From assembly GCA_963850905.1 (NCBI GenBank), contig CAWKMU010000003.1, positions 512,001 through 576,000 on the forward strand: DNA of 64,000 bases. The letters are read 5' to 3'. Of the stretch, positions 1 to 64,000 are shown piece after piece. Both the position numbers and the translations under genes were made by a program. Position 1 is the first letter of the stretch. Each line of letters opens with the position of its first letter. The notes beneath the pieces were generated by a model. The model was not told where the DNA came from and made no database searches. It saw only the letters and a list, made by a program, of their open reading frames with translations. The DNA comes from an uncultured Gemmatimonadales bacterium (GTDB lineage: Bacteria > Gemmatimonadota > Gemmatimonadetes > Gemmatimonadales > Gemmatimonadaceae).

Positions 1-99
1 CTCCTCTCCCCTTTCTCCTCTCTAGAGCGCGTTAGCGCTCTCGCGGGTAGGGGCGACGCATGCGTCGCCCGCCTTTCACCGATGATCACGAGGGTTCCA

Positions 100-807
100 A
101 TGGCTGGACGCAAGCGCCCGACAGCCACGCGCGGTGCCGACCGCCTCGAGGAGTACCACGAGAAACGGGACTTCGCCAGAACGGAGGAGCCCGCGGGCGG
201 AGCGCCATCGCCCTCGCAACATGGCGCACTCGCGTTCGTCGTGCAGAAGCACGCGGCGAGCACGCTGCATTTCGATTTTCGCCTCGAGCTCGATGGCGTC
301 ATGAAAAGCTGGGCCGTGCCCAAGGGCCCGAGTTTGGACCCGACCGTCAAGCGCCTCGCCATGCAGGTCGAAGATCACCCAATTGAATACAACACGTTCG
401 AAGGCACGATTCCCCAGGGCGAGTATGGCGGAGGCACGGTCATGCTCTGGGACCGGGGCACGTACGGCCCGGATCGGGACGCGAGTGCACGGACCGCGGA
501 CGATCGATCGGACGTCGAAGTCCTGCGCGACGGCTACGAGCGTGGCGACTTCAAGTTCGTGCTCTACGGTGAGCGGCTGCGCGGATCGTGGGTGCTGGTT
601 CGGACGCGCTTGCGACGCGGGGCCTCGAGCGCCAAGCCGCAGTGGTTGCTCATCAAGCATCGCGACGCGTACGCCGTGCCGGGATCCGATATCGTCGCGA
701 CGGACGAGACCTCGGTCACCACCGGGCGCACGATGGAAGCCATCGCGGGCCACCGGAAGTCCCCTGCGCGCACGCCGACCGCGCGCCCGCGGCGGCAGCG
801 CAAGTGA
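100..807 (+). CDS. DNA ligase D 3'-phosphoesterase domain protein (stand-alone)
   Basis: Motifs EYHEKRDFARTEEP, FVVQKHAASTLHFDFRLE, KSWAVPKGPS, EDHPIEY and YGGGTVMLWDRG are typical of the LigD PE domain. Start could be 82 or 100. Confidence 0.93.
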   Translation: MAGRKRPTATRGADRLEEYHEKRDFARTEEPAGGAPSPSQHGALAFVVQKHAASTLHFDFRLELDGVMKSWAVPKGPSLDPTVKRLAMQVEDHPIEYNTFEGTIPQGEYGGGTVMLWDRGTYGPDRDASARTADDRSDVEVLRDGYERGDFKFVLYGERLRGSWVLVRTRLRRGASSAKPQWLLIKHRDAYAVPGSDIVATDETSVTTGRTMEAIAGHRKSPARTPTARPRRQRK

Positions 808-1751
808 ACCGTCGCGAGGCGGCGAAACCGTCCACGCGGGCCGTCTCCCCGTCGCCGGCGTTGACGAATCTCGATAAGGTCTTCTTCCCCCGCGACGGCT
901 ATACGAAGGGCGACCTGGTCGACTACTACACGCGCATGGCCGCCCAGATTCTGCCCGTCATTCGCGACCGGCCGCTTGCGCTCAAGCGATATCCAGACGG
1001 CGTCTCCGGCCCGTTCTTCTTTCAGCAGAATGCGCCCACCGCGGATCGCGTGCCGCGTGGGGTGCGCGTCGAATCCGTGCCTGTCGTGCTGGACGGCGCG
1101 TCGCACCCACGGCTCATCGGCGGCGACCTCGCGACATTGCTGTACACGGTGCAACTGGGATGCATTGGCGTCGATCCGTGGCACGCGCGCATTCGCACGC
1201 TCCAGTATCCAGACTATACGATCATTGACCTCGATCCCGGCGAGGCAGTGCCTTTTGCGCGCATCGTCGAGGTCGCGCTCGGGGTCAAAACCGCTCTCGA
1301 TGCGGCGGGGCTGCACGGCATCGCGAAGACGTCGGGCTCTCGCGGCATTCACATCTATATCCCGCTGCCGACCAGGACGTCCGAGCCTACCGCGCTCGCT
1401 GCCGCCCAGCACATCGCGACGCGCGTCGCCCAAGCGCACCCACGCGAAGCAACCATCCTCCGCGGATTACGGGATCGCGGAACTGACACGGTCTATCTCG
1501 ACTACTTGCAGAACGCACGGGGCAAGACCGTTGCAGCCGCGTACTGCGTGCGTGCAGTGGCGGACGCACGGGTCTCCACACCGCTCGAGTGGTCGGAGCT
1601 CACGCGCACACTCGACCCTCACGCCTTCACGCTGCGCACGGTCCCCGATCGTGTGGCTCGTCGGGGCGATCTGTGGGCTCAGGCCATGAAGAAACGCAAT
1701 TCCGCCGCAGCGCTCCGCGACCTGTTGCGGGAATCGCGCGGCACGAAATAG
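804..1751 (+). CDS. DNA ligase D polymerase (primase-polymerase) domain protein
   Basis: LTNLDKVFFP, KRYPDG, IIDLDP, KTSGSRGIHIY, YLDYLQN, VSTPLEW. The GTG start overlaps the upstream stop (GTGA). Confidence 0.92.
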   Translation: MNRREAAKPSTRAVSPSPALTNLDKVFFPRDGYTKGDLVDYYTRMAAQILPVIRDRPLALKRYPDGVSGPFFFQQNAPTADRVPRGVRVESVPVVLDGASHPRLIGGDLATLLYTVQLGCIGVDPWHARIRTLQYPDYTIIDLDPGEAVPFARIVEVALGVKTALDAAGLHGIAKTSGSRGIHIYIPLPTRTSEPTALAAAQHIATRVAQAHPREATILRGLRDRGTDTVYLDYLQNARGKTVAAAYCVRAVADARVSTPLEWSELTRTLDPHAFTLRTVPDRVARRGDLWAQAMKKRNSAAALRDLLRESRGTK

Positions 1752-1775
1752 AAATATCGACGTTCTACCGAGCGC

Positions 1776-4499
1776 CTACTCTCTCGGCCGACCAGCAGTC
1801 GCCGCCAGCACGGACGGCTCGATCCCGTCGACGATCCTCTGCTCCATGACCTCGGCCGATACGGGGCGAGCAAAGAAGTAGCCCTGACCGAGGTCGCAGC
1901 CGAGCGCGCGTAGGGCCTGCCACTGCTCGCGCACCTCGATACCCTCGGCGATGGTCGTGAGCCCGAGGTTTTCGGCGAGCGCGATGATCGCGCGTGCGAG
2001 CGCGGGCTGACCGCGCTCCCTGCCGATGTCGTCCACGAACGACTTCGCGATCTTGAGAATGTCGATGGGAAACCGTTGCAGGTAGCTGAGCGACGAGTAT
2101 CCCGTCCCAAAATCGTCGATCGCCAGCTGGACACCGACCGCCTTGAGCTGCGTCAGCCGCTCGAGCATGGTCTCGGTCCGCTGCATCAGCACGCTCTCGG
2201 TGATTTCGAGCACGAGGCATTCGGGCCGGAGTCCGGATTGCGCCAGCGCGCGACGGACCGCGTCCACGATGCTGGGGAGTTGCAGCTGCTGCCCAGAGAC
2301 ATTGACCGTGAGCAGGAGCGGTGTCGGCGTGCGCAGGCGCGCATCCCACTCCGTCGCCTGTCGACATCCTTCCGAGATGACCCATTCGCCAAGTGCGGCA
2401 ATGAGGCCCGTCTCCTCGGCGAGCGGGATGAACTGCGAGGGATACAGCAAGCCACGACGCGGATGATTCCAGCGAATGAGCGCTTCCATCCCGGCGATGC
2501 GCGCCTGATCGAGCGAGACGATCGGCTGATACAGGAGCATCAGCTCCCCTCGCTCCAGCGCTCGGCGCAGATCGGCCTCGAGCTCGAGACGGTCGAGCGC
2601 CTCGCGGTGCATGCGTGTCTCGAACTGTTCGGACCTCGCCTTGCCGCGGCTCTTGGCGGTGTACATGGCCATGTCGGCATTGCGGAGCAGTTCGGAGGCC
2701 GTCATCCCCGCGGTGGCCACGGCGATGCCGAGGCTCGCGGTGACGACCACCTCCTTGCCTTCGACCGCAAATGGCTCCCTGAGCGCTGCCGTGATTCGAT
2801 CCGCCGCCAACCCGGCCAGTGCGGCATTCGCATCCTCGATCAACACCGCGAACTCGTCGCCCCCGAGTCGCGCAACGGTGTCCGACGCGCGAACGCTGGC
2901 CGACAGGCGCACGGCTGCGGCGACGAGCAGGCGGTCGCCCGCGACGTGGCCCAGACTGTCGTTGATGGTCTTGAAGTTGTCGAGATCGAGAAACAGGACT
3001 GCCATGCCTTCCCCGTGCCGCAACCCGCGCTCGAGCGCGTGCGTGACGCGATCGAAGAAGAGCGCGCGGTTGGCCAGTCCGGTGAGTGGGTCATGGAAGG
3101 CCTGATGCGTCAGCTGCGCCTCGAGCGCCTTGCGTTCGCTGATGTCCCGGGCGTTGAGGACGATGCCGCGCACCGTCGGCTCGAAGAGCAGATTCGTGCC
3201 GACCGCCTCGACGGACAACCACCGCCCATCTCGGTGTTGGATGCGCCACTCTGTCGGTATGGTCGACGCGCCCGGAGGCGTCGTGGTGGACAGTGCCGCC
3301 GCTCCCCGCGCCACGTCGTCCGGGTGCAACAGGGACATCAGCTGCGCGCCCTCCAGTTCCCGAGGCTCGTAGCCGAACCAGCGGGTGACCGACGGACTGA
3401 TGAAAGAAATGACGCCGTCGCCGCCGGCGATCGCGATCACGTCGGAGGAATGCTGGACCAAGGCGCGGAACCGGGCTTCGTTCTCCACCGCCGCAGTTTC
3501 GGCGACGAGCCGCGCGTTCTCCCGCACAGCCGTCAGCTGACGCAGCACGATGAGGAGCGTGACGAGTAGCGTGCCCTCGGCCAGGGATGTCCAATTCTCG
3601 TTCGTATGGCGGAGCGCTTCGCGGATCAGCAGCGCGTAGCAGGCAACCAGGGCGATATACGGCAGCGGACTGAAGGGCTGCACGCGACCGCGACCGACGC
3701 TTGGCCCTTCCCGCACCGGCTCCGGCGGGTCGAAGGCGTATCGCTGACACGCCCATACGAGCAAGAGCGACGAAGTCACGAACGCCCACCAGATCAACCG
3801 GCTCCAGCCACTCGAGTGCACCAACTCACTCGACAGGTCTGCACCGGCGAAGACCGCGATGCTCAGCACGAGCGCGACAAACCGGGCGCGCCGGCGGCGC
3901 GGCCGGAGCCAGACCGTCGTTAGTCCGAGCGCGATCGCGATGTCACCGGCGGCGTAGCCAACGTGGAGAAACTGCCCCAGCGCCGGCCGGCCGCTGGCCA
4001 TCGTCGGCAGGACGACGAAATACCAGACGACCAGTCCGACCGCCAGCAGGATCGTCGTCGCGTCGTAGAGGAACTTGCGCCGCTCCGCTTCGATCCGTCT
4101 CGCGCGCGGCAGAGCCAGCAGCGCGGCCAACCAGCAGGGATACAGCAGAAGCATCGGCAGGTTGACCCAGGTGTTGCTCGGGTCTTTGTGCAAGCCATAC
4201 GCATAGGCGATCCGCAACAGCGTGCCGATGAGACCAGCGACAAACCCCAACCCGATCAGCTCGAGCGCGCGCCGCAGGCCCATGTGCCCATCGCGAGGCA
4301 TGCGCGACGCGGTGATCCACGTCATCGCGATGATCCCGAGGTTGATCGGCAGAAACCCCGACACGAGGACCAATCGGCCAGCAAGGGTGTCGAGAGGCAC
4401 GGCGCCGAGGTACAGGGCATACCATGCCGCATACGCCGTCACCCCGACTGCCAGCACATTGGCGGAGTCGCGTAGCCACCGGCGTATCATGAGGGCCAT
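1776..4499 (-). CDS. Membrane-anchored PAS-GGDEF-EAL c-di-GMP signalling protein
   Basis: Multi-TM N-terminus, PAS domain, HDPLTGLANR, RLGGDEF, EALIRW, DDFGTGYSSL. Confidence 0.95.
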   Translation of the reverse strand: MALMIRRWLRDSANVLAVGVTAYAAWYALYLGAVPLDTLAGRLVLVSGFLPINLGIIAMTWITASRMPRDGHMGLRRALELIGLGFVAGLIGTLLRIAYAYGLHKDPSNTWVNLPMLLLYPCWLAALLALPRARRIEAERRKFLYDATTILLAVGLVVWYFVVLPTMASGRPALGQFLHVGYAAGDIAIALGLTTVWLRPRRRRARFVALVLSIAVFAGADLSSELVHSSGWSRLIWWAFVTSSLLLVWACQRYAFDPPEPVREGPSVGRGRVQPFSPLPYIALVACYALLIREALRHTNENWTSLAEGTLLVTLLIVLRQLTAVRENARLVAETAAVENEARFRALVQHSSDVIAIAGGDGVISFISPSVTRWFGYEPRELEGAQLMSLLHPDDVARGAAALSTTTPPGASTIPTEWRIQHRDGRWLSVEAVGTNLLFEPTVRGIVLNARDISERKALEAQLTHQAFHDPLTGLANRALFFDRVTHALERGLRHGEGMAVLFLDLDNFKTINDSLGHVAGDRLLVAAAVRLSASVRASDTVARLGGDEFAVLIEDANAALAGLAADRITAALREPFAVEGKEVVVTASLGIAVATAGMTASELLRNADMAMYTAKSRGKARSEQFETRMHREALDRLELEADLRRALERGELMLLYQPIVSLDQARIAGMEALIRWNHPRRGLLYPSQFIPLAEETGLIAALGEWVISEGCRQATEWDARLRTPTPLLLTVNVSGQQLQLPSIVDAVRRALAQSGLRPECLVLEITESVLMQRTETMLERLTQLKAVGVQLAIDDFGTGYSSLSYLQRFPIDILKIAKSFVDDIGRERGQPALARAIIALAENLGLTTIAEGIEVREQWQALRALGCDLGQGYFFARPVSAEVMEQRIVDGIEPSVLAATAGRPRE

Positions 4500-4775
4500 A
4501 CGGGGGAGGACGCGCGCCTGCTACTCCGGGAAACGGTTTTGGTGAAACGAGTTAGGCGTGGAGACCTAACTGCGGGTCGAGGACCAGGGATCAGGGCCGG
4601 TAGGCGCGACGCCTTGCGTCGCTGGTCGTCGCCGTGGGGTCAGCGATCAGCGGACAAACCCATAAGCCGATCACGGCGCATGGTGACCGGCCATGGACCG
4701 GTAGGGGCGACGCATTGCGTCGCCCGTTGTTGTCGTTGCGGTTGTCGTTCCCAAACCCCAGACCCGCCTTAGCGG

Positions 4776-5306
4776 TCAGACATGACAGCTATCCAACCCC
4801 CGCTTCTCGAGGTACCGCTGGTGATACTCCTCTGCCTCGTAGAACGGTGGGGCGGGCTCGATGGCAGTCACGATGGGGCGATGAAAGCGGCCGCTCGCTT
4901 CGAGTGCCGCGAGCGAGGCCCGCGCGGCGCGCTCCTGCTCCGGCGAGGTGAAGAAGATCACTGACCGATACTGCGTGCCGACATCAGGTCCCTGTCGGTT
5001 CAGCGTGGTCGGATTGTGGTTCTCCCAAAACACGCGCAGTAGTTCATCGTAGGAAACCCGCGACGGATCGAAGCTCACCTCCACGACTTCGGCGTGCCCC
5101 GTGCGATCGGTACACACCTGCTCATAGGTGGGGTTGCGGACGGACCCGCCCGCATACCCAGAGCGTGCATTCAACACGCCTGGTATGGAGCGAAACAATG
5201 CTTCCACTCCCCAAAAACAACCCGCGCCGAAGAGGGCGATTTCGGTCTTTGCGCTACCGGCCACCGCCGTGTCGCTCGACCCCGATGCTTGCTTCGCTTC
5301 TGCCAT
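4776..5306 (-). CDS. msrA: Peptide methionine sulfoxide reductase A
   Basis: GCFWGVE, GTQYRS and AEEYHQRY motifs. Confidence 0.97.
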
Positions 5307-5469
5307 TATGCCGTTACACCTCGTGTAATGAGGAGAAGTTCCGTGCGTTCCCTCGCGTCAGACGTCCTGCAATCGAGCGCAACGCCGTCCGCACGATGCG
5401 ACGGCCGCGGCGGGTAGGGGCGACGCATGCGTCGCCCTGCGGGCTGACACCGTCCGCATGAGCCGAGAA

Positions 5470-6018
5470 TCACGCCGGCACGGGCGCGGGTCCGCGGCGC
5501 AACCGGATTCCGCACGCCGCGAGCATGCTGCCCGAGAAAGCGGCGTACACACCCAGCGCCCACGCGACGCTGTCGGGACCCGCGTCCTGATACTGCAAGA
5601 CCACGAGCCCGAGCGCGACGCCAACGGCCCCGCTGAGGGAGAGTAGCCACTCGCGGGTCGGATGATGGACATGCACGGCCGCCGTGATCCGAAACACGCC
5701 GGCCGTGATGCTCCAGGCGGCGACCAACGGGGCGAGGAGTTGGGGTGCATCGTGACGCGTGAAGAATGCAGTGAGCCCCGCGACCACCCCTAGCACGCCC
5801 TCGATCACGAACAGCGAGGACCGCATGTCGGTGCCGCTGGCCCGGGTGGCGGACGCGACGGTCACCGCGCCGTCAGTCAAGGCGTACACCCCGACTAGTG
5901 TGCCCAGAGCCGCGGCAGTCACCGCCGGCATCACAAACGCGAGAATCGCCAGCGCGATACCGACAGCCCCGCGCACGATGATTGTCCACGCGAACTGCAC
6001 TCGAGGGGAGGCGGACAT
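5470..6018 (-). CDS. HdeD/DUF308 family membrane protein
   Basis: Six hydrophobic helices with the typical RG...G...P and GVYALTDG patterns. Confidence 0.8.
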   Translation of the reverse strand: MSASPRVQFAWTIIVRGAVGIALAILAFVMPAVTAAALGTLVGVYALTDGAVTVASATRASGTDMRSSLFVIEGVLGVVAGLTAFFTRHDAPQLLAPLVAAWSITAGVFRITAAVHVHHPTREWLLSLSGAVGVALGLVVLQYQDAGPDSVAWALGVYAAFSGSMLAACGIRLRRGPAPVPA

Positions 6019-6251
6019 GGGTGGGTCCCTCCGGTAGCCGCGGCTCAGTCCTGGGCACGCTTGCCGCCACAAAAAGCAACGTAGTCACTGGCTACCCATC
6101 ACGTCCAGCCAGTTGCCGCGCCGCGGCGGGATGCGGTAGAGGATGCTAGCTTGTCTGGCGCGACGAGTGGCTGGCTGCTCGTGGCAACGCTCGAGCCGAG
6201 CCGCGATGTCTACCAGCCATCACTTTCAATCCTGACCCCGCAATCATCAGT

Positions 6252-7973
6252 ATGCTTCGCACATTTGCCGCGCGGTCTCCCAACCGGCCGAGGCGCGCGC
6301 TCCGCCTGTGGCAAACGTTCGGCGTCGCGTGCCTCGCGTGCCCCGCGGCCGTGGCCGCCCAGACCGGAGACCCCCTTCCACTCAAGCACCCGCCGCAGGC
6401 CACGCATCCCGCGATCACTGTGGCGGATCTCGAGACGAGGCTGTACGTCTACGCCAATGATTCGATGGAGGGCCGGCGCGCAGGCACGCTCGGCGACCTC
6501 AAGGCAACCGCATACATCGCCGCCGAATTCAAGCGTCTCAAGCTTGTGCCCGCCGGTGACAGCGGCAGCTATTTCCAGAATATCCCGCTCGTCACGTTTG
6601 CGTTCGACACGGCAGCACCGCTGGTGGTTGGCACCCAGCAGTTGACGTTCAAAAGCGACTTTCTGCCGGTGAGCCGGCGCGCCACCCAAGCAATCGACGG
6701 GTTGCAAGTCGTGTATGGCGGACAACTGTGCGACTCGGGTGCGACCCGGCTCACCGATGCCCAGACCGCGCACACGGTCGTCCTGTACAACTTGCCCGCG
6801 GACCCGATGGCGCGAGCAATGTGCTTGCAGCGGTCCGGCCGGGTGCCCCTCCCCAAGGCTTCCGGAATCGTGTTGCCGGGCCTGCAAGCGCTTCCGCCGC
6901 AGTTGGTCGACTATCTCGCGCGACCGCAGACGGTCCTTCGGCGCCCCGATGCGGACACGACGCACGGTCCGCTGCTGGTGTTGGTCACGCCGGAGGCCGC
7001 GCGCGCGTTCGTCTCGCGTCCACTCGACAGCCTGACCGTGGGCGATATCGGCGCGACGGTAGAGCGCGGGCCAGTGTCGAGCGAGACGCCCGCGGCCGCC
7101 CGCAACGTTGTTGCGATCCTGCCGGGCAGCGACCCGAAGCTCAAGAACGAGTACGTCGCCCTCGGCGCGCACAACGATCATCTCGGGGTCACGTCGCCGG
7201 TCGATCACGATTCCATTCGGGCGTACAACCAGGCGCTGCACAAGCTCGGCGCGGTCGATCCGTTCACCCAGATCGACCAGGCCAAGATCGCCACCATCCA
7301 CATCAATGTGGATTCGCTGCACCGGCTGCATCCGGCGCGCCGCGACTCGATTGACAACGGCGCAGACGACGACGGATCCGGCACAGTCGCCCTGCTCGAG
7401 ATCGCCGAGAATCTCGCGACGGACAAGCACCGACCGAAGCGCTCGATCCTCTTCGTGTCCCACACGGCCGAGGAGCTCGGCCTGTTTGGATCTGAATACT
7501 TCACCGACCATCCGACGGTCCCACGAGATTCGATCGTCGCGCAGCTCAACATGGACATGATCGGTCGCGGCGACTCTGCGGACATCGTCGGCGGCGGACC
7601 ACGGTACTTGCAGTTGGTCGGATCGCGACGCCTCTCGACGGAGCTCGGCGACCTGGTCGAGTCGGTGAACAAATCGGAGGCCGAACCGTTCGTCTTCGAT
7701 TACCAATTCGATGCGAACGGGCATCCGGAGAACATCTATTGCCGGAGCGACCACTACGAGTACGCCCGCTACGGCATTCCAATCGTGTTCTTCACGACCG
7801 GCCAACATTCCGACTACCATCAGGTGACCGATGAGCCGGAATACATCGACTACGTTCACCTGGCGCATGTGGCGTCATTCGTGCGCGATGTCGCGGTGCA
7901 GCTCGCAGATCTCGACCACCGCCCGCTCGTGGACAAGCCGAAGCCCGATCCGCATGGAGTGTGTCGCCAGTAG
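6252..7973 (+). CDS. Secreted M28 family metallopeptidase
   Basis: Signal peptide, GAHNDH, NGADDDGSG, AEELGLFGS, RSDHY, DYHQVTD. Confidence 0.93.
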   Translation: MLRTFAARSPNRPRRALRLWQTFGVACLACPAAVAAQTGDPLPLKHPPQATHPAITVADLETRLYVYANDSMEGRRAGTLGDLKATAYIAAEFKRLKLVPAGDSGSYFQNIPLVTFAFDTAAPLVVGTQQLTFKSDFLPVSRRATQAIDGLQVVYGGQLCDSGATRLTDAQTAHTVVLYNLPADPMARAMCLQRSGRVPLPKASGIVLPGLQALPPQLVDYLARPQTVLRRPDADTTHGPLLVLVTPEAARAFVSRPLDSLTVGDIGATVERGPVSSETPAAARNVVAILPGSDPKLKNEYVALGAHNDHLGVTSPVDHDSIRAYNQALHKLGAVDPFTQIDQAKIATIHINVDSLHRLHPARRDSIDNGADDDGSGTVALLEIAENLATDKHRPKRSILFVSHTAEELGLFGSEYFTDHPTVPRDSIVAQLNMDMIGRGDSADIVGGGPRYLQLVGSRRLSTELGDLVESVNKSEAEPFVFDYQFDANGHPENIYCRSDHYEYARYGIPIVFFTTGQHSDYHQVTDEPEYIDYVHLAHVASFVRDVAVQLADLDHRPLVDKPKPDPHGVCRQ

Positions 7974-8463
7974 TCAGCAGCGAGCGCGATCCCGGCCCTG
8001 GAGCTTCGCGGCCGCGGTCGCGCTCTGTATCGCCGCCCCCCTCTCGGCTCAGCAGCAGCCACCACCGGTAGGGTTCGGGCGAGCGGTTGGCCAGACGGCG
8101 GTCGGGGTGCTTGGCATGGGCGCCGGATTCGTCGGCACTGGATTGGCCGCCCGGTGGGCCGCCACGCACTGGTTTCACGCGTCCGAGGACGGGGCCTCTT
8201 CGGTCGCCCTCGGCGCCGCTTACGTCGGCGGCGCCCTTGGGGCGGCCGCCGGTCCTACTATTGTAGGGGCGGGTTCAGGCCCGCGCGGCACGTATTGGGG
8301 CGCGCTCGCCGGATCGGCCGCAGGCGGCGTCGGCAGCTTCCTCATTGTCCGCCTGAACCGGGCCGTGGACCTCGGTACCATCCCCCGGATTATCTCCACC
8401 GCAGCGGTGCTGACACTGCCCGCGATCGGGGCAACCGTCGGTTATAACCTGAGTAGGCACTGA
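7954..8463 (+). CDS. Hypothetical Gly/Ala-rich membrane protein
   Basis: Signal-like segment followed by several Gly-rich helices; fills the gap after the peptidase. Start uncertain. Confidence 0.6.
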   Translation: MECVASSQQRARSRPWSFAAAVALCIAAPLSAQQQPPPVGFGRAVGQTAVGVLGMGAGFVGTGLAARWAATHWFHASEDGASSVALGAAYVGGALGAAAGPTIVGAGSGPRGTYWGALAGSAAGGVGSFLIVRLNRAVDLGTIPRIISTAAVLTLPAIGATVGYNLSRH

Positions 8464-8738
8464 AAAAGGCGGGGTCAGGGGTCAGGGCCCGGGGGTCAGG
8501 AAACAAATCGAACGGCCGATCACAGTGCGTCGCGACCGGCCTTGGACCAGTAGGGGCGACGCACTGCGTCGCCCGCCGTTGCCGTTGTCGTTCGCGTTGT
8601 CGTTCCCTGATCCCTGGCCCCTGACCCCGCCGTTCTAATTGCCGTTGCCGTTCCCCTGACCCCTGACCCCTGACCCCGCAGTTCAGTCCCCAACCCTGTG
8701 TTGCCCTGAGGCACAGAAGCGACTTAGCTTCCCCAACC

Positions 8739-9033
8739 TGCCCCTTGGTGTAACTGGCAACACGCCTGACTCTTGGAGGGTTTTCGGGACACCACGTCGG
8801 AAACGACGTGTGTGAATGCGCTCAAATTCGGCGAACGGTGTCACATCCCAACGCCGAGCCAAGCCGGGCCTGACCACCGGACCGGAAGGTGTAGAGACTC
8901 GACGGGCGCGACCTGACCACCGCGGGTGAAGGTCAAGACAGAGTCCGGGCCACGAACGCGCCGGCGGCGCGGCGGCGAAAGCCGAAGTGGTGGAGGGATC
9001 AGGAGAGTCCTGGTTCGAGCCCAGGAGGGGCAA
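8739..9033 (+). tRNA. tRNA-Gln(CUG), intron-containing (exon 1 8739-8773, exon 2 8996-9033)
   Basis: Joined exons give TGCCCCTTGGTGTAACTGGCAACACGCCTGACTCTGGATCAGGAGAGTCCTGGTTCGAGCCCAGGAGGGGCAA, a full cloverleaf: U1-A72 acceptor stem, anticodon stem CCTGA/TCAGG, GTTCGA T-loop. CCA is not encoded. Confidence 0.9.
8774..8995 (+). ncRNA. Group I self-splicing intron (IC3-like), 222 nt, no ORF
   Basis: P element CTCAAATTCGGCGAA (8821), Q AACGCCGAGCCAAG (8850), R GAAGGTGTAGAGACTCGACGG (8885), S AAGACAGAGTCC (8935). Pairings: P3 GCGCTC/GGGCGC, P7 GACTC/GAGTC, P8 GACCT/AGGTC, GAAA-capped P2 and P9. Preceded by U and ends in G. Confidence 0.92.
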
Positions 9034-10454
9034 TGGCAGCGCGGTGGGTCGTCAGGCTTCGGCCATTCTATGAACGGAATCGACGGCCGGCCCCGGCACA
9101 TCGGGGCTGGTCGTTTTATTGGCCCCTGACGCCCCGTGCCATCGGCATCGTGCTCGGGCTAGGGCTCGGCGGAAGCGCGTGCAAGGACACGCCAGCCGCC
9201 TTTGGGTCGTCGCGCGCGGTGGCCCGGACGCATGCGGACGACCTGTTCACGAGTCTTCACCGCCGCTTCACCAACGTCGATCGCAGCCCGGAAGCAGCCG
9301 GCACTCTCGCCCGCATCGACCGGGCGGTGTTCACACCCTCGCAGGTGTTCGACGACTCGGTGCTCTGGAATGTCCTGCGGAGCGACAGCGTGCGCGTGAT
9401 GATGCTCACGGGACACGTCGCGCACGATCGGTATGTCGTCGCACAGGTGAACGAGACAGCAGCACCGCGCGAGCTCGCGGCTTCGCGCGATGAGATTCGC
9501 CTGGCACGCGTGGGACACGACCAGTATGAGTGGTCGACTTTTGTCGACCAGGTACTGGGTGCGGTGATGCCGGAGGATGTCGGCCGGATCGTGAGCTCCA
9601 TGCTCGCCGCTCCGGCCGCAACGGAGGAGACCGCGCTACACGCAGTGACGGCCGCGGCGTTCCCCAGGTCGAGCGAGGTGTTGGCGAAGGTGTTCTCCGT
9701 TGATAGCCTGCAGCGCACGCCGAGCGACGACGGCACGACCCTCGTCAACCTCGTAGTCGGCCTACATCCCGACGGGCTGCAGGCCGAATATCCCGCGTTT
9801 GCGACCTATTTGCGGACGTATCTCAATCCGGTGCGCTTGCGGTCTGTCGTTCGCGATGCGGCCGGCGGAGAGTGGTTCGATCTCGACCTCGGCGCGAATC
9901 GGCTCAGGATGCGCTTTCGCAGTGATCGTGATGGCCGCCTCGCGCCCATCGAGGGCCCACCACGGGCGATGCCCGACTCCCTCATGTTGGTCTCGGACTT
10001 TCACACCAAGGTCTGGCTCTTCTCGATCGGCATGACTGGACTCACGAGCAACGTCGCCCTTACGCATACCTCGCAGTCGCTGGGCGCCCAACTGACGTTC
10101 CGACAGGAGCCGCGTTGGCACTTGCCGCTCGCCGTCTCGCACTTCGTCAAAGGGTCCCTGCGCCGCCCCTTCGAGGGAAACGGCGCCCAGTATCGCGTGG
10201 CCGTGTCCAGCGCCGATGGGAACCACACCCTCCTCGAGCGAGAGGGCGACGTGACGGTTCAGGAAAGCATGATCATGCGGTGGTTCGGCGGCATCGGCGC
10301 ACACGCCTTTCGCGAGTTCTCCGGGCCAGCTGAAATCCAGGAGAGTGCGTATTTGGCGGCGGTGTTCAGCGCACTGCACGACGACGTCGACGCCGCGCTC
10401 ATGTCGCCCGCGACGGTCGCGGGTGACGTGGAAGCGGGAGCGAAAAAGCCCTAG
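9033..10454 (+). CDS. Hypothetical exported protein / putative lipoprotein
   Basis: Long ORF with natural composition and a lipobox-like LGGSAC near residue 50. The true start is probably downstream of 9033. Confidence 0.7.
   Translation: MAARWVVRLRPFYERNRRPAPAHRGWSFYWPLTPRAIGIVLGLGLGGSACKDTPAAFGSSRAVARTHADDLFTSLHRRFTNVDRSPEAAGTLARIDRAVFTPSQVFDDSVLWNVLRSDSVRVMMLTGHVAHDRYVVAQVNETAAPRELAASRDEIRLARVGHDQYEWSTFVDQVLGAVMPEDVGRIVSSMLAAPAATEETALHAVTAAAFPRSSEVLAKVFSVDSLQRTPSDDGTTLVNLVVGLHPDGLQAEYPAFATYLRTYLNPVRLRSVVRDAAGGEWFDLDLGANRLRMRFRSDRDGRLAPIEGPPRAMPDSLMLVSDFHTKVWLFSIGMTGLTSNVALTHTSQSLGAQLTFRQEPRWHLPLAVSHFVKGSLRRPFEGNGAQYRVAVSSADGNHTLLEREGDVTVQESMIMRWFGGIGAHAFREFSGPAEIQESAYLAAVFSALHDDVDAALMSPATVAGDVEAGAKKP
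9083..9120 (+). terminator. Intrinsic terminator downstream of tRNA-Gln
   Basis: Stem ACGGCCGGCCCCG / CGGGGCTGGTCGT followed by TTTATT. Confidence 0.65.
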
Positions 10455-10698
10455 GGGCTGGGTGACGGGCGGCGGGCGCTAAAGCGCCAGGGAGAGTAGA
10501 TGCACCGAAAGTAGACACGGACCGCGCGGTCTACTTTCTACTCTCTGCGGGTCTACTTTCTGCGGGCGCCTTTGCGCCCGCCGGGGTATGCCACGCGCGC
10601 CGTCATTGGAACTCTCCGTCCTACCGAGCGGCGGCGGGCAAGATCCCCTTCGCGACATCTATGCCGCAACGCTGGCGAACCAGCGGGTGAGATCAGCA

Positions 10699-10771
10699 TG
10701 GAGCTGAGGGGAGTCGAACCCCTGACCTCTGCAGTGCGATTGCAGCGCTCTCCCAACTGAGCTACAGCCCC
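10699..10771 (-). tRNA. tRNA-Ala(CGC)
   Basis: Reverse complement GGGGCTGTAGCTCAGTTGGGAGAGCGCTGCAATCGCACTGCAGAGGTCAGGGGTTCGACTCCCCTCAGCTCCA; G3-U70 pair, anticodon CGC, CCA not encoded. Confidence 0.96.
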
Positions 10772-10780
10772 CAGCGCTGC

Positions 10781-10808
10781 AACGTAGAGACGGCTGTAGG
10801 GAAGTCAA
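10781..10808 (-). promoter_or_regulatory. Putative sigma70 promoter of tRNA-Ala
   Basis: TTGACT-16 nt-TACGTT on the minus strand, about 10 nt upstream of the tRNA. Confidence 0.55.
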
Positions 10809-11076
10809 GGTAACCACAGGACGCCAGACGTTGCACAGATTTGACGTTCAACGCCCCTCGTGCACCTCGCATCATGCCGCTGCGATGGCGCACGAAACCA
10901 ACTCCCCACGGCGCTCGCAGGGCGTAACGTCTGACATCTATGCCGCCGTGTGGCGGCATCGTGTGCGCTGATGCCGCCCGCCACCCGATTGACCGATCTG
11001 CTTGCGCTGCCATCACTCACCCCAAGATGGGGTGAGCAACGAGCGGCCAATCGGAGCGAGCGTCAGATCGGGGCGG

Positions 11077-11493
11077 CTAGCTCGCGGCCGCCCCTCCGCC
11101 GGCTTCGGCCTCGTCGCCCCGCGTCGAGCGGGAAACGCGGCTCCGATCTTCGACCACTGACTCGTTGCGCTGGGCAATGGCACGCCGTCGGGCGCTGGCG
11201 CTGCGCGCACCACCACCTTCACGGCCGATCGCCGCCATGTGCTCACGATCTCGGCTGACGGTCTCGCCACCTTTCCGTCCGGCGACGCGTGCTTCATCCG
11301 CCGTCCACTCGTGAGCCGTGCCTTTTTGATGCGCGGCACGACCGCCCTTGCTGGCGATTTCTCGTTGCCGCGCTCGATCCATTGACGCGAATCCACGATT
11401 ACTCGTGCCGCTTCGCGTCTGAGCGACCCGCCCCCGCCCCCCATCCATCTGCTCCACCCCGCGCTCAGTATCGGCGCTGATCCGATCCGCCAT
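11077..11493 (-). CDS. KGG-repeat general stress protein (YciG/GsiB-like)
   Basis: RGFASMD..RQREIASKGG, EARVAGRKGG and HMAAIGREGG repeats; strong RBS GGGAGGGG before the ATG. Confidence 0.88.
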   Translation of the reverse strand: MADRISADTERGVEQMDGGRGRVAQTRSGTSNRGFASMDRARQREIASKGGRAAHQKGTAHEWTADEARVAGRKGGETVSRDREHMAAIGREGGGARSASARRRAIAQRNESVVEDRSRVSRSTRGDEAEAGGGAAAS

Positions 11494-11961
11494 TTCCCCT
11501 CCCTCTCTGCGACTTAATGCCTTTTCTGATCGTGAGACCACAATTAGCCCCGCAAAAGCGAGACCAAACCCGTGCTCGCCACTCTGACCGGCAGCGTCCC
11601 ACGCCGCCTCGCATCGTGGCGATCCCCGGCTTGTACGTCGATTCGACGCCACTGGGCTTCGGGAACACGTGGCGGCAAATGCTGCGCCAACGCCGCAGCG
11701 ATGAATAAATCCGCCACCAACCGGTGTCCTCTCGCACACCCCAGCGCGGGGAATCGACCCGGACGACCCGCATCGTACCCGCGGTTCGACCGCGCGGTCG
11801 TGCGAGATCGAGGCTCGCACCGCTCTCCTGCTGATATAATGAGCGTGCACGCACGACGCGAGTCGTCCTGACAGATCGGATGCCCGCGCGTCAATTGGAG
11901 GCCCATCGAGCGCCCCCAGACGCGGTCGGGCGCCGACCAGGCGCCGTTATATTCCTCGCCC

Positions 11962-12891
11962 ATGTCGCTCGCAGTGCGCTTTCTGGGTACGGCGGCGTCA
12001 CGGCCGACGGTCGAGCGCAACGTTTCGGCTATCGCTGTTGTACGTGACGGCGAGACGCTCATGTTCGACTGTGGCGAAGGGACGCAGCGCCAGATGATGC
12101 GCTACGGTATCTCGTTCGTGCTTGGCGACATTTTCTTCACGCACTTCCACACCGATCATGTACTCGGTGTGATCGGGCTCCTGCGCACGATGCAACTGCA
12201 GGGCCGCACCGAGGTCTTGCGGGTGTGGGGACCGCGGGGGGTGACCAAGGTCCTACATCGCGCCGAGGTCTTCAATAGCGATCGCCTCGGGTACCCGGTG
12301 TCCATTACCGAGCTCGAGCCCGGGACGCCAATTGCCCGCGCGGGCTACGCCATCCTCCCCTTCACCGTCTCGCACCAGGGCACCCCAGCCCTGGGCTATG
12401 CGCTGATCGAAGAGATCCGGCGCGGACGATTCCACCCCGATCGCGCCCGCGACTTGGGCATCCCGGAAGGACCCCTCTGGGGCCAACTCCACAAAGGGCA
12501 CCCCGTCACCCTCCCCGACGGGCGTGTGATCGAGGCGAGTGACCTCGTGGGCCCCTCACGGCCCGGTCGGCGGTTGGTCCTCACCGGGGACACGCGGCCC
12601 TGCGACACGACGGTCGAAATCGCGACCGGGGCCGATCTCCTGGTGCACGAAGCCACGTTCTCCGAGGAGGAGGCGGCGCGCGCCGTGGAGACCGGCCACT
12701 CGACCGCCCGCGAGGCCGCCGACGTCGCCGCACGAGCCGGCGTGCGCCAGCTCGTGCTCACCCACCTCTCCGCCCGCTACACCCGCGACACGTCAGACCT
12801 CGAGCGCGACGCCCGCGCCGTATTCCCAGGCACGATCGTCGCTCGTGACGGCATGGAGATCGATGTCCCGTTCCCCGACGAGGCGTGTTGA
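11962..12891 (+). CDS. rnz: Ribonuclease Z
   Basis: FDCGEGTQRQ, THFHTDH metallo-beta-lactamase motif, GP exosite, TGDTRP, HEATF, LTHLSARY. Confidence 0.95.
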   Translation: MSLAVRFLGTAASRPTVERNVSAIAVVRDGETLMFDCGEGTQRQMMRYGISFVLGDIFFTHFHTDHVLGVIGLLRTMQLQGRTEVLRVWGPRGVTKVLHRAEVFNSDRLGYPVSITELEPGTPIARAGYAILPFTVSHQGTPALGYALIEEIRRGRFHPDRARDLGIPEGPLWGQLHKGHPVTLPDGRVIEASDLVGPSRPGRRLVLTGDTRPCDTTVEIATGADLLVHEATFSEEEAARAVETGHSTAREAADVAARAGVRQLVLTHLSARYTRDTSDLERDARAVFPGTIVARDGMEIDVPFPDEAC

Positions 12892-12979
12892 TCGGCGGGT
12901 AGGGGCGACGCCATGCGTCGCCCGTCGTCACCGCCCGAACGTTGTTCCCGTCACCGCCCGTCACCCAGCCTTTCGCCCT

Positions 12980-13384
12980 TCACGCCGCCACCCGCGGGCC
13001 TATCGGCTGTCGCCCCGCGTATCCGGCGTCGATCTCATGCCAGTACTCCACGGCAGGCTCTCCGAGCCGCCAGCAGAGATAGACGGTCCGCCCGTCTCGC
13101 TGCGCCGGAAAGTCGACGAGGCCCTGAACGTAGTCCTTGAACTCGACGCCCAGCGCCGCCAGCTCCTGCTGGAAGTGCTCCAGTTCCACTGCGAGTGCCG
13201 CCACTTCGCGCTCGAGCTCCGCGGCGCGCGGATCGGGCGAGCCCACAGTGTTCGACACGGACACCAGCTCGAACTCGCGGACCCGCGCCTGCCAGCGGCC
13301 GAATTGCACGACGATGTCTTCGACGATGCGCCGCACCAGCGGCAGGGTCCTGTTGGCCAGTTCCGGCGTGAAGAATTGCGGCAT
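12980..13384 (-). CDS. DUF2203 family protein
   Basis: FTPELANRTLPLV...GLVDFP...VYLCWRLGE..WHE..AGYAGRQP. Confidence 0.88.
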   Translation of the reverse strand: MPQFFTPELANRTLPLVRRIVEDIVVQFGRWQARVREFELVSVSNTVGSPDPRAAELEREVAALAVELEHFQQELAALGVEFKDYVQGLVDFPAQRDGRTVYLCWRLGEPAVEYWHEIDAGYAGRQPIGPRVAA

Positions 13385-13386
13385 CG

Positions 13387-13881
13387 CTAGCGTCTCTCTT
13401 CGGCCGCGCGTTCCTCGAGCCGGCGACGCCGGCGCTCCTGCGCGGCAGCGTAGCGCCGCACCTCCTCCGGCGTCTCTGGCACGAGCGGCGGCACTTCGAT
13501 GGGTCGTCCGTTGCGGTCCACCGCCACGAAGGTCAGGTATGCCGAATTCGTGTGCCGGCGGCGGCCGGTGATCAAGTCCTCAGCCTCGACGCGGACGCCG
13601 ACCTCCATCGACGTGCGACCGGCGAAGTTCACACTGGCCTGCATCACGACGAGATCACCGACGTGGATCGGTTCGCGGAAATCGACTCGGTCGATCGAAG
13701 CAGTGACACACGCCGACCGCGCGTGCCGGAAGGCCGAAATCGCGGCCGTCTTGTCCATCATACCGAGAATCACACCGCCAAACACATGGCCCAGCAAATT
13801 GGCGTTCTGCGGCATCATGAGTTCGGATGTCTCCTGCTGGGACTCACGAACGGCGCGTGGCCGGAGGTGCGAATCTGACAT
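13387..13881 (-). CDS. Acyl-CoA thioesterase (hotdog fold)
   Basis: ANLLGHVFGG, VTASIDRVDF, GRTSMEVGV, YLTFVAVD. Confidence 0.93.
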   Translation of the reverse strand: MSDSHLRPRAVRESQQETSELMMPQNANLLGHVFGGVILGMMDKTAAISAFRHARSACVTASIDRVDFREPIHVGDLVVMQASVNFAGRTSMEVGVRVEAEDLITGRRRHTNSAYLTFVAVDRNGRPIEVPPLVPETPEEVRRYAAAQERRRRRLEERAAEERR

Positions 13882-13901
13882 GGGTCGAATGCGTGCCTGG
13901 A

Positions 13902-15365
13902 TCAGGGGCGAGACGCCGCGGGACCGCGACGCCCGTGTCCGACGGGGCGGGGCGCGGCCCGGTCACCAGTCGGGGAGTCGTGTGTACCGCTCGCACCACG
14001 TGACCGAGGCGTTCGCGTCCTGAACGACACGAACGCGACGCCGTAGCTTCGGCCGCGATGAGACGGTGTCGGGAGCGCCACACTGCGCGCGTCGTCACCG
14101 TAGAGCGCGGACTCGTCGAATGCGCGAACGAGCGCGCGGCGAGTCACCGAATCCACAGGCGGGGTATCGAGCCAGTAAATCCGGCGCGTCGGCGCCGGAA
14201 AACGACCCACGCGCCACTCGCGATGCGCGCCGTCCCGTCCCCCGCTGGCCACGCCCGATCGACGCAACACGAGCACGACGCCCTGCCCCTGGTCAGGACC
14301 CCCGGCCGTGTCATACCTGGCGATGATTTCGACATCCGATCGAGGCGTCCAGTGATCGCTCGCCGAATCGGCTCCCCCGAATGGCAGGCTCGCTCGTTCC
14401 GCCAGCCACCAGGGTGAGGTACCCCCCTCGACCAACCGGATCGGGGGCACCGGCAAGGTCAGACCTTCGCCACTCCCTGTCCCCCGCGCGAAGAACTGCA
14501 CCCCTGGGTCACGGTCGACATCGAGGATCGAGAACGACAGCGGATCGAATAGGAACCCGCCCAGCGACGCGGCAGCACGTCCCGCCCGCTCGTCACCCGC
14601 GGCCTTCGCGGCCCGCACGGAGTCGACAGCCGCCGCGAACGCGCGGCGCCCTCGGGCAATGGCGGTTTCCGCGACGACGGGCCCGAACAGGCCCCGGAGC
14701 GTGGCTGCCTTCGCGAGTCTCAGATCCACGACCCCCCGCCGGACCGTCTCGCGCTCGGTCGCGCTGATCTCCCCGGTATCCGGCGACGTCCCATGGAATC
14801 GCTTCGTCGACGATGTGCCGTGGTACTCGTATGACACGTACGGACCATCGACATCGATGATGTCGACCTCGCCCGTCACCGACGTCGTCGGGTCTTCGGC
14901 AGCATCGGCGTCCGGCGCGAGCGGTGCGTCGTGGGGATGCGTCCGAGAGTAGCTGCGCGCCGCCATCGCGACGGTCGAATCTCTGAAGACCGGCTCGGAG
15001 TCGCCGGTCAGCAAGTCCCGCCGGTAGATGCGCTGCGTCGTGAACACGGCGTCGTAGAAGGAATGATCTTCGTCCGCGACGTACAGCTCGTAGAACCGTC
15101 CGCCGTAATAGGCCAGAAGAAGCGGCGAGCCCCGGACGCGCACACCCTGCGGGCCGGTCGTTACCCAGAAGGTCGAATCTCCGGCGGCGAGCAAGAACTC
15201 AGTCGTTGGCGCCGGCGCGGCGGCATGCTCGATGTGTTTCGCGCGGCACGCGGTTCCCGAGACGAGCATCAACGCGCCGACCACCGCTGCTGACGACCGA
15301 TGCAGGCCGAGTCCGGCACCTGACCCGCGACGTCGCACCGTCGCCCGGGACGCTTCGTGACGCAT
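13902..15365 (-). CDS. Hypothetical exported protein / lipoprotein
   Basis: Hydrophobic segment ending SGTAC, followed by a beta-rich soluble region. Start uncertain. Confidence 0.65.
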   Translation of the reverse strand: MRHEASRATVRRRGSGAGLGLHRSSAAVVGALMLVSGTACRAKHIEHAAAPAPTTEFLLAAGDSTFWVTTGPQGVRVRGSPLLLAYYGGRFYELYVADEDHSFYDAVFTTQRIYRRDLLTGDSEPVFRDSTVAMAARSYSRTHPHDAPLAPDADAAEDPTTSVTGEVDIIDVDGPYVSYEYHGTSSTKRFHGTSPDTGEISATERETVRRGVVDLRLAKAATLRGLFGPVVAETAIARGRRAFAAAVDSVRAAKAAGDERAGRAAASLGGFLFDPLSFSILDVDRDPGVQFFARGTGSGEGLTLPVPPIRLVEGGTSPWWLAERASLPFGGADSASDHWTPRSDVEIIARYDTAGGPDQGQGVVLVLRRSGVASGGRDGAHREWRVGRFPAPTRRIYWLDTPPVDSVTRRALVRAFDESALYGDDARSVALPTPSHRGRSYGVAFVSFRTRTPRSRGASGTHDSPTGDRAAPRPVGHGRRGPAASRP

Positions 15366-15450
15366 CACGGGGGAATATAGTCTTCGTTGGTTAGATTTCG
15401 CCGTTTTCAAGACACACTCTGCATCAGCCGTCCCTCTGCTCACTGTCGTC

Positions 15451-16746
15451 GTGCCCGCCTTGCCGCTCGCTCCCCGATTGCGACGACCCGTCGCGCTGAC
15501 GGCGTTTTCTCTCTGGGCGTGCAGCGCCGCTCCGGGTAACTCCACAGCATCCAACCGCGCGCGTGCGAGCGCGACGCCCCCGCCTGCGGTCGTCGCATCG
15601 GCGCCGCACACGCCCCCCACGATCGCGCGTGCGACACCCGGCCGCCGTCTCCGACCACGGGCGACCACGGGCGACTCGGCGCCGGACGTGCTTCGCGGAC
15701 TGTACGTCAATCGCTTCGCGGCACAAAGTCCGCGAAAGATGCGTTCGCTGATCGAGTTGGCTGATTCGACCGAGATCAATGCGTTCGTCATCGACATCAA
15801 GGACGAATTCGGTATCAACTACGCGTCTACGGATACACTCATCCGACGAAATGCCGGGCGCGCGGGCACAATTCCGGACCTGCCCGGCCTGCTCGACACG
15901 CTGCACGCACACCATATCGCCGCCATCGCACGCATCGTGGTCTTCAAGGATTCCGTCGCCGCTCGCCTCAATCCAACGTGGACGATTCGGAAGACCGATG
16001 GGTCGCCATGGCGTGACAAGAAAGGCTTGATGTGGGTCAACCCGTACGACCGCGCGCTCTGGGAGTACGACCTGCATGCCGCGGAAGAAGTGGCGCGCCT
16101 CGGTTTCGATGAGGTCCAGTTCGACTACATCCGCTTCCCCGAGCCATACAAGAGCCTCCCGACCCAGGTATTCCCGGGCGCGCACGATGGTCCGAAGGCC
16201 GCGGTGCTGGCCGAGTTCCTCAGGATGGCCCACGAGCGGCTGCACAAGCTTGGCGTACGGACTACTGCCGACATTTTTGGCATGGTGACAAGCGTGTCAG
16301 GCACGCTCGAGGTGGGGCAGCAGTGGGAGACCCTCGCACCCACCGTCGATGTGCTGCTCCCCATGGTGTATCCGTCGCACTATCCGGCCGGATCGTTCAA
16401 CCTGCCCCACCCCAACGGCGACCCATACCAGGTGGTCTTTGCCGCCATCTCGGCCGCCCACCGTCGTGACGCCACGATCGGTCTGACCGGGCAGCAAGTC
16501 CGCCCCTGGCTGCAGGCCTTCACCCTCGGGGCGCCCCGCTACGGCGCCGCCGAGGTCCTCGCCCAAAAACGCGCCGTCTACGACGCCGGCTACCAGGGCT
16601 GGGTGCTGTGGAATCCTGGCTCGCAGTACAATCCGGTGCAGAGCGCGTTGGCGAAGAAGGGCGCTAACGGCGGGATCAGGGATCAGGGACCAGGGGCGAG
16701 GGAACCCACCGCGAAAGCGGTCACCAATCCGCAACCACCGGCCTAG
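15451..16746 (+). CDS. Putative glycoside hydrolase (DUF4015-like TIM barrel), lipoprotein
   Basis: NAFVIDIKD, IARIVVFKD, GFDEVQFDYIRFP, PMVYPSHY, VRPWLQAF, WVLWNP. Confidence 0.88.
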   Translation: MPALPLAPRLRRPVALTAFSLWACSAAPGNSTASNRARASATPPPAVVASAPHTPPTIARATPGRRLRPRATTGDSAPDVLRGLYVNRFAAQSPRKMRSLIELADSTEINAFVIDIKDEFGINYASTDTLIRRNAGRAGTIPDLPGLLDTLHAHHIAAIARIVVFKDSVAARLNPTWTIRKTDGSPWRDKKGLMWVNPYDRALWEYDLHAAEEVARLGFDEVQFDYIRFPEPYKSLPTQVFPGAHDGPKAAVLAEFLRMAHERLHKLGVRTTADIFGMVTSVSGTLEVGQQWETLAPTVDVLLPMVYPSHYPAGSFNLPHPNGDPYQVVFAAISAAHRRDATIGLTGQQVRPWLQAFTLGAPRYGAAEVLAQKRAVYDAGYQGWVLWNPGSQYNPVQSALAKKGANGGIRDQGPGAREPTAKAVTNPQPPA

Positions 16747-16901
16747 GCGTTAGCTCCCCGATAACCGAAACGCCGGTCGACATGCACCACGACTGGCCTA
16801 GGGCCGGTAGGGGCGACGCATTGCGTCGCCCGCTGTTGTCGTGGCAGTTGTTCCTGACCCCTGACCCCTGACCCCTGACCGCTGATCCCGCTGTTGGGCC
16901 G

Positions 16902-19130
16902 TCACATCTTCGCACTGACCGTCAGCGTGAGACGCATTGGCAGGCCAGGCGTCAGGAATGGAACGACCGGGGGATTCGCCGGTGGACTGTTCGCCCCATA
17001 CGGGCCCAGCGAATTCTCGGCTTCGATGCCGTACGTGTCATACCGGCGGTTCAAGAGATTCTCGACGGCGAGCTCCACGCCGAACCATCGATACGCCACC
17101 TGTCCGCCGAGTCCCGCCACCACGTAGCCCGGTACCTCGGGGCGCTGGTTGGACTCATCGCCCTGGAGATACTGCCCAGAGTATCCCCGCACATCCGCGA
17201 GCACATCGACGACGGTTCGGCCAAAGAGCCTGGTCCAGCCGATGCCCAGGCGGCCCCGGTGCAGCGGTGACGACGGAAAGATGTCACCCGGCCGCGTCGG
17301 CCGCGGCGCAGTGTCAGCGGTCTCGATCTGAATGGTGCTCTGGTAGGTCGCAGCCACATAGCTGTACGACGCGAAGAGCCTGAGCCGATCCGGGAGCCCA
17401 ACCTGGCCCGACGCCTCCACGCCCGCTCGCCGCGTGCGTGGCACGTTCACGAAGTAGACTTGCGTCAGGTTCGGTGATGCGAACTGGATGTCGTTCAAGA
17501 CGTTGGTCCAGAACAGATCCACGTCGAGGTGCGTGCGGTTGGTGAGGTCGACATCCAGTCCACCCTCGAAGTCTTGCGACGAAACGGGCTGCAGGTGCGG
17601 GTCGGAGCCGAGCGCCGACGGGAGCGAGCACGGCGCCGTCGGGCTTGCGCACGCGAGCTCCAGCGCCGCCGGTGCACGAAAGCCGCTCTTGAATGCCGCG
17701 TAGACCTTGAGATCCTCGGTGATGCGATACGTGGCTCCGATCTCGGGTGAGAGACGATCGTAGGAGCTCGTCCCGTCGTTGGCGGCATTCAGGTCGTCGA
17801 CGAAGGGGATGTGGACGTAGTCCGCTCGTGCACCCGCCGTCACGTCGACGGCGGGCGATACACTCACGATCGCCTGCACGTAGGCCCCGGCATTCTCTTG
17901 ATGCACGTCGGCGAGCGTGGCAATAGAGTCCGGCCGGCCGCCCCCGACGTTGACGAGACGGAAGTGCACATTGTCCCGCTCGTACTCCACGCCCCCGGTC
18001 AGCCCCACCGGCACGGCGCCGATCAGGAACGGACGCGTCCACTCCGCCGTCAGCCCGCCCGACGCGTTGGAGATGAATCCGTCCGTGTTCGGTGGCGGCT
18101 CATTGGCGTTGAATTGCTCGAAGTTGTTGCGGCGTACAAACACCGTGCCGCGCACGATCCCGCCGGCTACTGACTCCGTCGCTCGGAGATTGAGGGCGTA
18201 CGCCTCGGGCGCGAAGAAATCGCCGGGCGTGTAGTTGATGCGGGGATCGATCGCCAGATAGCTCTGCGGCAGCGATCCGGCCTCGTACAGTCGGTCATGG
18301 CCGTACATGATGCTGAGCGCGATGTCGCCGGTATCACGCGCGGCACCCCACTGGTGCCCAATGGTCGCAAACACGTTCCGCGTGTTGGACGATGTGGCGT
18401 CGCGCCACCCGGTGCCATTCATCCCCGTCGCGGCGATGAACCCGTCGAGCGATCCAGCCTTGCCACCCGCAGTGACCGTCGCGATCTGTTCGCCGAACGA
18501 CCCCGCGCCCAACTCCACCGACGCCTCCGGCGTGTCCCCGCCCCGTCGTGTCGCCAAGAGGATCGTGCCGCCCAGAGAGTTCCGTCCGAACAACACGTTG
18601 GATCCCCGCACCAGCGTTGCCCGGTCGACAGCCGCCATGGGCAGCAAGTCGAAGTTCACTTCCTGTGCATCGGGTTCGTTGACGCGCATGCCGTCGAGGA
18701 ACACGCTGACGCCCTGGGGTGACCCGACGACGGGCGACACCGTAAAGCCGCGGACCTCGAGCTCGGGCTGCAGTGGGCTGCCCTGGTCATCGTACATGTT
18801 GACGCCCGGGAGATCTTGCAGCCCCTGCGGAAGCGACGCCGGACCGGCCACCGTGTGCGCCAGATCTATCCGCTCGACCTGTGTAGGCGAGCGCTCATCG
18901 ACGTCCGACAACCGCGTGCCGGTCACGACGACCGCCGACAGGCGCCGGGTCGCCCGGCGCAGGGAGTCGACATGCGCACTGTCGCGCCGCGTCGAGTCGA
19001 CCGCGCTGCCCGCCTGCGGCTGCTGCGCCCACCCGGGGACCGTGACCACCATTAGTATGGCCGTCGCGACGGCGGCAGCGATCGCTGCCCGGCATGGCAG
19101 GGAGCTTATGCGATCTCGACTCCGGCCCAT
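16902..19130 (-). CDS. TonB-dependent outer membrane receptor
   Basis: Signal peptide, VVVTGTR TonB box, plug motif VRGF..SPVVGSPQGVSVFLDG.RVNEP, beta-barrel pattern, ENLLNRRY near the C-terminus. Confidence 0.92.
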   Translation of the reverse strand: MGRSRDRISSLPCRAAIAAAVATAILMVVTVPGWAQQPQAGSAVDSTRRDSAHVDSLRRATRRLSAVVVTGTRLSDVDERSPTQVERIDLAHTVAGPASLPQGLQDLPGVNMYDDQGSPLQPELEVRGFTVSPVVGSPQGVSVFLDGMRVNEPDAQEVNFDLLPMAAVDRATLVRGSNVLFGRNSLGGTILLATRRGGDTPEASVELGAGSFGEQIATVTAGGKAGSLDGFIAATGMNGTGWRDATSSNTRNVFATIGHQWGAARDTGDIALSIMYGHDRLYEAGSLPQSYLAIDPRINYTPGDFFAPEAYALNLRATESVAGGIVRGTVFVRRNNFEQFNANEPPPNTDGFISNASGGLTAEWTRPFLIGAVPVGLTGGVEYERDNVHFRLVNVGGGRPDSIATLADVHQENAGAYVQAIVSVSPAVDVTAGARADYVHIPFVDDLNAANDGTSSYDRLSPEIGATYRITEDLKVYAAFKSGFRAPAALELACASPTAPCSLPSALGSDPHLQPVSSQDFEGGLDVDLTNRTHLDVDLFWTNVLNDIQFASPNLTQVYFVNVPRTRRAGVEASGQVGLPDRLRLFASYSYVAATYQSTIQIETADTAPRPTRPGDIFPSSPLHRGRLGIGWTRLFGRTVVDVLADVRGYSGQYLQGDESNQRPEVPGYVVAGLGGQVAYRWFGVELAVENLLNRRYDTYGIEAENSLGPYGANSPPANPPVVPFLTPGLPMRLTLTVSAKM

Positions 19131-20008
19131 CGCTCGATCAGCTGCACCGCCTCGACATGATCCGCCGCCTCGCCCAACTCCGCGTGTGACAGTCGCATCA
19201 TTTCGGCTGCCAGCTGCACGACCGGGGAGGGAACCTTCTGGTCCCGCAGAAACGCGGCGGCGATCGCCACATCTTTGTCGAGAAGGGCCAGTCGAAACGT
19301 GCGAGGAAAGGCCCGTGTGAGGACGCGCTGTGGGATCAGATTCATCGTTGCGTTCGACCGACCACTCGACGCGTTGATCACGTCGAGCGCAACCTGCGGC
19401 GCGACTCCAGCTTTGCGCAGCCCCGCGAGCCCCTCGGCGGCCGACCAGATCGCGACCGCCAGGAGTGCGTTGTTCACCGCCTTGACCGCGGCACCCGCCC
19501 CGACTGGCCCACAGTGAACGATCTTGCTGCCGAAGGTGGCCAGCACGGGTCGCACCCGTTCCAGCACCGCCGCGTCCCCGCCGCACATGATCGTGAGCGT
19601 CCCTTGCTCAGCACCGCTCGTGCCGCCGCTCACGGGCGCGTCGATGTAGGCGATGCCCCGCTGAGCCAGATCCGCCGCAATCCGGCGCGACGTCGGCGGA
19701 TCGCCTGACGTGCAATCGACCCATATCGCGTGCGGTGCCACATCGTACAACAGCGTGGGGTTGTCCGCGAGCAGGGCAACGACGTCGGCTGACGTCGACA
19801 GGCACGTAATGATCACGTCCGCGCGCTGAGCGGCTTCCCCAGCAGTCGCCGTGACGCGCGTCGGCACGCCCGGCGGGATTGTGGCCTCAAATCGTTCGGC
19901 GCGCGCCGGCGTGCGATTCCAGACCGAGAGCTCGAGTCCCGCCGCGGCGACGCGGTGCGCCATGCGCCCGCCGATGTCCCCCAAACCGAGAAAAGCGATG
20001 CGTGTCAT
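19106..20008 (-). CDS. NAD(P)-dependent beta-hydroxyacid dehydrogenase (3-hydroxyisobutyrate dehydrogenase family)
   Basis: FLGLGDIG Rossmann motif, DAPVSGG, catalytic KAVNN, FRLALLDKD. Confidence 0.92.
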   Translation of the reverse strand: MTRIAFLGLGDIGGRMAHRVAAAGLELSVWNRTPARAERFEATIPPGVPTRVTATAGEAAQRADVIITCLSTSADVVALLADNPTLLYDVAPHAIWVDCTSGDPPTSRRIAADLAQRGIAYIDAPVSGGTSGAEQGTLTIMCGGDAAVLERVRPVLATFGSKIVHCGPVGAGAAVKAVNNALLAVAIWSAAEGLAGLRKAGVAPQVALDVINASSGRSNATMNLIPQRVLTRAFPRTFRLALLDKDVAIAAAFLRDQKVPSPVVQLAAEMMRLSHAELGEAADHVEAVQLIERWAGVEIA

Positions 20009-20077
20009 GCCGCAAAAATACGGCAACGGTCGACGAATATGCATTGGGGCTTGTGGATCGCCGCGTAAATTTCGGCG

Positions 20078-20857
20078 ATGCCCCGTCGGAACATTGTGTT
20101 TCTGCTCATTGCGACCGTTGCCGCGATCTGCTGCGCCCGCCTGGGCTTCTGGCAGCTGCACCGCCTGGCCACGCGACGTGCATACAATGCCGTCGTATCG
20201 TCCCGCCTCGACACACCCCCGATGGCGTTGGCAGCAGTGCCGCCCGACACCGGCGAGCGCCACTACCGGCGCGTACGACTCGCCGGCACGCTCGACTTCT
20301 CACACGAGGTGCTGTTGATCGACCGAGTCCGGGACGGCGCACCTGGCGTCAACTTCATCACGCCAATGCGCGCCGACTCGGGCATGCTCGGAGACACGAC
20401 GGTGCTCGTGGATCGCGGCTGGGCCTACGCCGCCGATGGAATGTCCGTCGACGCTGCACAGTGGCAGGAGCCCACCCACCTGACAGGGACTGGATACCTC
20501 GTCGCCCTCGCGCCGGGCCAGGGCCCCGCGACCTTGTCGGCGTCGGGCCATCCGGACGAGTACCGGTGGCTCGACCGCGCCGCCATCGAGCAGCGCGTGG
20601 GGCATCCGGTAGCCGACTACCTCGTGGTGTTGCAGAGCGGCGGGAACGCGACGGCCGACGCATTGCCGGATGCGAACGGAGGCCATGCCGCACGCGCCCC
20701 AACCCGCCTCCTGGCCCCACCGCTCGACGAAGGCCCGCATCTGAGCTACGCGATCCAGTGGTTTTCTTTCGCCATCACCATCATCGTCGGCACGTGGTAC
20801 GCACTGTTCATCGCGCCGCGGCGACGCGACATCGTCGTGCCGCCTAGAACAGCGTGA
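20078..20857 (+). CDS. SURF1 family cytochrome oxidase biogenesis protein
   Basis: LGFWQLHR, VLVDRGW, HLSYAIQWF. Confidence 0.93.
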   Translation: MPRRNIVFLLIATVAAICCARLGFWQLHRLATRRAYNAVVSSRLDTPPMALAAVPPDTGERHYRRVRLAGTLDFSHEVLLIDRVRDGAPGVNFITPMRADSGMLGDTTVLVDRGWAYAADGMSVDAAQWQEPTHLTGTGYLVALAPGQGPATLSASGHPDEYRWLDRAAIEQRVGHPVADYLVVLQSGGNATADALPDANGGHAARAPTRLLAPPLDEGPHLSYAIQWFSFAITIIVGTWYALFIAPRRRDIVVPPRTA

Positions 20858-21704
20858 GCTGATCTCCCATCCGCTCGGGGGGAACCGGCGACTGTCCCAG
20901 CAGGTCCTGGAGCATCCGCGCCGACGCCGGCGCATGACCGGCGAAGTAGTTGCTCATGTAGGCGTAGACCGTCTTCACGCGATCCTGCAGCCGGCGGATC
21001 GCGTCGGCCCACACGGCGAGGTCGCGCGATCGGTCGACCTGCAGACGGGTGTGGTCGACGAGGTCGCGGTCGGGGCCCAGCCATCGGACATAGGCGAAGT
21101 CCGCGGTCGGGCGTTCGACGAGCGACAAGGTGACGCGTCGCGGGATGAACCGGGTGTCCGTGAGCGCGAGCGCGACGTTGTGCTCCGCCAAGAGCGCGAG
21201 GACGCCGTCATGAATCCATCCACGGTGGCGAAACTCGACGGCGAACGCGAGATCGCGCGGCAAGCGCGGAAGGAACGCGGCCAACGCGGGTAGCTCCGTC
21301 GGCGCGAACTCGGGCGCGAATTGGAAGAGAATGGGCCCGAGCTTCGACCCGAGCATCCGCGCACGATCGAAGAAGAGCTCTGCCAACTCCTGTGCGTCGC
21401 GCAACCGATGCTCGTGCGTCACTTCCTGCGGCATCTTGAGCGCGAAGACAAAGCCGGCAGGCACGCTCCCCGCCCAGCTGCGGACGGTGCTCGGTGATGG
21501 CGTCGAGTAGAAAGTCGCGTCGATCTCCACCGTGTCGAATGCGCGCGCATAGACGGAGAGAAACGACGCCTGCCGTGTGTCGAGCGGATAGAATGGCCCC
21601 TGCCACGCGGCGTAGTTCCAGCCCTGCGTCCCGATCCGGACGAGCCCGGGCTCCGCACGAGTGGACGCACTCGCCGACCGCGACCGCGAGGACTGGGAGG
21701 CCAT
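20844..21704 (-). CDS. DUF72 family protein
   Basis: IGTQGWNY, FDTVEIDATFY, FALKMP..VTH, AVEFRH, YMSNYFAGHAP. Confidence 0.92.
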   Translation of the reverse strand: MASQSSRSRSASASTRAEPGLVRIGTQGWNYAAWQGPFYPLDTRQASFLSVYARAFDTVEIDATFYSTPSPSTVRSWAGSVPAGFVFALKMPQEVTHEHRLRDAQELAELFFDRARMLGSKLGPILFQFAPEFAPTELPALAAFLPRLPRDLAFAVEFRHRGWIHDGVLALLAEHNVALALTDTRFIPRRVTLSLVERPTADFAYVRWLGPDRDLVDHTRLQVDRSRDLAVWADAIRRLQDRVKTVYAYMSNYFAGHAPASARMLQDLLGQSPVPPERMGDQLTLF

Positions 21705-21910
21705 GGGCACAGTATAGGGGCCGGGAGCAGCGGAAGTGAGGGTTGGGGAAAGGCTGGACGTGACGTTGGATGTTGGAGAACAAACCGAGGGTCCGCTCGG
21801 CGCACAGTGACCGGCCCTGGACCGGTAGGGGCGACGCATTGCGTCGCCCGTTGGTGTCGTTGCGGTTGGTTCCCTGACCCCTGACCCCGACCCCTGATAC
21901 CGCAGTCGCC

Positions 21911-23416
21911 TTACCTATACGTTTCGAAAAACCCCGTCCCTTCTCCCGACAACGGCACGCCCCCGATACGCCCCGAGATCCGGGCGCGCCCCTTCATCTG
22001 GACAAAATAGGGGTGCACGAGCCGGCGAGCGGCAGCCGTTGCCCCACGCTCGATGAGCGGCCGGCGGGTATCGGTCGCCACGGCGTCTTCGACTGTGAGG
22101 TCCACACGCAGCGTATCCGCCCCTCGGACATCGGCGAGTCGCGCCGCCGATGGCACGCGCACCCGTCGCCCGTCCACGACGATGGTGCGGTGGTCAGTGT
22201 AGGCAATCGCCGACGGGCGAAAGACTGAGCGAAACCCCAGCGAATCAACCAGGTACACGAAGAGCGGCGAGTTTCCACCGAGGGAATCTGGCGGCTGTAC
22301 GCGGCCAAAGAGCAGCGCGAAGCTGCCGGCGCGCGCGGCCCCCCATTCCCACGTGACACCACGCCAGACGCCCCAATTGTGGTCGTGGTACGCCTGTGCG
22401 GCATCATACCGGGTGCAGCGCGCGCCGGCGCAGATCCGCCCACTGCCATTGGCCTTGAGGGCGGGCACGGTATACCCCGAAGCAAAATCCCCAGTCGCGA
22501 TATCCACGCCAGGGAAGTAGGCCCGCGGCGCCGGCGTGATCGTCAGGTCGACATCGATGCTCGCCCCTCCGGCATCCCGAGCGTGCGCCCGCACGGCGTA
22601 CCGGCCGTCGCCCAGCAAACGCACCGACGAGGGACCGATCTGGAGATCCGGAGAGGTCGTCGAGAAATGAATGCCCGCGGGTGGTGCCGTCGCCACGTAC
22701 CGGTGCTCTCGCGCCGGCGCGTCGGCCGCGGGGGCGGTGTGCGTCGTTACGAGCACCTGCCCGCCCCATTCGCCTCGTCCGACCGCACCGCCAAGAATGA
22801 AAGAGATGAAGACCCACTGCCGGCGGTCAGCGGACACGATGTTGAAGTAGTGCCACTCGCCCCAGCTCTGCGGGTTGGCGATCCCCGGGGGCGGCACGTG
22901 GAAGTGGTCGATGTCCGCCTCCAGCTCGGCCGGCGTTGGATGGGCCCACCGGCGGTCGATGTCGTCATCTGTCCACTGGCCCGCTGCGAGTGCTGGCGCC
23001 GCACCCACGGCGGCGGTGGCCGACGGCAAGTCGCCCAGCGCTCGGACTGGGCGTTCCTCGCCGTCGGCGGTCGTGAGATACAACAGCTTCTCGTCGCTTT
23101 GCGGCGCCACCGCGCGCACGAACGGTGCGAGCCGCGGGGACGCGAGCAACTGGAGAGCAACGAACCGTGCGTTGGGAATCGAGAAGAACATGCCGCCGAG
23201 GCCACCCGTCTTCATCACTTCCACGTCGATCCCATCGGGCAGCACCGTGACGTCGCCGCCGCCAACCAACCGCTCATCCTGCGCCTGAGTCACCATTGCT
23301 CCGCCGATGGCGAGCAGTACGATCATGACGGCCACGCCCAATCCGAAGCCGATGAAGAGCAGCGCCGACCGCCAGGGCTTGTAGAGAAAGTTGCGAACGG
23401 CCAGAAGGGTCAACAT
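21911..23416 (-). CDS. Fusion of a MacB/FtsX permease N-terminal half with an AttH/CrtC-like lipocalin-type domain
   Basis: N-terminal LAVRNF...RSALLFIGFGLGVAVMIVLLAIG (MacB TM1); C-terminal EWHYFN and AYHDHNWG..WEW motifs typical of AttH/hydratase/tocopherol-cyclase-like folds. Confidence 0.7.
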   Translation of the reverse strand: MLTLLAVRNFLYKPWRSALLFIGFGLGVAVMIVLLAIGGAMVTQAQDERLVGGGDVTVLPDGIDVEVMKTGGLGGMFFSIPNARFVALQLLASPRLAPFVRAVAPQSDEKLLYLTTADGEERPVRALGDLPSATAAVGAAPALAAGQWTDDDIDRRWAHPTPAELEADIDHFHVPPPGIANPQSWGEWHYFNIVSADRRQWVFISFILGGAVGRGEWGGQVLVTTHTAPAADAPAREHRYVATAPPAGIHFSTTSPDLQIGPSSVRLLGDGRYAVRAHARDAGGASIDVDLTITPAPRAYFPGVDIATGDFASGYTVPALKANGSGRICAGARCTRYDAAQAYHDHNWGVWRGVTWEWGAARAGSFALLFGRVQPPDSLGGNSPLFVYLVDSLGFRSVFRPSAIAYTDHRTIVVDGRRVRVPSAARLADVRGADTLRVDLTVEDAVATDTRRPLIERGATAAARRLVHPYFVQMKGRARISGRIGGVPLSGEGTGFFETYR

Positions 23417-24171
23417 GCGGAACGTCGCACGCCGGTGCCGGATTCGCCGACGATGTCTCCATCGCGCATGTGAACGACTCGTTGGGCCGCTGCGGCCAGC
23501 TCGTCGTCATGGGTCACGACGACGATCGTCGTCCCATTGGCGTGGAGCTGCCGAAAGAGCTCGATGATCTGCCTCCCGGTACCGGCGTCCAGCTCGCCGG
23601 TCGGCTCGTCGGCGAGGAGAATCGCGGGACGATTGGCCAACGCGCGCGCAATGGCGACGCGCTGCTGCTCGCCGCCGGAGAGTTGCGCGGGCCGATGCCG
23701 AGCGCGATCGGAGAGACCGACGTACGCCAGCAGCTCCTGCGCGCGTGCGCTGCGTTCTGCGGATTTGACCCCGGCCTCGGCTAGCGGCAACTCGATGTTC
23801 TCGCGAGCGGTCAACGTTGCGAGCAAGTAGAACCGCTGAAAGACGAAACCGATGTTGTGGAGGCGAAAAAGCGTCGCTTCGCGGTCCGGCAGCGCGCCGA
23901 CGTCGCGCCCGCGAAAGAGCACGTCGCCCGACGTTGGCCGGTCGATGACGCCCAGAAGATTGAGGAGCGTCGACTTCCCGCAGCCGGACGGCCCGACGAT
24001 CGCCACGTGCTCGTTCGCGGCGATCTCGAGCGACAGGCCGCGCACCGCGCGGACCACCTCGTCTCCCATCCGGTATTCGCGCCGCAGGTTGCGCACCTTG
24101 ACGATCGCACCGTCGGATCGATCGTCCATGCGCCACGCCGCGCGTGGGATCGAGCGCCCGAATACCGTCAT
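23410..24171 (-). CDS. ABC transporter ATP-binding protein (LolD/MacB type)
   Basis: [42 protein letters not shown]. Confidence 0.95.
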
Positions 24172-25358
24172 ACGATCGCCTCGCGGCGGAGTGTGGCCGC
24201 GATCGGGAGGGCCGATGCACGCCACGCCGGATACGCCCCCGCGAGCACGCCAGCCGTCACGAGCAGCGCCAGCGTGCGCCAGGCATCCACTGGCTGGAAA
24301 AGAAAGAAGTGGAACGCCGCTGGCAGCCCCGGGAAATCGGAGAGGATGGCATTGAGGTACCTCGCGGTCACGAGACCCAGGCCGAGTCCGAGGGCTGTGC
24401 CGGACAGTGCCAGCACGAGCGCCTCGAGCACGATCTGGATCACGACGCGCACCCGGCGCACGCCGATCGCGCGCATGACGGCGATCTCCCCGAGTCGTTC
24501 GTTCACGGAGACCGTCACGAGGGTGGTGACCAGGAGGAAGCCGACCGTGAAGCTCACCGCCCCCAGGATGAGCGCGAGCTGCCCGAAGTATCCGAGTCGC
24601 TCGTCGACCTGTCGCAACGCCGCGGGCGTCGACAACGTGGACACGCTCGGGAAGCGGCGATCCACCCACGCGGCCACGGAATCCGCATTCACGGAGTCGC
24701 GCACCTTGGCGAGAAACAGCGAGGCGCGATCGGCCCGCTGTGCGCCACCCATGGCCTGCAGTGTCGCGATCGGAATGGCCATCGCCGGTTCGTCGGCCGC
24801 CGTGTAGAAGAATCGACCGACGCCGGCGATCACGACCCGTCGCCGTCCGGCATAGGTCCGCAACTGCGAGTCGAGACCCGTGGCGACGTCCAGCGTGTCG
24901 CCCAGTCGTGCGTGCGCGCGCGAGAGGAACGCCGTGTTGACCACCACGCGATCGGTCCCGGCGAGCGAGTTCCCCTGCTCCAGCTGATAATCCGCCTGCG
25001 TCGCGGGATCGAGTCCCACCGCAAAGGTCGTCAGGCCGGCTCGGCCGCCGAGCAGCAGATGGATCTGCGCACCGAGCACCGGCGTCGCACTGGTGATGTC
25101 GGGGTTCGCCCGCAACGCCGCGAGGATGTCACTCGCGTGCCCGATGGTGGCCTCGGTATCCATCGGCAGCGTCCCCTTGGGAGCGATCCGCAGATCGAAC
25201 CCCTGGACCAACAGGAACCGGCGGAACGACTCCCGCATCCCGGTCGACAGCATGACCATGTCGAGCAGCAGCGCCGCCGCCACTGCCACGCCGGCGACCG
25301 CCAGCGCCGTCCGAGCCGTGTGACGGCGCAGGGAGGCGATCGCCAGCGACGCAATCAT
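24168..25358 (-). CDS. ABC transporter permease (MacB/FtsX family)
   Basis: TM1, periplasmic domain, then SVNERLGEIAVMRAIG, three TMs and YPAWRAS. Confidence 0.92.
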   Translation of the reverse strand: MIASLAIASLRRHTARTALAVAGVAVAAALLLDMVMLSTGMRESFRRFLLVQGFDLRIAPKGTLPMDTEATIGHASDILAALRANPDITSATPVLGAQIHLLLGGRAGLTTFAVGLDPATQADYQLEQGNSLAGTDRVVVNTAFLSRAHARLGDTLDVATGLDSQLRTYAGRRRVVIAGVGRFFYTAADEPAMAIPIATLQAMGGAQRADRASLFLAKVRDSVNADSVAAWVDRRFPSVSTLSTPAALRQVDERLGYFGQLALILGAVSFTVGFLLVTTLVTVSVNERLGEIAVMRAIGVRRVRVVIQIVLEALVLALSGTALGLGLGLVTARYLNAILSDFPGLPAAFHFFLFQPVDAWRTLALLVTAGVLAGAYPAWRASALPIAATLRREAIV

Positions 25359-26173
25359 CGGCCAAAGAGCGTGAGTGGCGGCATGCGGGCGAGCCGCGTG
25401 CTCGCGACGAGTCCGGCGACGAGCCCCAGGACCACAGCGAGTGAAACCGCCAGGCCGACGATGTCAGGCGTCACCAGCGCAAACGCCAGTTGCGTCCGAT
25501 ACACGCCACGGTAGTGCCAGTTGATGAAGAGCGATGTGGCCCACCCGACTACCACGCCGACGGCGCTCCCCACCAGCGCGATACACGCTGCCTCCATGAC
25601 CACGGAGGTCACGACAGACACGCGCGAAATCCCGATCAGACGAAGCGCCGCGACATCATGCCGACGCTCATCGACTCTCAGGATGAGCAGGCACACGAGA
25701 AAGATCGCGCTCGCCACGACCGTGATGACCGCGATCGCCTTGTGAAACCGGCTGACGACCTGGAACGTCTTCGACGTCCCCACCGCCACGTCGCGAGACC
25801 GGTAGGCGTGAAACCCAAAGGCCTCGCCATTGATTGCCGCCAGCGCCCGATCCGTTGCGGCGCCACCGACGGTTCGGATCGCGAAGCGGTCGACCTCGTC
25901 GGCAGCGTTCGTCAGTCGTTGGAGCTCCGTCAGATGGACTCGGACACGATAGTCGTCGCGCGCTACGTCGGACGGGTCGGTGCCCGGTTGCACGATCGCG
26001 CGGATGACGACCGTATCGCCTCGCCCCGCCGCCGCGTCGCCTGGCTGGCCTGCGATGACCACCCGATCACCCACTCGGAGGTGCGCATCCGCCGCCAGGC
26101 GCGAATCGATCGCAATCGTGCGCGGCGGTCCGCCTGCCTGCACGAGCCACACGAGTGCCAACGCCATCAACAT
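25355..26173 (-). CDS. Truncated FtsX-like permease (C-terminal half only, with its own leader)
   Basis: Short hydrophobic leader, IAIDSRLAADAHLRVGD, RVDERRHDVAALRLIG and three TMs; lacks the MacB TM1 region. Confidence 0.85.
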   Translation of the reverse strand: MLMALALVWLVQAGGPPRTIAIDSRLAADAHLRVGDRVVIAGQPGDAAAGRGDTVVIRAIVQPGTDPSDVARDDYRVRVHLTELQRLTNAADEVDRFAIRTVGGAATDRALAAINGEAFGFHAYRSRDVAVGTSKTFQVVSRFHKAIAVITVVASAIFLVCLLILRVDERRHDVAALRLIGISRVSVVTSVVMEAACIALVGSAVGVVVGWATSLFINWHYRGVYRTQLAFALVTPDIVGLAVSLAVVLGLVAGLVASTRLARMPPLTLFGR

Positions 26174-26233
26174 GGCTCGAAAGATAGAGCAGGCGAATCC
26201 CTGCTTTGCGTCTACTTTCTACTTTCTGTGCTT

Positions 26234-26630
26234 CTACTCTCTCGGGCGCTTTAGCGCCCGCGGGACTGCGCGCGACAATGCGGCGAAGGTGCGCGTGCCG
26301 CCGCGCACCACGAGATAGCCGACCAGCAGCTCGACGCCCCCCGTGATGAGGGCGGAAATCCACACCTTGCCGACCGCCAGCGTCAGCGCAGCCGCGATGC
26401 CGATGGTCAGCGCCGACAGTGCAACGGCACCCGCACCGAACGCCACACCCAACAACGCGGCACCTCGGCTGGTGACGTGCAGCTTGTCCGCCATTCTCGA
26501 GCTTGGCGAGCCGGATCTCGTTCCCGGCCAGCCGTTTCGAGTCATCGCTTAGCCGGCGCACCAGATCGACCAGGGTCGCCGGTGTGCCCGCCGCCTGCTG
26601 AATGCGTAGGTCGCTGCTTGCCACGATCAT
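26234..26630 (-). pseudogene. Phage-holin-like (YqjE/superfamily III) membrane protein, +1 frameshift near 26495
   Basis: LVDLVRRLSDDSKRLAGNEIRLAKLE continues in another frame as MADKLH...two TMs; there is an extra A in GAG-A-ATG. Possibly a sequencing error. Confidence 0.7.
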
Positions 26631-27106
26631 CCCGCGTCGACGCTGGATGGCTTTGGCTGGCAAACATCGTTCCCAGCGGAAGGGCGATTGGCACGCACCA
26701 GCAGGACGGGCACCAGCGACCGGTGACGCACTTCGTTCGCGACGCTTCCCCGCCAGAGATCTGCCAGGAACCGATGCCCGTGGGTCGACATCGCGATGAG
26801 TGAGCAATGCTCGCGCTCGGCGGCCGCAGCGATCTCAGCGGCCGGATCGCCCGTAGCCAAAACGGCCTCCGCCGAAAAGCCTTCACTGGCGAGCTGCGTC
26901 ACGAGCTGATCGAGATACGCGCGATCGTCGCGCATCTCCTGAGACTCGCGCAGCACCAGTTGCTCGATGTTCCGCGCCACCCATCCGTCCGCAACGTGGA
27001 TGAGTACGAGCGCCGAACTGCACAGGCGTGCCAGGCCACGCACGTGGTCGATGATCGACGCGTCCGCCGGCGAGTGCTCGAGTGCCACGAGGATGCGCTT
27101 GTACAT
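26627..27106 (-). CDS. Universal stress protein
   Basis: MYKRILVAL, LIHV, GDPAAEI, LIAMSTHG..GSVANEV..PVLLVR. Confidence 0.93.
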   Translation of the reverse strand: MYKRILVALEHSPADASIIDHVRGLARLCSSALVLIHVADGWVARNIEQLVLRESQEMRDDRAYLDQLVTQLASEGFSAEAVLATGDPAAEIAAAAEREHCSLIAMSTHGHRFLADLWRGSVANEVRHRSLVPVLLVRANRPSAGNDVCQPKPSSVDAG

Positions 27107-27402
27107 GAGGCAACCTGCGGGTTCAGGGACCAGGAGTCAGGGGTCAGGATTCAGGGATCAAGGATCAGGATCAGGGAACAAATCGTAACGCCGACCGCGC
27201 GCAGCGTGGCTGGCCTTGGACCGGTAGGGGCGACGCAGTGCGTCGCCCGTCGTTGTCGCGGCGGGTGGTTGCCGTTCCCGCACCCCTCGCCGACGCATTA
27301 CGTCGCCCGTTGTTGCCGCGGCGGTTGGCCGTTTGTGTCTCCTTTCCGCTTTCCCCTTTCTCCCTTCTACGTGGCGCGCAGCGCCCGTCCCCCGATTCTT
27401 AG

Positions 27403-28020
27403 TTATACCCCGGGCAACACAGACAGCAACTGCCGAAGGATCCGCTCGGTCATGCCCCAGACGACGTAATCGCCGTGCAGGAAGCTCGTCACCCTGCGCT
27501 CGGCACCACCGACGTGGACCGTCGACTCCGTGATCGCCCCCGGGGCGGTCAATTCTCCCAGCGGCACCCAGAACGCCGCGGCGACCTCGTCGCTCAGCTC
27601 GAGCGGGGCGTCCTCGCGCAGCAGCGCGACGAATGGGCGCACGAGAATCTTCCTGGGCATCGATCGCGGCTCCAAATCTTCCAGGGCGCCGAGGATCTCC
27701 CCTCTCTGGACGAGATCGAGCCCCGTCTCCTCTCGCGTTTCGCGGATTGCCGTCTCTTCCAGCGTGCGGTCTGTCGGGTCCTCCCGCCCGCCGGGCAGAG
27801 CCACGTGCCCGCTCCATGGGTCTCCTTCCCGCTCGGCTCGCTTGATGAGAAGGATTTCGATCCCGGCGTGCCCCGGTCGAAGCACGAGTGCCACCGCCGC
27901 CCGCGGCACGCCCGCGGGCGATTCCCTGACCGGGGGACGTCGGTGGCGCAGTCCTTCGCGTAGTCCGATGAGAGTCGACTGGACGACCGCCGGCCACAGG
28001 TCACCCGTCGACGTCTCCAC
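27403..28020 (-). CDS. Nudix hydrolase (CoA pyrophosphatase-like)
   Basis: AAVALVL, WSGHVALPGG, Nudix box TAIRETREETG, VWGMT. GTG start assumed. Confidence 0.9.
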   Translation of the reverse strand: METSTGDLWPAVVQSTLIGLREGLRHRRPPVRESPAGVPRAAVALVLRPGHAGIEILLIKRAEREGDPWSGHVALPGGREDPTDRTLEETAIRETREETGLDLVQRGEILGALEDLEPRSMPRKILVRPFVALLREDAPLELSDEVAAAFWVPLGELTAPGAITESTVHVGGAERRVTSFLHGDYVVWGMTERILRQLLSVLPGV

Positions 28021-28363
28021 CCCCTTCGACCCACGCGCGGAATCCGCCCGCGAGGTGCGAGACGTTGGTGTACCCCATCTCCTGCAGCGTCTGAGCCGCC
28101 AGCGCCGATCGGTTGCCGCTCGCGCAATAGACCACGACCGCCGCGTCCCGGGGCACGCGCTGTTCGACGGTCGTCTCCAAAGTGCCGCGCGGAATGAACG
28201 TCGCTTGCGGCAGATGGCCGAGGTTCCACTCGTTTTGCTCGCGGACGTCGAGATAAACGACCGGCGCGCCGTGCGCCTGCATGTCGCGCACCTGCGACAC
28301 TGATGTCTCGCGGATCCGCTGCTTGGCCTCATTGATGAGCTGCGCACCAGTCTTGACGGGCAT
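28001..28363 (-). CDS. Rhodanese-domain protein
   Basis: LDVREQNEW..GHLPQA, YCASGNRS, LAGGFRAW. Confidence 0.93.
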   Translation of the reverse strand: MPVKTGAQLINEAKQRIRETSVSQVRDMQAHGAPVVYLDVREQNEWNLGHLPQATFIPRGTLETTVEQRVPRDAAVVVYCASGNRSALAAQTLQEMGYTNVSHLAGGFRAWVEGGGDVDG

Positions 28364-28516
28364 TGGCCTCTCTTGGGGCAATCTCGTGCGGGCGGGCGAG
28401 CGATGACGTCGAGCGCGAGAGCCAGCCAAGGCAAATTAATCTGAAGCCGCCACGGTCGCTCTTCGCACACCGCCCGCGATGACGCGTCGCCGACGCCACA
28501 CGGCGACTGTGTCGGC

Positions 28517-30940
28517 GTGCTCACACTCAAAGCGGCAGCGGACGTGCTGGCCGCAAAGGGATCCGACGCGCTGGTCGCGATCGCCGCGATGTGCGGCTAC
28601 GAGGGTCCGGCCCTGCCGATGGCGCCGCTCGATCGCGCGGCCCTCGGACTCGCGCCCCCTGACGATCCCTGCGCCATCGCAGTGCACGTCGCTCGCGGAC
28701 CGGACGCCCTGCGGGCATTGCTCATCGACGTCGCCCCGGACGGACCGCCGCGAGTGCTGCACGAGATGGTCTCCCGCGTCGCGGCGCGCCTGACGCGTCG
28801 TGCCCCACACCTCGCATGGCTGTGCATCGCGAGAGCGGGCGGGCGCGCGGAGGGCCTCGGCGTGCACCCTCACCCCGCCAAGTCGAACGGATCCCACGCC
28901 GCGCGACAACTCGTCCTCGCGACCTGGTCGAGCGAGCGCCAGCCGCCCCGCATTGCCGCACTGGTCGTCGATCCGGACGCGGTCGTCGACAGCGATGCCG
29001 AGACCCTCGCCGCGTTAGCGGCAGCGGTCAGTGCCGACACGGCTGGAACGCACGCGCGATGGCTCGATCTCCTGGGACGCGAGTCGCTCACGCGGCGGTT
29101 TTACTTCGCGCTGAACCGCGCGGTTGACGCGCTCGCATCTGCGTCGACCGTCCCGAGCGGCGTGCGGAGCCCTCCGCCGCATATACGGCGCGAGCTCGCA
29201 CTGCTCTGCACGTCTCGCTTGCTGTTCCTCGCCTTTCTCGAGGCCAAGGGGTGGCTCGATCGAGATCGCGCGTTTCTCGCGCGGATCTTCGCCGACTGCA
29301 TGGCGGGCGGCGGCGACTTTCATGCGCGCGTGCTCCGTCCGCTGTTCTTTGGCACGCTCAACACGCCGTTCTCCAAGCGCTCCCAGGCGGCCGTCCGGTT
29401 CGGGCACATTCCCTTTCTCAACGGGGGCCTGTTCTCGCCGACTGCCCTCGAGCGACGACTGCGCGGCGTCGCGTTCTCCGATGCGGCGCTGGGCGCGTTC
29501 GTGGGAGACGTGCTGGGCCACTATCGCTTCACGGCCCGAGAAGACCGCAGCACGTGGTCGGAAGCAGCCATCGACCCCGAGATGTTGGGACGCTCGTTCG
29601 AGGCGCTGATGGCGCCCTCCGTGCGTCACGCCACGGGTGCCTATTATACGCCACAGGCGCTCGTGTCCCGGGTCACCGAGCACGCACTCGTCCACGCGCT
29701 CGCGTCAGCGGCCGCACCGCCGACCGCGGTCGCCGCGCTGCTGCGCGGCGAATCCGCGGGCGAGGCCGCCCACGGGGCCGTTCACCAGCGACTCTCCGGC
29801 TTGCGCGTGCTCGATCCGGCATGTGGGTCCGGCGCCTTCCTCGTGCACATGCTCGACCTGCTCGCCACGCTCGCTGCCCGCGTCGGCACCGATCTGCCCG
29901 TCAGCCAGCGGCGCCGGCACGTGCTGACGCGCTCGATCTTTGGCGTGGACATCAATCCGACCGCGGTCTGGCTCTGTGAGCTGCGGCTCTGGCTCGCTGT
30001 CGTGATCGACAGTCCCGACGACGACCCTCGCGCAATGTTGCCGCTGCCCAACCTCGACCGCAATGTTCGCGTGGGCGACGCACTCGCGGGCGGCGCTTTC
30101 GGCGGCGGGCCGCATCACGGGCCCACCGGCACGGCGGACCAGCGGTCGGCAGTCGTGATCGGACGGCTCCGTGAGCGCTACGCGCGCTCGACGGGCGCGC
30201 GGAAACGATCCATGCTGCGCACGCTGGAACGCGTCGAGCGGAGTCGCGCGCTCGAAGGACTCCGCCGCGAGTTGGCCTCGGTCATGCGCGCGCGCATCGA
30301 CGCAGTGACGCTCGCTCGCGGTCGCGACCTGTTCGGCGCGGCGGCGCCCGGCGGCGCGGGTGAACGGGCCCGTCGCTCCGAACTGCGCAAGCGTGCACGC
30401 GCGTTGCGGTCACAGATCGAGGCGCTCCGCGGTGGCGCGGCGCTCCCATTCGCCTTTGCAACGCACTTCGGCGACGTCGACGACGCTGGCGGCTTCGATC
30501 TCGTGCTCGGGAATCCGCCGTGGGTGCGCCCACACGCTGTGCCCATCGTCGATCGCGAGCGCCTGCGACGGGACTTTGTGGTGTGTCGTCACGGTGCGTG
30601 GCTGCGCGGCGCGGCGGCCGGACGATCCGGACCAGGCTTCGGAACCCAGGTCGACATGGCAGCGATCTTCGTCGAGCGCGCGCTCACCGTCGCGAGGCCG
30701 CGTGGGATCGTCGCGCTCCTGCTGCCCGCGAAGCTGTGGAGATGTCTTGCGGGCGGCGGCGTGCGGTCGCTGATACTGGATCGTGCCTCGCTCCTCCGGA
30801 TCGAGGACTGGTCTGGCGCCCGTCGAGCGTTCGATGCGGCGGTGTACCCCTCGCTGCTCATCCTGCGCCGCGTTGCCCAGCCCGGCTCCAACACGACACC
30901 ACCCGGCCGCGAGGCCGTGGCATCGATCGACGCGCCGTGA
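28517..30940 (+). CDS. N6-adenine DNA methyltransferase (Eco57I/type IIG-like), N-terminal and catalytic part
   Basis: PFLNGGLF, IDPEMLGRSFE, GAYYTP, motif I VLDPACGSGAFL, IFGVDIN, motif IV FDLVLGNPPW. Confidence 0.88.
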   Translation: MLTLKAAADVLAAKGSDALVAIAAMCGYEGPALPMAPLDRAALGLAPPDDPCAIAVHVARGPDALRALLIDVAPDGPPRVLHEMVSRVAARLTRRAPHLAWLCIARAGGRAEGLGVHPHPAKSNGSHAARQLVLATWSSERQPPRIAALVVDPDAVVDSDAETLAALAAAVSADTAGTHARWLDLLGRESLTRRFYFALNRAVDALASASTVPSGVRSPPPHIRRELALLCTSRLLFLAFLEAKGWLDRDRAFLARIFADCMAGGGDFHARVLRPLFFGTLNTPFSKRSQAAVRFGHIPFLNGGLFSPTALERRLRGVAFSDAALGAFVGDVLGHYRFTAREDRSTWSEAAIDPEMLGRSFEALMAPSVRHATGAYYTPQALVSRVTEHALVHALASAAAPPTAVAALLRGESAGEAAHGAVHQRLSGLRVLDPACGSGAFLVHMLDLLATLAARVGTDLPVSQRRRHVLTRSIFGVDINPTAVWLCELRLWLAVVIDSPDDDPRAMLPLPNLDRNVRVGDALAGGAFGGGPHHGPTGTADQRSAVVIGRLRERYARSTGARKRSMLRTLERVERSRALEGLRRELASVMRARIDAVTLARGRDLFGAAAPGGAGERARRSELRKRARALRSQIEALRGGAALPFAFATHFGDVDDAGGFDLVLGNPPWVRPHAVPIVDRERLRRDFVVCRHGAWLRGAAAGRSGPGFGTQVDMAAIFVERALTVARPRGIVALLLPAKLWRCLAGGGVRSLILDRASLLRIEDWSGARRAFDAAVYPSLLILRRVAQPGSNTTPPGREAVASIDAP

Positions 30941-32088
30941 GCGGCGCACCGCCTAGCAGTCCGGAAGACGTCGAGGTCGCCCTGCACACTCGCGTCGGAG
31001 TGCATCGCTGGGCGACGACGGTGAGGATGCTGTGTTTCGACGCCAGTCCGGGCAGTCCGTGGTTGCTCGTGCCACCTGCAGTCCGCGGCGCCTTCGATGC
31101 CCTCGCCCACGCGGGCATCCCGCTCGCGGACACGGCCTTTGGCTCGCCAATGCTGGGAGTCAAATGCGGCTGCAACGACGCCTTTGTCGTAAGTCTCGGC
31201 GCACGCGGCGACGATAGCCGCGATGACGATGACACGGTCGTCGCAATCCGCACGTCGCGTGGCCACGCCAGGCGTACGCCGCACTCCGGCCGCGTCGAGC
31301 GGTGTCTCCTCCGACCGGTGGTCCGTGGGGAAACTCTTGGTCGATGGATGCGGTGCGACCCGCCGGATGGCCGCGGCCGCCCGACGGGCGCACGAACAGC
31401 CATTGAACCGGCACGGGCCGACGCCGTCCGCACCACGGTCCTGGATGGGCGGGCAGGGGCGACGCAATGCGGCGCCCGTCAGCGACGAGCGTGTCGCGAG
31501 CCGGAATGGATCATCTGGACGCACGAGGCCAGCGGCGTCGAGCGCGCGCCGCCTCTCGCGGCCCTGCCGCCGCACGCAGCGAGCTGGCTGGGTCGCTGGC
31601 GGCACCAGCTTGCTGCCCGGAGCGACACGCGCGGCCAGCTTCCCTGGTGGGCCCTGTTCCGCACCGAGAGCGCATCGGCAACGCACCCGCGCGTCGTCTG
31701 GCCAGATCTCGGACGGACGCCACGAGCGACGCTCATCCCCGCCGGCGACGCGACCGTCGCACTCAATAGCTGCTACGTCGCGCGCGCTGCCGACCTCGCG
31801 GATGCGCACGCGCTGACCGCGCTCCTGAACAGTGCGGTCGTCGCGGCGTGGCTCAACATCCTCGCCGAACCGGCCCGTGGGGGATACCGGCGCTACATGG
31901 GGTGGACGGTGGGCCTCCTGCCGCTGCCGCAGCCGTGGGAGGAGACGCGATCCGTGATGGCGCCGCTCGCGGCGGCCGCGCTCGACGGGGCGCCGCCCTC
32001 TGAAGCGCAGCTCACTGAGACAGTCGCCGCGGCTTACGGTCTGGACCTCGATGCGCTCCATCCGCTCCTGAGCTGGAGCGGCACATGA
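30937..32088 (+). CDS. Putative target-recognition (TaqI-C-like) C-terminal part of the methyltransferase; separate gene or frameshifted continuation
   Basis: GVKCGCNDAF, LRPVVRGE, VVWPDL, LNSCY, LTALLNS and ARGGYRRY resemble MTase TRD regions. GTGA overlap with the upstream stop. Confidence 0.7.
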   Translation: MSGAPPSSPEDVEVALHTRVGVHRWATTVRMLCFDASPGSPWLLVPPAVRGAFDALAHAGIPLADTAFGSPMLGVKCGCNDAFVVSLGARGDDSRDDDDTVVAIRTSRGHARRTPHSGRVERCLLRPVVRGETLGRWMRCDPPDGRGRPTGARTAIEPARADAVRTTVLDGRAGATQCGARQRRACREPEWIIWTHEASGVERAPPLAALPPHAASWLGRWRHQLAARSDTRGQLPWWALFRTESASATHPRVVWPDLGRTPRATLIPAGDATVALNSCYVARAADLADAHALTALLNSAVVAAWLNILAEPARGGYRRYMGWTVGLLPLPQPWEETRSVMAPLAAAALDGAPPSEAQLTETVAAAYGLDLDALHPLLSWSGT

Positions 32089-34460
32089 CGGTTCGATTGG
32101 CACCGCTGGACACCGTGCGCGCAGCCATCGCCGACTGCTGCCTCGGCTCGGCCGCGGAAGTATCCCAATCCGGTTGCTGCCATTCATCGCCGCAGATCGG
32201 GTCGGTGACGTTGCGCCCGCACCAAGCCGACGGGCTCGAACAGCTGACGGGTTTGATCGACACTCATGGCGGAGCGGTCCTCGCCGACGCGGTCGGCATG
32301 GGGAAGACGTACGTCGCGCTCGCGGTCGCGAGACGCGCAGGCGACGTGCTCGTCGTGTGTCCCGCGATCTTGCGCGACGCATGGCATCGCTCCGCCCGCG
32401 ACACCGGCGTGACGATCAGGACCGTTTCCATGGAGCAATTGAGCCGCGAGCGCGGCGAGGCCGCGTGCGGGAATCGACGACCGGATCTCGTCGTCGTCGA
32501 CGAAGCGCACCATTTCCGCAACCCGCACACACGACGCTATCACGCACTCGCCCGCGCAACGACGAGCGCACGCGTCCTCCTGCTGACCGCGACACCCGTT
32601 CACAACCGCACGGAAGATTTGGCGTGCATCTTGAGCCTCTTCCTCGGCGCGCACGCGTGGACGCTCACGGATGACCAACGCTCGCGCTACGTCGTGCGCC
32701 GCGGCCACGACGCGGCCCGCTCGCCAGCACCTGCACGATCCCTACAGACACCCGAACCGCACCGACATCGCTCGCCGGACTCGCCCCTGTCGGTGCCGCG
32801 CGTCATCGGACCGCACATCGTCCGCATCGATGACGACGCCGAGACACTGCAGGCGCTGGTGGCGCTGCCCCCGCCGGTCCCGCCGCGCGACGGCGAGTGT
32901 GCCGACGCATTGACCGCGATGGGGCTCATCCGCCAGTGGGCCTCGAGCGCCGGCGCGCTCCGCTCGGCCCTCCGGCGACGATTGGACCGGGCCGCGGCAC
33001 TCGAGGCGTCGCTCGAACAAGGCGCGTATCCGTCCTATCGCGCGCTCCGCGAGTGGTGTGTCGGCGAGGGAACCATCCAGCTCGCGCTGCCGGACCTCCT
33101 CACGCCGGCGCCGCCGGGCGAATCGGAGCAGGGACGTGCCGCGAGCCGTCCACCCGATATACCCATGCTCCTGTCGGCCGTGCGCGAGCACGCCGGCGCA
33201 GTGCGTCAGCTCTTGCGTCGACTGAGCGACGCGCCCGATCTCGACGCGGGTCGCGCCGACCACCTGCAGGCGATCATGCGCGCGCATCCGCACGCGAGGG
33301 TCGTCGGATTTTCCAGCTTCGAAGACACGGTGCACGCGTTGTTCCGCCAATTGCGCACTGAAGCGGCGATCTGCGCGCTCAGCGCCCGCGGCGGTGTGAT
33401 CGCCAGCGGGAGGTTGCGACGGGCCGAGGTCCTGCGACAGTTCGCGCCCGGCTCGGCGGAGCGCGTCGCGCGCGCGGAGCGGATCCAGCTGCTCTTGACC
33501 ACGGACCTGCTGAGCGAGGGCGTCGACCTGCAGGCCGCCGCAGTCGTCGTGCATCTCGACCTGCCGTGGACGCCGGCCCGCCTCGAGCAACGCATCGGGC
33601 GCATTGCGCGTTTGGGCTCGCCGCACGACTCCGTACACGTGTATGCCTTTGCGCCGCCTGCGGCCAGCGAAGCGCTGCTGCAGGTCGAACAGCGGCTGCA
33701 GGCGAAGCTGGACGCTGCCGGACGAGCGGTCGGCATCGTCGGCTCGATCGTGCCGCAGATATCCGCGTCGTGGGGCCGGGCCCGGGGCGATGGACCGCAG
33801 GTGGGCCCGCCTGAGCATCTGGCGACGGTCCGTGCGATCATCTCGACTTGGCGACGATCGTCCAGCGACGCTCCGCCGGCGCCCGACGAGACGCTCTGGG
33901 CGGCGGTGACAGGCCCCGCCCGTGGCTTCCTGGCGGCATGTGTCGTGGATGCCCGGCCCCTGCTTGTGGCCTCGGCCGGCACCGGCGTGTCGGACGCGCC
34001 GGCCGCCGTCGCCGCCGTCGCCGCCGTCGCCGCCGCTACACAATCTGCGAACTGTGCGCGCGTTGCCACGGACGCGATGGCGTGCCACAACGCGATCGGC
34101 GCGATCCGGGCATGGTGGTCCGAGCGGTGCGCCACCGAGGATGTCGGGCTCTCGACCGTTGCAGACGTCGCGTCGCGGCATCGCGTGCTCCGTCGCATTG
34201 CGGCGATCTCGCGGCGTTCGCCGCTGCACGCCCGCCCTTCGATCCTCGCGCTTGGCGAGCGCGCCCGTCGGGCGGCCACCGCACCCTTCGGTGCGGGAGC
34301 GGAATGGGTGCTCGATCAACTCGCTGGCGCCGCCTTACCCGACGCCCAGTGGCTTCGCGCCGTGGCCGCCTTTGGTGACGCCCACGCCCTCCGCGGGAGT
34401 CACACCCTCTCAGGCAGAGCGATCGTCGTGAGGGCACTCATCGTGTGCGGTGCATCGTGA
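32085..34460 (+). CDS. SNF2-like superfamily 2 helicase/ATPase
   Basis: LRPHQ, LADAVGMGKT, VVDEAHHFRN, LLTATPVHN, TTDLLSEGVDLQ, DLPWTPARLEQRIGRIAR. ATGA overlap with the upstream gene. Confidence 0.9.
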   Translation: MTVRLAPLDTVRAAIADCCLGSAAEVSQSGCCHSSPQIGSVTLRPHQADGLEQLTGLIDTHGGAVLADAVGMGKTYVALAVARRAGDVLVVCPAILRDAWHRSARDTGVTIRTVSMEQLSRERGEAACGNRRPDLVVVDEAHHFRNPHTRRYHALARATTSARVLLLTATPVHNRTEDLACILSLFLGAHAWTLTDDQRSRYVVRRGHDAARSPAPARSLQTPEPHRHRSPDSPLSVPRVIGPHIVRIDDDAETLQALVALPPPVPPRDGECADALTAMGLIRQWASSAGALRSALRRRLDRAAALEASLEQGAYPSYRALREWCVGEGTIQLALPDLLTPAPPGESEQGRAASRPPDIPMLLSAVREHAGAVRQLLRRLSDAPDLDAGRADHLQAIMRAHPHARVVGFSSFEDTVHALFRQLRTEAAICALSARGGVIASGRLRRAEVLRQFAPGSAERVARAERIQLLLTTDLLSEGVDLQAAAVVVHLDLPWTPARLEQRIGRIARLGSPHDSVHVYAFAPPAASEALLQVEQRLQAKLDAAGRAVGIVGSIVPQISASWGRARGDGPQVGPPEHLATVRAIISTWRRSSSDAPPAPDETLWAAVTGPARGFLAACVVDARPLLVASAGTGVSDAPAAVAAVAAVAAATQSANCARVATDAMACHNAIGAIRAWWSERCATEDVGLSTVADVASRHRVLRRIAAISRRSPLHARPSILALGERARRAATAPFGAGAEWVLDQLAGAALPDAQWLRAVAAFGDAHALRGSHTLSGRAIVVRALIVCGAS

Positions 34461-34461
34461 A

Positions 34462-34675
34462 ACGTGAGAAGCGCCGAAAGGCAGACCATGCCGCAATGCC
34501 CGTTGGCGGCGGGTAAGGGCGACGCCATGCGTCACCCTCCATCCCGCACCGGATGCCCCGGCGTCGACGTGGGTGGCCTACCGGCAGAGAAACGTGAGGA
34601 ACGCCGAAAGGCGGAACATGCCCCGATGTCCGTTGGCGGCGGGTAGGGGCGACGCAATGCGTCGCCCTCCATCCC
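34462..34675 (+). repeat. Degenerate direct duplication (about 84 bp unit, 130 bp period), each copy with a REP-like palindrome
   Basis: ACGTGAG..CGCCGAAAGGC..A.CATGCC..ATG.CCGTTGGCGGCGGGTA.GGGCGACGC.ATGCGTC.CCCTCCATCCC at about 34462 and 34592. Confidence 0.85.
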
Positions 34676-35214
34676 TAAAAATGCATTGCGCCGACTGGAA
34701 AGCCCCGCCGGCGGCAGAGTTGGGCGAAGGCAGTAGGCAGCCACGGACTGTAGTGCAACGGACGTCGCCGCAGGTCATGGGCGAGCGTGTGGAGGGGCAT
34801 CCAGCACCAGTCCTCGACCTCGTGAGGGTCGGGCGCCGGCGGCTCGTCGCTCTGGCCCCAGAACAAGTGGTCGTATTCGTGCTCGATCAGCCCCTGTCCG
34901 ACTGGCAGCCGATACAGGAAGGCGCCGGCGAAGTGCAAAGGACAGTCGATCCCCATCTCCTGACGGAGACGCCGCGATGCAGCGGTGATGGGACTCTCGC
35001 CCGCCTGTGGGTGCCCGCAGGCAGTGTTCGACCACGCGCCACCACAGTGGTACTTCCTCGCGGCACGCCGTTGGAGCAGCAACTCCCCCGCTGTGTTGAA
35101 GACGAAGGCCGACACCGCGCGGTGCAGAAGACCGAGCACGTGTGCGCGCACCTTCTCCTCTACGCCGATCTCCCGATCGTGTCGGTCCACCAGCACAACG
35201 TGTGGTGCCGTCAT
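34675..35214 (-). CDS. idi: Isopentenyl-diphosphate delta-isomerase type 1
   Basis: LHRAVSAFVF, LLQRRA..KY, WSNTACGHP, RRLRQEMG, EHEYDH, YSPW. Confidence 0.93.
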   Translation of the reverse strand: MTAPHVVLVDRHDREIGVEEKVRAHVLGLLHRAVSAFVFNTAGELLLQRRAARKYHCGGAWSNTACGHPQAGESPITAASRRLRQEMGIDCPLHFAGAFLYRLPVGQGLIEHEYDHLFWGQSDEPPAPDPHEVEDWCWMPLHTLAHDLRRRPLHYSPWLPTAFAQLCRRRGFPVGAMHF

Positions 35215-35510
35215 CGGTTGAGCCCGAGAAAGAGGGGTCGCGTGTAGCCAGTCGACAGGGGCGAGACGCCGCTCAGCACCGCCATCCGGACAATAAGGCA
35301 CCAGGCGTGCCAGTGCGCTGTGCCCGCTCTGTGGCGCCCGGGAAGACCTTGGGCAATATGGCAGATGAGGGACGCTCTCCCCCTGTCGATGTGATGGGTG
35401 TCAGCGTCAAGATTGTCAGGGCGGTTCTGCGCGCTTCTGCCCCATCGAACGAGTAGTGGCCGCTCATCCGTCCGAATCCCGAACGCCGAACCCCCAACCC
35501 CTGTGCATTT

Positions 35511-37208
35511 ATGTGGTGCCGACGATCGATAGCGGCAGTGGTCCTGGCGTCTGCAACGACGGCAGGCGGCACGAGCAAGCGGATCCCTCCGGCCCTGCGT
35601 GAGCACGCGCGACCGACCAACGCCAGCGACACCATTTACGATGTCGTCATTCGGGGCGGGCACGTGCTCGATGGCGCCGGCAACCCGTGGATCGCCGCGG
35701 ACGTCGCCATTCGCGATGGCCGTTTCGCGCGCATTGGCGAGATCAAGGAGCACGGCCGCGTCGAGATCGATGCGCATGGGAAATACGTCTCCCCCGGATG
35801 GATCGACATGATGGATCAGTCGGGCGGAGCCCTACTGCAAAACGGCAAGGCTGAGACGAAGCTACAGGAAGGCGTCACGACGGCGATCGCGGGCGAGGAT
35901 AGCCCGCCGACCCGCATCGACTCGCTCGCCGCCTACTTCCACCGCCTCGAGCGACAGGGGATCAGCGTCAACTTCGGCACCTACGTGAGCGAGGCCCAGC
36001 TCCGAATGGCCCTCCTCGGGGAAGTGGCTCGTGACCCGACTGCCGCAGAGCTGGACTCGATGCGCGCGCTCATGGCGACGGCCATGCAGCAGGGCGCGCT
36101 CGGGATGACGACGGCACTGATCTACCCGCCGATGAGCTACACCAAGACTCCAGAGCTGATCGCGCTCGCCACCGTCGCGGGACGCTACGGCGGGATGTAC
36201 GCGAGCCACATCCGGGGAGAAGGGAAAGAGGTGCTCGACGCGATCCGCGAAGCGATCGAGATCGGGCGCGAAGCGCACCTCCCCGTTGAGGTCTACCATC
36301 TCAAGGTCGCGTACGCGCCGGCGTGGGGAGTCCTCATGCCCAAGGTCGGCGTACTGATTGACTCCGCGCGCCGCGCGGGCCTCGAGGTCTCAGCCGACAT
36401 GTATGTCTATACCGCCGGCGGCACGGGGCTCGACGCGGTCGTTCCCGCATGGGCACACGAGGGCGGCGCGGATTCCCTGCGCGCGCGCCTGGCCAACCCG
36501 AAGATCCGGGCACGCCTCGCGCACGAGATCATCACGGGATCACCTGGGTGGTGGAACATCGTCGAGACCGCTGGCGGCTGGGATCACATCGTGCTCGCCG
36601 ACGCCCGCAACCCCGCGAACGCACGTTTCGATGGCCAGTCGATCACCGCCATCGCGCGCGCCTGGCACAAGACGCCAACAGACGCCGCGTTCGATCTCGT
36701 CGCCCAGGGGCGCGGGAGGACGACGGCGCTCTACTTCATGATGAGCGAAGGCGACATCGAGACTGCGTTGCGCTTCCCGTGGACCGGCATCGGCAGCGAT
36801 GCAGGCGCGGCTGTGCATCCCGGAGTGCTGGACACGCTCGACCTGCCGCACCCCCGCGCCTACGGCAACTTCCCCCGCGTCATCGCGCACTACGTTCGCG
36901 AGCGCCACACGCTCACGTTGCCCGAAGCGGTCCGCAAAATGACTTCGTGGCCCGCGACCCGCATGCGGCTGGCCGACCGCGGCGTCATCCGGGAAGGCAG
37001 CTGGGCAGACGTCACCATATTCGACTACGACAGCCTCGAGGATCGGGCCACGTACGCCCACCCATACCTCGCCCCGAGCGGCATCGATTACGTCCTCGTC
37101 AACGGGACCGTCGTGATCGACCACGGCAAGCACACCGGTGCCCGTCCGGGCAAAGTGCTGTGGGGCCCCGGAACGGTTCGCGAAGCCCGAATTGCATCGA
37201 AGGGCTAG
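35511..37208 (+). CDS. N-acyl-D-amino-acid deacylase family amidohydrolase
   Basis: DVVIRGG.VLDG, SPGWIDM, YASHIRGE, YHLK, GSDAG, HPRAYGNFPR, DYVLVNG. Start uncertain. Confidence 0.88.
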   Translation: MWCRRSIAAVVLASATTAGGTSKRIPPALREHARPTNASDTIYDVVIRGGHVLDGAGNPWIAADVAIRDGRFARIGEIKEHGRVEIDAHGKYVSPGWIDMMDQSGGALLQNGKAETKLQEGVTTAIAGEDSPPTRIDSLAAYFHRLERQGISVNFGTYVSEAQLRMALLGEVARDPTAAELDSMRALMATAMQQGALGMTTALIYPPMSYTKTPELIALATVAGRYGGMYASHIRGEGKEVLDAIREAIEIGREAHLPVEVYHLKVAYAPAWGVLMPKVGVLIDSARRAGLEVSADMYVYTAGGTGLDAVVPAWAHEGGADSLRARLANPKIRARLAHEIITGSPGWWNIVETAGGWDHIVLADARNPANARFDGQSITAIARAWHKTPTDAAFDLVAQGRGRTTALYFMMSEGDIETALRFPWTGIGSDAGAAVHPGVLDTLDLPHPRAYGNFPRVIAHYVRERHTLTLPEAVRKMTSWPATRMRLADRGVIREGSWADVTIFDYDSLEDRATYAHPYLAPSGIDYVLVNGTVVIDHGKHTGARPGKVLWGPGTVREARIASKG

Positions 37209-37213
37209 ACGTT

Positions 37214-37882
37214 TTGTCCAGTCCGATCCTCTTCGACTTGGACGGCACCCTCGTCGACTCGATCGAGTTGATCCTGCAATCGATGGAGCAGGCGTTCGCG
37301 GAGCGCCCCGAGCTCAAGCCGACGCGAGCCGAGTGGATCACCGGAATCGGCACGCCGCTCGTGACGCAATTCCGATCCTATGTCGAGGATGAGACCGAGG
37401 TGAGTCGACTCCTGCGGCGATACCGGACCTACCAGAACGCCAACCACGACCGACTGACTGCGTGTTATACGGGCGTGCTCGATGCGGTGCACCGGTTGTC
37501 GCTGCGCGGCCATCCGCTGGCGATCGTCACCTCCAAGCCCAGCGAGCTCGCCCGACGGTCGATTGCCCACGTCGGTCTCGCCCCGTATTTCCCCGTGATC
37601 GTCGGCGTCGAATCCACTCCACGGAACAAGCCCCACCCCGAACCCGTCCGATTTGCCCTCGAGCAACTCGACGCGAGTACCGACGGCGCGTTCTTCGTGG
37701 GCGACTCCCCCCACGACATCGCCGCCGGCAACGCCGCCGGGGTCTCGACGGTCGCGGCGCTCTGGGGAGCCTTTACCCGCGAGGCCCTCGAACAAGCCCG
37801 CCCACGGTATGTCCTCGACCGCATCGGTGGGCTCGATGCCATTGTTGGCGGAAACCACGACGAGCTGGCCAAAGACCGGTAG
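37214..37882 (+). CDS. HAD-superfamily phosphatase (PpaX-like)
   Basis: LFDLDGTLVDS, IVTSK, KPHPEP, VGDSPHD. Confidence 0.9.
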   Translation: MSSPILFDLDGTLVDSIELILQSMEQAFAERPELKPTRAEWITGIGTPLVTQFRSYVEDETEVSRLLRRYRTYQNANHDRLTACYTGVLDAVHRLSLRGHPLAIVTSKPSELARRSIAHVGLAPYFPVIVGVESTPRNKPHPEPVRFALEQLDASTDGAFFVGDSPHDIAAGNAAGVSTVAALWGAFTREALEQARPRYVLDRIGGLDAIVGGNHDELAKDR

Positions 37883-38037
37883 GGGCGACGCCCTCTCCTC
37901 TCTCCTTTCCGCGTCTCTCCTTTCTCGGGCGCAAAGCGCCCGCCCCGCCCCGCCGTTCGGTCTTTAGCCGTTGTCCTTTCAAACGTTCCGCCCCTTTCCG
38001 ATATCTGATATCGTGAGACCTGTGACCCTATTTGCGA

Positions 38038-38667
38038 ATGCCCGTGGCGCCTCCTGAGGCTGAATCGCAGGACGAACGGGCCGCGAACCGGCAAGCCGAT
38101 GCGGGCGCCGCGGCGCGGGGCGTTGTCGACGCCGGTATGGCGGCCGACATCGCGCTCGCCGCAGCGGGGGACCGGCGTGCATTCGAGCGGGTGTACCGGG
38201 CGCATGTGGACCGGGTGTATTCGGTGTGCGTGCGCATGACAGCGGATCGAGCAATGGCAGAGGAACTGACACAAGACACGTTTGTGCGGGCATGGGAGAA
38301 GCTCAGCCTGTTTCGGGGCGAAAGCAGCTTCGCGACCTGGGTGCACCGGCTGGCAGTCAACGTCGTACTCAACGCACGCAAGGCGGACAGCCGGATGCGT
38401 CGCCACGTCCCCGTCAGCACGGACGAGCGTGAGGACGAGACCGGGGCGGAGGCGCCGACACCCATCGCCTTTGCACCGGGGGAGTGGATGGACATCGAGC
38501 AGGCAATTGCCCGCCTCCCACCCGGCGCACGACGAGTGTTCGTGCTGCACGACGTCGAGGGCTATCGACACGAAGAGATCGGCGAGATGCTCGGCATTAC
38601 CGCAGGTGGTAGCAAGGCTCAGCTGCACCGGGCCCGCATGCTCCTTCGAGAGGCACTCAACCGATGA
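38038..38667 (+). CDS. ECF sigma factor
   Basis: AFERVYR, AEELTQDTFVRAW, FRGESSFATWVHRLAVN, LPPGARRVFVLHDVEG, SKAQLHRAR. Confidence 0.95.
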   Translation: MPVAPPEAESQDERAANRQADAGAAARGVVDAGMAADIALAAAGDRRAFERVYRAHVDRVYSVCVRMTADRAMAEELTQDTFVRAWEKLSLFRGESSFATWVHRLAVNVVLNARKADSRMRRHVPVSTDEREDETGAEAPTPIAFAPGEWMDIEQAIARLPPGARRVFVLHDVEGYRHEEIGEMLGITAGGSKAQLHRARMLLREALNR

Positions 38668-39435
38668 TGATTCGGCGGGACGACACTGGACGGGAGACGC
38701 CAGTCGACGGCTGTGAAACGTTCGAGGCGACCCTCCCCGATTATCTGGACGACACGCTGGCACCGGACGTGGCTCGCGAGGCGGCAGCACACGTCGCAGC
38801 GTGCGCGACCTGCCGCGAGCTCGTGCACGACCTGCGAGGGATCCGCGCGGAAGCGCGCGCACTCCCGGTCCTCCGCCCGTCGCGCGATCTCTGGCAGGGC
38901 ATCGAGGCGCGGATCGCATCACGCTCGGCCGCTTCGTCCGAATGCGCCGGTTGCCCAGACCGCAGCGCGCTCGGGTACTGCGCGCATCACCGCAATGCGA
39001 CGCTGGTTCGGACCGCAGTACGCCGCGCAAGTCTCGGCCCTGGCCGCCGGACTCGTTATCGCCACCGCTGGCATCACGTACATGGCGACGCGCGCACTGG
39101 TGCAGCATTCGAACGGATCGAGTGTGATCGCTGTCGATAGCTCACCTGTCGGCGTTGGCTCGGCGCGATCCGTCGCGCAGACCTCGGAGTACATCTACGA
39201 CACGCAGATCACGTCGCTGCACCAGATTCTCGAGCAGCGGCGTGCGCGGTTGGATCCGAAGACGGTGGCCGTGATCGAACACAACCTCGCCGTGATCGAT
39301 ACCGCCATCGCACAAAGCAAGCAGGCATTGAAGCACGACCCGGCCAACGGGTTCCTGGCCGATCAGTTGGACCGAGACCTCAATACCAAGCTCGAGCTGC
39401 TGCGGACCGTCGCGCTGCTTCCGAGCCGTACTTAA
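38664..39435 (+). pseudogene. zf-HC2 anti-sigma factor, frameshifted near 38920
   Basis: HVAACATC zinc motif and DLWQGIEARI in one frame; TM and C-terminal helical domain in another frame. Confidence 0.75.
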
Positions 39436-39446
39436 CCGCACGCGAG

Positions 39447-40442
39447 ATGCTGCGAGAAACCATGACACGACGCTCAGTAACGCTCACGCTCTTCTGCCTG
39501 ATCACGCTGGCCGCCTTGCCAGCTGGTGCCCAGCGGTCGGACGAATCGACTCCTGACAGGCACCGGCACATGGTAGATGGCGACAATGACGACCAGCCGG
39601 CGATCGACACCACCGTTCCCTTCGCCAACTCCGGCGGGGTCGTCGATCTGAGCATCGTCTCCGGAGAGATCACCGTCACCGGCTGGAGCCGGTCCGAGGC
39701 TCGCATCCACGTGACGAGCGACGACGACGAGATGCCGGTGCATTTCGAGCACGGACCCGATCGCATCCTGCTGGACGCTCGGCGCGGCGGTCATCGGCAC
39801 CACAATGACAGTGACGTGCAGTACGACCTCACCGTACCGATCGGCACCCGAATCATCATGCACAGCACGTCCGGCGACTTGCATGCCCGCGGCACGCACG
39901 GAGAGGTCGAGGCGCGGTCGATCAGCGGCGACGTCGTAGTCGACGACGCAACACATGGTGCCACGCTGGAAAGCGTCTCCGGCAACGTCCAGGCCCGGAC
40001 CATCACGGGCGACGTGCGGGCCCGATCGGTCAGTGGTGATGTCGACCTGGATGACGTGACAGGCGACATCACGCTGTCCTCGGTGAGCGGGCACGGGTAC
40101 GTCACAGCGAGTCGCTCTCGCGTTGCGCGACTCGAATCCGTCAGCGGGGACCTCTCGTACGGCGGCTCGCTGGACCCCACAGGGACGTACGACTTCCGGG
40201 CACACTCCGGCAATATCAACCTCCAGCTCCCAGCCGATGTGGGCGCGTCGCTCTCTGTCGACACCTTCAGTGGCGACATCGAGACGGACTTCCCGCTCAC
40301 GATTCAACCCAGTGGCGATAACGGCCCTCCTCGACACCACGTCGATACGACGTTGGGACGCGGTGGCGCGCACGTAACCATCTCCACCTTCAGCGGCGAC
40401 ATCGAGCTCCGACGCTCGGGCGCCCGCTCTCACTCGGGGTAA
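39447..40442 (+). CDS. DUF4097 beta-strand repeat (putative adhesin) protein
   Basis: Signal peptide and repeated S(V/T)SG(D/N) units. Confidence 0.88.
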   Translation: MLRETMTRRSVTLTLFCLITLAALPAGAQRSDESTPDRHRHMVDGDNDDQPAIDTTVPFANSGGVVDLSIVSGEITVTGWSRSEARIHVTSDDDEMPVHFEHGPDRILLDARRGGHRHHNDSDVQYDLTVPIGTRIIMHSTSGDLHARGTHGEVEARSISGDVVVDDATHGATLESVSGNVQARTITGDVRARSVSGDVDLDDVTGDITLSSVSGHGYVTASRSRVARLESVSGDLSYGGSLDPTGTYDFRAHSGNINLQLPADVGASLSVDTFSGDIETDFPLTIQPSGDNGPPRHHVDTTLGRGGAHVTISTFSGDIELRRSGARSHSG

Positions 40443-40446
40443 GACC

Positions 40447-41397
40447 ATGATGATCCGCGCACAGACAGAGCGGGCATGGCACAGGGCCGGGGAAGACCAG
40501 GCAAGGCACATGGCGAGACGTTCACGAACGGTGACCGCGGGGATCTGGGGGGCAGCCCTCCTCGTGACGAGCGCAGGGTGGGGCCTCGCAGGGCCGACAC
40601 GCCTGGCATGGGCCACGCCCGCACGCGCGCTCGCACGACTCGCGCGCGCCGACACGACGACGGATTTTCGCTGGTCGGGCCACGTCGATGCGGACCGGTG
40701 GGTCCGCATTCGCGATCTATCGGGATCGGTGCGTGTCGAGCGCGCGACGGGCAACGACGTCCAGATCACCGGCCACAAGTCCTGGCGACATGACGACGAG
40801 GACCGCGTTCGGTTCGTCCTGCAGCGCACCGGCGCTGGCGAAGGCGACGTCCTCGTGTGCGCCCTGTGGGATGATGTTAGCCACTGCGACGAACATGGAT
40901 ACGATTCGCACTCGCATCACCACGGATGGCACGACAACGACAACGACGTCAAGGTCGACTTCACCGTGCTCGTGCCAGCTGGCATCAAGGTGCTCGCCTC
41001 GACCGTGAACGGCGATGTCGAGGTGAGCGGCACGACTCGCGACGTGGATGCGTCCAGCGTCAACGGTCGCGTCGATGCAACCTCGGATGGCGGTCCGGTC
41101 GAAGCGAGCAGTGTGAACGGGAGTGTGGAGGCTTCAATGCAGCAGTTGAACAACGCGGCGCGCCTCGACTACTCCTCGGTCAACGGCTCCGTGCACGTCT
41201 CCCTGCCGGCCAGTCTCAAGGCCGATGTCGAGCTCTCGACCGTCAATGGCTCAGTGCGCTCCGACTTTCCGATTTCCGTGGAAGGCTCGCTCGAGCCGCG
41301 GCACCTCCGTGGGACCATCGGCGGCGGCGGGATCCCGCTCCGGATCGACACCGTGAACGGCAGCATCGAACTGCGGAAGAGTGGAGCGGCAGGGTAG
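40447..41397 (+). CDS. DUF4097 beta-strand repeat protein
   Basis: Repeated (S/T)VNG units. Confidence 0.88.
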   Translation: MMIRAQTERAWHRAGEDQARHMARRSRTVTAGIWGAALLVTSAGWGLAGPTRLAWATPARALARLARADTTTDFRWSGHVDADRWVRIRDLSGSVRVERATGNDVQITGHKSWRHDDEDRVRFVLQRTGAGEGDVLVCALWDDVSHCDEHGYDSHSHHHGWHDNDNDVKVDFTVLVPAGIKVLASTVNGDVEVSGTTRDVDASSVNGRVDATSDGGPVEASSVNGSVEASMQQLNNAARLDYSSVNGSVHVSLPASLKADVELSTVNGSVRSDFPISVEGSLEPRHLRGTIGGGGIPLRIDTVNGSIELRKSGAAG

Positions 41398-41423
41398 GGG
41401 TAGGGACTGGACGTTCGAGGGCT

Positions 41424-41493
41424 GGGTGACGGGTGACGGGTGACGGGTGACGGGTGACGGGTGACGGGTGACGGGTGACGGGTGACGGGTGAC
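41424..41493 (+). repeat. Perfect heptamer tandem repeat (GGGTGAC)x10
   Basis: Read directly; a degenerate inverted arm (GTCACCC-like) lies at 41618-41648. Confidence 0.97.
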
Positions 41494-41693
41494 ACGCAGA
41501 TACTGACCAACGACCAAACCGAAAGGCCGATCGCAGCGCACCGCGACCGGCCTTGGACCGGTAGGGGCGACGCCTTGCGTCGCCCGCCGTTGCCGTCGTA
41601 TTTGGCGGTTGTTGTTCCCCGTCACCCGTAACCCATCACCCGTTACCCTGCCCCTTATATTTCCCTGTCGAACCACCCTTCTCGGAGCGCAGC

Positions 41694-42404
41694 ATGGCTT
41701 TCCTAGAGCCCAGGACCAGGTACGGCGCCATGCCGTACCCCGCGGGCGCAGTCGTCCGAACCGGGGCCGAGCGCCTGACGCTCATCCGCCGGACCTATAG
41801 CGTAGTCTTTGTCGGAATCCTCTTCAGCGCGCTCGGTGTCGTCACCGCGTGGTCCCAGCCGCGCATCATGCAAACGGTGCTGGCGCACCCGTTCCTCATG
41901 CTCGTTGCCATCTTCGCCCCGTTGTTCATGGCGCAGTGGCAAGCGCGCGTGTTCCCCATCAATATCGGTTTCACGTTCCTTTTCACGTTCCTCGAAGGGT
42001 TGTGGCTCGCGCCGTTTCTCGCCATGGCTGAGCACAACCAGCCGGGCATCATCGGTCAAGCGGGATTACTCACCGGCGCTGCGTTCGGGACGCTCACCGT
42101 CTATGCCTTTGTCAGCCGGCGCGACTTCAGCGCGTGGCTCGGCTTCTTCTTCACCGGCCTGGTCGTCGTCATCCTGGCCAGCCTCTTGAACGCGTTCGTT
42201 CTGCACAGCACTGGCGTGGCACTCTGGCTGGCCGGCGCAATCGTGCTCGTGTTCGCCGGATTGCTCGTGGTCGATACGTGGCGCCTGCGCAACGTCTACG
42301 GCCCCGACGACTACATCCCGGCCGCGATCAACATCTATCTCGATCTCCTGAACATGTTCGTCGCGATCCTCAGCCTCCTGGGCGGCGGTAATCGGAGAAG
42401 CTAA
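41694..42404 (+). CDS. Bax inhibitor-1/YccA family membrane protein
   Basis: LIRRTY, FTFLEG, seven TMs, AAINIYLDLLNMF. Confidence 0.93.
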   Translation: MAFLEPRTRYGAMPYPAGAVVRTGAERLTLIRRTYSVVFVGILFSALGVVTAWSQPRIMQTVLAHPFLMLVAIFAPLFMAQWQARVFPINIGFTFLFTFLEGLWLAPFLAMAEHNQPGIIGQAGLLTGAAFGTLTVYAFVSRRDFSAWLGFFFTGLVVVILASLLNAFVLHSTGVALWLAGAIVLVFAGLLVVDTWRLRNVYGPDDYIPAAINIYLDLLNMFVAILSLLGGGNRRS

Positions 42405-42662
42405 AACGCCTGGCGGATCGCGAGTCGGCGCTGGGAATCCGCAACGACAAACGACGACTGCACAATGGGGGCGGGCTGAAGCCCGCCCCTACATGTTCCT
42501 GCGGGCGGCGTCTGATTCGAGTTCGCCGACGGAAGCCGGCAACCGCGGTAGAGCACCCCGAGATGGCACCGTCCATCCGACATGTAGGGGCGGCCTTTAG
42601 GCCGCCCTCTTTTTCGTGTCGTTCCCGGAATTTCACGCTGTCGTCCCGCTGATCCCCGCCGT

Positions 42663-44246
42663 TCAGCCCCCAGGCAGTTCCCACACCGCCCCATCATCAA
42701 ACCTCGCCACCAACCGCAGCCCCATGAGGGCCGCGATGCTATCGGGCGGCGCCACATCGGGGCTGACGACCGAGAAGCCGACCATCGCCCCGCGCGTGTG
42801 CGCGAGGCGATCCCGAAAGCGGTGCAGCGTGAGACCGTCGAGCGTCTCGGGCACATCGTGGGACGCGCGCTGCGCCTGGAAGTAGAGCGCTGCCGGCCAA
42901 TTGGTGTAGAGCGTGCGATGCGCGCCGCCCGCGCTGTCGCGCACCCAGGCGATCGTCGGAGAATCGCGCCAGTCGCTCCCCGCGAAGTCGTTGCCGTCCT
43001 CTCGCGCGACCACGATTCGGGAGATGCTGACGCCCGCCGAAACCGCGAACCACAGCAACACCACTGAGCCCACGGCAAACCGGGCGGCCCGACTGCGCTC
43101 CGGCCACCACGCGGCGATCGCGAGCCCCAACGCGATCTCGGCGAGCAGCAAGAGCGGTGAGAGGATGCGCTCGTCGAACGGAATATTCGGGTCTGCGACG
43201 ATACGCGACGCGAAGATGAAGCCGGCGTACGCGAGGGCTACCGTGTTCAGGAGCGCGAGAAAGCCACCCGTGGAGCAGAAACGTGGCCACACTGAACGAC
43301 CCAGCATGATCGCGCCGATGAAGAGCAAGGCTGCGATTGCGTAGCGCCATCCGCCGGTGCCAAGAGGCACCGCCCATGAGACGAGAGTCTCGAGGCCCTC
43401 GCGACCGGTCGCACCCAGACCGCCGTACGTACCGAACGCGCGCACTCCCTGCACGCCTTCGAGTCGAATCGAGCGAAGCAGCCACGCCGCGAGCACCACG
43501 CCGCTTGGCAGGCCGGCCAGCGCGACACGGGCAAGACGCTCGCGTGTCCGCATCTGTTGCGGCCCGGCGACGAACAACCACCACACCGCTGCCAGAACGA
43601 GCGACGCTCCCGCGTATCGCAGCATGCCCCCCGCAGCCGTCGCGAGTCCAACCCAGAGCGCGGGCCAGAGCGTAGGGGAGCGGGTCCCGGCCCAGAGCCC
43701 TCCGAGCACCGCCACGAGCACCGCGAAGAACACAGGCTCGCTCAGGACGGACAGATGGACGTTGAGGATCGCCGGCGTGAACAAGGCTGCCACTGCGATG
43801 AGCACGCTGGTGCGAACACTCGCGACGCCCGTCGTCAGCAGCACGAGGCCGGTCCACGTCGCGAACGCCGCCAGGGCGATGACGAGACGGGCAGCGCTGA
43901 GTGGCGGCGCACCCAGCGCAATCGGCGCGGCAAGCAACGTCGGCAACCCGGGCGGAAAGTGGGTTAGCGGCTCCGTCGTATCCGCAACCGTCCAGCTGCT
44001 CGTCGGCACACGATACGCACCGATCCTCGCGAACGAGATGGCGGCGCCGAGATATTGTTGCGAGTCTGGATCGAGGCCCGGTCCCGGTGACGCTGTCGCG
44101 ATCGCGACGGTGCCGGCCGCGAGCAGACCGGTCGCAACTGCGGCAATCCAGCGCCAAGGGATTCGCCGGTGTCCCTTCGCGCCCTCCACCACGTCGACCG
44201 GATCAGGGATGACGGGTCGAGTCTGAGGCTGAGGGGCTGTTGACAT
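42663..44246 (-). CDS. Polytopic membrane protein, GT-C fold glycosyltransferase-like
   Basis: DPDSQQY, HFPPGLP, LSEPVF, LRYAG and many TMs. Confidence 0.7.
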   Translation of the reverse strand: MSTAPQPQTRPVIPDPVDVVEGAKGHRRIPWRWIAAVATGLLAAGTVAIATASPGPGLDPDSQQYLGAAISFARIGAYRVPTSSWTVADTTEPLTHFPPGLPTLLAAPIALGAPPLSAARLVIALAAFATWTGLVLLTTGVASVRTSVLIAVAALFTPAILNVHLSVLSEPVFFAVLVAVLGGLWAGTRSPTLWPALWVGLATAAGGMLRYAGASLVLAAVWWLFVAGPQQMRTRERLARVALAGLPSGVVLAAWLLRSIRLEGVQGVRAFGTYGGLGATGREGLETLVSWAVPLGTGGWRYAIAALLFIGAIMLGRSVWPRFCSTGGFLALLNTVALAYAGFIFASRIVADPNIPFDERILSPLLLLAEIALGLAIAAWWPERSRAARFAVGSVVLLWFAVSAGVSISRIVVAREDGNDFAGSDWRDSPTIAWVRDSAGGAHRTLYTNWPAALYFQAQRASHDVPETLDGLTLHRFRDRLAHTRGAMVGFSVVSPDVAPPDSIAALMGLRLVARFDDGAVWELPGG

Positions 44247-45276
44247 TGGCCGCCGGTGTCGACGCTGTACGGACCGACGGGCCCCCCGAGTCATGCGTCG
44301 GCGTCTGGGTCGCCGTACTGTCGACGCCACTCCTCGGGGCCTGGCTCGCCCCGCCCGTCCCCACGTGCGCGTCCATCAGATCGGCGAGCTTGCCAGCGCC
44401 CAGCACGACGATCTCGACCCGGCGGTTTTGCTGGCGACCGTCGGGAGTGGCGTTGGTTGCCACGGGGTCGGCCTTGCCAAAGCCGTGGACCGAGATGACC
44501 GTCGAGTCCAGGCCACCGGCGACCAGCGCATTGCGGACTGCGAGCGCTCGGTTCTCTGACAGTTGCTGGTTGAACGACTCGCTCCCCGTCGAATCCGTGT
44601 AGCCCTCCACGGAGATCTTGTGGTCGGGGTATTGCTTGAGCACCGCCGAGATCTTCCGCACGTTGGCATCGGCGCCGGGCTTGAGCGTCGCCTCTCCCAG
44701 ATCGAACAGGATATCACTGAGGCTGATCACCAGCCCGCGCGCCGTCTGCTTCAAGTCGGTCATCTCGACGACGAGCGTCTGCAGCTGGCTCATCGCCTGC
44801 TCCAGCTGCGCGTTCGCCGCGTCGGCGGCGTGGCGCAGCGAGTCAGCCCGCGCCGTCGCCGCGGCCGCGCGCTGCTCCGCTTCCGCCCGTTCCGCTTCGA
44901 GCGCGGCTTGGCGCGCCTGCGCCGCCGCGAGCTGGCGAGTCAGGTGGAGCTTCTGCAAGCTGTCCGTCGCACTCACGGCCACCGAGCGCCCGAAGCGCGC
45001 GTCCGCGATCTGCACCGTGCGCAGCGCGATCGAGGCCATCCCGTCGACATAGACCTCGTTCTGCCCCTGCGTCACCGCCGTGCGCGCCGTGTCGATCGAG
45101 GCGCGTGCACGGATCATATCCCCCTCCACGCGCTGCTCCGCGTGCTGCGCCTCCAGCGAGGCGTAGAGCGTTTGCGCCTGCACCAGCGCCGCTGGAGTCG
45201 GCGTGACCGAGGCACATCCGCCCAGCACCCCAGTCGCAATCAGCGCCGCCACCGCCATCGTCCGGACACGGGTCAT
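44203..45276 (-). CDS. OmpA family lipoprotein with coiled-coil
   Basis: Lipobox LGGC, DILFD, VEGYTDSTG, NQQLSENRA, NRRVEIV. Confidence 0.93.
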   Translation of the reverse strand: MTRVRTMAVAALIATGVLGGCASVTPTPAALVQAQTLYASLEAQHAEQRVEGDMIRARASIDTARTAVTQGQNEVYVDGMASIALRTVQIADARFGRSVAVSATDSLQKLHLTRQLAAAQARQAALEAERAEAEQRAAAATARADSLRHAADAANAQLEQAMSQLQTLVVEMTDLKQTARGLVISLSDILFDLGEATLKPGADANVRKISAVLKQYPDHKISVEGYTDSTGSESFNQQLSENRALAVRNALVAGGLDSTVISVHGFGKADPVATNATPDGRQQNRRVEIVVLGAGKLADLMDAHVGTGGASQAPRSGVDSTATQTPTHDSGGPSVRTASTPAANVNSPSASDSTRHP

Positions 45277-45635
45277 TGTCGAGCGCCCGCGGGTGTGCTC
45301 GTCAGCTGATCGACCTCCGCGGCCGCCGCCGCGCGTGCATGGTCTGCGGAGACGCGCTCCGCCTCCGCGCGCGCGTACGACGCATCGGCGATGGCTTCGC
45401 GGGCAAAGAGCGCCGACCGGTCGGTGTGCTTGGCCTGCTCCTCACTCGTCGCGGCCGCCAGGTGCTGCCGCGCCATCTTGAGCGGCTCGGGCGCGAGCGA
45501 ATCGGCGCCAGCCGCCACCGCTTCGGCGATCGCCGCCATCGCCCGCCCCACCGCGTGCGGCGGCGGTTCGGTCGCCGGTGGAAACGCCCCGCTACTCGCG
45601 CACGCTGCGACGAACAGCGTGGCGCCACACGCCAC
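45273..45635 (-). CDS. DUF4398-like lipoprotein
   Basis: VAAC lipobox and Ala-rich helical body, directly upstream of the OmpA gene with overlap. Start uncertain. Confidence 0.7.
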   Translation of the reverse strand: MACGATLFVAACASSGAFPPATEPPPHAVGRAMAAIAEAVAAGADSLAPEPLKMARQHLAAATSEEQAKHTDRSALFAREAIADASYARAEAERVSADHARAAAAAEVDQLTSTPAGARQ

Positions 45636-45761
45636 GACGCTCCAGCGACCGCCGCGTGCGCGCTGGGCTTGGACGTCCGGGGAGCAATTGCGCTTTCGGT
45701 GTTTGTTCGGCAAATTAAAGATCGGTGAACGCCCAGTCTCACCCCGCGGCGGACCCTGTGC

Positions 45762-46877
45762 GTGACACAAAATAAACATCAAGCAGCACTCTTCAGCGAA
45801 CCCCACGAGGGCGGACACGGCACACTCGGCCGGCAAGCCGATATCGTCTACCTGGAGCGTCCCGCACGCTCAGTCCTCAACCCGCCCGAGAGTACGGGGA
45901 TGCCCTACTGGTCGCTCAACCCGTACGTCGGCTGTGCATTCGGCTGCGCGTACTGCTACGCCCGGTACGCGCACCGCTACGTAGCCGAGCGAGAGGACGC
46001 CGACCAACGCCCCGCCGTCCAGGGTGACGGCGGCGCGCCACCCGTCCCACCGCCCCCGGAACCACCGAGTGCCATGCCCTCCTGGCTCGCGTTCGAGCGC
46101 CGCATCTACGTCAAGCAGCGTGCGCCCGACCTCGTCCGCGTCGCACTCTCACAGGCCGGCAGCGGTCGGCACGGACGCAGTGGCCGGCTGTTGCGGGGCG
46201 AACCCCTTATCATCGGGACCGCGACCGACCCCTATCAGCCAGCCGAGCGCCATTTCAGGATCACTCGGGGTGTGCTCGAGGCACTGGCCGAGCTCGCCGG
46301 ACTGCGCATCGTGCTCATCACCAAGAGCGCCCTGGTGACGCGCGACATTGACGTGCTCACGCGCGTCGCAACCCGGTCGCGCCTGACGGTTCACCTGTCG
46401 CTGATCACGCTCGATCGCGATCTCGCGCGCCGCATCGAGCCGCGCGCCCCGACGCCCGATGCCAGGCTGCGCGCCCTGAGCCGCCTGCGCGCCGCCGGCA
46501 TCGAGGTCGGCATCAACGTGATGCCGATCCTGCCCGGGATCACCGATCCACCAGCAGGTCTCGACACACTCATCGCGACCGTCGCCCGGGCCGGCGCGAC
46601 TCATGTCAACGCCGGTGCGCTGCGACTGCAGGCCGAAGCTCGCCGCCGGTACCTCCCCTTCATCGAGTCCGAGTTCCCACACCTCGCGGCCCGCTACCGA
46701 GCGACCTTTGCGCGCAATTCCGATGTGGGCGCCAGGTACCGCGCAGGACTCGTCCGCGTCGTCCAGAAGCTCTGCGACCGCCACGGCATCAGGTACGGCC
46801 GATTCGATGAGGATCGGGCGAGGGACGACAGCGCGATCCCTGAGTCACCGCGCGACGAGCAGCTGGTGGCGCTCTAG
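45762..46877 (+). CDS. Radical SAM protein (Rv2578c/SplB-like)
   Basis: SLNPYVGCAFGCAYCYA, GTATDPYQP.E, ITKS, IEPRAP, PILPGITD. Confidence 0.9.
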   Translation: MTQNKHQAALFSEPHEGGHGTLGRQADIVYLERPARSVLNPPESTGMPYWSLNPYVGCAFGCAYCYARYAHRYVAEREDADQRPAVQGDGGAPPVPPPPEPPSAMPSWLAFERRIYVKQRAPDLVRVALSQAGSGRHGRSGRLLRGEPLIIGTATDPYQPAERHFRITRGVLEALAELAGLRIVLITKSALVTRDIDVLTRVATRSRLTVHLSLITLDRDLARRIEPRAPTPDARLRALSRLRAAGIEVGINVMPILPGITDPPAGLDTLIATVARAGATHVNAGALRLQAEARRRYLPFIESEFPHLAARYRATFARNSDVGARYRAGLVRVVQKLCDRHGIRYGRFDEDRARDDSAIPESPRDEQLVAL

Positions 46878-46987
46878 GGGCCGAAACTGCGGGGTCAGGG
46901 GTCAGGGGTCGGGGAACGACACCCGAACCCACGCCGACATGTAGGGGCGGCCTTCAGGCCGCCCACCGCATTGCAATGGCAACAATC

Positions 46988-48486
<1,499 letters not shown>

Positions 48487-48503
48487 AAGTATCTCGCCGT
48501 CGA

Positions 48504-49883
48504 CTATCTCGCCTCCCAGGCGAAGCCGCCAACCCACCGCGTGAGGTGCGAGCCGGGCTCGAGCGCGAGAATCACGATCCCGCCCTCGCCCTGGGTCAGG
48601 CCGCGGGCGACGATGCCGTCGGTGCCGCTGGCATTGGGGTCGAGCGCCGCAAGGAAGTCGTGCGCTTTGAAGCGGTAGTCGTACACTCGCAGATTCGTCA
48701 CGCGACCCAGTGTGTCGATGAGCACCGCACGCTCGCGAATCCATTCATAGGCGCCCGCGCGCAAGTCGACTGCGACCGCGAGACGGTTGCCGTTGCCGAA
48801 GCACCCCCGCACCTCGGTGGATTGTGACCGGAGCGTGTTGACGAGCCGATCGTAGGGGGGCGGCGGCAGGCTGCGCAGCCAGAGGTCGATGGAGTCCCGC
48901 ACCGCGGCAGCACGGACGAGCAGCGCGGGCGCGACGCTGTCGCGCTCACAGCTGTCTTGCCGCGCCACGGAGTCACCGCCCGCGGCATTGGCCGATGTCG
49001 GACGGCGCGCAACGCTGTCGCTCGAGGTCGGCCGAGCCGCAGTGCGCACGGCGGTGGCAGTATCGGTGCGCGGGGCCGCGGCGACACTCGGCCCGACCCG
49101 CGCGCTGTCTGCCGCACGCGCCGTGCTGTCCGAATCCGGCGGGCTTGCGGTATCGGTGCGCTCCACGGCCGCATAGGCCACCGGCGCGTGACGCACGAGC
49201 GAGTCGAGTTGCCGTGATAGGTGGAGCGTCGCGACGATGCGGTTGTTCCAGCTCGAGAAGCCGACAACGCTGTCGTCCTCCATCCCCCACGCATGGTGGA
49301 TCCGCACCGGCGTGCCGATCGGGAGTGGCGAGAGCGCCTTGACCGCCTGCTGGAACGCCGTCGCACGACGCTTGTCGTGCTGCACGTCGAGGTCGACCCG
49401 ACCGATGTCCACGAGCAGCCGCTTCCCACGTTTCGCCGCCAGGAACCACGTCTGCTCAATAGGAGTGAAGACGAGGAACTGCGAAACCGAATCGGCGAGC
49501 GGCGTGAGTTTGGGCGCCGGAGCCGGACGCGTCCGCACGAACGGGGGCAGGGCGGCGGCTGGGCCTGGGGGACGCCGTTGCGCGGCGGCCACGATCGCCA
49601 GGCTGTCCGGAAGCACACTCGGGCTATCGGCGAGCAGCCGGCTAATGGTATCCGGCACCGTCTCGGTGCTGTCGTCTGGGGTCGAGGCTCTTGACCGGAG
49701 ATTTGGACAGCCCAGGACCGCCGCGAGCGCCAGCGCCGTGACGACTGGCACGCCACATCGTCGGACTGCCGAGGGGCCCCAGCGCCAGAACCCGGGGCGA
49801 CGCATCGAGGTGCGCAGTTTTGACAAGCACCGCATAGCCATCAGAAGAATATGCCGTACCTCGAACACGACGGCGTAAGACAC
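48504..49883 (-). CDS. Hypothetical exported protein
   Basis: Long ORF with a hydrophobic segment ending VLGC and low-complexity Ser/Asp/Ala linkers. True start probably about 49750-49800. Confidence 0.6.
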   Translation of the reverse strand: MSYAVVFEVRHILLMAMRCLSKLRTSMRRPGFWRWGPSAVRRCGVPVVTALALAAVLGCPNLRSRASTPDDSTETVPDTISRLLADSPSVLPDSLAIVAAAQRRPPGPAAALPPFVRTRPAPAPKLTPLADSVSQFLVFTPIEQTWFLAAKRGKRLLVDIGRVDLDVQHDKRRATAFQQAVKALSPLPIGTPVRIHHAWGMEDDSVVGFSSWNNRIVATLHLSRQLDSLVRHAPVAYAAVERTDTASPPDSDSTARAADSARVGPSVAAAPRTDTATAVRTAARPTSSDSVARRPTSANAAGGDSVARQDSCERDSVAPALLVRAAAVRDSIDLWLRSLPPPPYDRLVNTLRSQSTEVRGCFGNGNRLAVAVDLRAGAYEWIRERAVLIDTLGRVTNLRVYDYRFKAHDFLAALDPNASGTDGIVARGLTQGEGGIVILALEPGSHLTRWVGGFAWEAR

Positions 49884-50684
49884 GAGCTGCCACCAGGTGA
49901 TACGCTGGTGGGGAGCGCCAGCGACGCGAACTGGCGCCTCCAGACGATCAACCTAGCGCCACGCCACTTCACCGTGAACGTCGATGGCGCTGGTACGGTC
50001 GTGCTCACACCCCACCAGGCGCACGATGTCGACGTCAATGGCGAGACGCTGACCGGACCCCACGTCCTGCGCCTGGGCGACGAGATCATCGCGGGTGCGG
50101 GCATCTTCACGTTCCTCGACGCGCCCGATGGCGCTGCAGCAACCGCCGCCGCGCCAGGCGCCACCGCGTACCTCATCGACATCCGTGGCGGACTCGCCTA
50201 CGCACTGACTGACGAACCGGTGACGATCGGGCGAGATCCTCTGAACCAGATCGCCGTTCGCGATCCCTCGGTGTCGCGCTTCCACGCAGAGATTCGTACG
50301 ACACCCGACAAGCGCGCCTTCACGGTCCGCTCCATGGGCGCTGCGGGTTCGTCTGTCAACGGCGCCCTGGTCGGTGGCAATCCGCGACAGCTCGCCGAAG
50401 GCGACCTGGTTCGGATCTCTGGCACGACGCTTCGCTTCACGACCCTGCCGCCGCCAGCAATCATGCGCATCGTGACCAAGGCGGACCTTCCCGCACCTGG
50501 GATGCGATCCCGTCAATCAGGGGCCCTGCAGAGTGCGGTCGAGGCGCCGACCTTGGGCTCCTACGAACCCGGCGCCAGCAAGAGCGCTGGCTCCGGGTCG
50601 CGCGGCACCTGGGTCACGGCTGCTCTGGTGACGACGGGAGCGCTGCTGGCTTTGTTGATCCTGCGCGCGCTGCACTCCCACTAG
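49851..50684 (+). CDS. Tandem FHA-domain protein with C-terminal TM
   Basis: VTIGRD..DPSVSRFHAEI..VNG..LAEGDLVRI plus a degenerate N-terminal FHA. Confidence 0.88.
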   Translation: MPYLEHDGVRHELPPGDTLVGSASDANWRLQTINLAPRHFTVNVDGAGTVVLTPHQAHDVDVNGETLTGPHVLRLGDEIIAGAGIFTFLDAPDGAAATAAAPGATAYLIDIRGGLAYALTDEPVTIGRDPLNQIAVRDPSVSRFHAEIRTTPDKRAFTVRSMGAAGSSVNGALVGGNPRQLAEGDLVRISGTTLRFTTLPPPAIMRIVTKADLPAPGMRSRQSGALQSAVEAPTLGSYEPGASKSAGSGSRGTWVTAALVTTGALLALLILRALHSH

Positions 50685-51540
50685 CCAACGCACCGTGAGA
50701 CGACCGCCGCGACGGTCGTGCGTGTGCCCGTGCACTCTGCGGGCGCGGCGGGTGGGCATCGGCATAGAAGGAGACCATGACCGCCGCAGTCGCGATGGCG
50801 ACCAGCGCAATCGACGCGGCCCGCACGAGCCGGCGGCGCGTCGCCCGCGATCGCTGCTCGGCCGCCTCGATCGTCCCGATGAAGGTCGTCGCCGCACGCG
50901 CCTCCCGCTCGAATGCGCCCGCCGGCCGGTTCGATGCCTCGCGCGAAATGACCGTCGACGATGGGACGGCGGTGCTGAACCGCAGCATCGTGCGCCCCAC
51001 CGCGATCTCGTCGCCTTCCTGCAGGGCGGTCGGCGTCAACACGCGGGTCCCGTTGACGGATGTGACGCTAACACCATGCGGGACAATTAGATACGCTTCA
51101 CCACGCTGGATCAGCTCCGCGTGGAGCCGCGAGACGTCCGGCTCGTGGACCACGACGGTGCTCGCGAGATCGCGACCGATCGTGCTCCGGTCGCGAAGCT
51201 GGTAGACGCGGCCACGCCGGACGTCCCTGAGGTAGCCCGTCGGCGCGTCGCCGCCATGCGCGAGCCGCCGATAAAAGAGCTCCGCCGTACCCAGCCCCAC
51301 GCGGTCGCCGAAGGAGAGCAGGGTCCGCGACCCGACGAGCTCGGTCCCGTTGACCAGCACGGCCGCCCCAGGCGCTCCGCGGATCAGCAGCGCACGGCCG
51401 CCGGGCTGGGCGGACAGCATGATGTGGACGGGGTCGAGCCCCCGCCCAACGATCCGCCAGCCGGCCCCCGGGGCGCTCCCGACGGTCAGCACACCGGGCC
51501 CGAGCGCCCGCGCCTCGCTCCCAAATTCGATGAAGGTCAT
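50614..51540 (-). CDS. Tandem FHA-domain protein with C-terminal TM
   Basis: STIGRD..EPDVSRLHAEL..VNG..LQEGDEIAVG plus a degenerate N-terminal FHA. Confidence 0.88.
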   Translation of the reverse strand: MTFIEFGSEARALGPGVLTVGSAPGAGWRIVGRGLDPVHIMLSAQPGGRALLIRGAPGAAVLVNGTELVGSRTLLSFGDRVGLGTAELFYRRLAHGGDAPTGYLRDVRRGRVYQLRDRSTIGRDLASTVVVHEPDVSRLHAELIQRGEAYLIVPHGVSVTSVNGTRVLTPTALQEGDEIAVGRTMLRFSTAVPSSTVISREASNRPAGAFEREARAATTFIGTIEAAEQRSRATRRRLVRAASIALVAIATAAVMVSFYADAHPPRPQSARAHARPSRRSSHGALASGSAARAGSTKPAALPSSPEQP

Positions 51541-51730
51541 GGTCCCACTAGTTGGACGAACCGGTGAGGCCGCGGTCAGCAGGTCGGAGGCGGCCCCGAA
51601 TGGGGCCGTGACACGCCGATCGGACGAAACGACTGTTTACGTCGTGGCGGCAGGACGCCGGCCGCTCGCCGCCAGCGAAGTAATTGTCGTGACACGACAT
51701 ACGTTGCGCGGTCACGCTGTCGCCGCCATT

Positions 51731-51760
51731 TTGACAATGCCGACAATTTCACTTAGGATT
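51731..51760 (+). promoter_or_regulatory. sigma70 promoter of the suf operon with an overlapping Rrf2/IscR-like operator
   Basis: TTGACA(51731)-17 nt-TAGGAT(51754); AATGCCGACAATTTCACTTAGGATT resembles IscR type-1 sites. Confidence 0.65.
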
Positions 51761-51845
51761 CCAATCTCTAGGGTAGTGCGCCGCGATGCCGCCGAGGCGG
51801 GAAAAGTCGGGCTTCGGGGTCGCGGACACCGGAAGCGGAGCAGGC

Positions 51846-53283
51846 ATGAGCAGCGCCATCGAAACACTGGTCAATCGCGAGTACCAGTACGGCTTCGTCA
51901 CGGATATTGAGGCCGACACGCTACCGGTCGGGCTCAACGAGGCCACCGTGCGCCTCATCTCCGAGAAGAAGGGAGAGCCCGAATTTCTGCTCGACTGGCG
52001 CCTCAAGGCGCTCCGTCGCTGGCAGACCATGCGCGAGCCACACTGGGCGAACGTCAAATACGAGCCGATCGATTACCAGGGGATCAGCTACTACTCCGCG
52101 CCCAAATCCTCCAAGCAGCTGGACAGCCTGGACGATGTCGACCCGGAGTTGCTGCGGACGTACGAGCGGCTCGGCATTTCGCTGACAGAGCAGAAACGGA
52201 TCTCAGGCGTCGCCGTCGACGCCATCTTCGACAGCGTCTCCGTCGGCACGACGATGAAAACCGAGTTGGCCAAACTCGGCATCATCTTCTGCTCCTTCGG
52301 CGAGGCCGTGCGAGAGCATCCCGAGCTCGTGCGCCAATACCTCGGCTCGGTGGTCCCCTACAGCGACAACTTCTTCGCCGCCCTCAACGGCGCGGTCTTC
52401 AGCGACGGCTCGTTCTGCTACGTGCCGCCGGGCGTGCAATGCCCGATGGAGCTGTCGACCTATTTCCGGATCAACGCCGCCGAAACCGGCCAGTTCGAGC
52501 GCACGCTCATCATCGCCGACAAGGGCGCGTCGGTCAGCTATCTCGAGGGATGCACGGCCCCCCGCCGCGACACCAACCAGCTGCACGCCGCCGTGGTCGA
52601 GCTGATCGCGCTCGAGGATGCGTCGATCAAGTACTCGACCGTGCAGAACTGGTACGCCGGCGACGCCGAGGGGCGCGGGGGCATCTTCAACTTCGTCACC
52701 AAGCGCGGCAAAGCCGCCGGTGCGCGCTCCAAGATCTCGTGGACACAGGTCGAGACCGGCTCAGCGATCACCTGGAAGTATCCGAGCGTCATCCTGCAGG
52801 GCGATGACTCGACCGGCGAGTTCTACTCCGTCGCCGTCGTCAACAATCGCCAGCAGGCCGACACCGGCACGAAGATGATCCACATGGGCCGCAACACGAA
52901 GTCGACGATCATCTCCAAGGGCATCTCCGCAGGCCGCGGCAACAACAGCTATCGCGGCCAGGTGAAGGTGCCTGCCGCGTGCCGCAGGCGCACGCAACTA
53001 CACACAGTGCGACTCGATGCTCATCGGCAATCAGTGCGGCGCCCACACGTTCCCGTATATCGAGGTGGGCAACCGCACCGCCACCGTCGAGCACGAGGCG
53101 TCGACATCCAAGATCGGCGAGGACCAGATCTTCTACTGCAAGCAGCGCGGCCTCAACGCCGAGCACGCGATCTCCCTGATCGTCAGCGGCTTCTGCAAGG
53201 AAGTGTTTCAGAACTTGCCGATGGAATTTGCGCTGGAGGCACAGCAGCTCCTCGGGATCACACTCGAGGGCAGCGTGGGATGA
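51846..53283 (+). CDS. sufB: Fe-S cluster assembly protein SufB (+1 frameshift at about 52971)
   Basis: [43 protein letters not shown]. Removing one C in GTG-C-CTG restores [29 protein letters not shown]. Confidence 0.93.
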
Positions 53284-53502
53284 AGGGCGGGTCAGGGGTC
53301 AGGGACCAGGGAACAAGACGAAAGGCAGGTCATCGTGCACTGTGACCTGCGTTGGACCGGTAGGGGCGACGCATTGCGTCGCCCGTGTGCCCGGCCCGAA
53401 CGCCGACAATCACTGGACCAACGCCGCCCTGACCGCCGCGCTGTGTTCCCTGACCCCTAGACCCCGCCGTTCGGGCAAGACCAAATCTCAACCACGACCA
53501 CC

Positions 53503-54264
53503 TTGTTGCTCTCAATCAACGACCTTCACGCCGGCATCGGCGACAACGAGATCCTCCGTGGCATCTCCCTCACCGTCAACGACGGCGAAATCCACGCCAT
53601 CATGGGACCCAACGGTTCCGGCAAGAGCACGCTGGCCCAGGTGCTGGCAGGTCATCCGGGTTACGAAGTCACCGCTGGTTCGGCCACGTACGACGGCGAA
53701 GATCTGCTCGCGATGGCCCCGGAGGAGCGCGCCCAGAAAGGGCTCTTCCTCGCGTTCCAGTATCCGGTCGAGATCCCGGGCGTCACCAACGCGTACTTCC
53801 TGCGCGCCGCCTACAACGAGCTGCGCAAGGCGAGGGGCCTCGACGAGGTGGACCCGCTCGATTTTCTCGCGATCGTCGAGGACCGCCTCAAGCTCGTCGA
53901 CATGGATCCCGCAATGCTCAATCGGTCCGTCAATGCCGGGTTCTCCGGCGGCGAGAAGAAGCGGAACGAGATCCTGCAGATGGCCGTGCTCGCACCCCGC
54001 CTCGCGATTCTGGACGAGACGGATTCCGGCCTCGACATCGACGCGCTTCGCGTCGTCGCCGACGGCGTCAACTCTCTGCGGCGCCCCGACAACGCGACCA
54101 TCGTCGTCACGCACTACCAGCGCCTGCTGAACTACATCGTGCCCGACTACGTCCACGTCCTCGCGGGCGGCCGCATCGTCCGGTCCGGCGGCAAGGAGCT
54201 CGCCGTCGAGCTCGAGGCGCGCGGCTACGACTGGCTGACCGAGCCCGCGACGGCGGGGGCGTAG
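53503..54264 (+). CDS. sufC: Fe-S cluster assembly ATPase SufC
   Basis: MGPNGSGKSTL, FLAFQYPVEIPGV, GFSGGEKKRNE, LDETDSGLDIDAL. Confidence 0.97.
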   Translation: MLLSINDLHAGIGDNEILRGISLTVNDGEIHAIMGPNGSGKSTLAQVLAGHPGYEVTAGSATYDGEDLLAMAPEERAQKGLFLAFQYPVEIPGVTNAYFLRAAYNELRKARGLDEVDPLDFLAIVEDRLKLVDMDPAMLNRSVNAGFSGGEKKRNEILQMAVLAPRLAILDETDSGLDIDALRVVADGVNSLRRPDNATIVVTHYQRLLNYIVPDYVHVLAGGRIVRSGGKELAVELEARGYDWLTEPATAGA

Positions 54265-54266
54265 AC

Positions 54267-55612
54267 GTGGCGATCCAGTCGTACGTCGACGATTTCGCCA
54301 GCCTCGTCGCGCGACGACGTAGACGGGCAGCCCGCGTGGCTGCTCGCCATCCGACGCGCCGCATTCGAGCGTTTCCGCGCGCTCGGCTTCCCGACGCGGC
54401 GCGACGAGGACTGGCACTTCACGAGCGTGGCCCCGATCGCCGAAGCCGATTTCACCCCGCTGCGAGGCGATCCCGATCGGTCGGCCGACGCTCGACGTCC
54501 AGTGGTCGGACCTCGAAGCGTTTGTGTTCGGTCAGCTGGAGTGGCCCCGCCTCGTGTTCGTGAACGGCGAGTTCGCGCCGACGCTCTCGTCGACCACGAG
54601 CCTCCCGTCGCACGTGCGCGTCTCCGCGCCTCGCGGACGTGTTGGCATCGGACGCGTCGGCGTGCACACCCATCTCGACGCTCGATCGGCGAGTTCGGCG
54701 GCAACGCCTTCGCCGCCCTCAACACGGCGCTGTTCACCGACGGCGTGTTCGTGCACGTCCCCGCCTGTGTGTCGCTGCCCGATCCGCTGCACGTCCTCTA
54801 CGTGTCGACGCCCGAGGCGGCGAACGGCGTCTCATATCCGCGGACGCTGGTCTCGCTCGATCGCGAACGCCCATGCCTCGGTGGTCGAGAGCTATGTCGC
54901 GCTCGGCGACGCTACATATTTCACCAACGCGGTCACGGAGCTGCGCCTGGCCGAGGGCGCACAGCTCGCGCACGTGCGCATCCAGCAGGAAAGCACGCGA
55001 GCCTTCCACGTCGGACTGGCGCAGGCCCACCAGGCCCGCGACAGCCGCTTCGCATCGTTCTCGTTTGCGACGGGCGCGGCGCTGTCTCGCGCGAACATCT
55101 ATACCTCGCTCGCGGGCCCGGGCGCGGAGGTCACGCTCGACGGCTTGTACCTCGTCGACGGCACGCAGCACGTCGATCACCAGACACGGATCGAGCACGC
55201 GGCACCGAACTGCGCGAGCCACGAGGTCTACAAGGGCATCCTCGACGGCGCCGCGCACGGCGTGTTCAACGGCAAGGTGTACGTGCATCCCGAGGCACAG
55301 AAGACCGACGGCAAGCAGACCAATAACAATCTGCTCTTGTCAGCCGACGCGCAGGTCGACACGAAGCCCCAGCTCGAGATCTTCGCCGACGACGTGAAAT
55401 GCACCCACGGTGCCACCGTCGGTCGCCTCGATGACGTGGCGTTGTTCTATCTCGAGAGCCGGGGACTGCCAGCGGAGCTGGCCCGTACACTGCTGACGTA
55501 CGCGTTCGCCGCTGATGTGCTGCAGCGGATTGCCGATGCCAACATCCGTGAAGCCCTCCAGGACGCGGTGCGCGTCCGGTTCGTCGACGCGCCGGCGACT
55601 GTCGCGACCTAG
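54267..55612 (+). CDS. sufD: Fe-S cluster assembly protein SufD (several apparent frameshifts in the 5' half)
   Basis: GFPTRRDEDWHFT, LVFVNG, FAALNTAL and KPQLEIFADDVKCTHGATVG are spread over different frames. Confidence 0.88.
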
Positions 55613-55623
55613 GCCGCGGCGAC

Positions 55624-56106
55624 GTGAGCGACCTGCGGGAGCTCTATCAGAGCGTCATCCTCGACCACAACCGGAAGCCGAGAAACTACGGACCGCTGGC
55701 CGAACCAGCCGTGCACGCCGAGGGCCACAACCCGCTGTGCGGCGATGATGTGACGGTGTGGGTCAAGACCGAAGGCGAGCGCGTCACCGACATCGGGTTC
55801 ATCGGAGAAGGCTGCGCGATCTCGCGCGCGTCGGCCTCGATCATGACGACGGTGGTCAAGGGCCAGACGCAGCACGACGCGGTCGCGCTCATGGATCAGT
55901 TCCAAGCCGTGCTGACCGGCGCGTCGGCCCCAGCTCCGGACGTGGCGACGCCTGCGGCGCTGCGTCCACTTGCCCCGCTGTTCGGTGTCTCGCGCTTCCC
56001 GCAGCGGGTCAAGTGTGCAACGCTCGCCTGGCACGCGTTCCGGACGGCGCTCCACCAGGCGATCGTCCAGACTGGACGCGGGGCGGCGTCCACCGGCGAG
56101 CCATGA
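55624..56106 (+). CDS. sufU: SufU/NifU-type sulfur-transfer protein
   Basis: LYQSVILDH, NPLCGDD, GCAISRASAS, RVKCATLAW. Confidence 0.93.
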   Translation: MSDLRELYQSVILDHNRKPRNYGPLAEPAVHAEGHNPLCGDDVTVWVKTEGERVTDIGFIGEGCAISRASASIMTTVVKGQTQHDAVALMDQFQAVLTGASAPAPDVATPAALRPLAPLFGVSRFPQRVKCATLAWHAFRTALHQAIVQTGRGAASTGEP

Positions 56107-56462
56107 GATCCGAGTCGCATCCCGCGCCCACCAACGGGACCTTTCACCCGGTCGCGCGCGCGGCTGACATTCGACCAGGGGCTCTGCTGAGTGTGCGGAT
56201 ACCCACCGGCGATCAGGTCGTGCTGATGAATGTCGACGGCGAATTCTGTGCGCTGCAGGACTGCTGCTCGCACGAGGCCTACGAGTTGTCCGCGGGCGAG
56301 CTGTTACCGGACGGCACGATCGAGTGCGTGTGGCACGGCGCACGTTTCGACTGCCGCACGGGCGCGGCTCGCCACGCGCCGGCCATCGACGACGTCCCGG
56401 TGTACGCCGTCCGCGTCGAGGACGGCGTGGTCCTGGTCGGGCCTCGAGTGGCACCACGATGA
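56103..56462 (+). CDS. Rieske-type ferredoxin
   Basis: CSH...CVWHGARFD. Confidence 0.9.
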   Translation: MRSESHPAPTNGTFHPVARAADIRPGALLSVRIPTGDQVVLMNVDGEFCALQDCCSHEAYELSAGELLPDGTIECVWHGARFDCRTGAARHAPAIDDVPVYAVRVEDGVVLVGPRVAPR

Positions 56463-57707
56463 CCCGTCGCGCCGACTTTCCCCTGCTCCACCGCCGCCCG
56501 GAGCTGCACTATCTGGATTCCGCGGCGACCGCGCAGAAGCCGGCGGTCGTCCTCGACGCCGAGCGCGAGTTTTACGAATCGGACTATGCCAATCCCCATC
56601 GCGGCGCCTACGATCTCTCCAATCGCGCGACGGAGCGCTACCACGCGGCGCGGCACGTCGTCGCTCGATTCTTCGGCGTCCAGGACGAGGACCGGCTCAT
56701 CTTCACCCGCGGCACTACCGAGTCGATCAATCTCGTCGCCGCAGCATGGGGTCGCTCACACGTCGGACCCGGCGACGAGATCGTCGTCACGCGGCTCGAG
56801 CACCACGCCAATTTCGTCCCATGGCAACAGGTGGCGCTGGAGCGCGGCGCGCGCTTCCGCATCGCGGAGCTGACGCCCGACGGCCACGTCGATCTCGACC
56901 ACCTGCGCTCGATCCTCTCCCCACGTACGCGCGTCGTCGCCATCGCCCACGTCTCGAACGCACTCGGCACGATCTCGCCGATTGCCGAGATTGTCCGCCT
57001 CGCCCACTCTGTCGGAGCGGTGGTGATGGTCGATGGCGCACAGAGCGCACCGCATCTCGCAGTCGACGTCGACGCACTCGGTGCGGACTTTTTCGCCTTC
57101 AGCGGCCACAAGATGGGGTCGCCGACGGGCATTGGCGGGTTGATCGCGCGCCGCGAGCTCCTGGAGCAGATGCCACCGTACCAAACTGGCGGCGATATGA
57201 TCGAGTTCGTCGGCGACGAGCGCACGACGTGGAACACGCTCCCGCGCAAGTTCGAAGCGGGCACGCCCAACGTCGGTGCGGCGGTCGGCCTCGCCGCCGC
57301 AGTCTCGTATCTCAATGACATCGGCATGGACGCCGTCCGCCAGCATGAGCAGGCGCTCACCGCCGCCACGATGGCGCAGCTCGGCTCCGTTCCTGGCGTC
57401 CGTCTCTACGGCCCGCCGGCGGGCGAGCGGAGCGGCGTCGTGAGCTTCACCGTGGAGGGCATCCATCGCACACGATATCGCGACCGTGTTGGACGGTGAG
57501 CATGTCTGCGTTCGGGCAGGGCACCACTGCGCGCAGCCGCTGATGCGCCGGTTCGGGATACCGGCGACGGTCCGGGCGTCGTTCTTCCTGTACAACGACG
57601 CGAGCGACGTCGACGCGCTCGTGGCGGCGGTGGGCCGAGCACAAGCGCTCTTCACCCCCGACCTGTCGAGCGTTCCGCATGCCTCCGTCGCGGCCGAGCA
57701 AACCTGA
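56459..57707 (+). CDS. sufS: Cysteine desulfurase SufS (frameshift at about 57468)
   Basis: [36 protein letters not shown]; the catalytic [10 protein letters not shown] lies in the downstream frame. Confidence 0.92.
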
Positions 57708-58197
57708 CGACGCCGGCCCCGCCGCGCCGGCTGCATCGCGCCCGGCGGTCGAGGCGCTGTATCAAGACCGCATCCTCGCGCACTTCCGACACCCCCATGG
57801 GAAGGGGGTGCTCGACCACCCCGATGCCGAGGCATCCGTTCACAACCCGCTCTGCGGCGAGTCGGTCACGGTGTCGGTCTCGGTGGAGCAGTCGGCGACC
57901 GGCCCCCGCGTGCGCGAGGCGCGCTTTCAGAGCGACGGATGCTCGATCGCCCAGGCGTCCGCGTCGATGATGACGGACCTGGTACGTGGCGCGACGCTGT
58001 CAGAGATCGAAGCGCTCGCCGCGCGGATGCGCGCGCTCGTCAATGGTGACGCCGCGAGCGCCGACGACGCCGCACTCGGCCCTGCCGCCGCGTTCAGCGT
58101 GATTCGTCGCGTCCCCGCACGCGCTGCCTGCGCGCTCCTGGCCTGGCGGGCGCTGGCACAGGCGCTGAAAAGCGAGACGCTGGACGCTAGCGTCTAG
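57679..58197 (+). CDS. Second SufU-like protein
   Basis: [37 protein letters not shown]. Confidence 0.85.
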
Positions 58198-58255
58198 CGT
58201 CTACCTTTCTTCGCCCTCCGTCGTCCTTCAAGGAGACCGCAGCAACGGGGGCACG

Positions 58256-58417
58256 ATGGAAAAATTGTTCATTGGGGCTGGAGCCACGATCGGCAGCTAC
58301 GCCGGCTGGTACCTCGGCCACCCGTTTGGCTTCATGACCGCGTTCATGCTGAGCATGGTCGGCACTGGCGTCGGGATGTATTTCGGTAAGCGCGCGGCGC
58401 AGGAGTACCTGCCCTAA
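58256..58417 (+). CDS. Small 53-aa two-helix membrane protein (below the ORF-track cutoff)
   Basis: MEKLFIGAGATIGSYAGWYLGHPFGFMTAFMLSMVGTGVGMYFGKRAAQEYLP*; GGGGG RBS-like run upstream; GC3-rich codons. Confidence 0.75.
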   Translation: MEKLFIGAGATIGSYAGWYLGHPFGFMTAFMLSMVGTGVGMYFGKRAAQEYLP

Positions 58418-58571
58418 GGCGAGGTGCAACGCGCTTCACGCAACCGCAGGCGGCGTGCTCCGGACTCTCACCGCCCATCCGACATGTAGGGGCGGCCTTC
58501 AGGCCGCCCACCGTCGGACACGACGTCGCGCGGTCGTCGCTGCCACCCCTGCCCACAAGGTTTGTTTTCCA

Positions 58572-58643
58572 ACGTCCAGCGTCTAGCCTCTAGCGCATAG
58601 CGTCTAGCGTCTAGCCTCCAGCGCCCAGCGTCCAGCGTCTAGC
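58572..58643 (+). repeat. Degenerate heptamer tandem repeat (CTAGCGT-like); shorter run at 58187-58203
   Basis: gtccagc gtctagc ctctagc gcatagc gtctagc gtctagc ctccagc gcccagc gtccagc gtctagc. Confidence 0.85.
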
Positions 58644-59718
58644 ATATATGCACCGCCGTCGCCTTGAACGACGCATAGACCTCCTCGCCGACGACCAGCC
58701 CAAGCTCGCGAACGGATCGGGTCGTGAGCGCCGCAACCAGCGGCACGCCCCCAAAGGCGACGGTCACACGCGTGAGCGCGCCCAGCTTCGACATGTCGAC
58801 CACACGCCCGCGGAAGCAGTTGCGCGCAGACGTGCCACTGGGCTCGCGTGACAGCACGACGTCTTCGGCGCGCAAGACCGCGCAGCCGGGACCGGGCCGC
58901 GCGTCCCCCACGGCGGCCAGCGTGAGCGCTGACTCCGACACGCGAAACTCGAGCGAGTAATACCCGGACGGCGGCGACTCCGCCTCGGCAGCGTCCTCGT
59001 GCCCCGAGTCTGCCCGCACGACCGTCCCGGCGAAGACGTTCTCGGCGCCGAGAAATTCTGCGATGTAAGGGGACGCCGGCTTGCGAAAAACGTCCTCGGG
59101 TGGTCCCGCCTGCAGTACGCGCCCCGCATCGAGCAACACCGCAACGTCGCCCAGCATGCCGGCCTCGGCGAAGTCGTGCGTCACCTGCAGCACCGTCATG
59201 CCGTGCTCCCGCGCCACCGCTCGCACCTCCCGGCGGGCGTCTGAGCGCCTGCGGGGATCGAGCGCGGTGAACGGCTCGTCGAGGAGCAGCACCCGTGGCA
59301 GACCTGCCAATGCACGGGCAAGCGCCACGAGCTGCCGTTCGCCGCCACTCAGCGAGCTGATCTCCCGCGCCCACAGGTCCTCGATCCCGAATCGCGTCGC
59401 CAGGCCGCGCGCTTCAGAAGGCGTGGCTGCCCCATATCCCACGTTCTGTCCAACCGTGAGGTGCGGGAAGAGGTAGCCTTGCTGGTAGACGAGGCCAATT
59501 TCTCGAGCTTCCGGCGGGAGGCGGGTGACATCCCGCCCGTCGAGCCGGATCACGCCCCCGGTCGCCGGTACGATCCCACCGATCGTCTCCAGCAGCGTCG
59601 TCTTTCCAGAGCCGGCCGGACCGATGACGATCCCGTACGCGGCGGCAGGCACGCTGAAGGTGATCTCTCGCAACGCAAACGAGCCGACGCGAGAGGACAG
59701 TGCCTGGATGTCGATCAT
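58639..59718 (-). CDS. Molybdate/tungstate ABC transporter ATPase with TOBE domain (ModC/WtpC-like)
   Basis: GPAGSGKT, LSGGERQ, LLDEPF, TSARNCFRG, SFKATAVH. Confidence 0.88.
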   Translation of the reverse strand: MIDIQALSSRVGSFALREITFSVPAAAYGIVIGPAGSGKTTLLETIGGIVPATGGVIRLDGRDVTRLPPEAREIGLVYQQGYLFPHLTVGQNVGYGAATPSEARGLATRFGIEDLWAREISSLSGGERQLVALARALAGLPRVLLLDEPFTALDPRRRSDARREVRAVAREHGMTVLQVTHDFAEAGMLGDVAVLLDAGRVLQAGPPEDVFRKPASPYIAEFLGAENVFAGTVVRADSGHEDAAEAESPPSGYYSLEFRVSESALTLAAVGDARPGPGCAVLRAEDVVLSREPSGTSARNCFRGRVVDMSKLGALTRVTVAFGGVPLVAALTTRSVRELGLVVGEEVYASFKATAVHIC

Positions 59719-59783
59719 CGGACTAGGGCTCGGTCGCTGGGGCGACGCAGGCGTCGACCGGCGGCATCATGCGCCGGTCAATC

Positions 59784-60590
59784 TCAAATCGGGCCAACGC
59801 CCCGCTCGTAGCGAAGCGCACGGAGTATCGTCAATGGCACCAGCGCCAGCAGGATCAGCACGGCCGCGACCGGCAGTGCCTCCGGCAAACCGTAGCTCGT
59901 GAAGCGATCGTAGCTCAGCACGCTCGCGACTTTGGGATTGTAAGTCAGGATCACGATCGCGCCAAACTCGCTGATCGCGCGCGCCCACATCACGACTGCG
60001 GCCGCGACGAGCCCACGCTTTGCGAGCGGGAGTGTCACGCGACGAAACACACGCCAGGCGGGATCGCCAAGCGTGCGCGCCACGGCCTCATATCGGGGGT
60101 CGACTCGCGCAAACGTCTCACGAGCCGCACTCAGAAACAGTGGCGCGGAGACGAACAACATGGCGCAGACAATGCCGACCGCAGACCCCGTGATGCGAAA
60201 CCCGATCGCGAGGAGCGCGCGCCCCAACGGCGACTGGCGGCCGAGGGCGAGGAGGAGGGCAATCCCCGCGACGGGGTGCGGGATCATGAGCGGCAGATCC
60301 AGCACCGCCGCGAGCAGCGCACGACCCCGAAACGCGCGACGAGCGATGAAGTACGCAATCGGCGTCCCACCTACCGCCCCGAGCACGGTCGCGGTCGTCG
60401 CGGTGACGGCCGTGAGCACGAGAGCATTGCGCAATTCCACGTCGGACCCGAGCTCCGCGAGGCCGTGCGCGCCACCGGCCGCGACCAGGCCGAGCACCGG
60501 GACAGCGAGGAACAGCAGGAAGCACGAGGCCACCAGCGCGGCGAGCACGGTGGCGACCCGATACCGCAAGCCGTCATTCAGTGGTGGCAT
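59784..60590 (-). CDS. Molybdate/tungstate ABC transporter permease (ModB/WtpB-like)
   Basis: LDLPLMIPHPVAGIALL, YEAVARTLG, WARAISEFGA. Confidence 0.88.
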   Translation of the reverse strand: MPPLNDGLRYRVATVLAALVASCFLLFLAVPVLGLVAAGGAHGLAELGSDVELRNALVLTAVTATTATVLGAVGGTPIAYFIARRAFRGRALLAAVLDLPLMIPHPVAGIALLLALGRQSPLGRALLAIGFRITGSAVGIVCAMLFVSAPLFLSAARETFARVDPRYEAVARTLGDPAWRVFRRVTLPLAKRGLVAAAVVMWARAISEFGAIVILTYNPKVASVLSYDRFTSYGLPEALPVAAVLILLALVPLTILRALRYERGVGPI

Positions 60591-60710
60591 GTCGCATATT
60601 ACCGTACGCCAGCAGTCTTGCGCGAGGTCGGGGCAACGCAGCACGTCGCCCTCCTGCACCGCCCGACGCCACTGCGCAGTGAGGAAGTCGTTGACCCGAG
60701 TAGGGAATTG

Positions 60711-61667
<957 letters not shown>

Positions 61668-61811
61668 GGGAGGGGCATCGGGTGACGGGTTACGGGTCAC
61701 GGGTGAGCAAACCGTGAAGCGGATTCTCACACGCACTGGCTGGCTCATACGGTTTGTGCCACCCGGAACCCGTCACCCGAAACCCGAAACGCGATCGTGC
61801 GGACGCCACGG

Positions 61812-63095
61812 ATGAAGAAATTCTGGGCCATCGCCCGTCGCGAGTACATGGAGCGGATCCGGTCCCGCTGGTTCTTTTTCGCCACGATCGCCGGACCGCT
61901 GTTCTTCGGGTTGATCATCATCGTGCCGCTGGTACTCACCAATCAGGCGCATGCCTCGGTGGACATCTCGCACATTCTCGTGCTCGATGCGACGGGCACC
62001 GATCTCGGACACCGCGTGGCGAGCGTGCTCCGGCTCGGCCCCCAGGGCGACACGATGCGCGCGGTCGTCCGCCAGGTCGAGCCGCAGGATCTCGCCGCGG
62101 CGGAGGACTCCGCCACACGCGAGGTCATGCACCATGAGCGCATCGGATATCTCGTGCTCGACAGCGCGGCGCTGGCCGGCGGCGACGTGCACTACGCCGG
62201 ACGCAACGCGTCAGCCATCGGCGACATCGACTTCCTCACGCAGATCGTGCGCCGGGCGATTCTCGCGCAGCGGCTGGAGCGCGAAGGCCTGTCGCCCGCG
62301 CGCAGCCAACAGTTGACGGCTCTGCAGACGCGAGTGACCGCCGACCGGATCACCGACCGGGGACGTGGCGGCTCCGGGCTGCTGAGCGCAATCGTGGCGT
62401 ACACGCTCGGGTTCATGCTCTACACCATGATCGTGATCTATGGCAATGTCATTCTTCGGGGCGTGGTGGACGAGAAATCGACGCGCGTGGCCGAAGTAGT
62501 GGTCGCGAGTGCGCCCCCTGACACACTGCTCGCCGGCAAAGTCATTGGTGTCAGTGGAGTGGCACTCACGCAGGTCGCCGCGTGGGCGGTGCTGTCGACC
62601 GTGGTCTATCGCCTTCGCGACGTGGTGCTGGCGCGATTCGGCCTGGACTCGCCAGCGATTCCATTGCCTTCGATCGAGCTCGGCACGGGCATCGCCCTGG
62701 TGTTGCTCCTCGCGCTCGGCTTCCTCGCCTACGCCGCGCTCTTTGCCGCCATGGGGGCTATGGTGAGCAACCAGGATGACGCCCAGCAGGCAGCGCTGCC
62801 GGTGACGATGGTCGTGATCTGCGCCGTCGTGCTGATTCCGCCAGTCCTGGTTGAGCCCAACGGCGCGCTCGCACGATTCGCATCGTGGTTCCCCTTCAGT
62901 GCCCCCATCCTCATGCCGGTCCGCATGACCGTCGTCCAGGTCCCCTGGTACGAGATCGCCGGCACCCTCTGCGGCGTCGCCCTCGGCTGCGTCGCCGCCG
63001 TATGGGTCGCCGCCCGCATCTATCGCGTCGGCCTGCTCATGTACGGCAAGCGACCAAGCCTGCGCGAGCTGGCGCGCTGGGTGGCGAGAAGCTAG
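61812..63095 (+). CDS. ABC-2 type permease (NatB/YhaP-like)
   Basis: IARREY.ERIRS, GVVDEKSTRVAEV, LLAGKVIG, RIYRVGLLMYGK. Confidence 0.92.
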   Translation: MKKFWAIARREYMERIRSRWFFFATIAGPLFFGLIIIVPLVLTNQAHASVDISHILVLDATGTDLGHRVASVLRLGPQGDTMRAVVRQVEPQDLAAAEDSATREVMHHERIGYLVLDSAALAGGDVHYAGRNASAIGDIDFLTQIVRRAILAQRLEREGLSPARSQQLTALQTRVTADRITDRGRGGSGLLSAIVAYTLGFMLYTMIVIYGNVILRGVVDEKSTRVAEVVVASAPPDTLLAGKVIGVSGVALTQVAAWAVLSTVVYRLRDVVLARFGLDSPAIPLPSIELGTGIALVLLLALGFLAYAALFAAMGAMVSNQDDAQQAALPVTMVVICAVVLIPPVLVEPNGALARFASWFPFSAPILMPVRMTVVQVPWYEIAGTLCGVALGCVAAVWVAARIYRVGLLMYGKRPSLRELARWVARS

Positions 63096-63268
63096 GGGTC
63101 AGGGGCCAGGGAGTTAGCAAAGGAAGGCCGGCAGCCCTGCACCGCGACCGGCCTTGGACCGGTAGGGGCGACGCCTTGCGTCGCCCGCCGTTGCCGTCGT
63201 ATTTGGCGGTTGTCGTTCCCTGGCCCCTGACCCTTGACCCCTGACCCCTGATCCCGCCGTTTACCGTC

Positions 63269-63676
63269 TCAGGTCTCCACCCGCGGCTTGCTGAGCGACG
63301 ACCTCAGATCTCCGATCACGCTGTCGATCTGCTGCTCGGCGACCTGCCGGAGGCCGCGCAGCAGATACACCATGATCCCGTCGATCACGCCGGCGACGCG
63401 GCTCGTCTGCTGCCGCAGCACCGGCCTGCTCCAATCCTCACTGAGCGTGCTCCGGTCCGCCCCCGGCGGCCGCATGGTCTCGACAGATCCCCGATAGCGG
63501 TTGCTGGCCACTCCGAGTGCAGCACCGGCGCCGACCGCGATCCCGAGCGCAGTCCACGGATGATCGCGAATCTGTTGCATCACGTTCACTTTCTGCTCGA
63601 GTTCAGCCAAGGTGGTCGACATTCGCTCTCGAGTTACTTCGATGTCGCGTCGGACTGCATCTGGCGTGTCAACCAT
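63269..63676 (-). CDS. DUF3618-domain protein
   Basis: DAVRRDIEVTRERMSTTLAEL and HPWTALGIAVGAG; lies downstream of a holin-like gene. Confidence 0.8.
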   Translation of the reverse strand: MVDTPDAVRRDIEVTRERMSTTLAELEQKVNVMQQIRDHPWTALGIAVGAGAALGVASNRYRGSVETMRPPGADRSTLSEDWSRPVLRQQTSRVAGVIDGIMVYLLRGLRQVAEQQIDSVIGDLRSSLSKPRVET

Positions 63677-64000
63677 TCCGCGTCCTCCTTGAGGGTCTCG
63701 AGCGTCTGCGCCGGCCGTAACCGCGCAACCGAGAATAGCCGCGCCCCCCGCGACGCTGCGATGGCGGCCACGATCCCGGAGAGCACGGACACGATCAGCG
63801 CCGCAAGCCAGTACCGGCCCACTATCCATGGTTCGCCAATCAGGAACACCAGTCCGACGAGTATGGCCAACCCGCCGAGCAGGAGCAGTACACTCCCGGC
63901 TGCCACGCGAAAGGTGCCGCCCGCCGCGAGACCGGCCAGGTTGCCGAGCTCGACTTGGATGAGGCGCGCCTCATGCCGCACGAGCTCGGCTGTACCCTCC
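63634..64000 (-). CDS. Phage-holin-like (YqjE/superfamily III) membrane protein, 5' end outside the window
   Basis: LVRHEARL..E, two TMs, P.QTLETLKED..W. Confidence 0.8.
   Translation of the reverse strand, partial: EGTAELVRHEARLIQVELGNLAGLAAGGTFRVAAGSVLLLLGGLAILVGLVFLIGEPWIVGRYWLAALIVSVLSGIVAAIAASRGARLFSVARLRPAQTLETLKEDAEWLTRQMQSDATSK

Follow-up and report, generated by a model that had tools for sequence, protein, structure and literature searches.

A group I intron between anticodon nucleotides 35 and 36 of a Gemmatimonadales tRNA-Gln(CUG) gene, with a sister intron in tRNA-Lys(UUU)

In the Azoarcus tRNA-Ile and Anabaena tRNA-Leu ribozymes, the P1 helix has 3 bp, the guide stands just 5' of P2, and GAAA loops close both P2 and P9; Zaug et al. 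are said to have reported in 1993 that the anticodon stem is relied on for exon alignment. The bacterial tRNA-intron family has been classed as IC3, with Leu.3Ug, fMet.2Ug, Ile2.5Ug and Arg.5Ug as its four classical settings, and a survey of a January 2017 genome set raised the host/site settings from four to 21, in 5292 genes (Williams 2020). The available portions of a bacterial group I intron review (PMC3984707) and of the tRNAscan-SE 2.0 preprint mention only Leu, fMet, Ile2 and Arg tRNA hosts, the preprint excerpt adding that the program was not designed for detecting such introns, and the available part of tRNADB-CE records Leu(UAA) introns in Burkholderia. In the literature, taken apart from the list of 21 types in Williams 2020, no bacterial tRNA-Gln came up as host to a group I intron, and the strings 'Gln.4Ug' and 'Lys.3Ug' were absent from the full texts searched, among which the image table of Williams 2020 did not figure.

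Here we describe a tRNA-Gln(CUG) gene of an uncultured Gemmatimonadales soil bacterium in which a group I intron of 222 nt separates nucleotides 35 and 36 of the anticodon. The gene occupies positions 8739-9033 (+) of the window, by which we mean the whole stretch of 64,000 nucleotides that was analysed (Table 1). A host of Gln(CUG) with a 35/36 site falls outside the four classical settings, as a sequence-only reading of this DNA had proposed and as the settings named in Williams 2020 bear out; the novelty which that reading saw in the locus is nevertheless weaker than supposed, Williams 2020 having 21 host/site types.

Three junctions combine a U before the intron and a G as its last base with a 7-nt anticodon loop, namely CUCU/GGA (Gln CUG), CUCUU/GA (Lys CUU) and CU/AGGGA (Pro AGG), and ARAGORN accepted all three as tRNA when the halves were joined by coordinates. 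BLAST of the 295-nt locus against 41 genomes, the window's own (G000) and 40 of the same order, gave a match in 37 (a tally that takes in the unpublished G016). In more than 20 relatives (for example G031, G037, G040, G005 and G008), query positions 1-35 and 258-295 adjoin directly at 97-100% identity. Because these intronless alleles read CUCUGGA, we set the junction as CUCU/GGA and the intron as 8774-8995, and for the same reason rejected the Lys(CUU) and Pro(AGG) junctions; the alleles thereby also fix the 3' intron boundary at G8995 independently. Joined at CUCU/GGA by coordinates, the halves were called by ARAGORN as a 73-nt tRNA-Gln(ctg) cloverleaf whose stems contain no mismatch. The sequence-only reading had arrived at the same host and site, and at two halves separated by 222 nt with a U before the intron and a G at its end; its coordinates proved exact, both bases are present, and the two checks it had named, a tRNA finder run on the spliced sequence and a survey of tRNA-Gln loci in relatives, bear it out, the halves being contiguous in more than 20 of the 41 genomes searched.

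The 5' exon ends in the loop bases C32 U33 C34 U35, and the remainder of the 3' exon consists of the T arm, AGGGGCA and A73, with CCA not encoded. The presumed glutamine identity has a counterpart in the genome's tRNA-Gln(UUG), whose acceptor stem (U1-A72), A73, G37 and A38 recur here. Since the G37-A38 pair of bases also occurs in that tRNA-Gln(UUG), the unusual G37 is a lineage trait. Both exons are identical to those of intronless alleles across genera. A search for a sigma-70-like promoter found none. Short arrays of the heptamers GGGGTCA, CCCTGAC and CCCCTGA, with 3.4-4.3 copies apiece, stand directly upstream of the tRNA gene, and relatives carry similar C-rich heptamers (CCCCAGA/CCCCAAA) at the equivalent place.

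Table 1. Coordinates of the split tRNA-Gln(CUG) gene, its intron and neighbouring features, with the paralogous Lys intron; positions are those of the window unless a contig is named.
Feature	Position	Strand	Details
Heptamer arrays	8471-8500, 8605-8628, 8653-8677		
5' exon	8739-8773	+	tRNA nt 1-35; acceptor UGCCCCU, D arm, anticodon-stem strand CCUGA
Group I intron	8774-8995	+	222 nt, U before, terminal G, 65.8% GC, without ORF
Internal guide GGA	8787-8789	+	directly 5' of P2
P1	U35·G8787, C34-G8788, U33-A8789		exon-guide pairing in alignment (helix 1)
P2 hairpin	8790-8814	+	GAAA loop 8800-8803; 6/10 pairs changed both sides (helix 2)
P3	8818-8823 with 8904-8909	+	99.1% paired, 4/6 pairs changed both sides
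P4	8828-8833 with 8852-8857	+	100% paired
P5	8837-8838 with 8847-8848	+	2 bp, inside P4; 100% paired; both pairs flip GC/CG
P6	8858-8860 with 8888-8890	+	
P6a	8864-8867 with 8882-8885	+	
P7	8894-8900 (GAGACUC) with 8941-8946 (GAGUCC)	+	A8895 bulged; 100% paired; pseudoknot with P3
P8	8910-8914 with 8930-8934	+	variable tip
P9	8950-8953 with 8987-8990	+	three-way domain 8950-8990
P9a	8957-8960 with 8968-8971	+	
P9b	8974-8976 with 8981-8983	+	GAAA loop 8977-8980
Omega-G	8995	+	G last before 3' exon in 19/19 aligned introns
3' exon	8996-9033	+	tRNA nt 36-73; G36 G37 A38, stem UCAGG, 5-nt variable loop
Terminator-like hairpin and T-rich tail	9093-9120	+	60 nt 3' of tRNA; consensus match only
Lys intron	G000:C3:2004305-2004536		guide GAG pairing with exon CUU

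We drew the fold from P1 to P9 by hand and mapped it on a MAFFT alignment of 19 introns (11 Gln-hosted, 8 Lys-hosted). Its 12 helices comprise 56 pairs; standard pairs fill 98.3% of the 1064 cells, and 24 of the 56 show changes in both partners. In 500 shuffles none of five measures was reached, and pairing fell to 33-39% when the partners were displaced by 1-3 columns. With the count restricted to the 10 complete Gln-hosted genes, 98.9% of 560 cells were paired and 14 of the 56 pairs were compensatory, which argues that the fold is kept by selection within the Gln host. The group I core is present, with helices P3 to P9 and the P3/P7 pseudoknot, and the P, Q, R and S elements are the strands of P4 and P7, the latter being the guanosine-binding helix of group I introns. 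These four elements had been read from the single sequence together with P2, P3, P4, P7, P8 and P9, and all the helices hold across the 19 homologues. The minimum-free-energy fold of the pre-tRNA was no better than shuffles (z -1.27); the centroid fold recovered the acceptor stem, D arm, P2, P4, P5, P9a and P9b. P5, which is extended with a GAAA or GAGA loop in the relatives L282 and L285, is much reduced here.

The P1 pairing distinguishes the two hosts. The last exon base, U, pairs with an invariant G three bases 5' of P2 as U·G in 19/19 introns. Next to it stand C-G and U-A in the 11 Gln introns, where exon UCU faces guide GGA, and U-A and C-G in seven Lys introns, where exon CUU faces guide GAG. 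In the eighth Lys intron the guide is GGG, with U·G at one of these pairs and the other cell unpaired in the alignment. The guide is thus matched to the exon, which is what the choice of splice site by P1 demands. For P10, the pairing of the 3' exon with the region 5' of the guide, inspection by eye gave nothing convincing or conserved.

The split gene escapes standard annotation. ARAGORN run on the window missed it, the sole tRNA call being tRNA-Ala(CGC), and a run of Rfam at gathering score over the whole window, in which the tRNA model was likewise silent on the gene, listed only tRNA-Ala(CGC) and a TPP riboswitch; the expectation that tRNA finders would overlook the locus was therefore sound. 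The two listed features are ordinary, the tRNA at 10699-10771 (-) and the riboswitch (60.6 bits) at 48382-48485 (-). A permissive Rfam search of positions 8600-9150 returned a single match, RF00028 (Intron_gpI), at 8758-8960 with 34.9 bits and E 2.9e-7. The covariance-model hit sought by the sequence-only reading thus exists, but its score lies under the gathering score of 50, which is why the intron is absent from the whole-window run. Rfam's group I set contains no bacterial seed, and the author who pointed this out works at 18-20 bits (Williams 2020).

Three entries of the ORF list run over the locus, 8683-9033 (-), 8841-9101 (-) and 8926-9129 (+), so that the earlier remark that the ORF track covers it refers to real entries. 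The longest stop-free stretch within the intron is 73 codons, on the opposite strand, and the intron is too short to hold an endonuclease gene, in keeping with the absence of a homing endonuclease noted at the outset. It had also been called compact and very GC-rich; 222 nt is indeed compact, but its GC content of 65.8% is that of its contig. By the output of tRNA finders on the available genomes, tRNA-Gln(CUG) is lacking from the window's genome and from no fewer than nine further Gemmatimonadales species, and in the window's genome tRNA-Lys(UUU) is overlooked as well. Split tRNAs overlooked in this way could be mistaken for an incomplete bin, for a reassigned codon or for reliance on wobble.

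A 20-nt motif in the P9 domain recurs without a change in at least 120 species-representative genomes from many phyla, including in Leu(UAA), Arg(CCU) and CAU tRNA introns. Among the matches listed, ARAGORN's intron mode combined with the U/G junction test placed 110 introns with this motif: 52 in Leu(UAA) at 34/35, 24 in Arg(CCU) at 36/37, 9 in CAU tRNAs at 33/34, 9 in Leu(CAA) with C at -1 (loci including L030, L040 and L099), 3 in Lys(UUU) at 34/35, 2 in Gln(CUG) at 35/36, and 1 each in Ser(UGA), Thr(UGU) and Arg(CCG) (loci L074, L087 and L095), with no host assigned for 8. Position 4 (35/36) occurs only with Gln among the 110 introns placed from the matches listed. The Ser(UGA), Thr(UGU), Arg(CCG) and Leu(CAA) hosts are non-classical settings, in other phyla. 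A separate 17-base variable-gap scan was too loose, with the intron in only 3 of 120 stretches among the matches listed and the rest mostly chance.

Across 85 Leu.3Ug, Arg.5Ug and CAU.2Ug introns, 81 columns are at least 95% conserved, and the window's intron keeps 75 of these. Of the six that differ, two belong to a single P5 pair, changed in both partners, and another is a G-to-A change in J8/7 (intron nt 165) common to the introns of the window's genus. The nearest Leu and Arg introns share 68-69% identity with the window's intron, and in a 124-row tree the Gemmatimonadales clade of Gln and Lys introns falls among Leu- and CAU-hosted introns. We take the window's intron to be an ordinary member of the bacterial tRNA-intron family.

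We determined the distribution of the Gln-type intron by scanning a specific 3'-junction pattern over one genome per species, 185,579 species in all. The scan gave 14 hits. Record titles place 12 of them in Gemmatimonadales, Gemmatimonadaceae or Gemmatimonadetes; the other two fell by chance in coding DNA of alphaproteobacteria. The 12 Gemmatimonadota hits comprise nine complete intron-bearing Gln(CUG) genes and three decayed ones. L272 keeps the complete intron and has its 5' exon replaced, all lost but the last few bases; L275 and L279 retain no more of the intron than its 3' third, followed by the 3' exon. By eye, the L279 remnant is preceded by sequence that could encode a transposase. Four of the nine complete genes are sequence-identical to those in G001, G002, G004 and G012 and were counted once, and a complete split Gln gene is found in 10 species, including that of the window's genome. 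A looser junction pattern, one that would catch A37-U38 Gln tRNAs, added seven hits, all of them chance matches in coding DNA. By these scans of one genome per species, the Gln-type intron appears to be found only in Gemmatimonadales. We also searched 401 evenly chosen genomes of the phylum by BLAST, scoring the two best candidates per genome; five (a tally that takes in the unpublished G086) gave an intron-like match at E <=1e-15, and the Gln intron appeared only in G000 and G004 among the two best candidates per genome.

RF00028 also matches two other places in the window's genome. The tRNA-Lys(UUU) gene at G000:C3:2004271-2004576 (locus L027, 122-427) is split as CUU/UUAA (34/35) by a paralogous 232-nt intron, and its junction is confirmed by intronless Lys genes in G007, G008 and G009. 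It is the only Lys(UUU) gene found in the genome, and ARAGORN missed it. A third group I intron lies in a 23S rRNA gene (L002, G000:C3:3192312-3195555; model match 1501-1744, RF00028 33.6 bits), just upstream of a conserved CCUAAGGUAGCGAAAUUCC stretch, and the intron's ORF at 1172-1720 (+) specifies a LAGLIDADG endonuclease (PF00961, E 7.9e-12).

The two tRNA introns are unevenly distributed among close relatives. Both are present in G000, G001, G002 and G004, only the Lys intron in G003, and neither in G005-G009 (with only the 5' half of the Lys gene matched in G005 and only 3' halves of it in G006), making the genus a natural series of both introns, Lys intron only, or neither. In the 124-row tree the genus's four Gln introns nest within the clade of its five Lys introns (99 SH-aLRT), and the same nesting reached 100/100 when leader and guide were left out of a 31-row tree. 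Outside this clade lie the other seven Gln introns, and forcing all Gln introns together cost 32.4 log-likelihood units (p-AU 0.009, a generous value because the group was chosen after the first tree was seen).

That the genus's Gln intron groups with Lys introns implies that sequence moved between the two genes. Either the Lys intron would have been copied into the Gln gene in the genus, or an older Gln intron would have been overwritten by gene conversion; the guide fits the recipient exon under copying as under gene conversion. We tentatively entertain a fuller account, though we would not quite back it at even odds, in which the Lys(UUU) intron was copied into Gln(CUG) or overwrote an older intron there, its guide changed from GAG to GGA, and the Gln 35/36 site was colonised or recolonised at least twice in the order. 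If true, this would be a recent natural retargeting of a group I intron between bacterial tRNA genes, by reverse splicing or recombination, for which sister species between them still show the donor, the recipient and the empty sites. The sister introns differ in the guide triplet exactly as their exons require, which makes guide retargeting and endonuclease-free movement testable. In G002, the Lys intron (L024) and the Gln intron (L007) share the P5 loop and P9a and have nearly the same P8; this Lys intron is 88% identical to the window's Gln intron, other Lys introns being 79-81% identical. The likeness within G002 looks like recombination between both introns.

We next consider how far the genome depends on the split gene. 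ARAGORN run on the assembly (6 contigs, 4.49 Mb, 82% complete) reported 47 tRNAs, including Gln(UUG) and Lys(CUU), with no Lys(UUU) and no other credible Gln(CUG) gene in the whole assembly, which answers the question of a second tRNA-Gln(CUG) raised by the sequence-only reading for as much of the genome as is assembled. One 89-nt 'tRNA-Gln(ctg)' call at G000:C3:1716143-1716231 (-) has poor stems, lies in apparently coding GC-rich DNA and is probably a false positive; such a call could mask the real gene's absence from annotations. BLAST found no intronless Gln(CUG) copy in G000, G001, G002, G004 or G012, and the split gene is the only Gln(CUG) copy found in 5/5 carrier genomes examined. Across 755 long GC3-rich frames, 76% of the Gln codons are CAG (13126 of 17197). 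Given the 82% completeness, the window's genome may hold a second Gln(CUG) gene, and wobble might in principle allow CAG to be read by tRNA-Gln(UUG).

Soil metatranscriptome runs contain parts of the window stretch. Four RNA-library runs from four studies each gave one contig of 269-329 nt spanning exon, intron and exon at >=90% likeness; these run from 8720/8756 to 9025/9049 with 3-9 differences and extend little beyond. The contigs are compatible with unspliced precursors of close relatives, a weak hint of transcription, and could be DNA carry-over. A contig from run X6 joins 8773 to 8996 exactly and continues into 150 nt of 5' flank; since this flank is unlike the window, we regard the contig as an intronless relative and not as a spliced product.

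We consider it likely, with a probability of about 0.85, that the locus is a working tRNA-Gln(CUG) gene with a spliced group I intron, a passenger that is inherited vertically and exchanges sequence with the Lys(UUU) intron. The splicing chemistry is expected to be ordinary. The whole 295-nt pre-tRNA would be transcribed, and the intron would fold into a P4-P6 domain and a P3-P7-P8-P9 domain with the P3/P7 pseudoknot. Its guide would pair with U33-C34-U35, the resulting short P1 would set the U35·G wobble at the 5' splice site, and the anticodon stem would keep both exons side by side. External guanosine would cut after U35; G8995 would then take over the pocket in P7, and U35, by its free 3'-OH, would attack before G36, so that the exons would be joined as the loop CUCUGGA and the 222-nt intron released. 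An intron without an endonuclease would then persist as a vertically inherited passenger that is sporadically lost, and the Gln intron would have exchanged sequence with the paralogous tRNA-Lys(UUU) intron of the same genome.

Three other explanations deserve to be weighed against this one. The gene could be dead, its intron never having been spliced here or being spliced no longer, with CAG read by tRNA-Gln(UUG) through wobble. Splicing is, after all, deduced rather than observed, the relatives L272, L275 and L279 have decayed, P5 is minimal, and a J8/7 base departs from the family consensus. A dead gene would nevertheless be hard to square with exons that are the same as those of intronless alleles across genera and with helices that stay paired through 14 compensatory changes within Gln-hosted introns; the loss would moreover fall on the sole Gln(CUG) copy found in 5/5 carrier genomes examined, CAG is the major Gln codon, and we judge a dead gene improbable. 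A long shot, too, is splicing that is non-autonomous or conditional, dependent on a host protein or chaperone or slowed in certain conditions, and that gates the supply of CAG- and AAA-reading tRNAs. The presence of sister introns in two tRNA genes of one genome would suit such a role, as would a P5 much reduced relative to, for example, L282 and L285 and the unspliced-form contigs assembled from RNA libraries. Contigs cannot measure levels, however, nothing ties the introns to any regulator, and the state of G005-G009, which are without both introns, favours a dispensable passenger.

The host might finally be tRNA-Lys(CUU), a reading to which we give next to no credence; the intron would then sit one nucleotide downstream, at 36/37, the site that the classical Arg and Ile2 introns use. 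The CUCUU/GA split obeys the U(-1)/omega-G rule and folds as a cloverleaf, and ARAGORN's intron mode makes the same call for the near-identical genes of relatives, but the CUCUGGA of the intronless alleles refutes it. The acceptor stem, moreover, is that of tRNA-Gln(UUG) and not that of tRNA-Lys(CUU), which exists elsewhere in the genome, and the guide GGA pairs with UCU, with U·G at U35. A spliced intron in a working tRNA-Gln(CUG) gene accordingly remains our preferred explanation.

The locus can thus be placed beside the systems with which we began. Likened by description only, it resembles the Azoarcus and Anabaena ribozymes in guide placement, GAAA loops and anticodon-stem reliance, and differs from them in a P5 of 2 bp with an 8-nt loop and in a P9 that is a three-way junction. 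The 17 further types of Williams 2020, as described in its text, are the same kind of element. With the classical bacterial tRNA introns it shares the anticodon-loop location, the U(-1)·G, the omega-G, a length of ~200-250 nt, the lack of an endonuclease gene and the same core; compared with these types, the host here is Gln(CUG), the site is 35/36 (Gln.4Ug in the notation of Williams 2020) and the guide is GGA. For bacterial group I introns, the range of known host tRNAs and sites is in this way widened beyond the four classical settings, to 35/36 within the anticodon.
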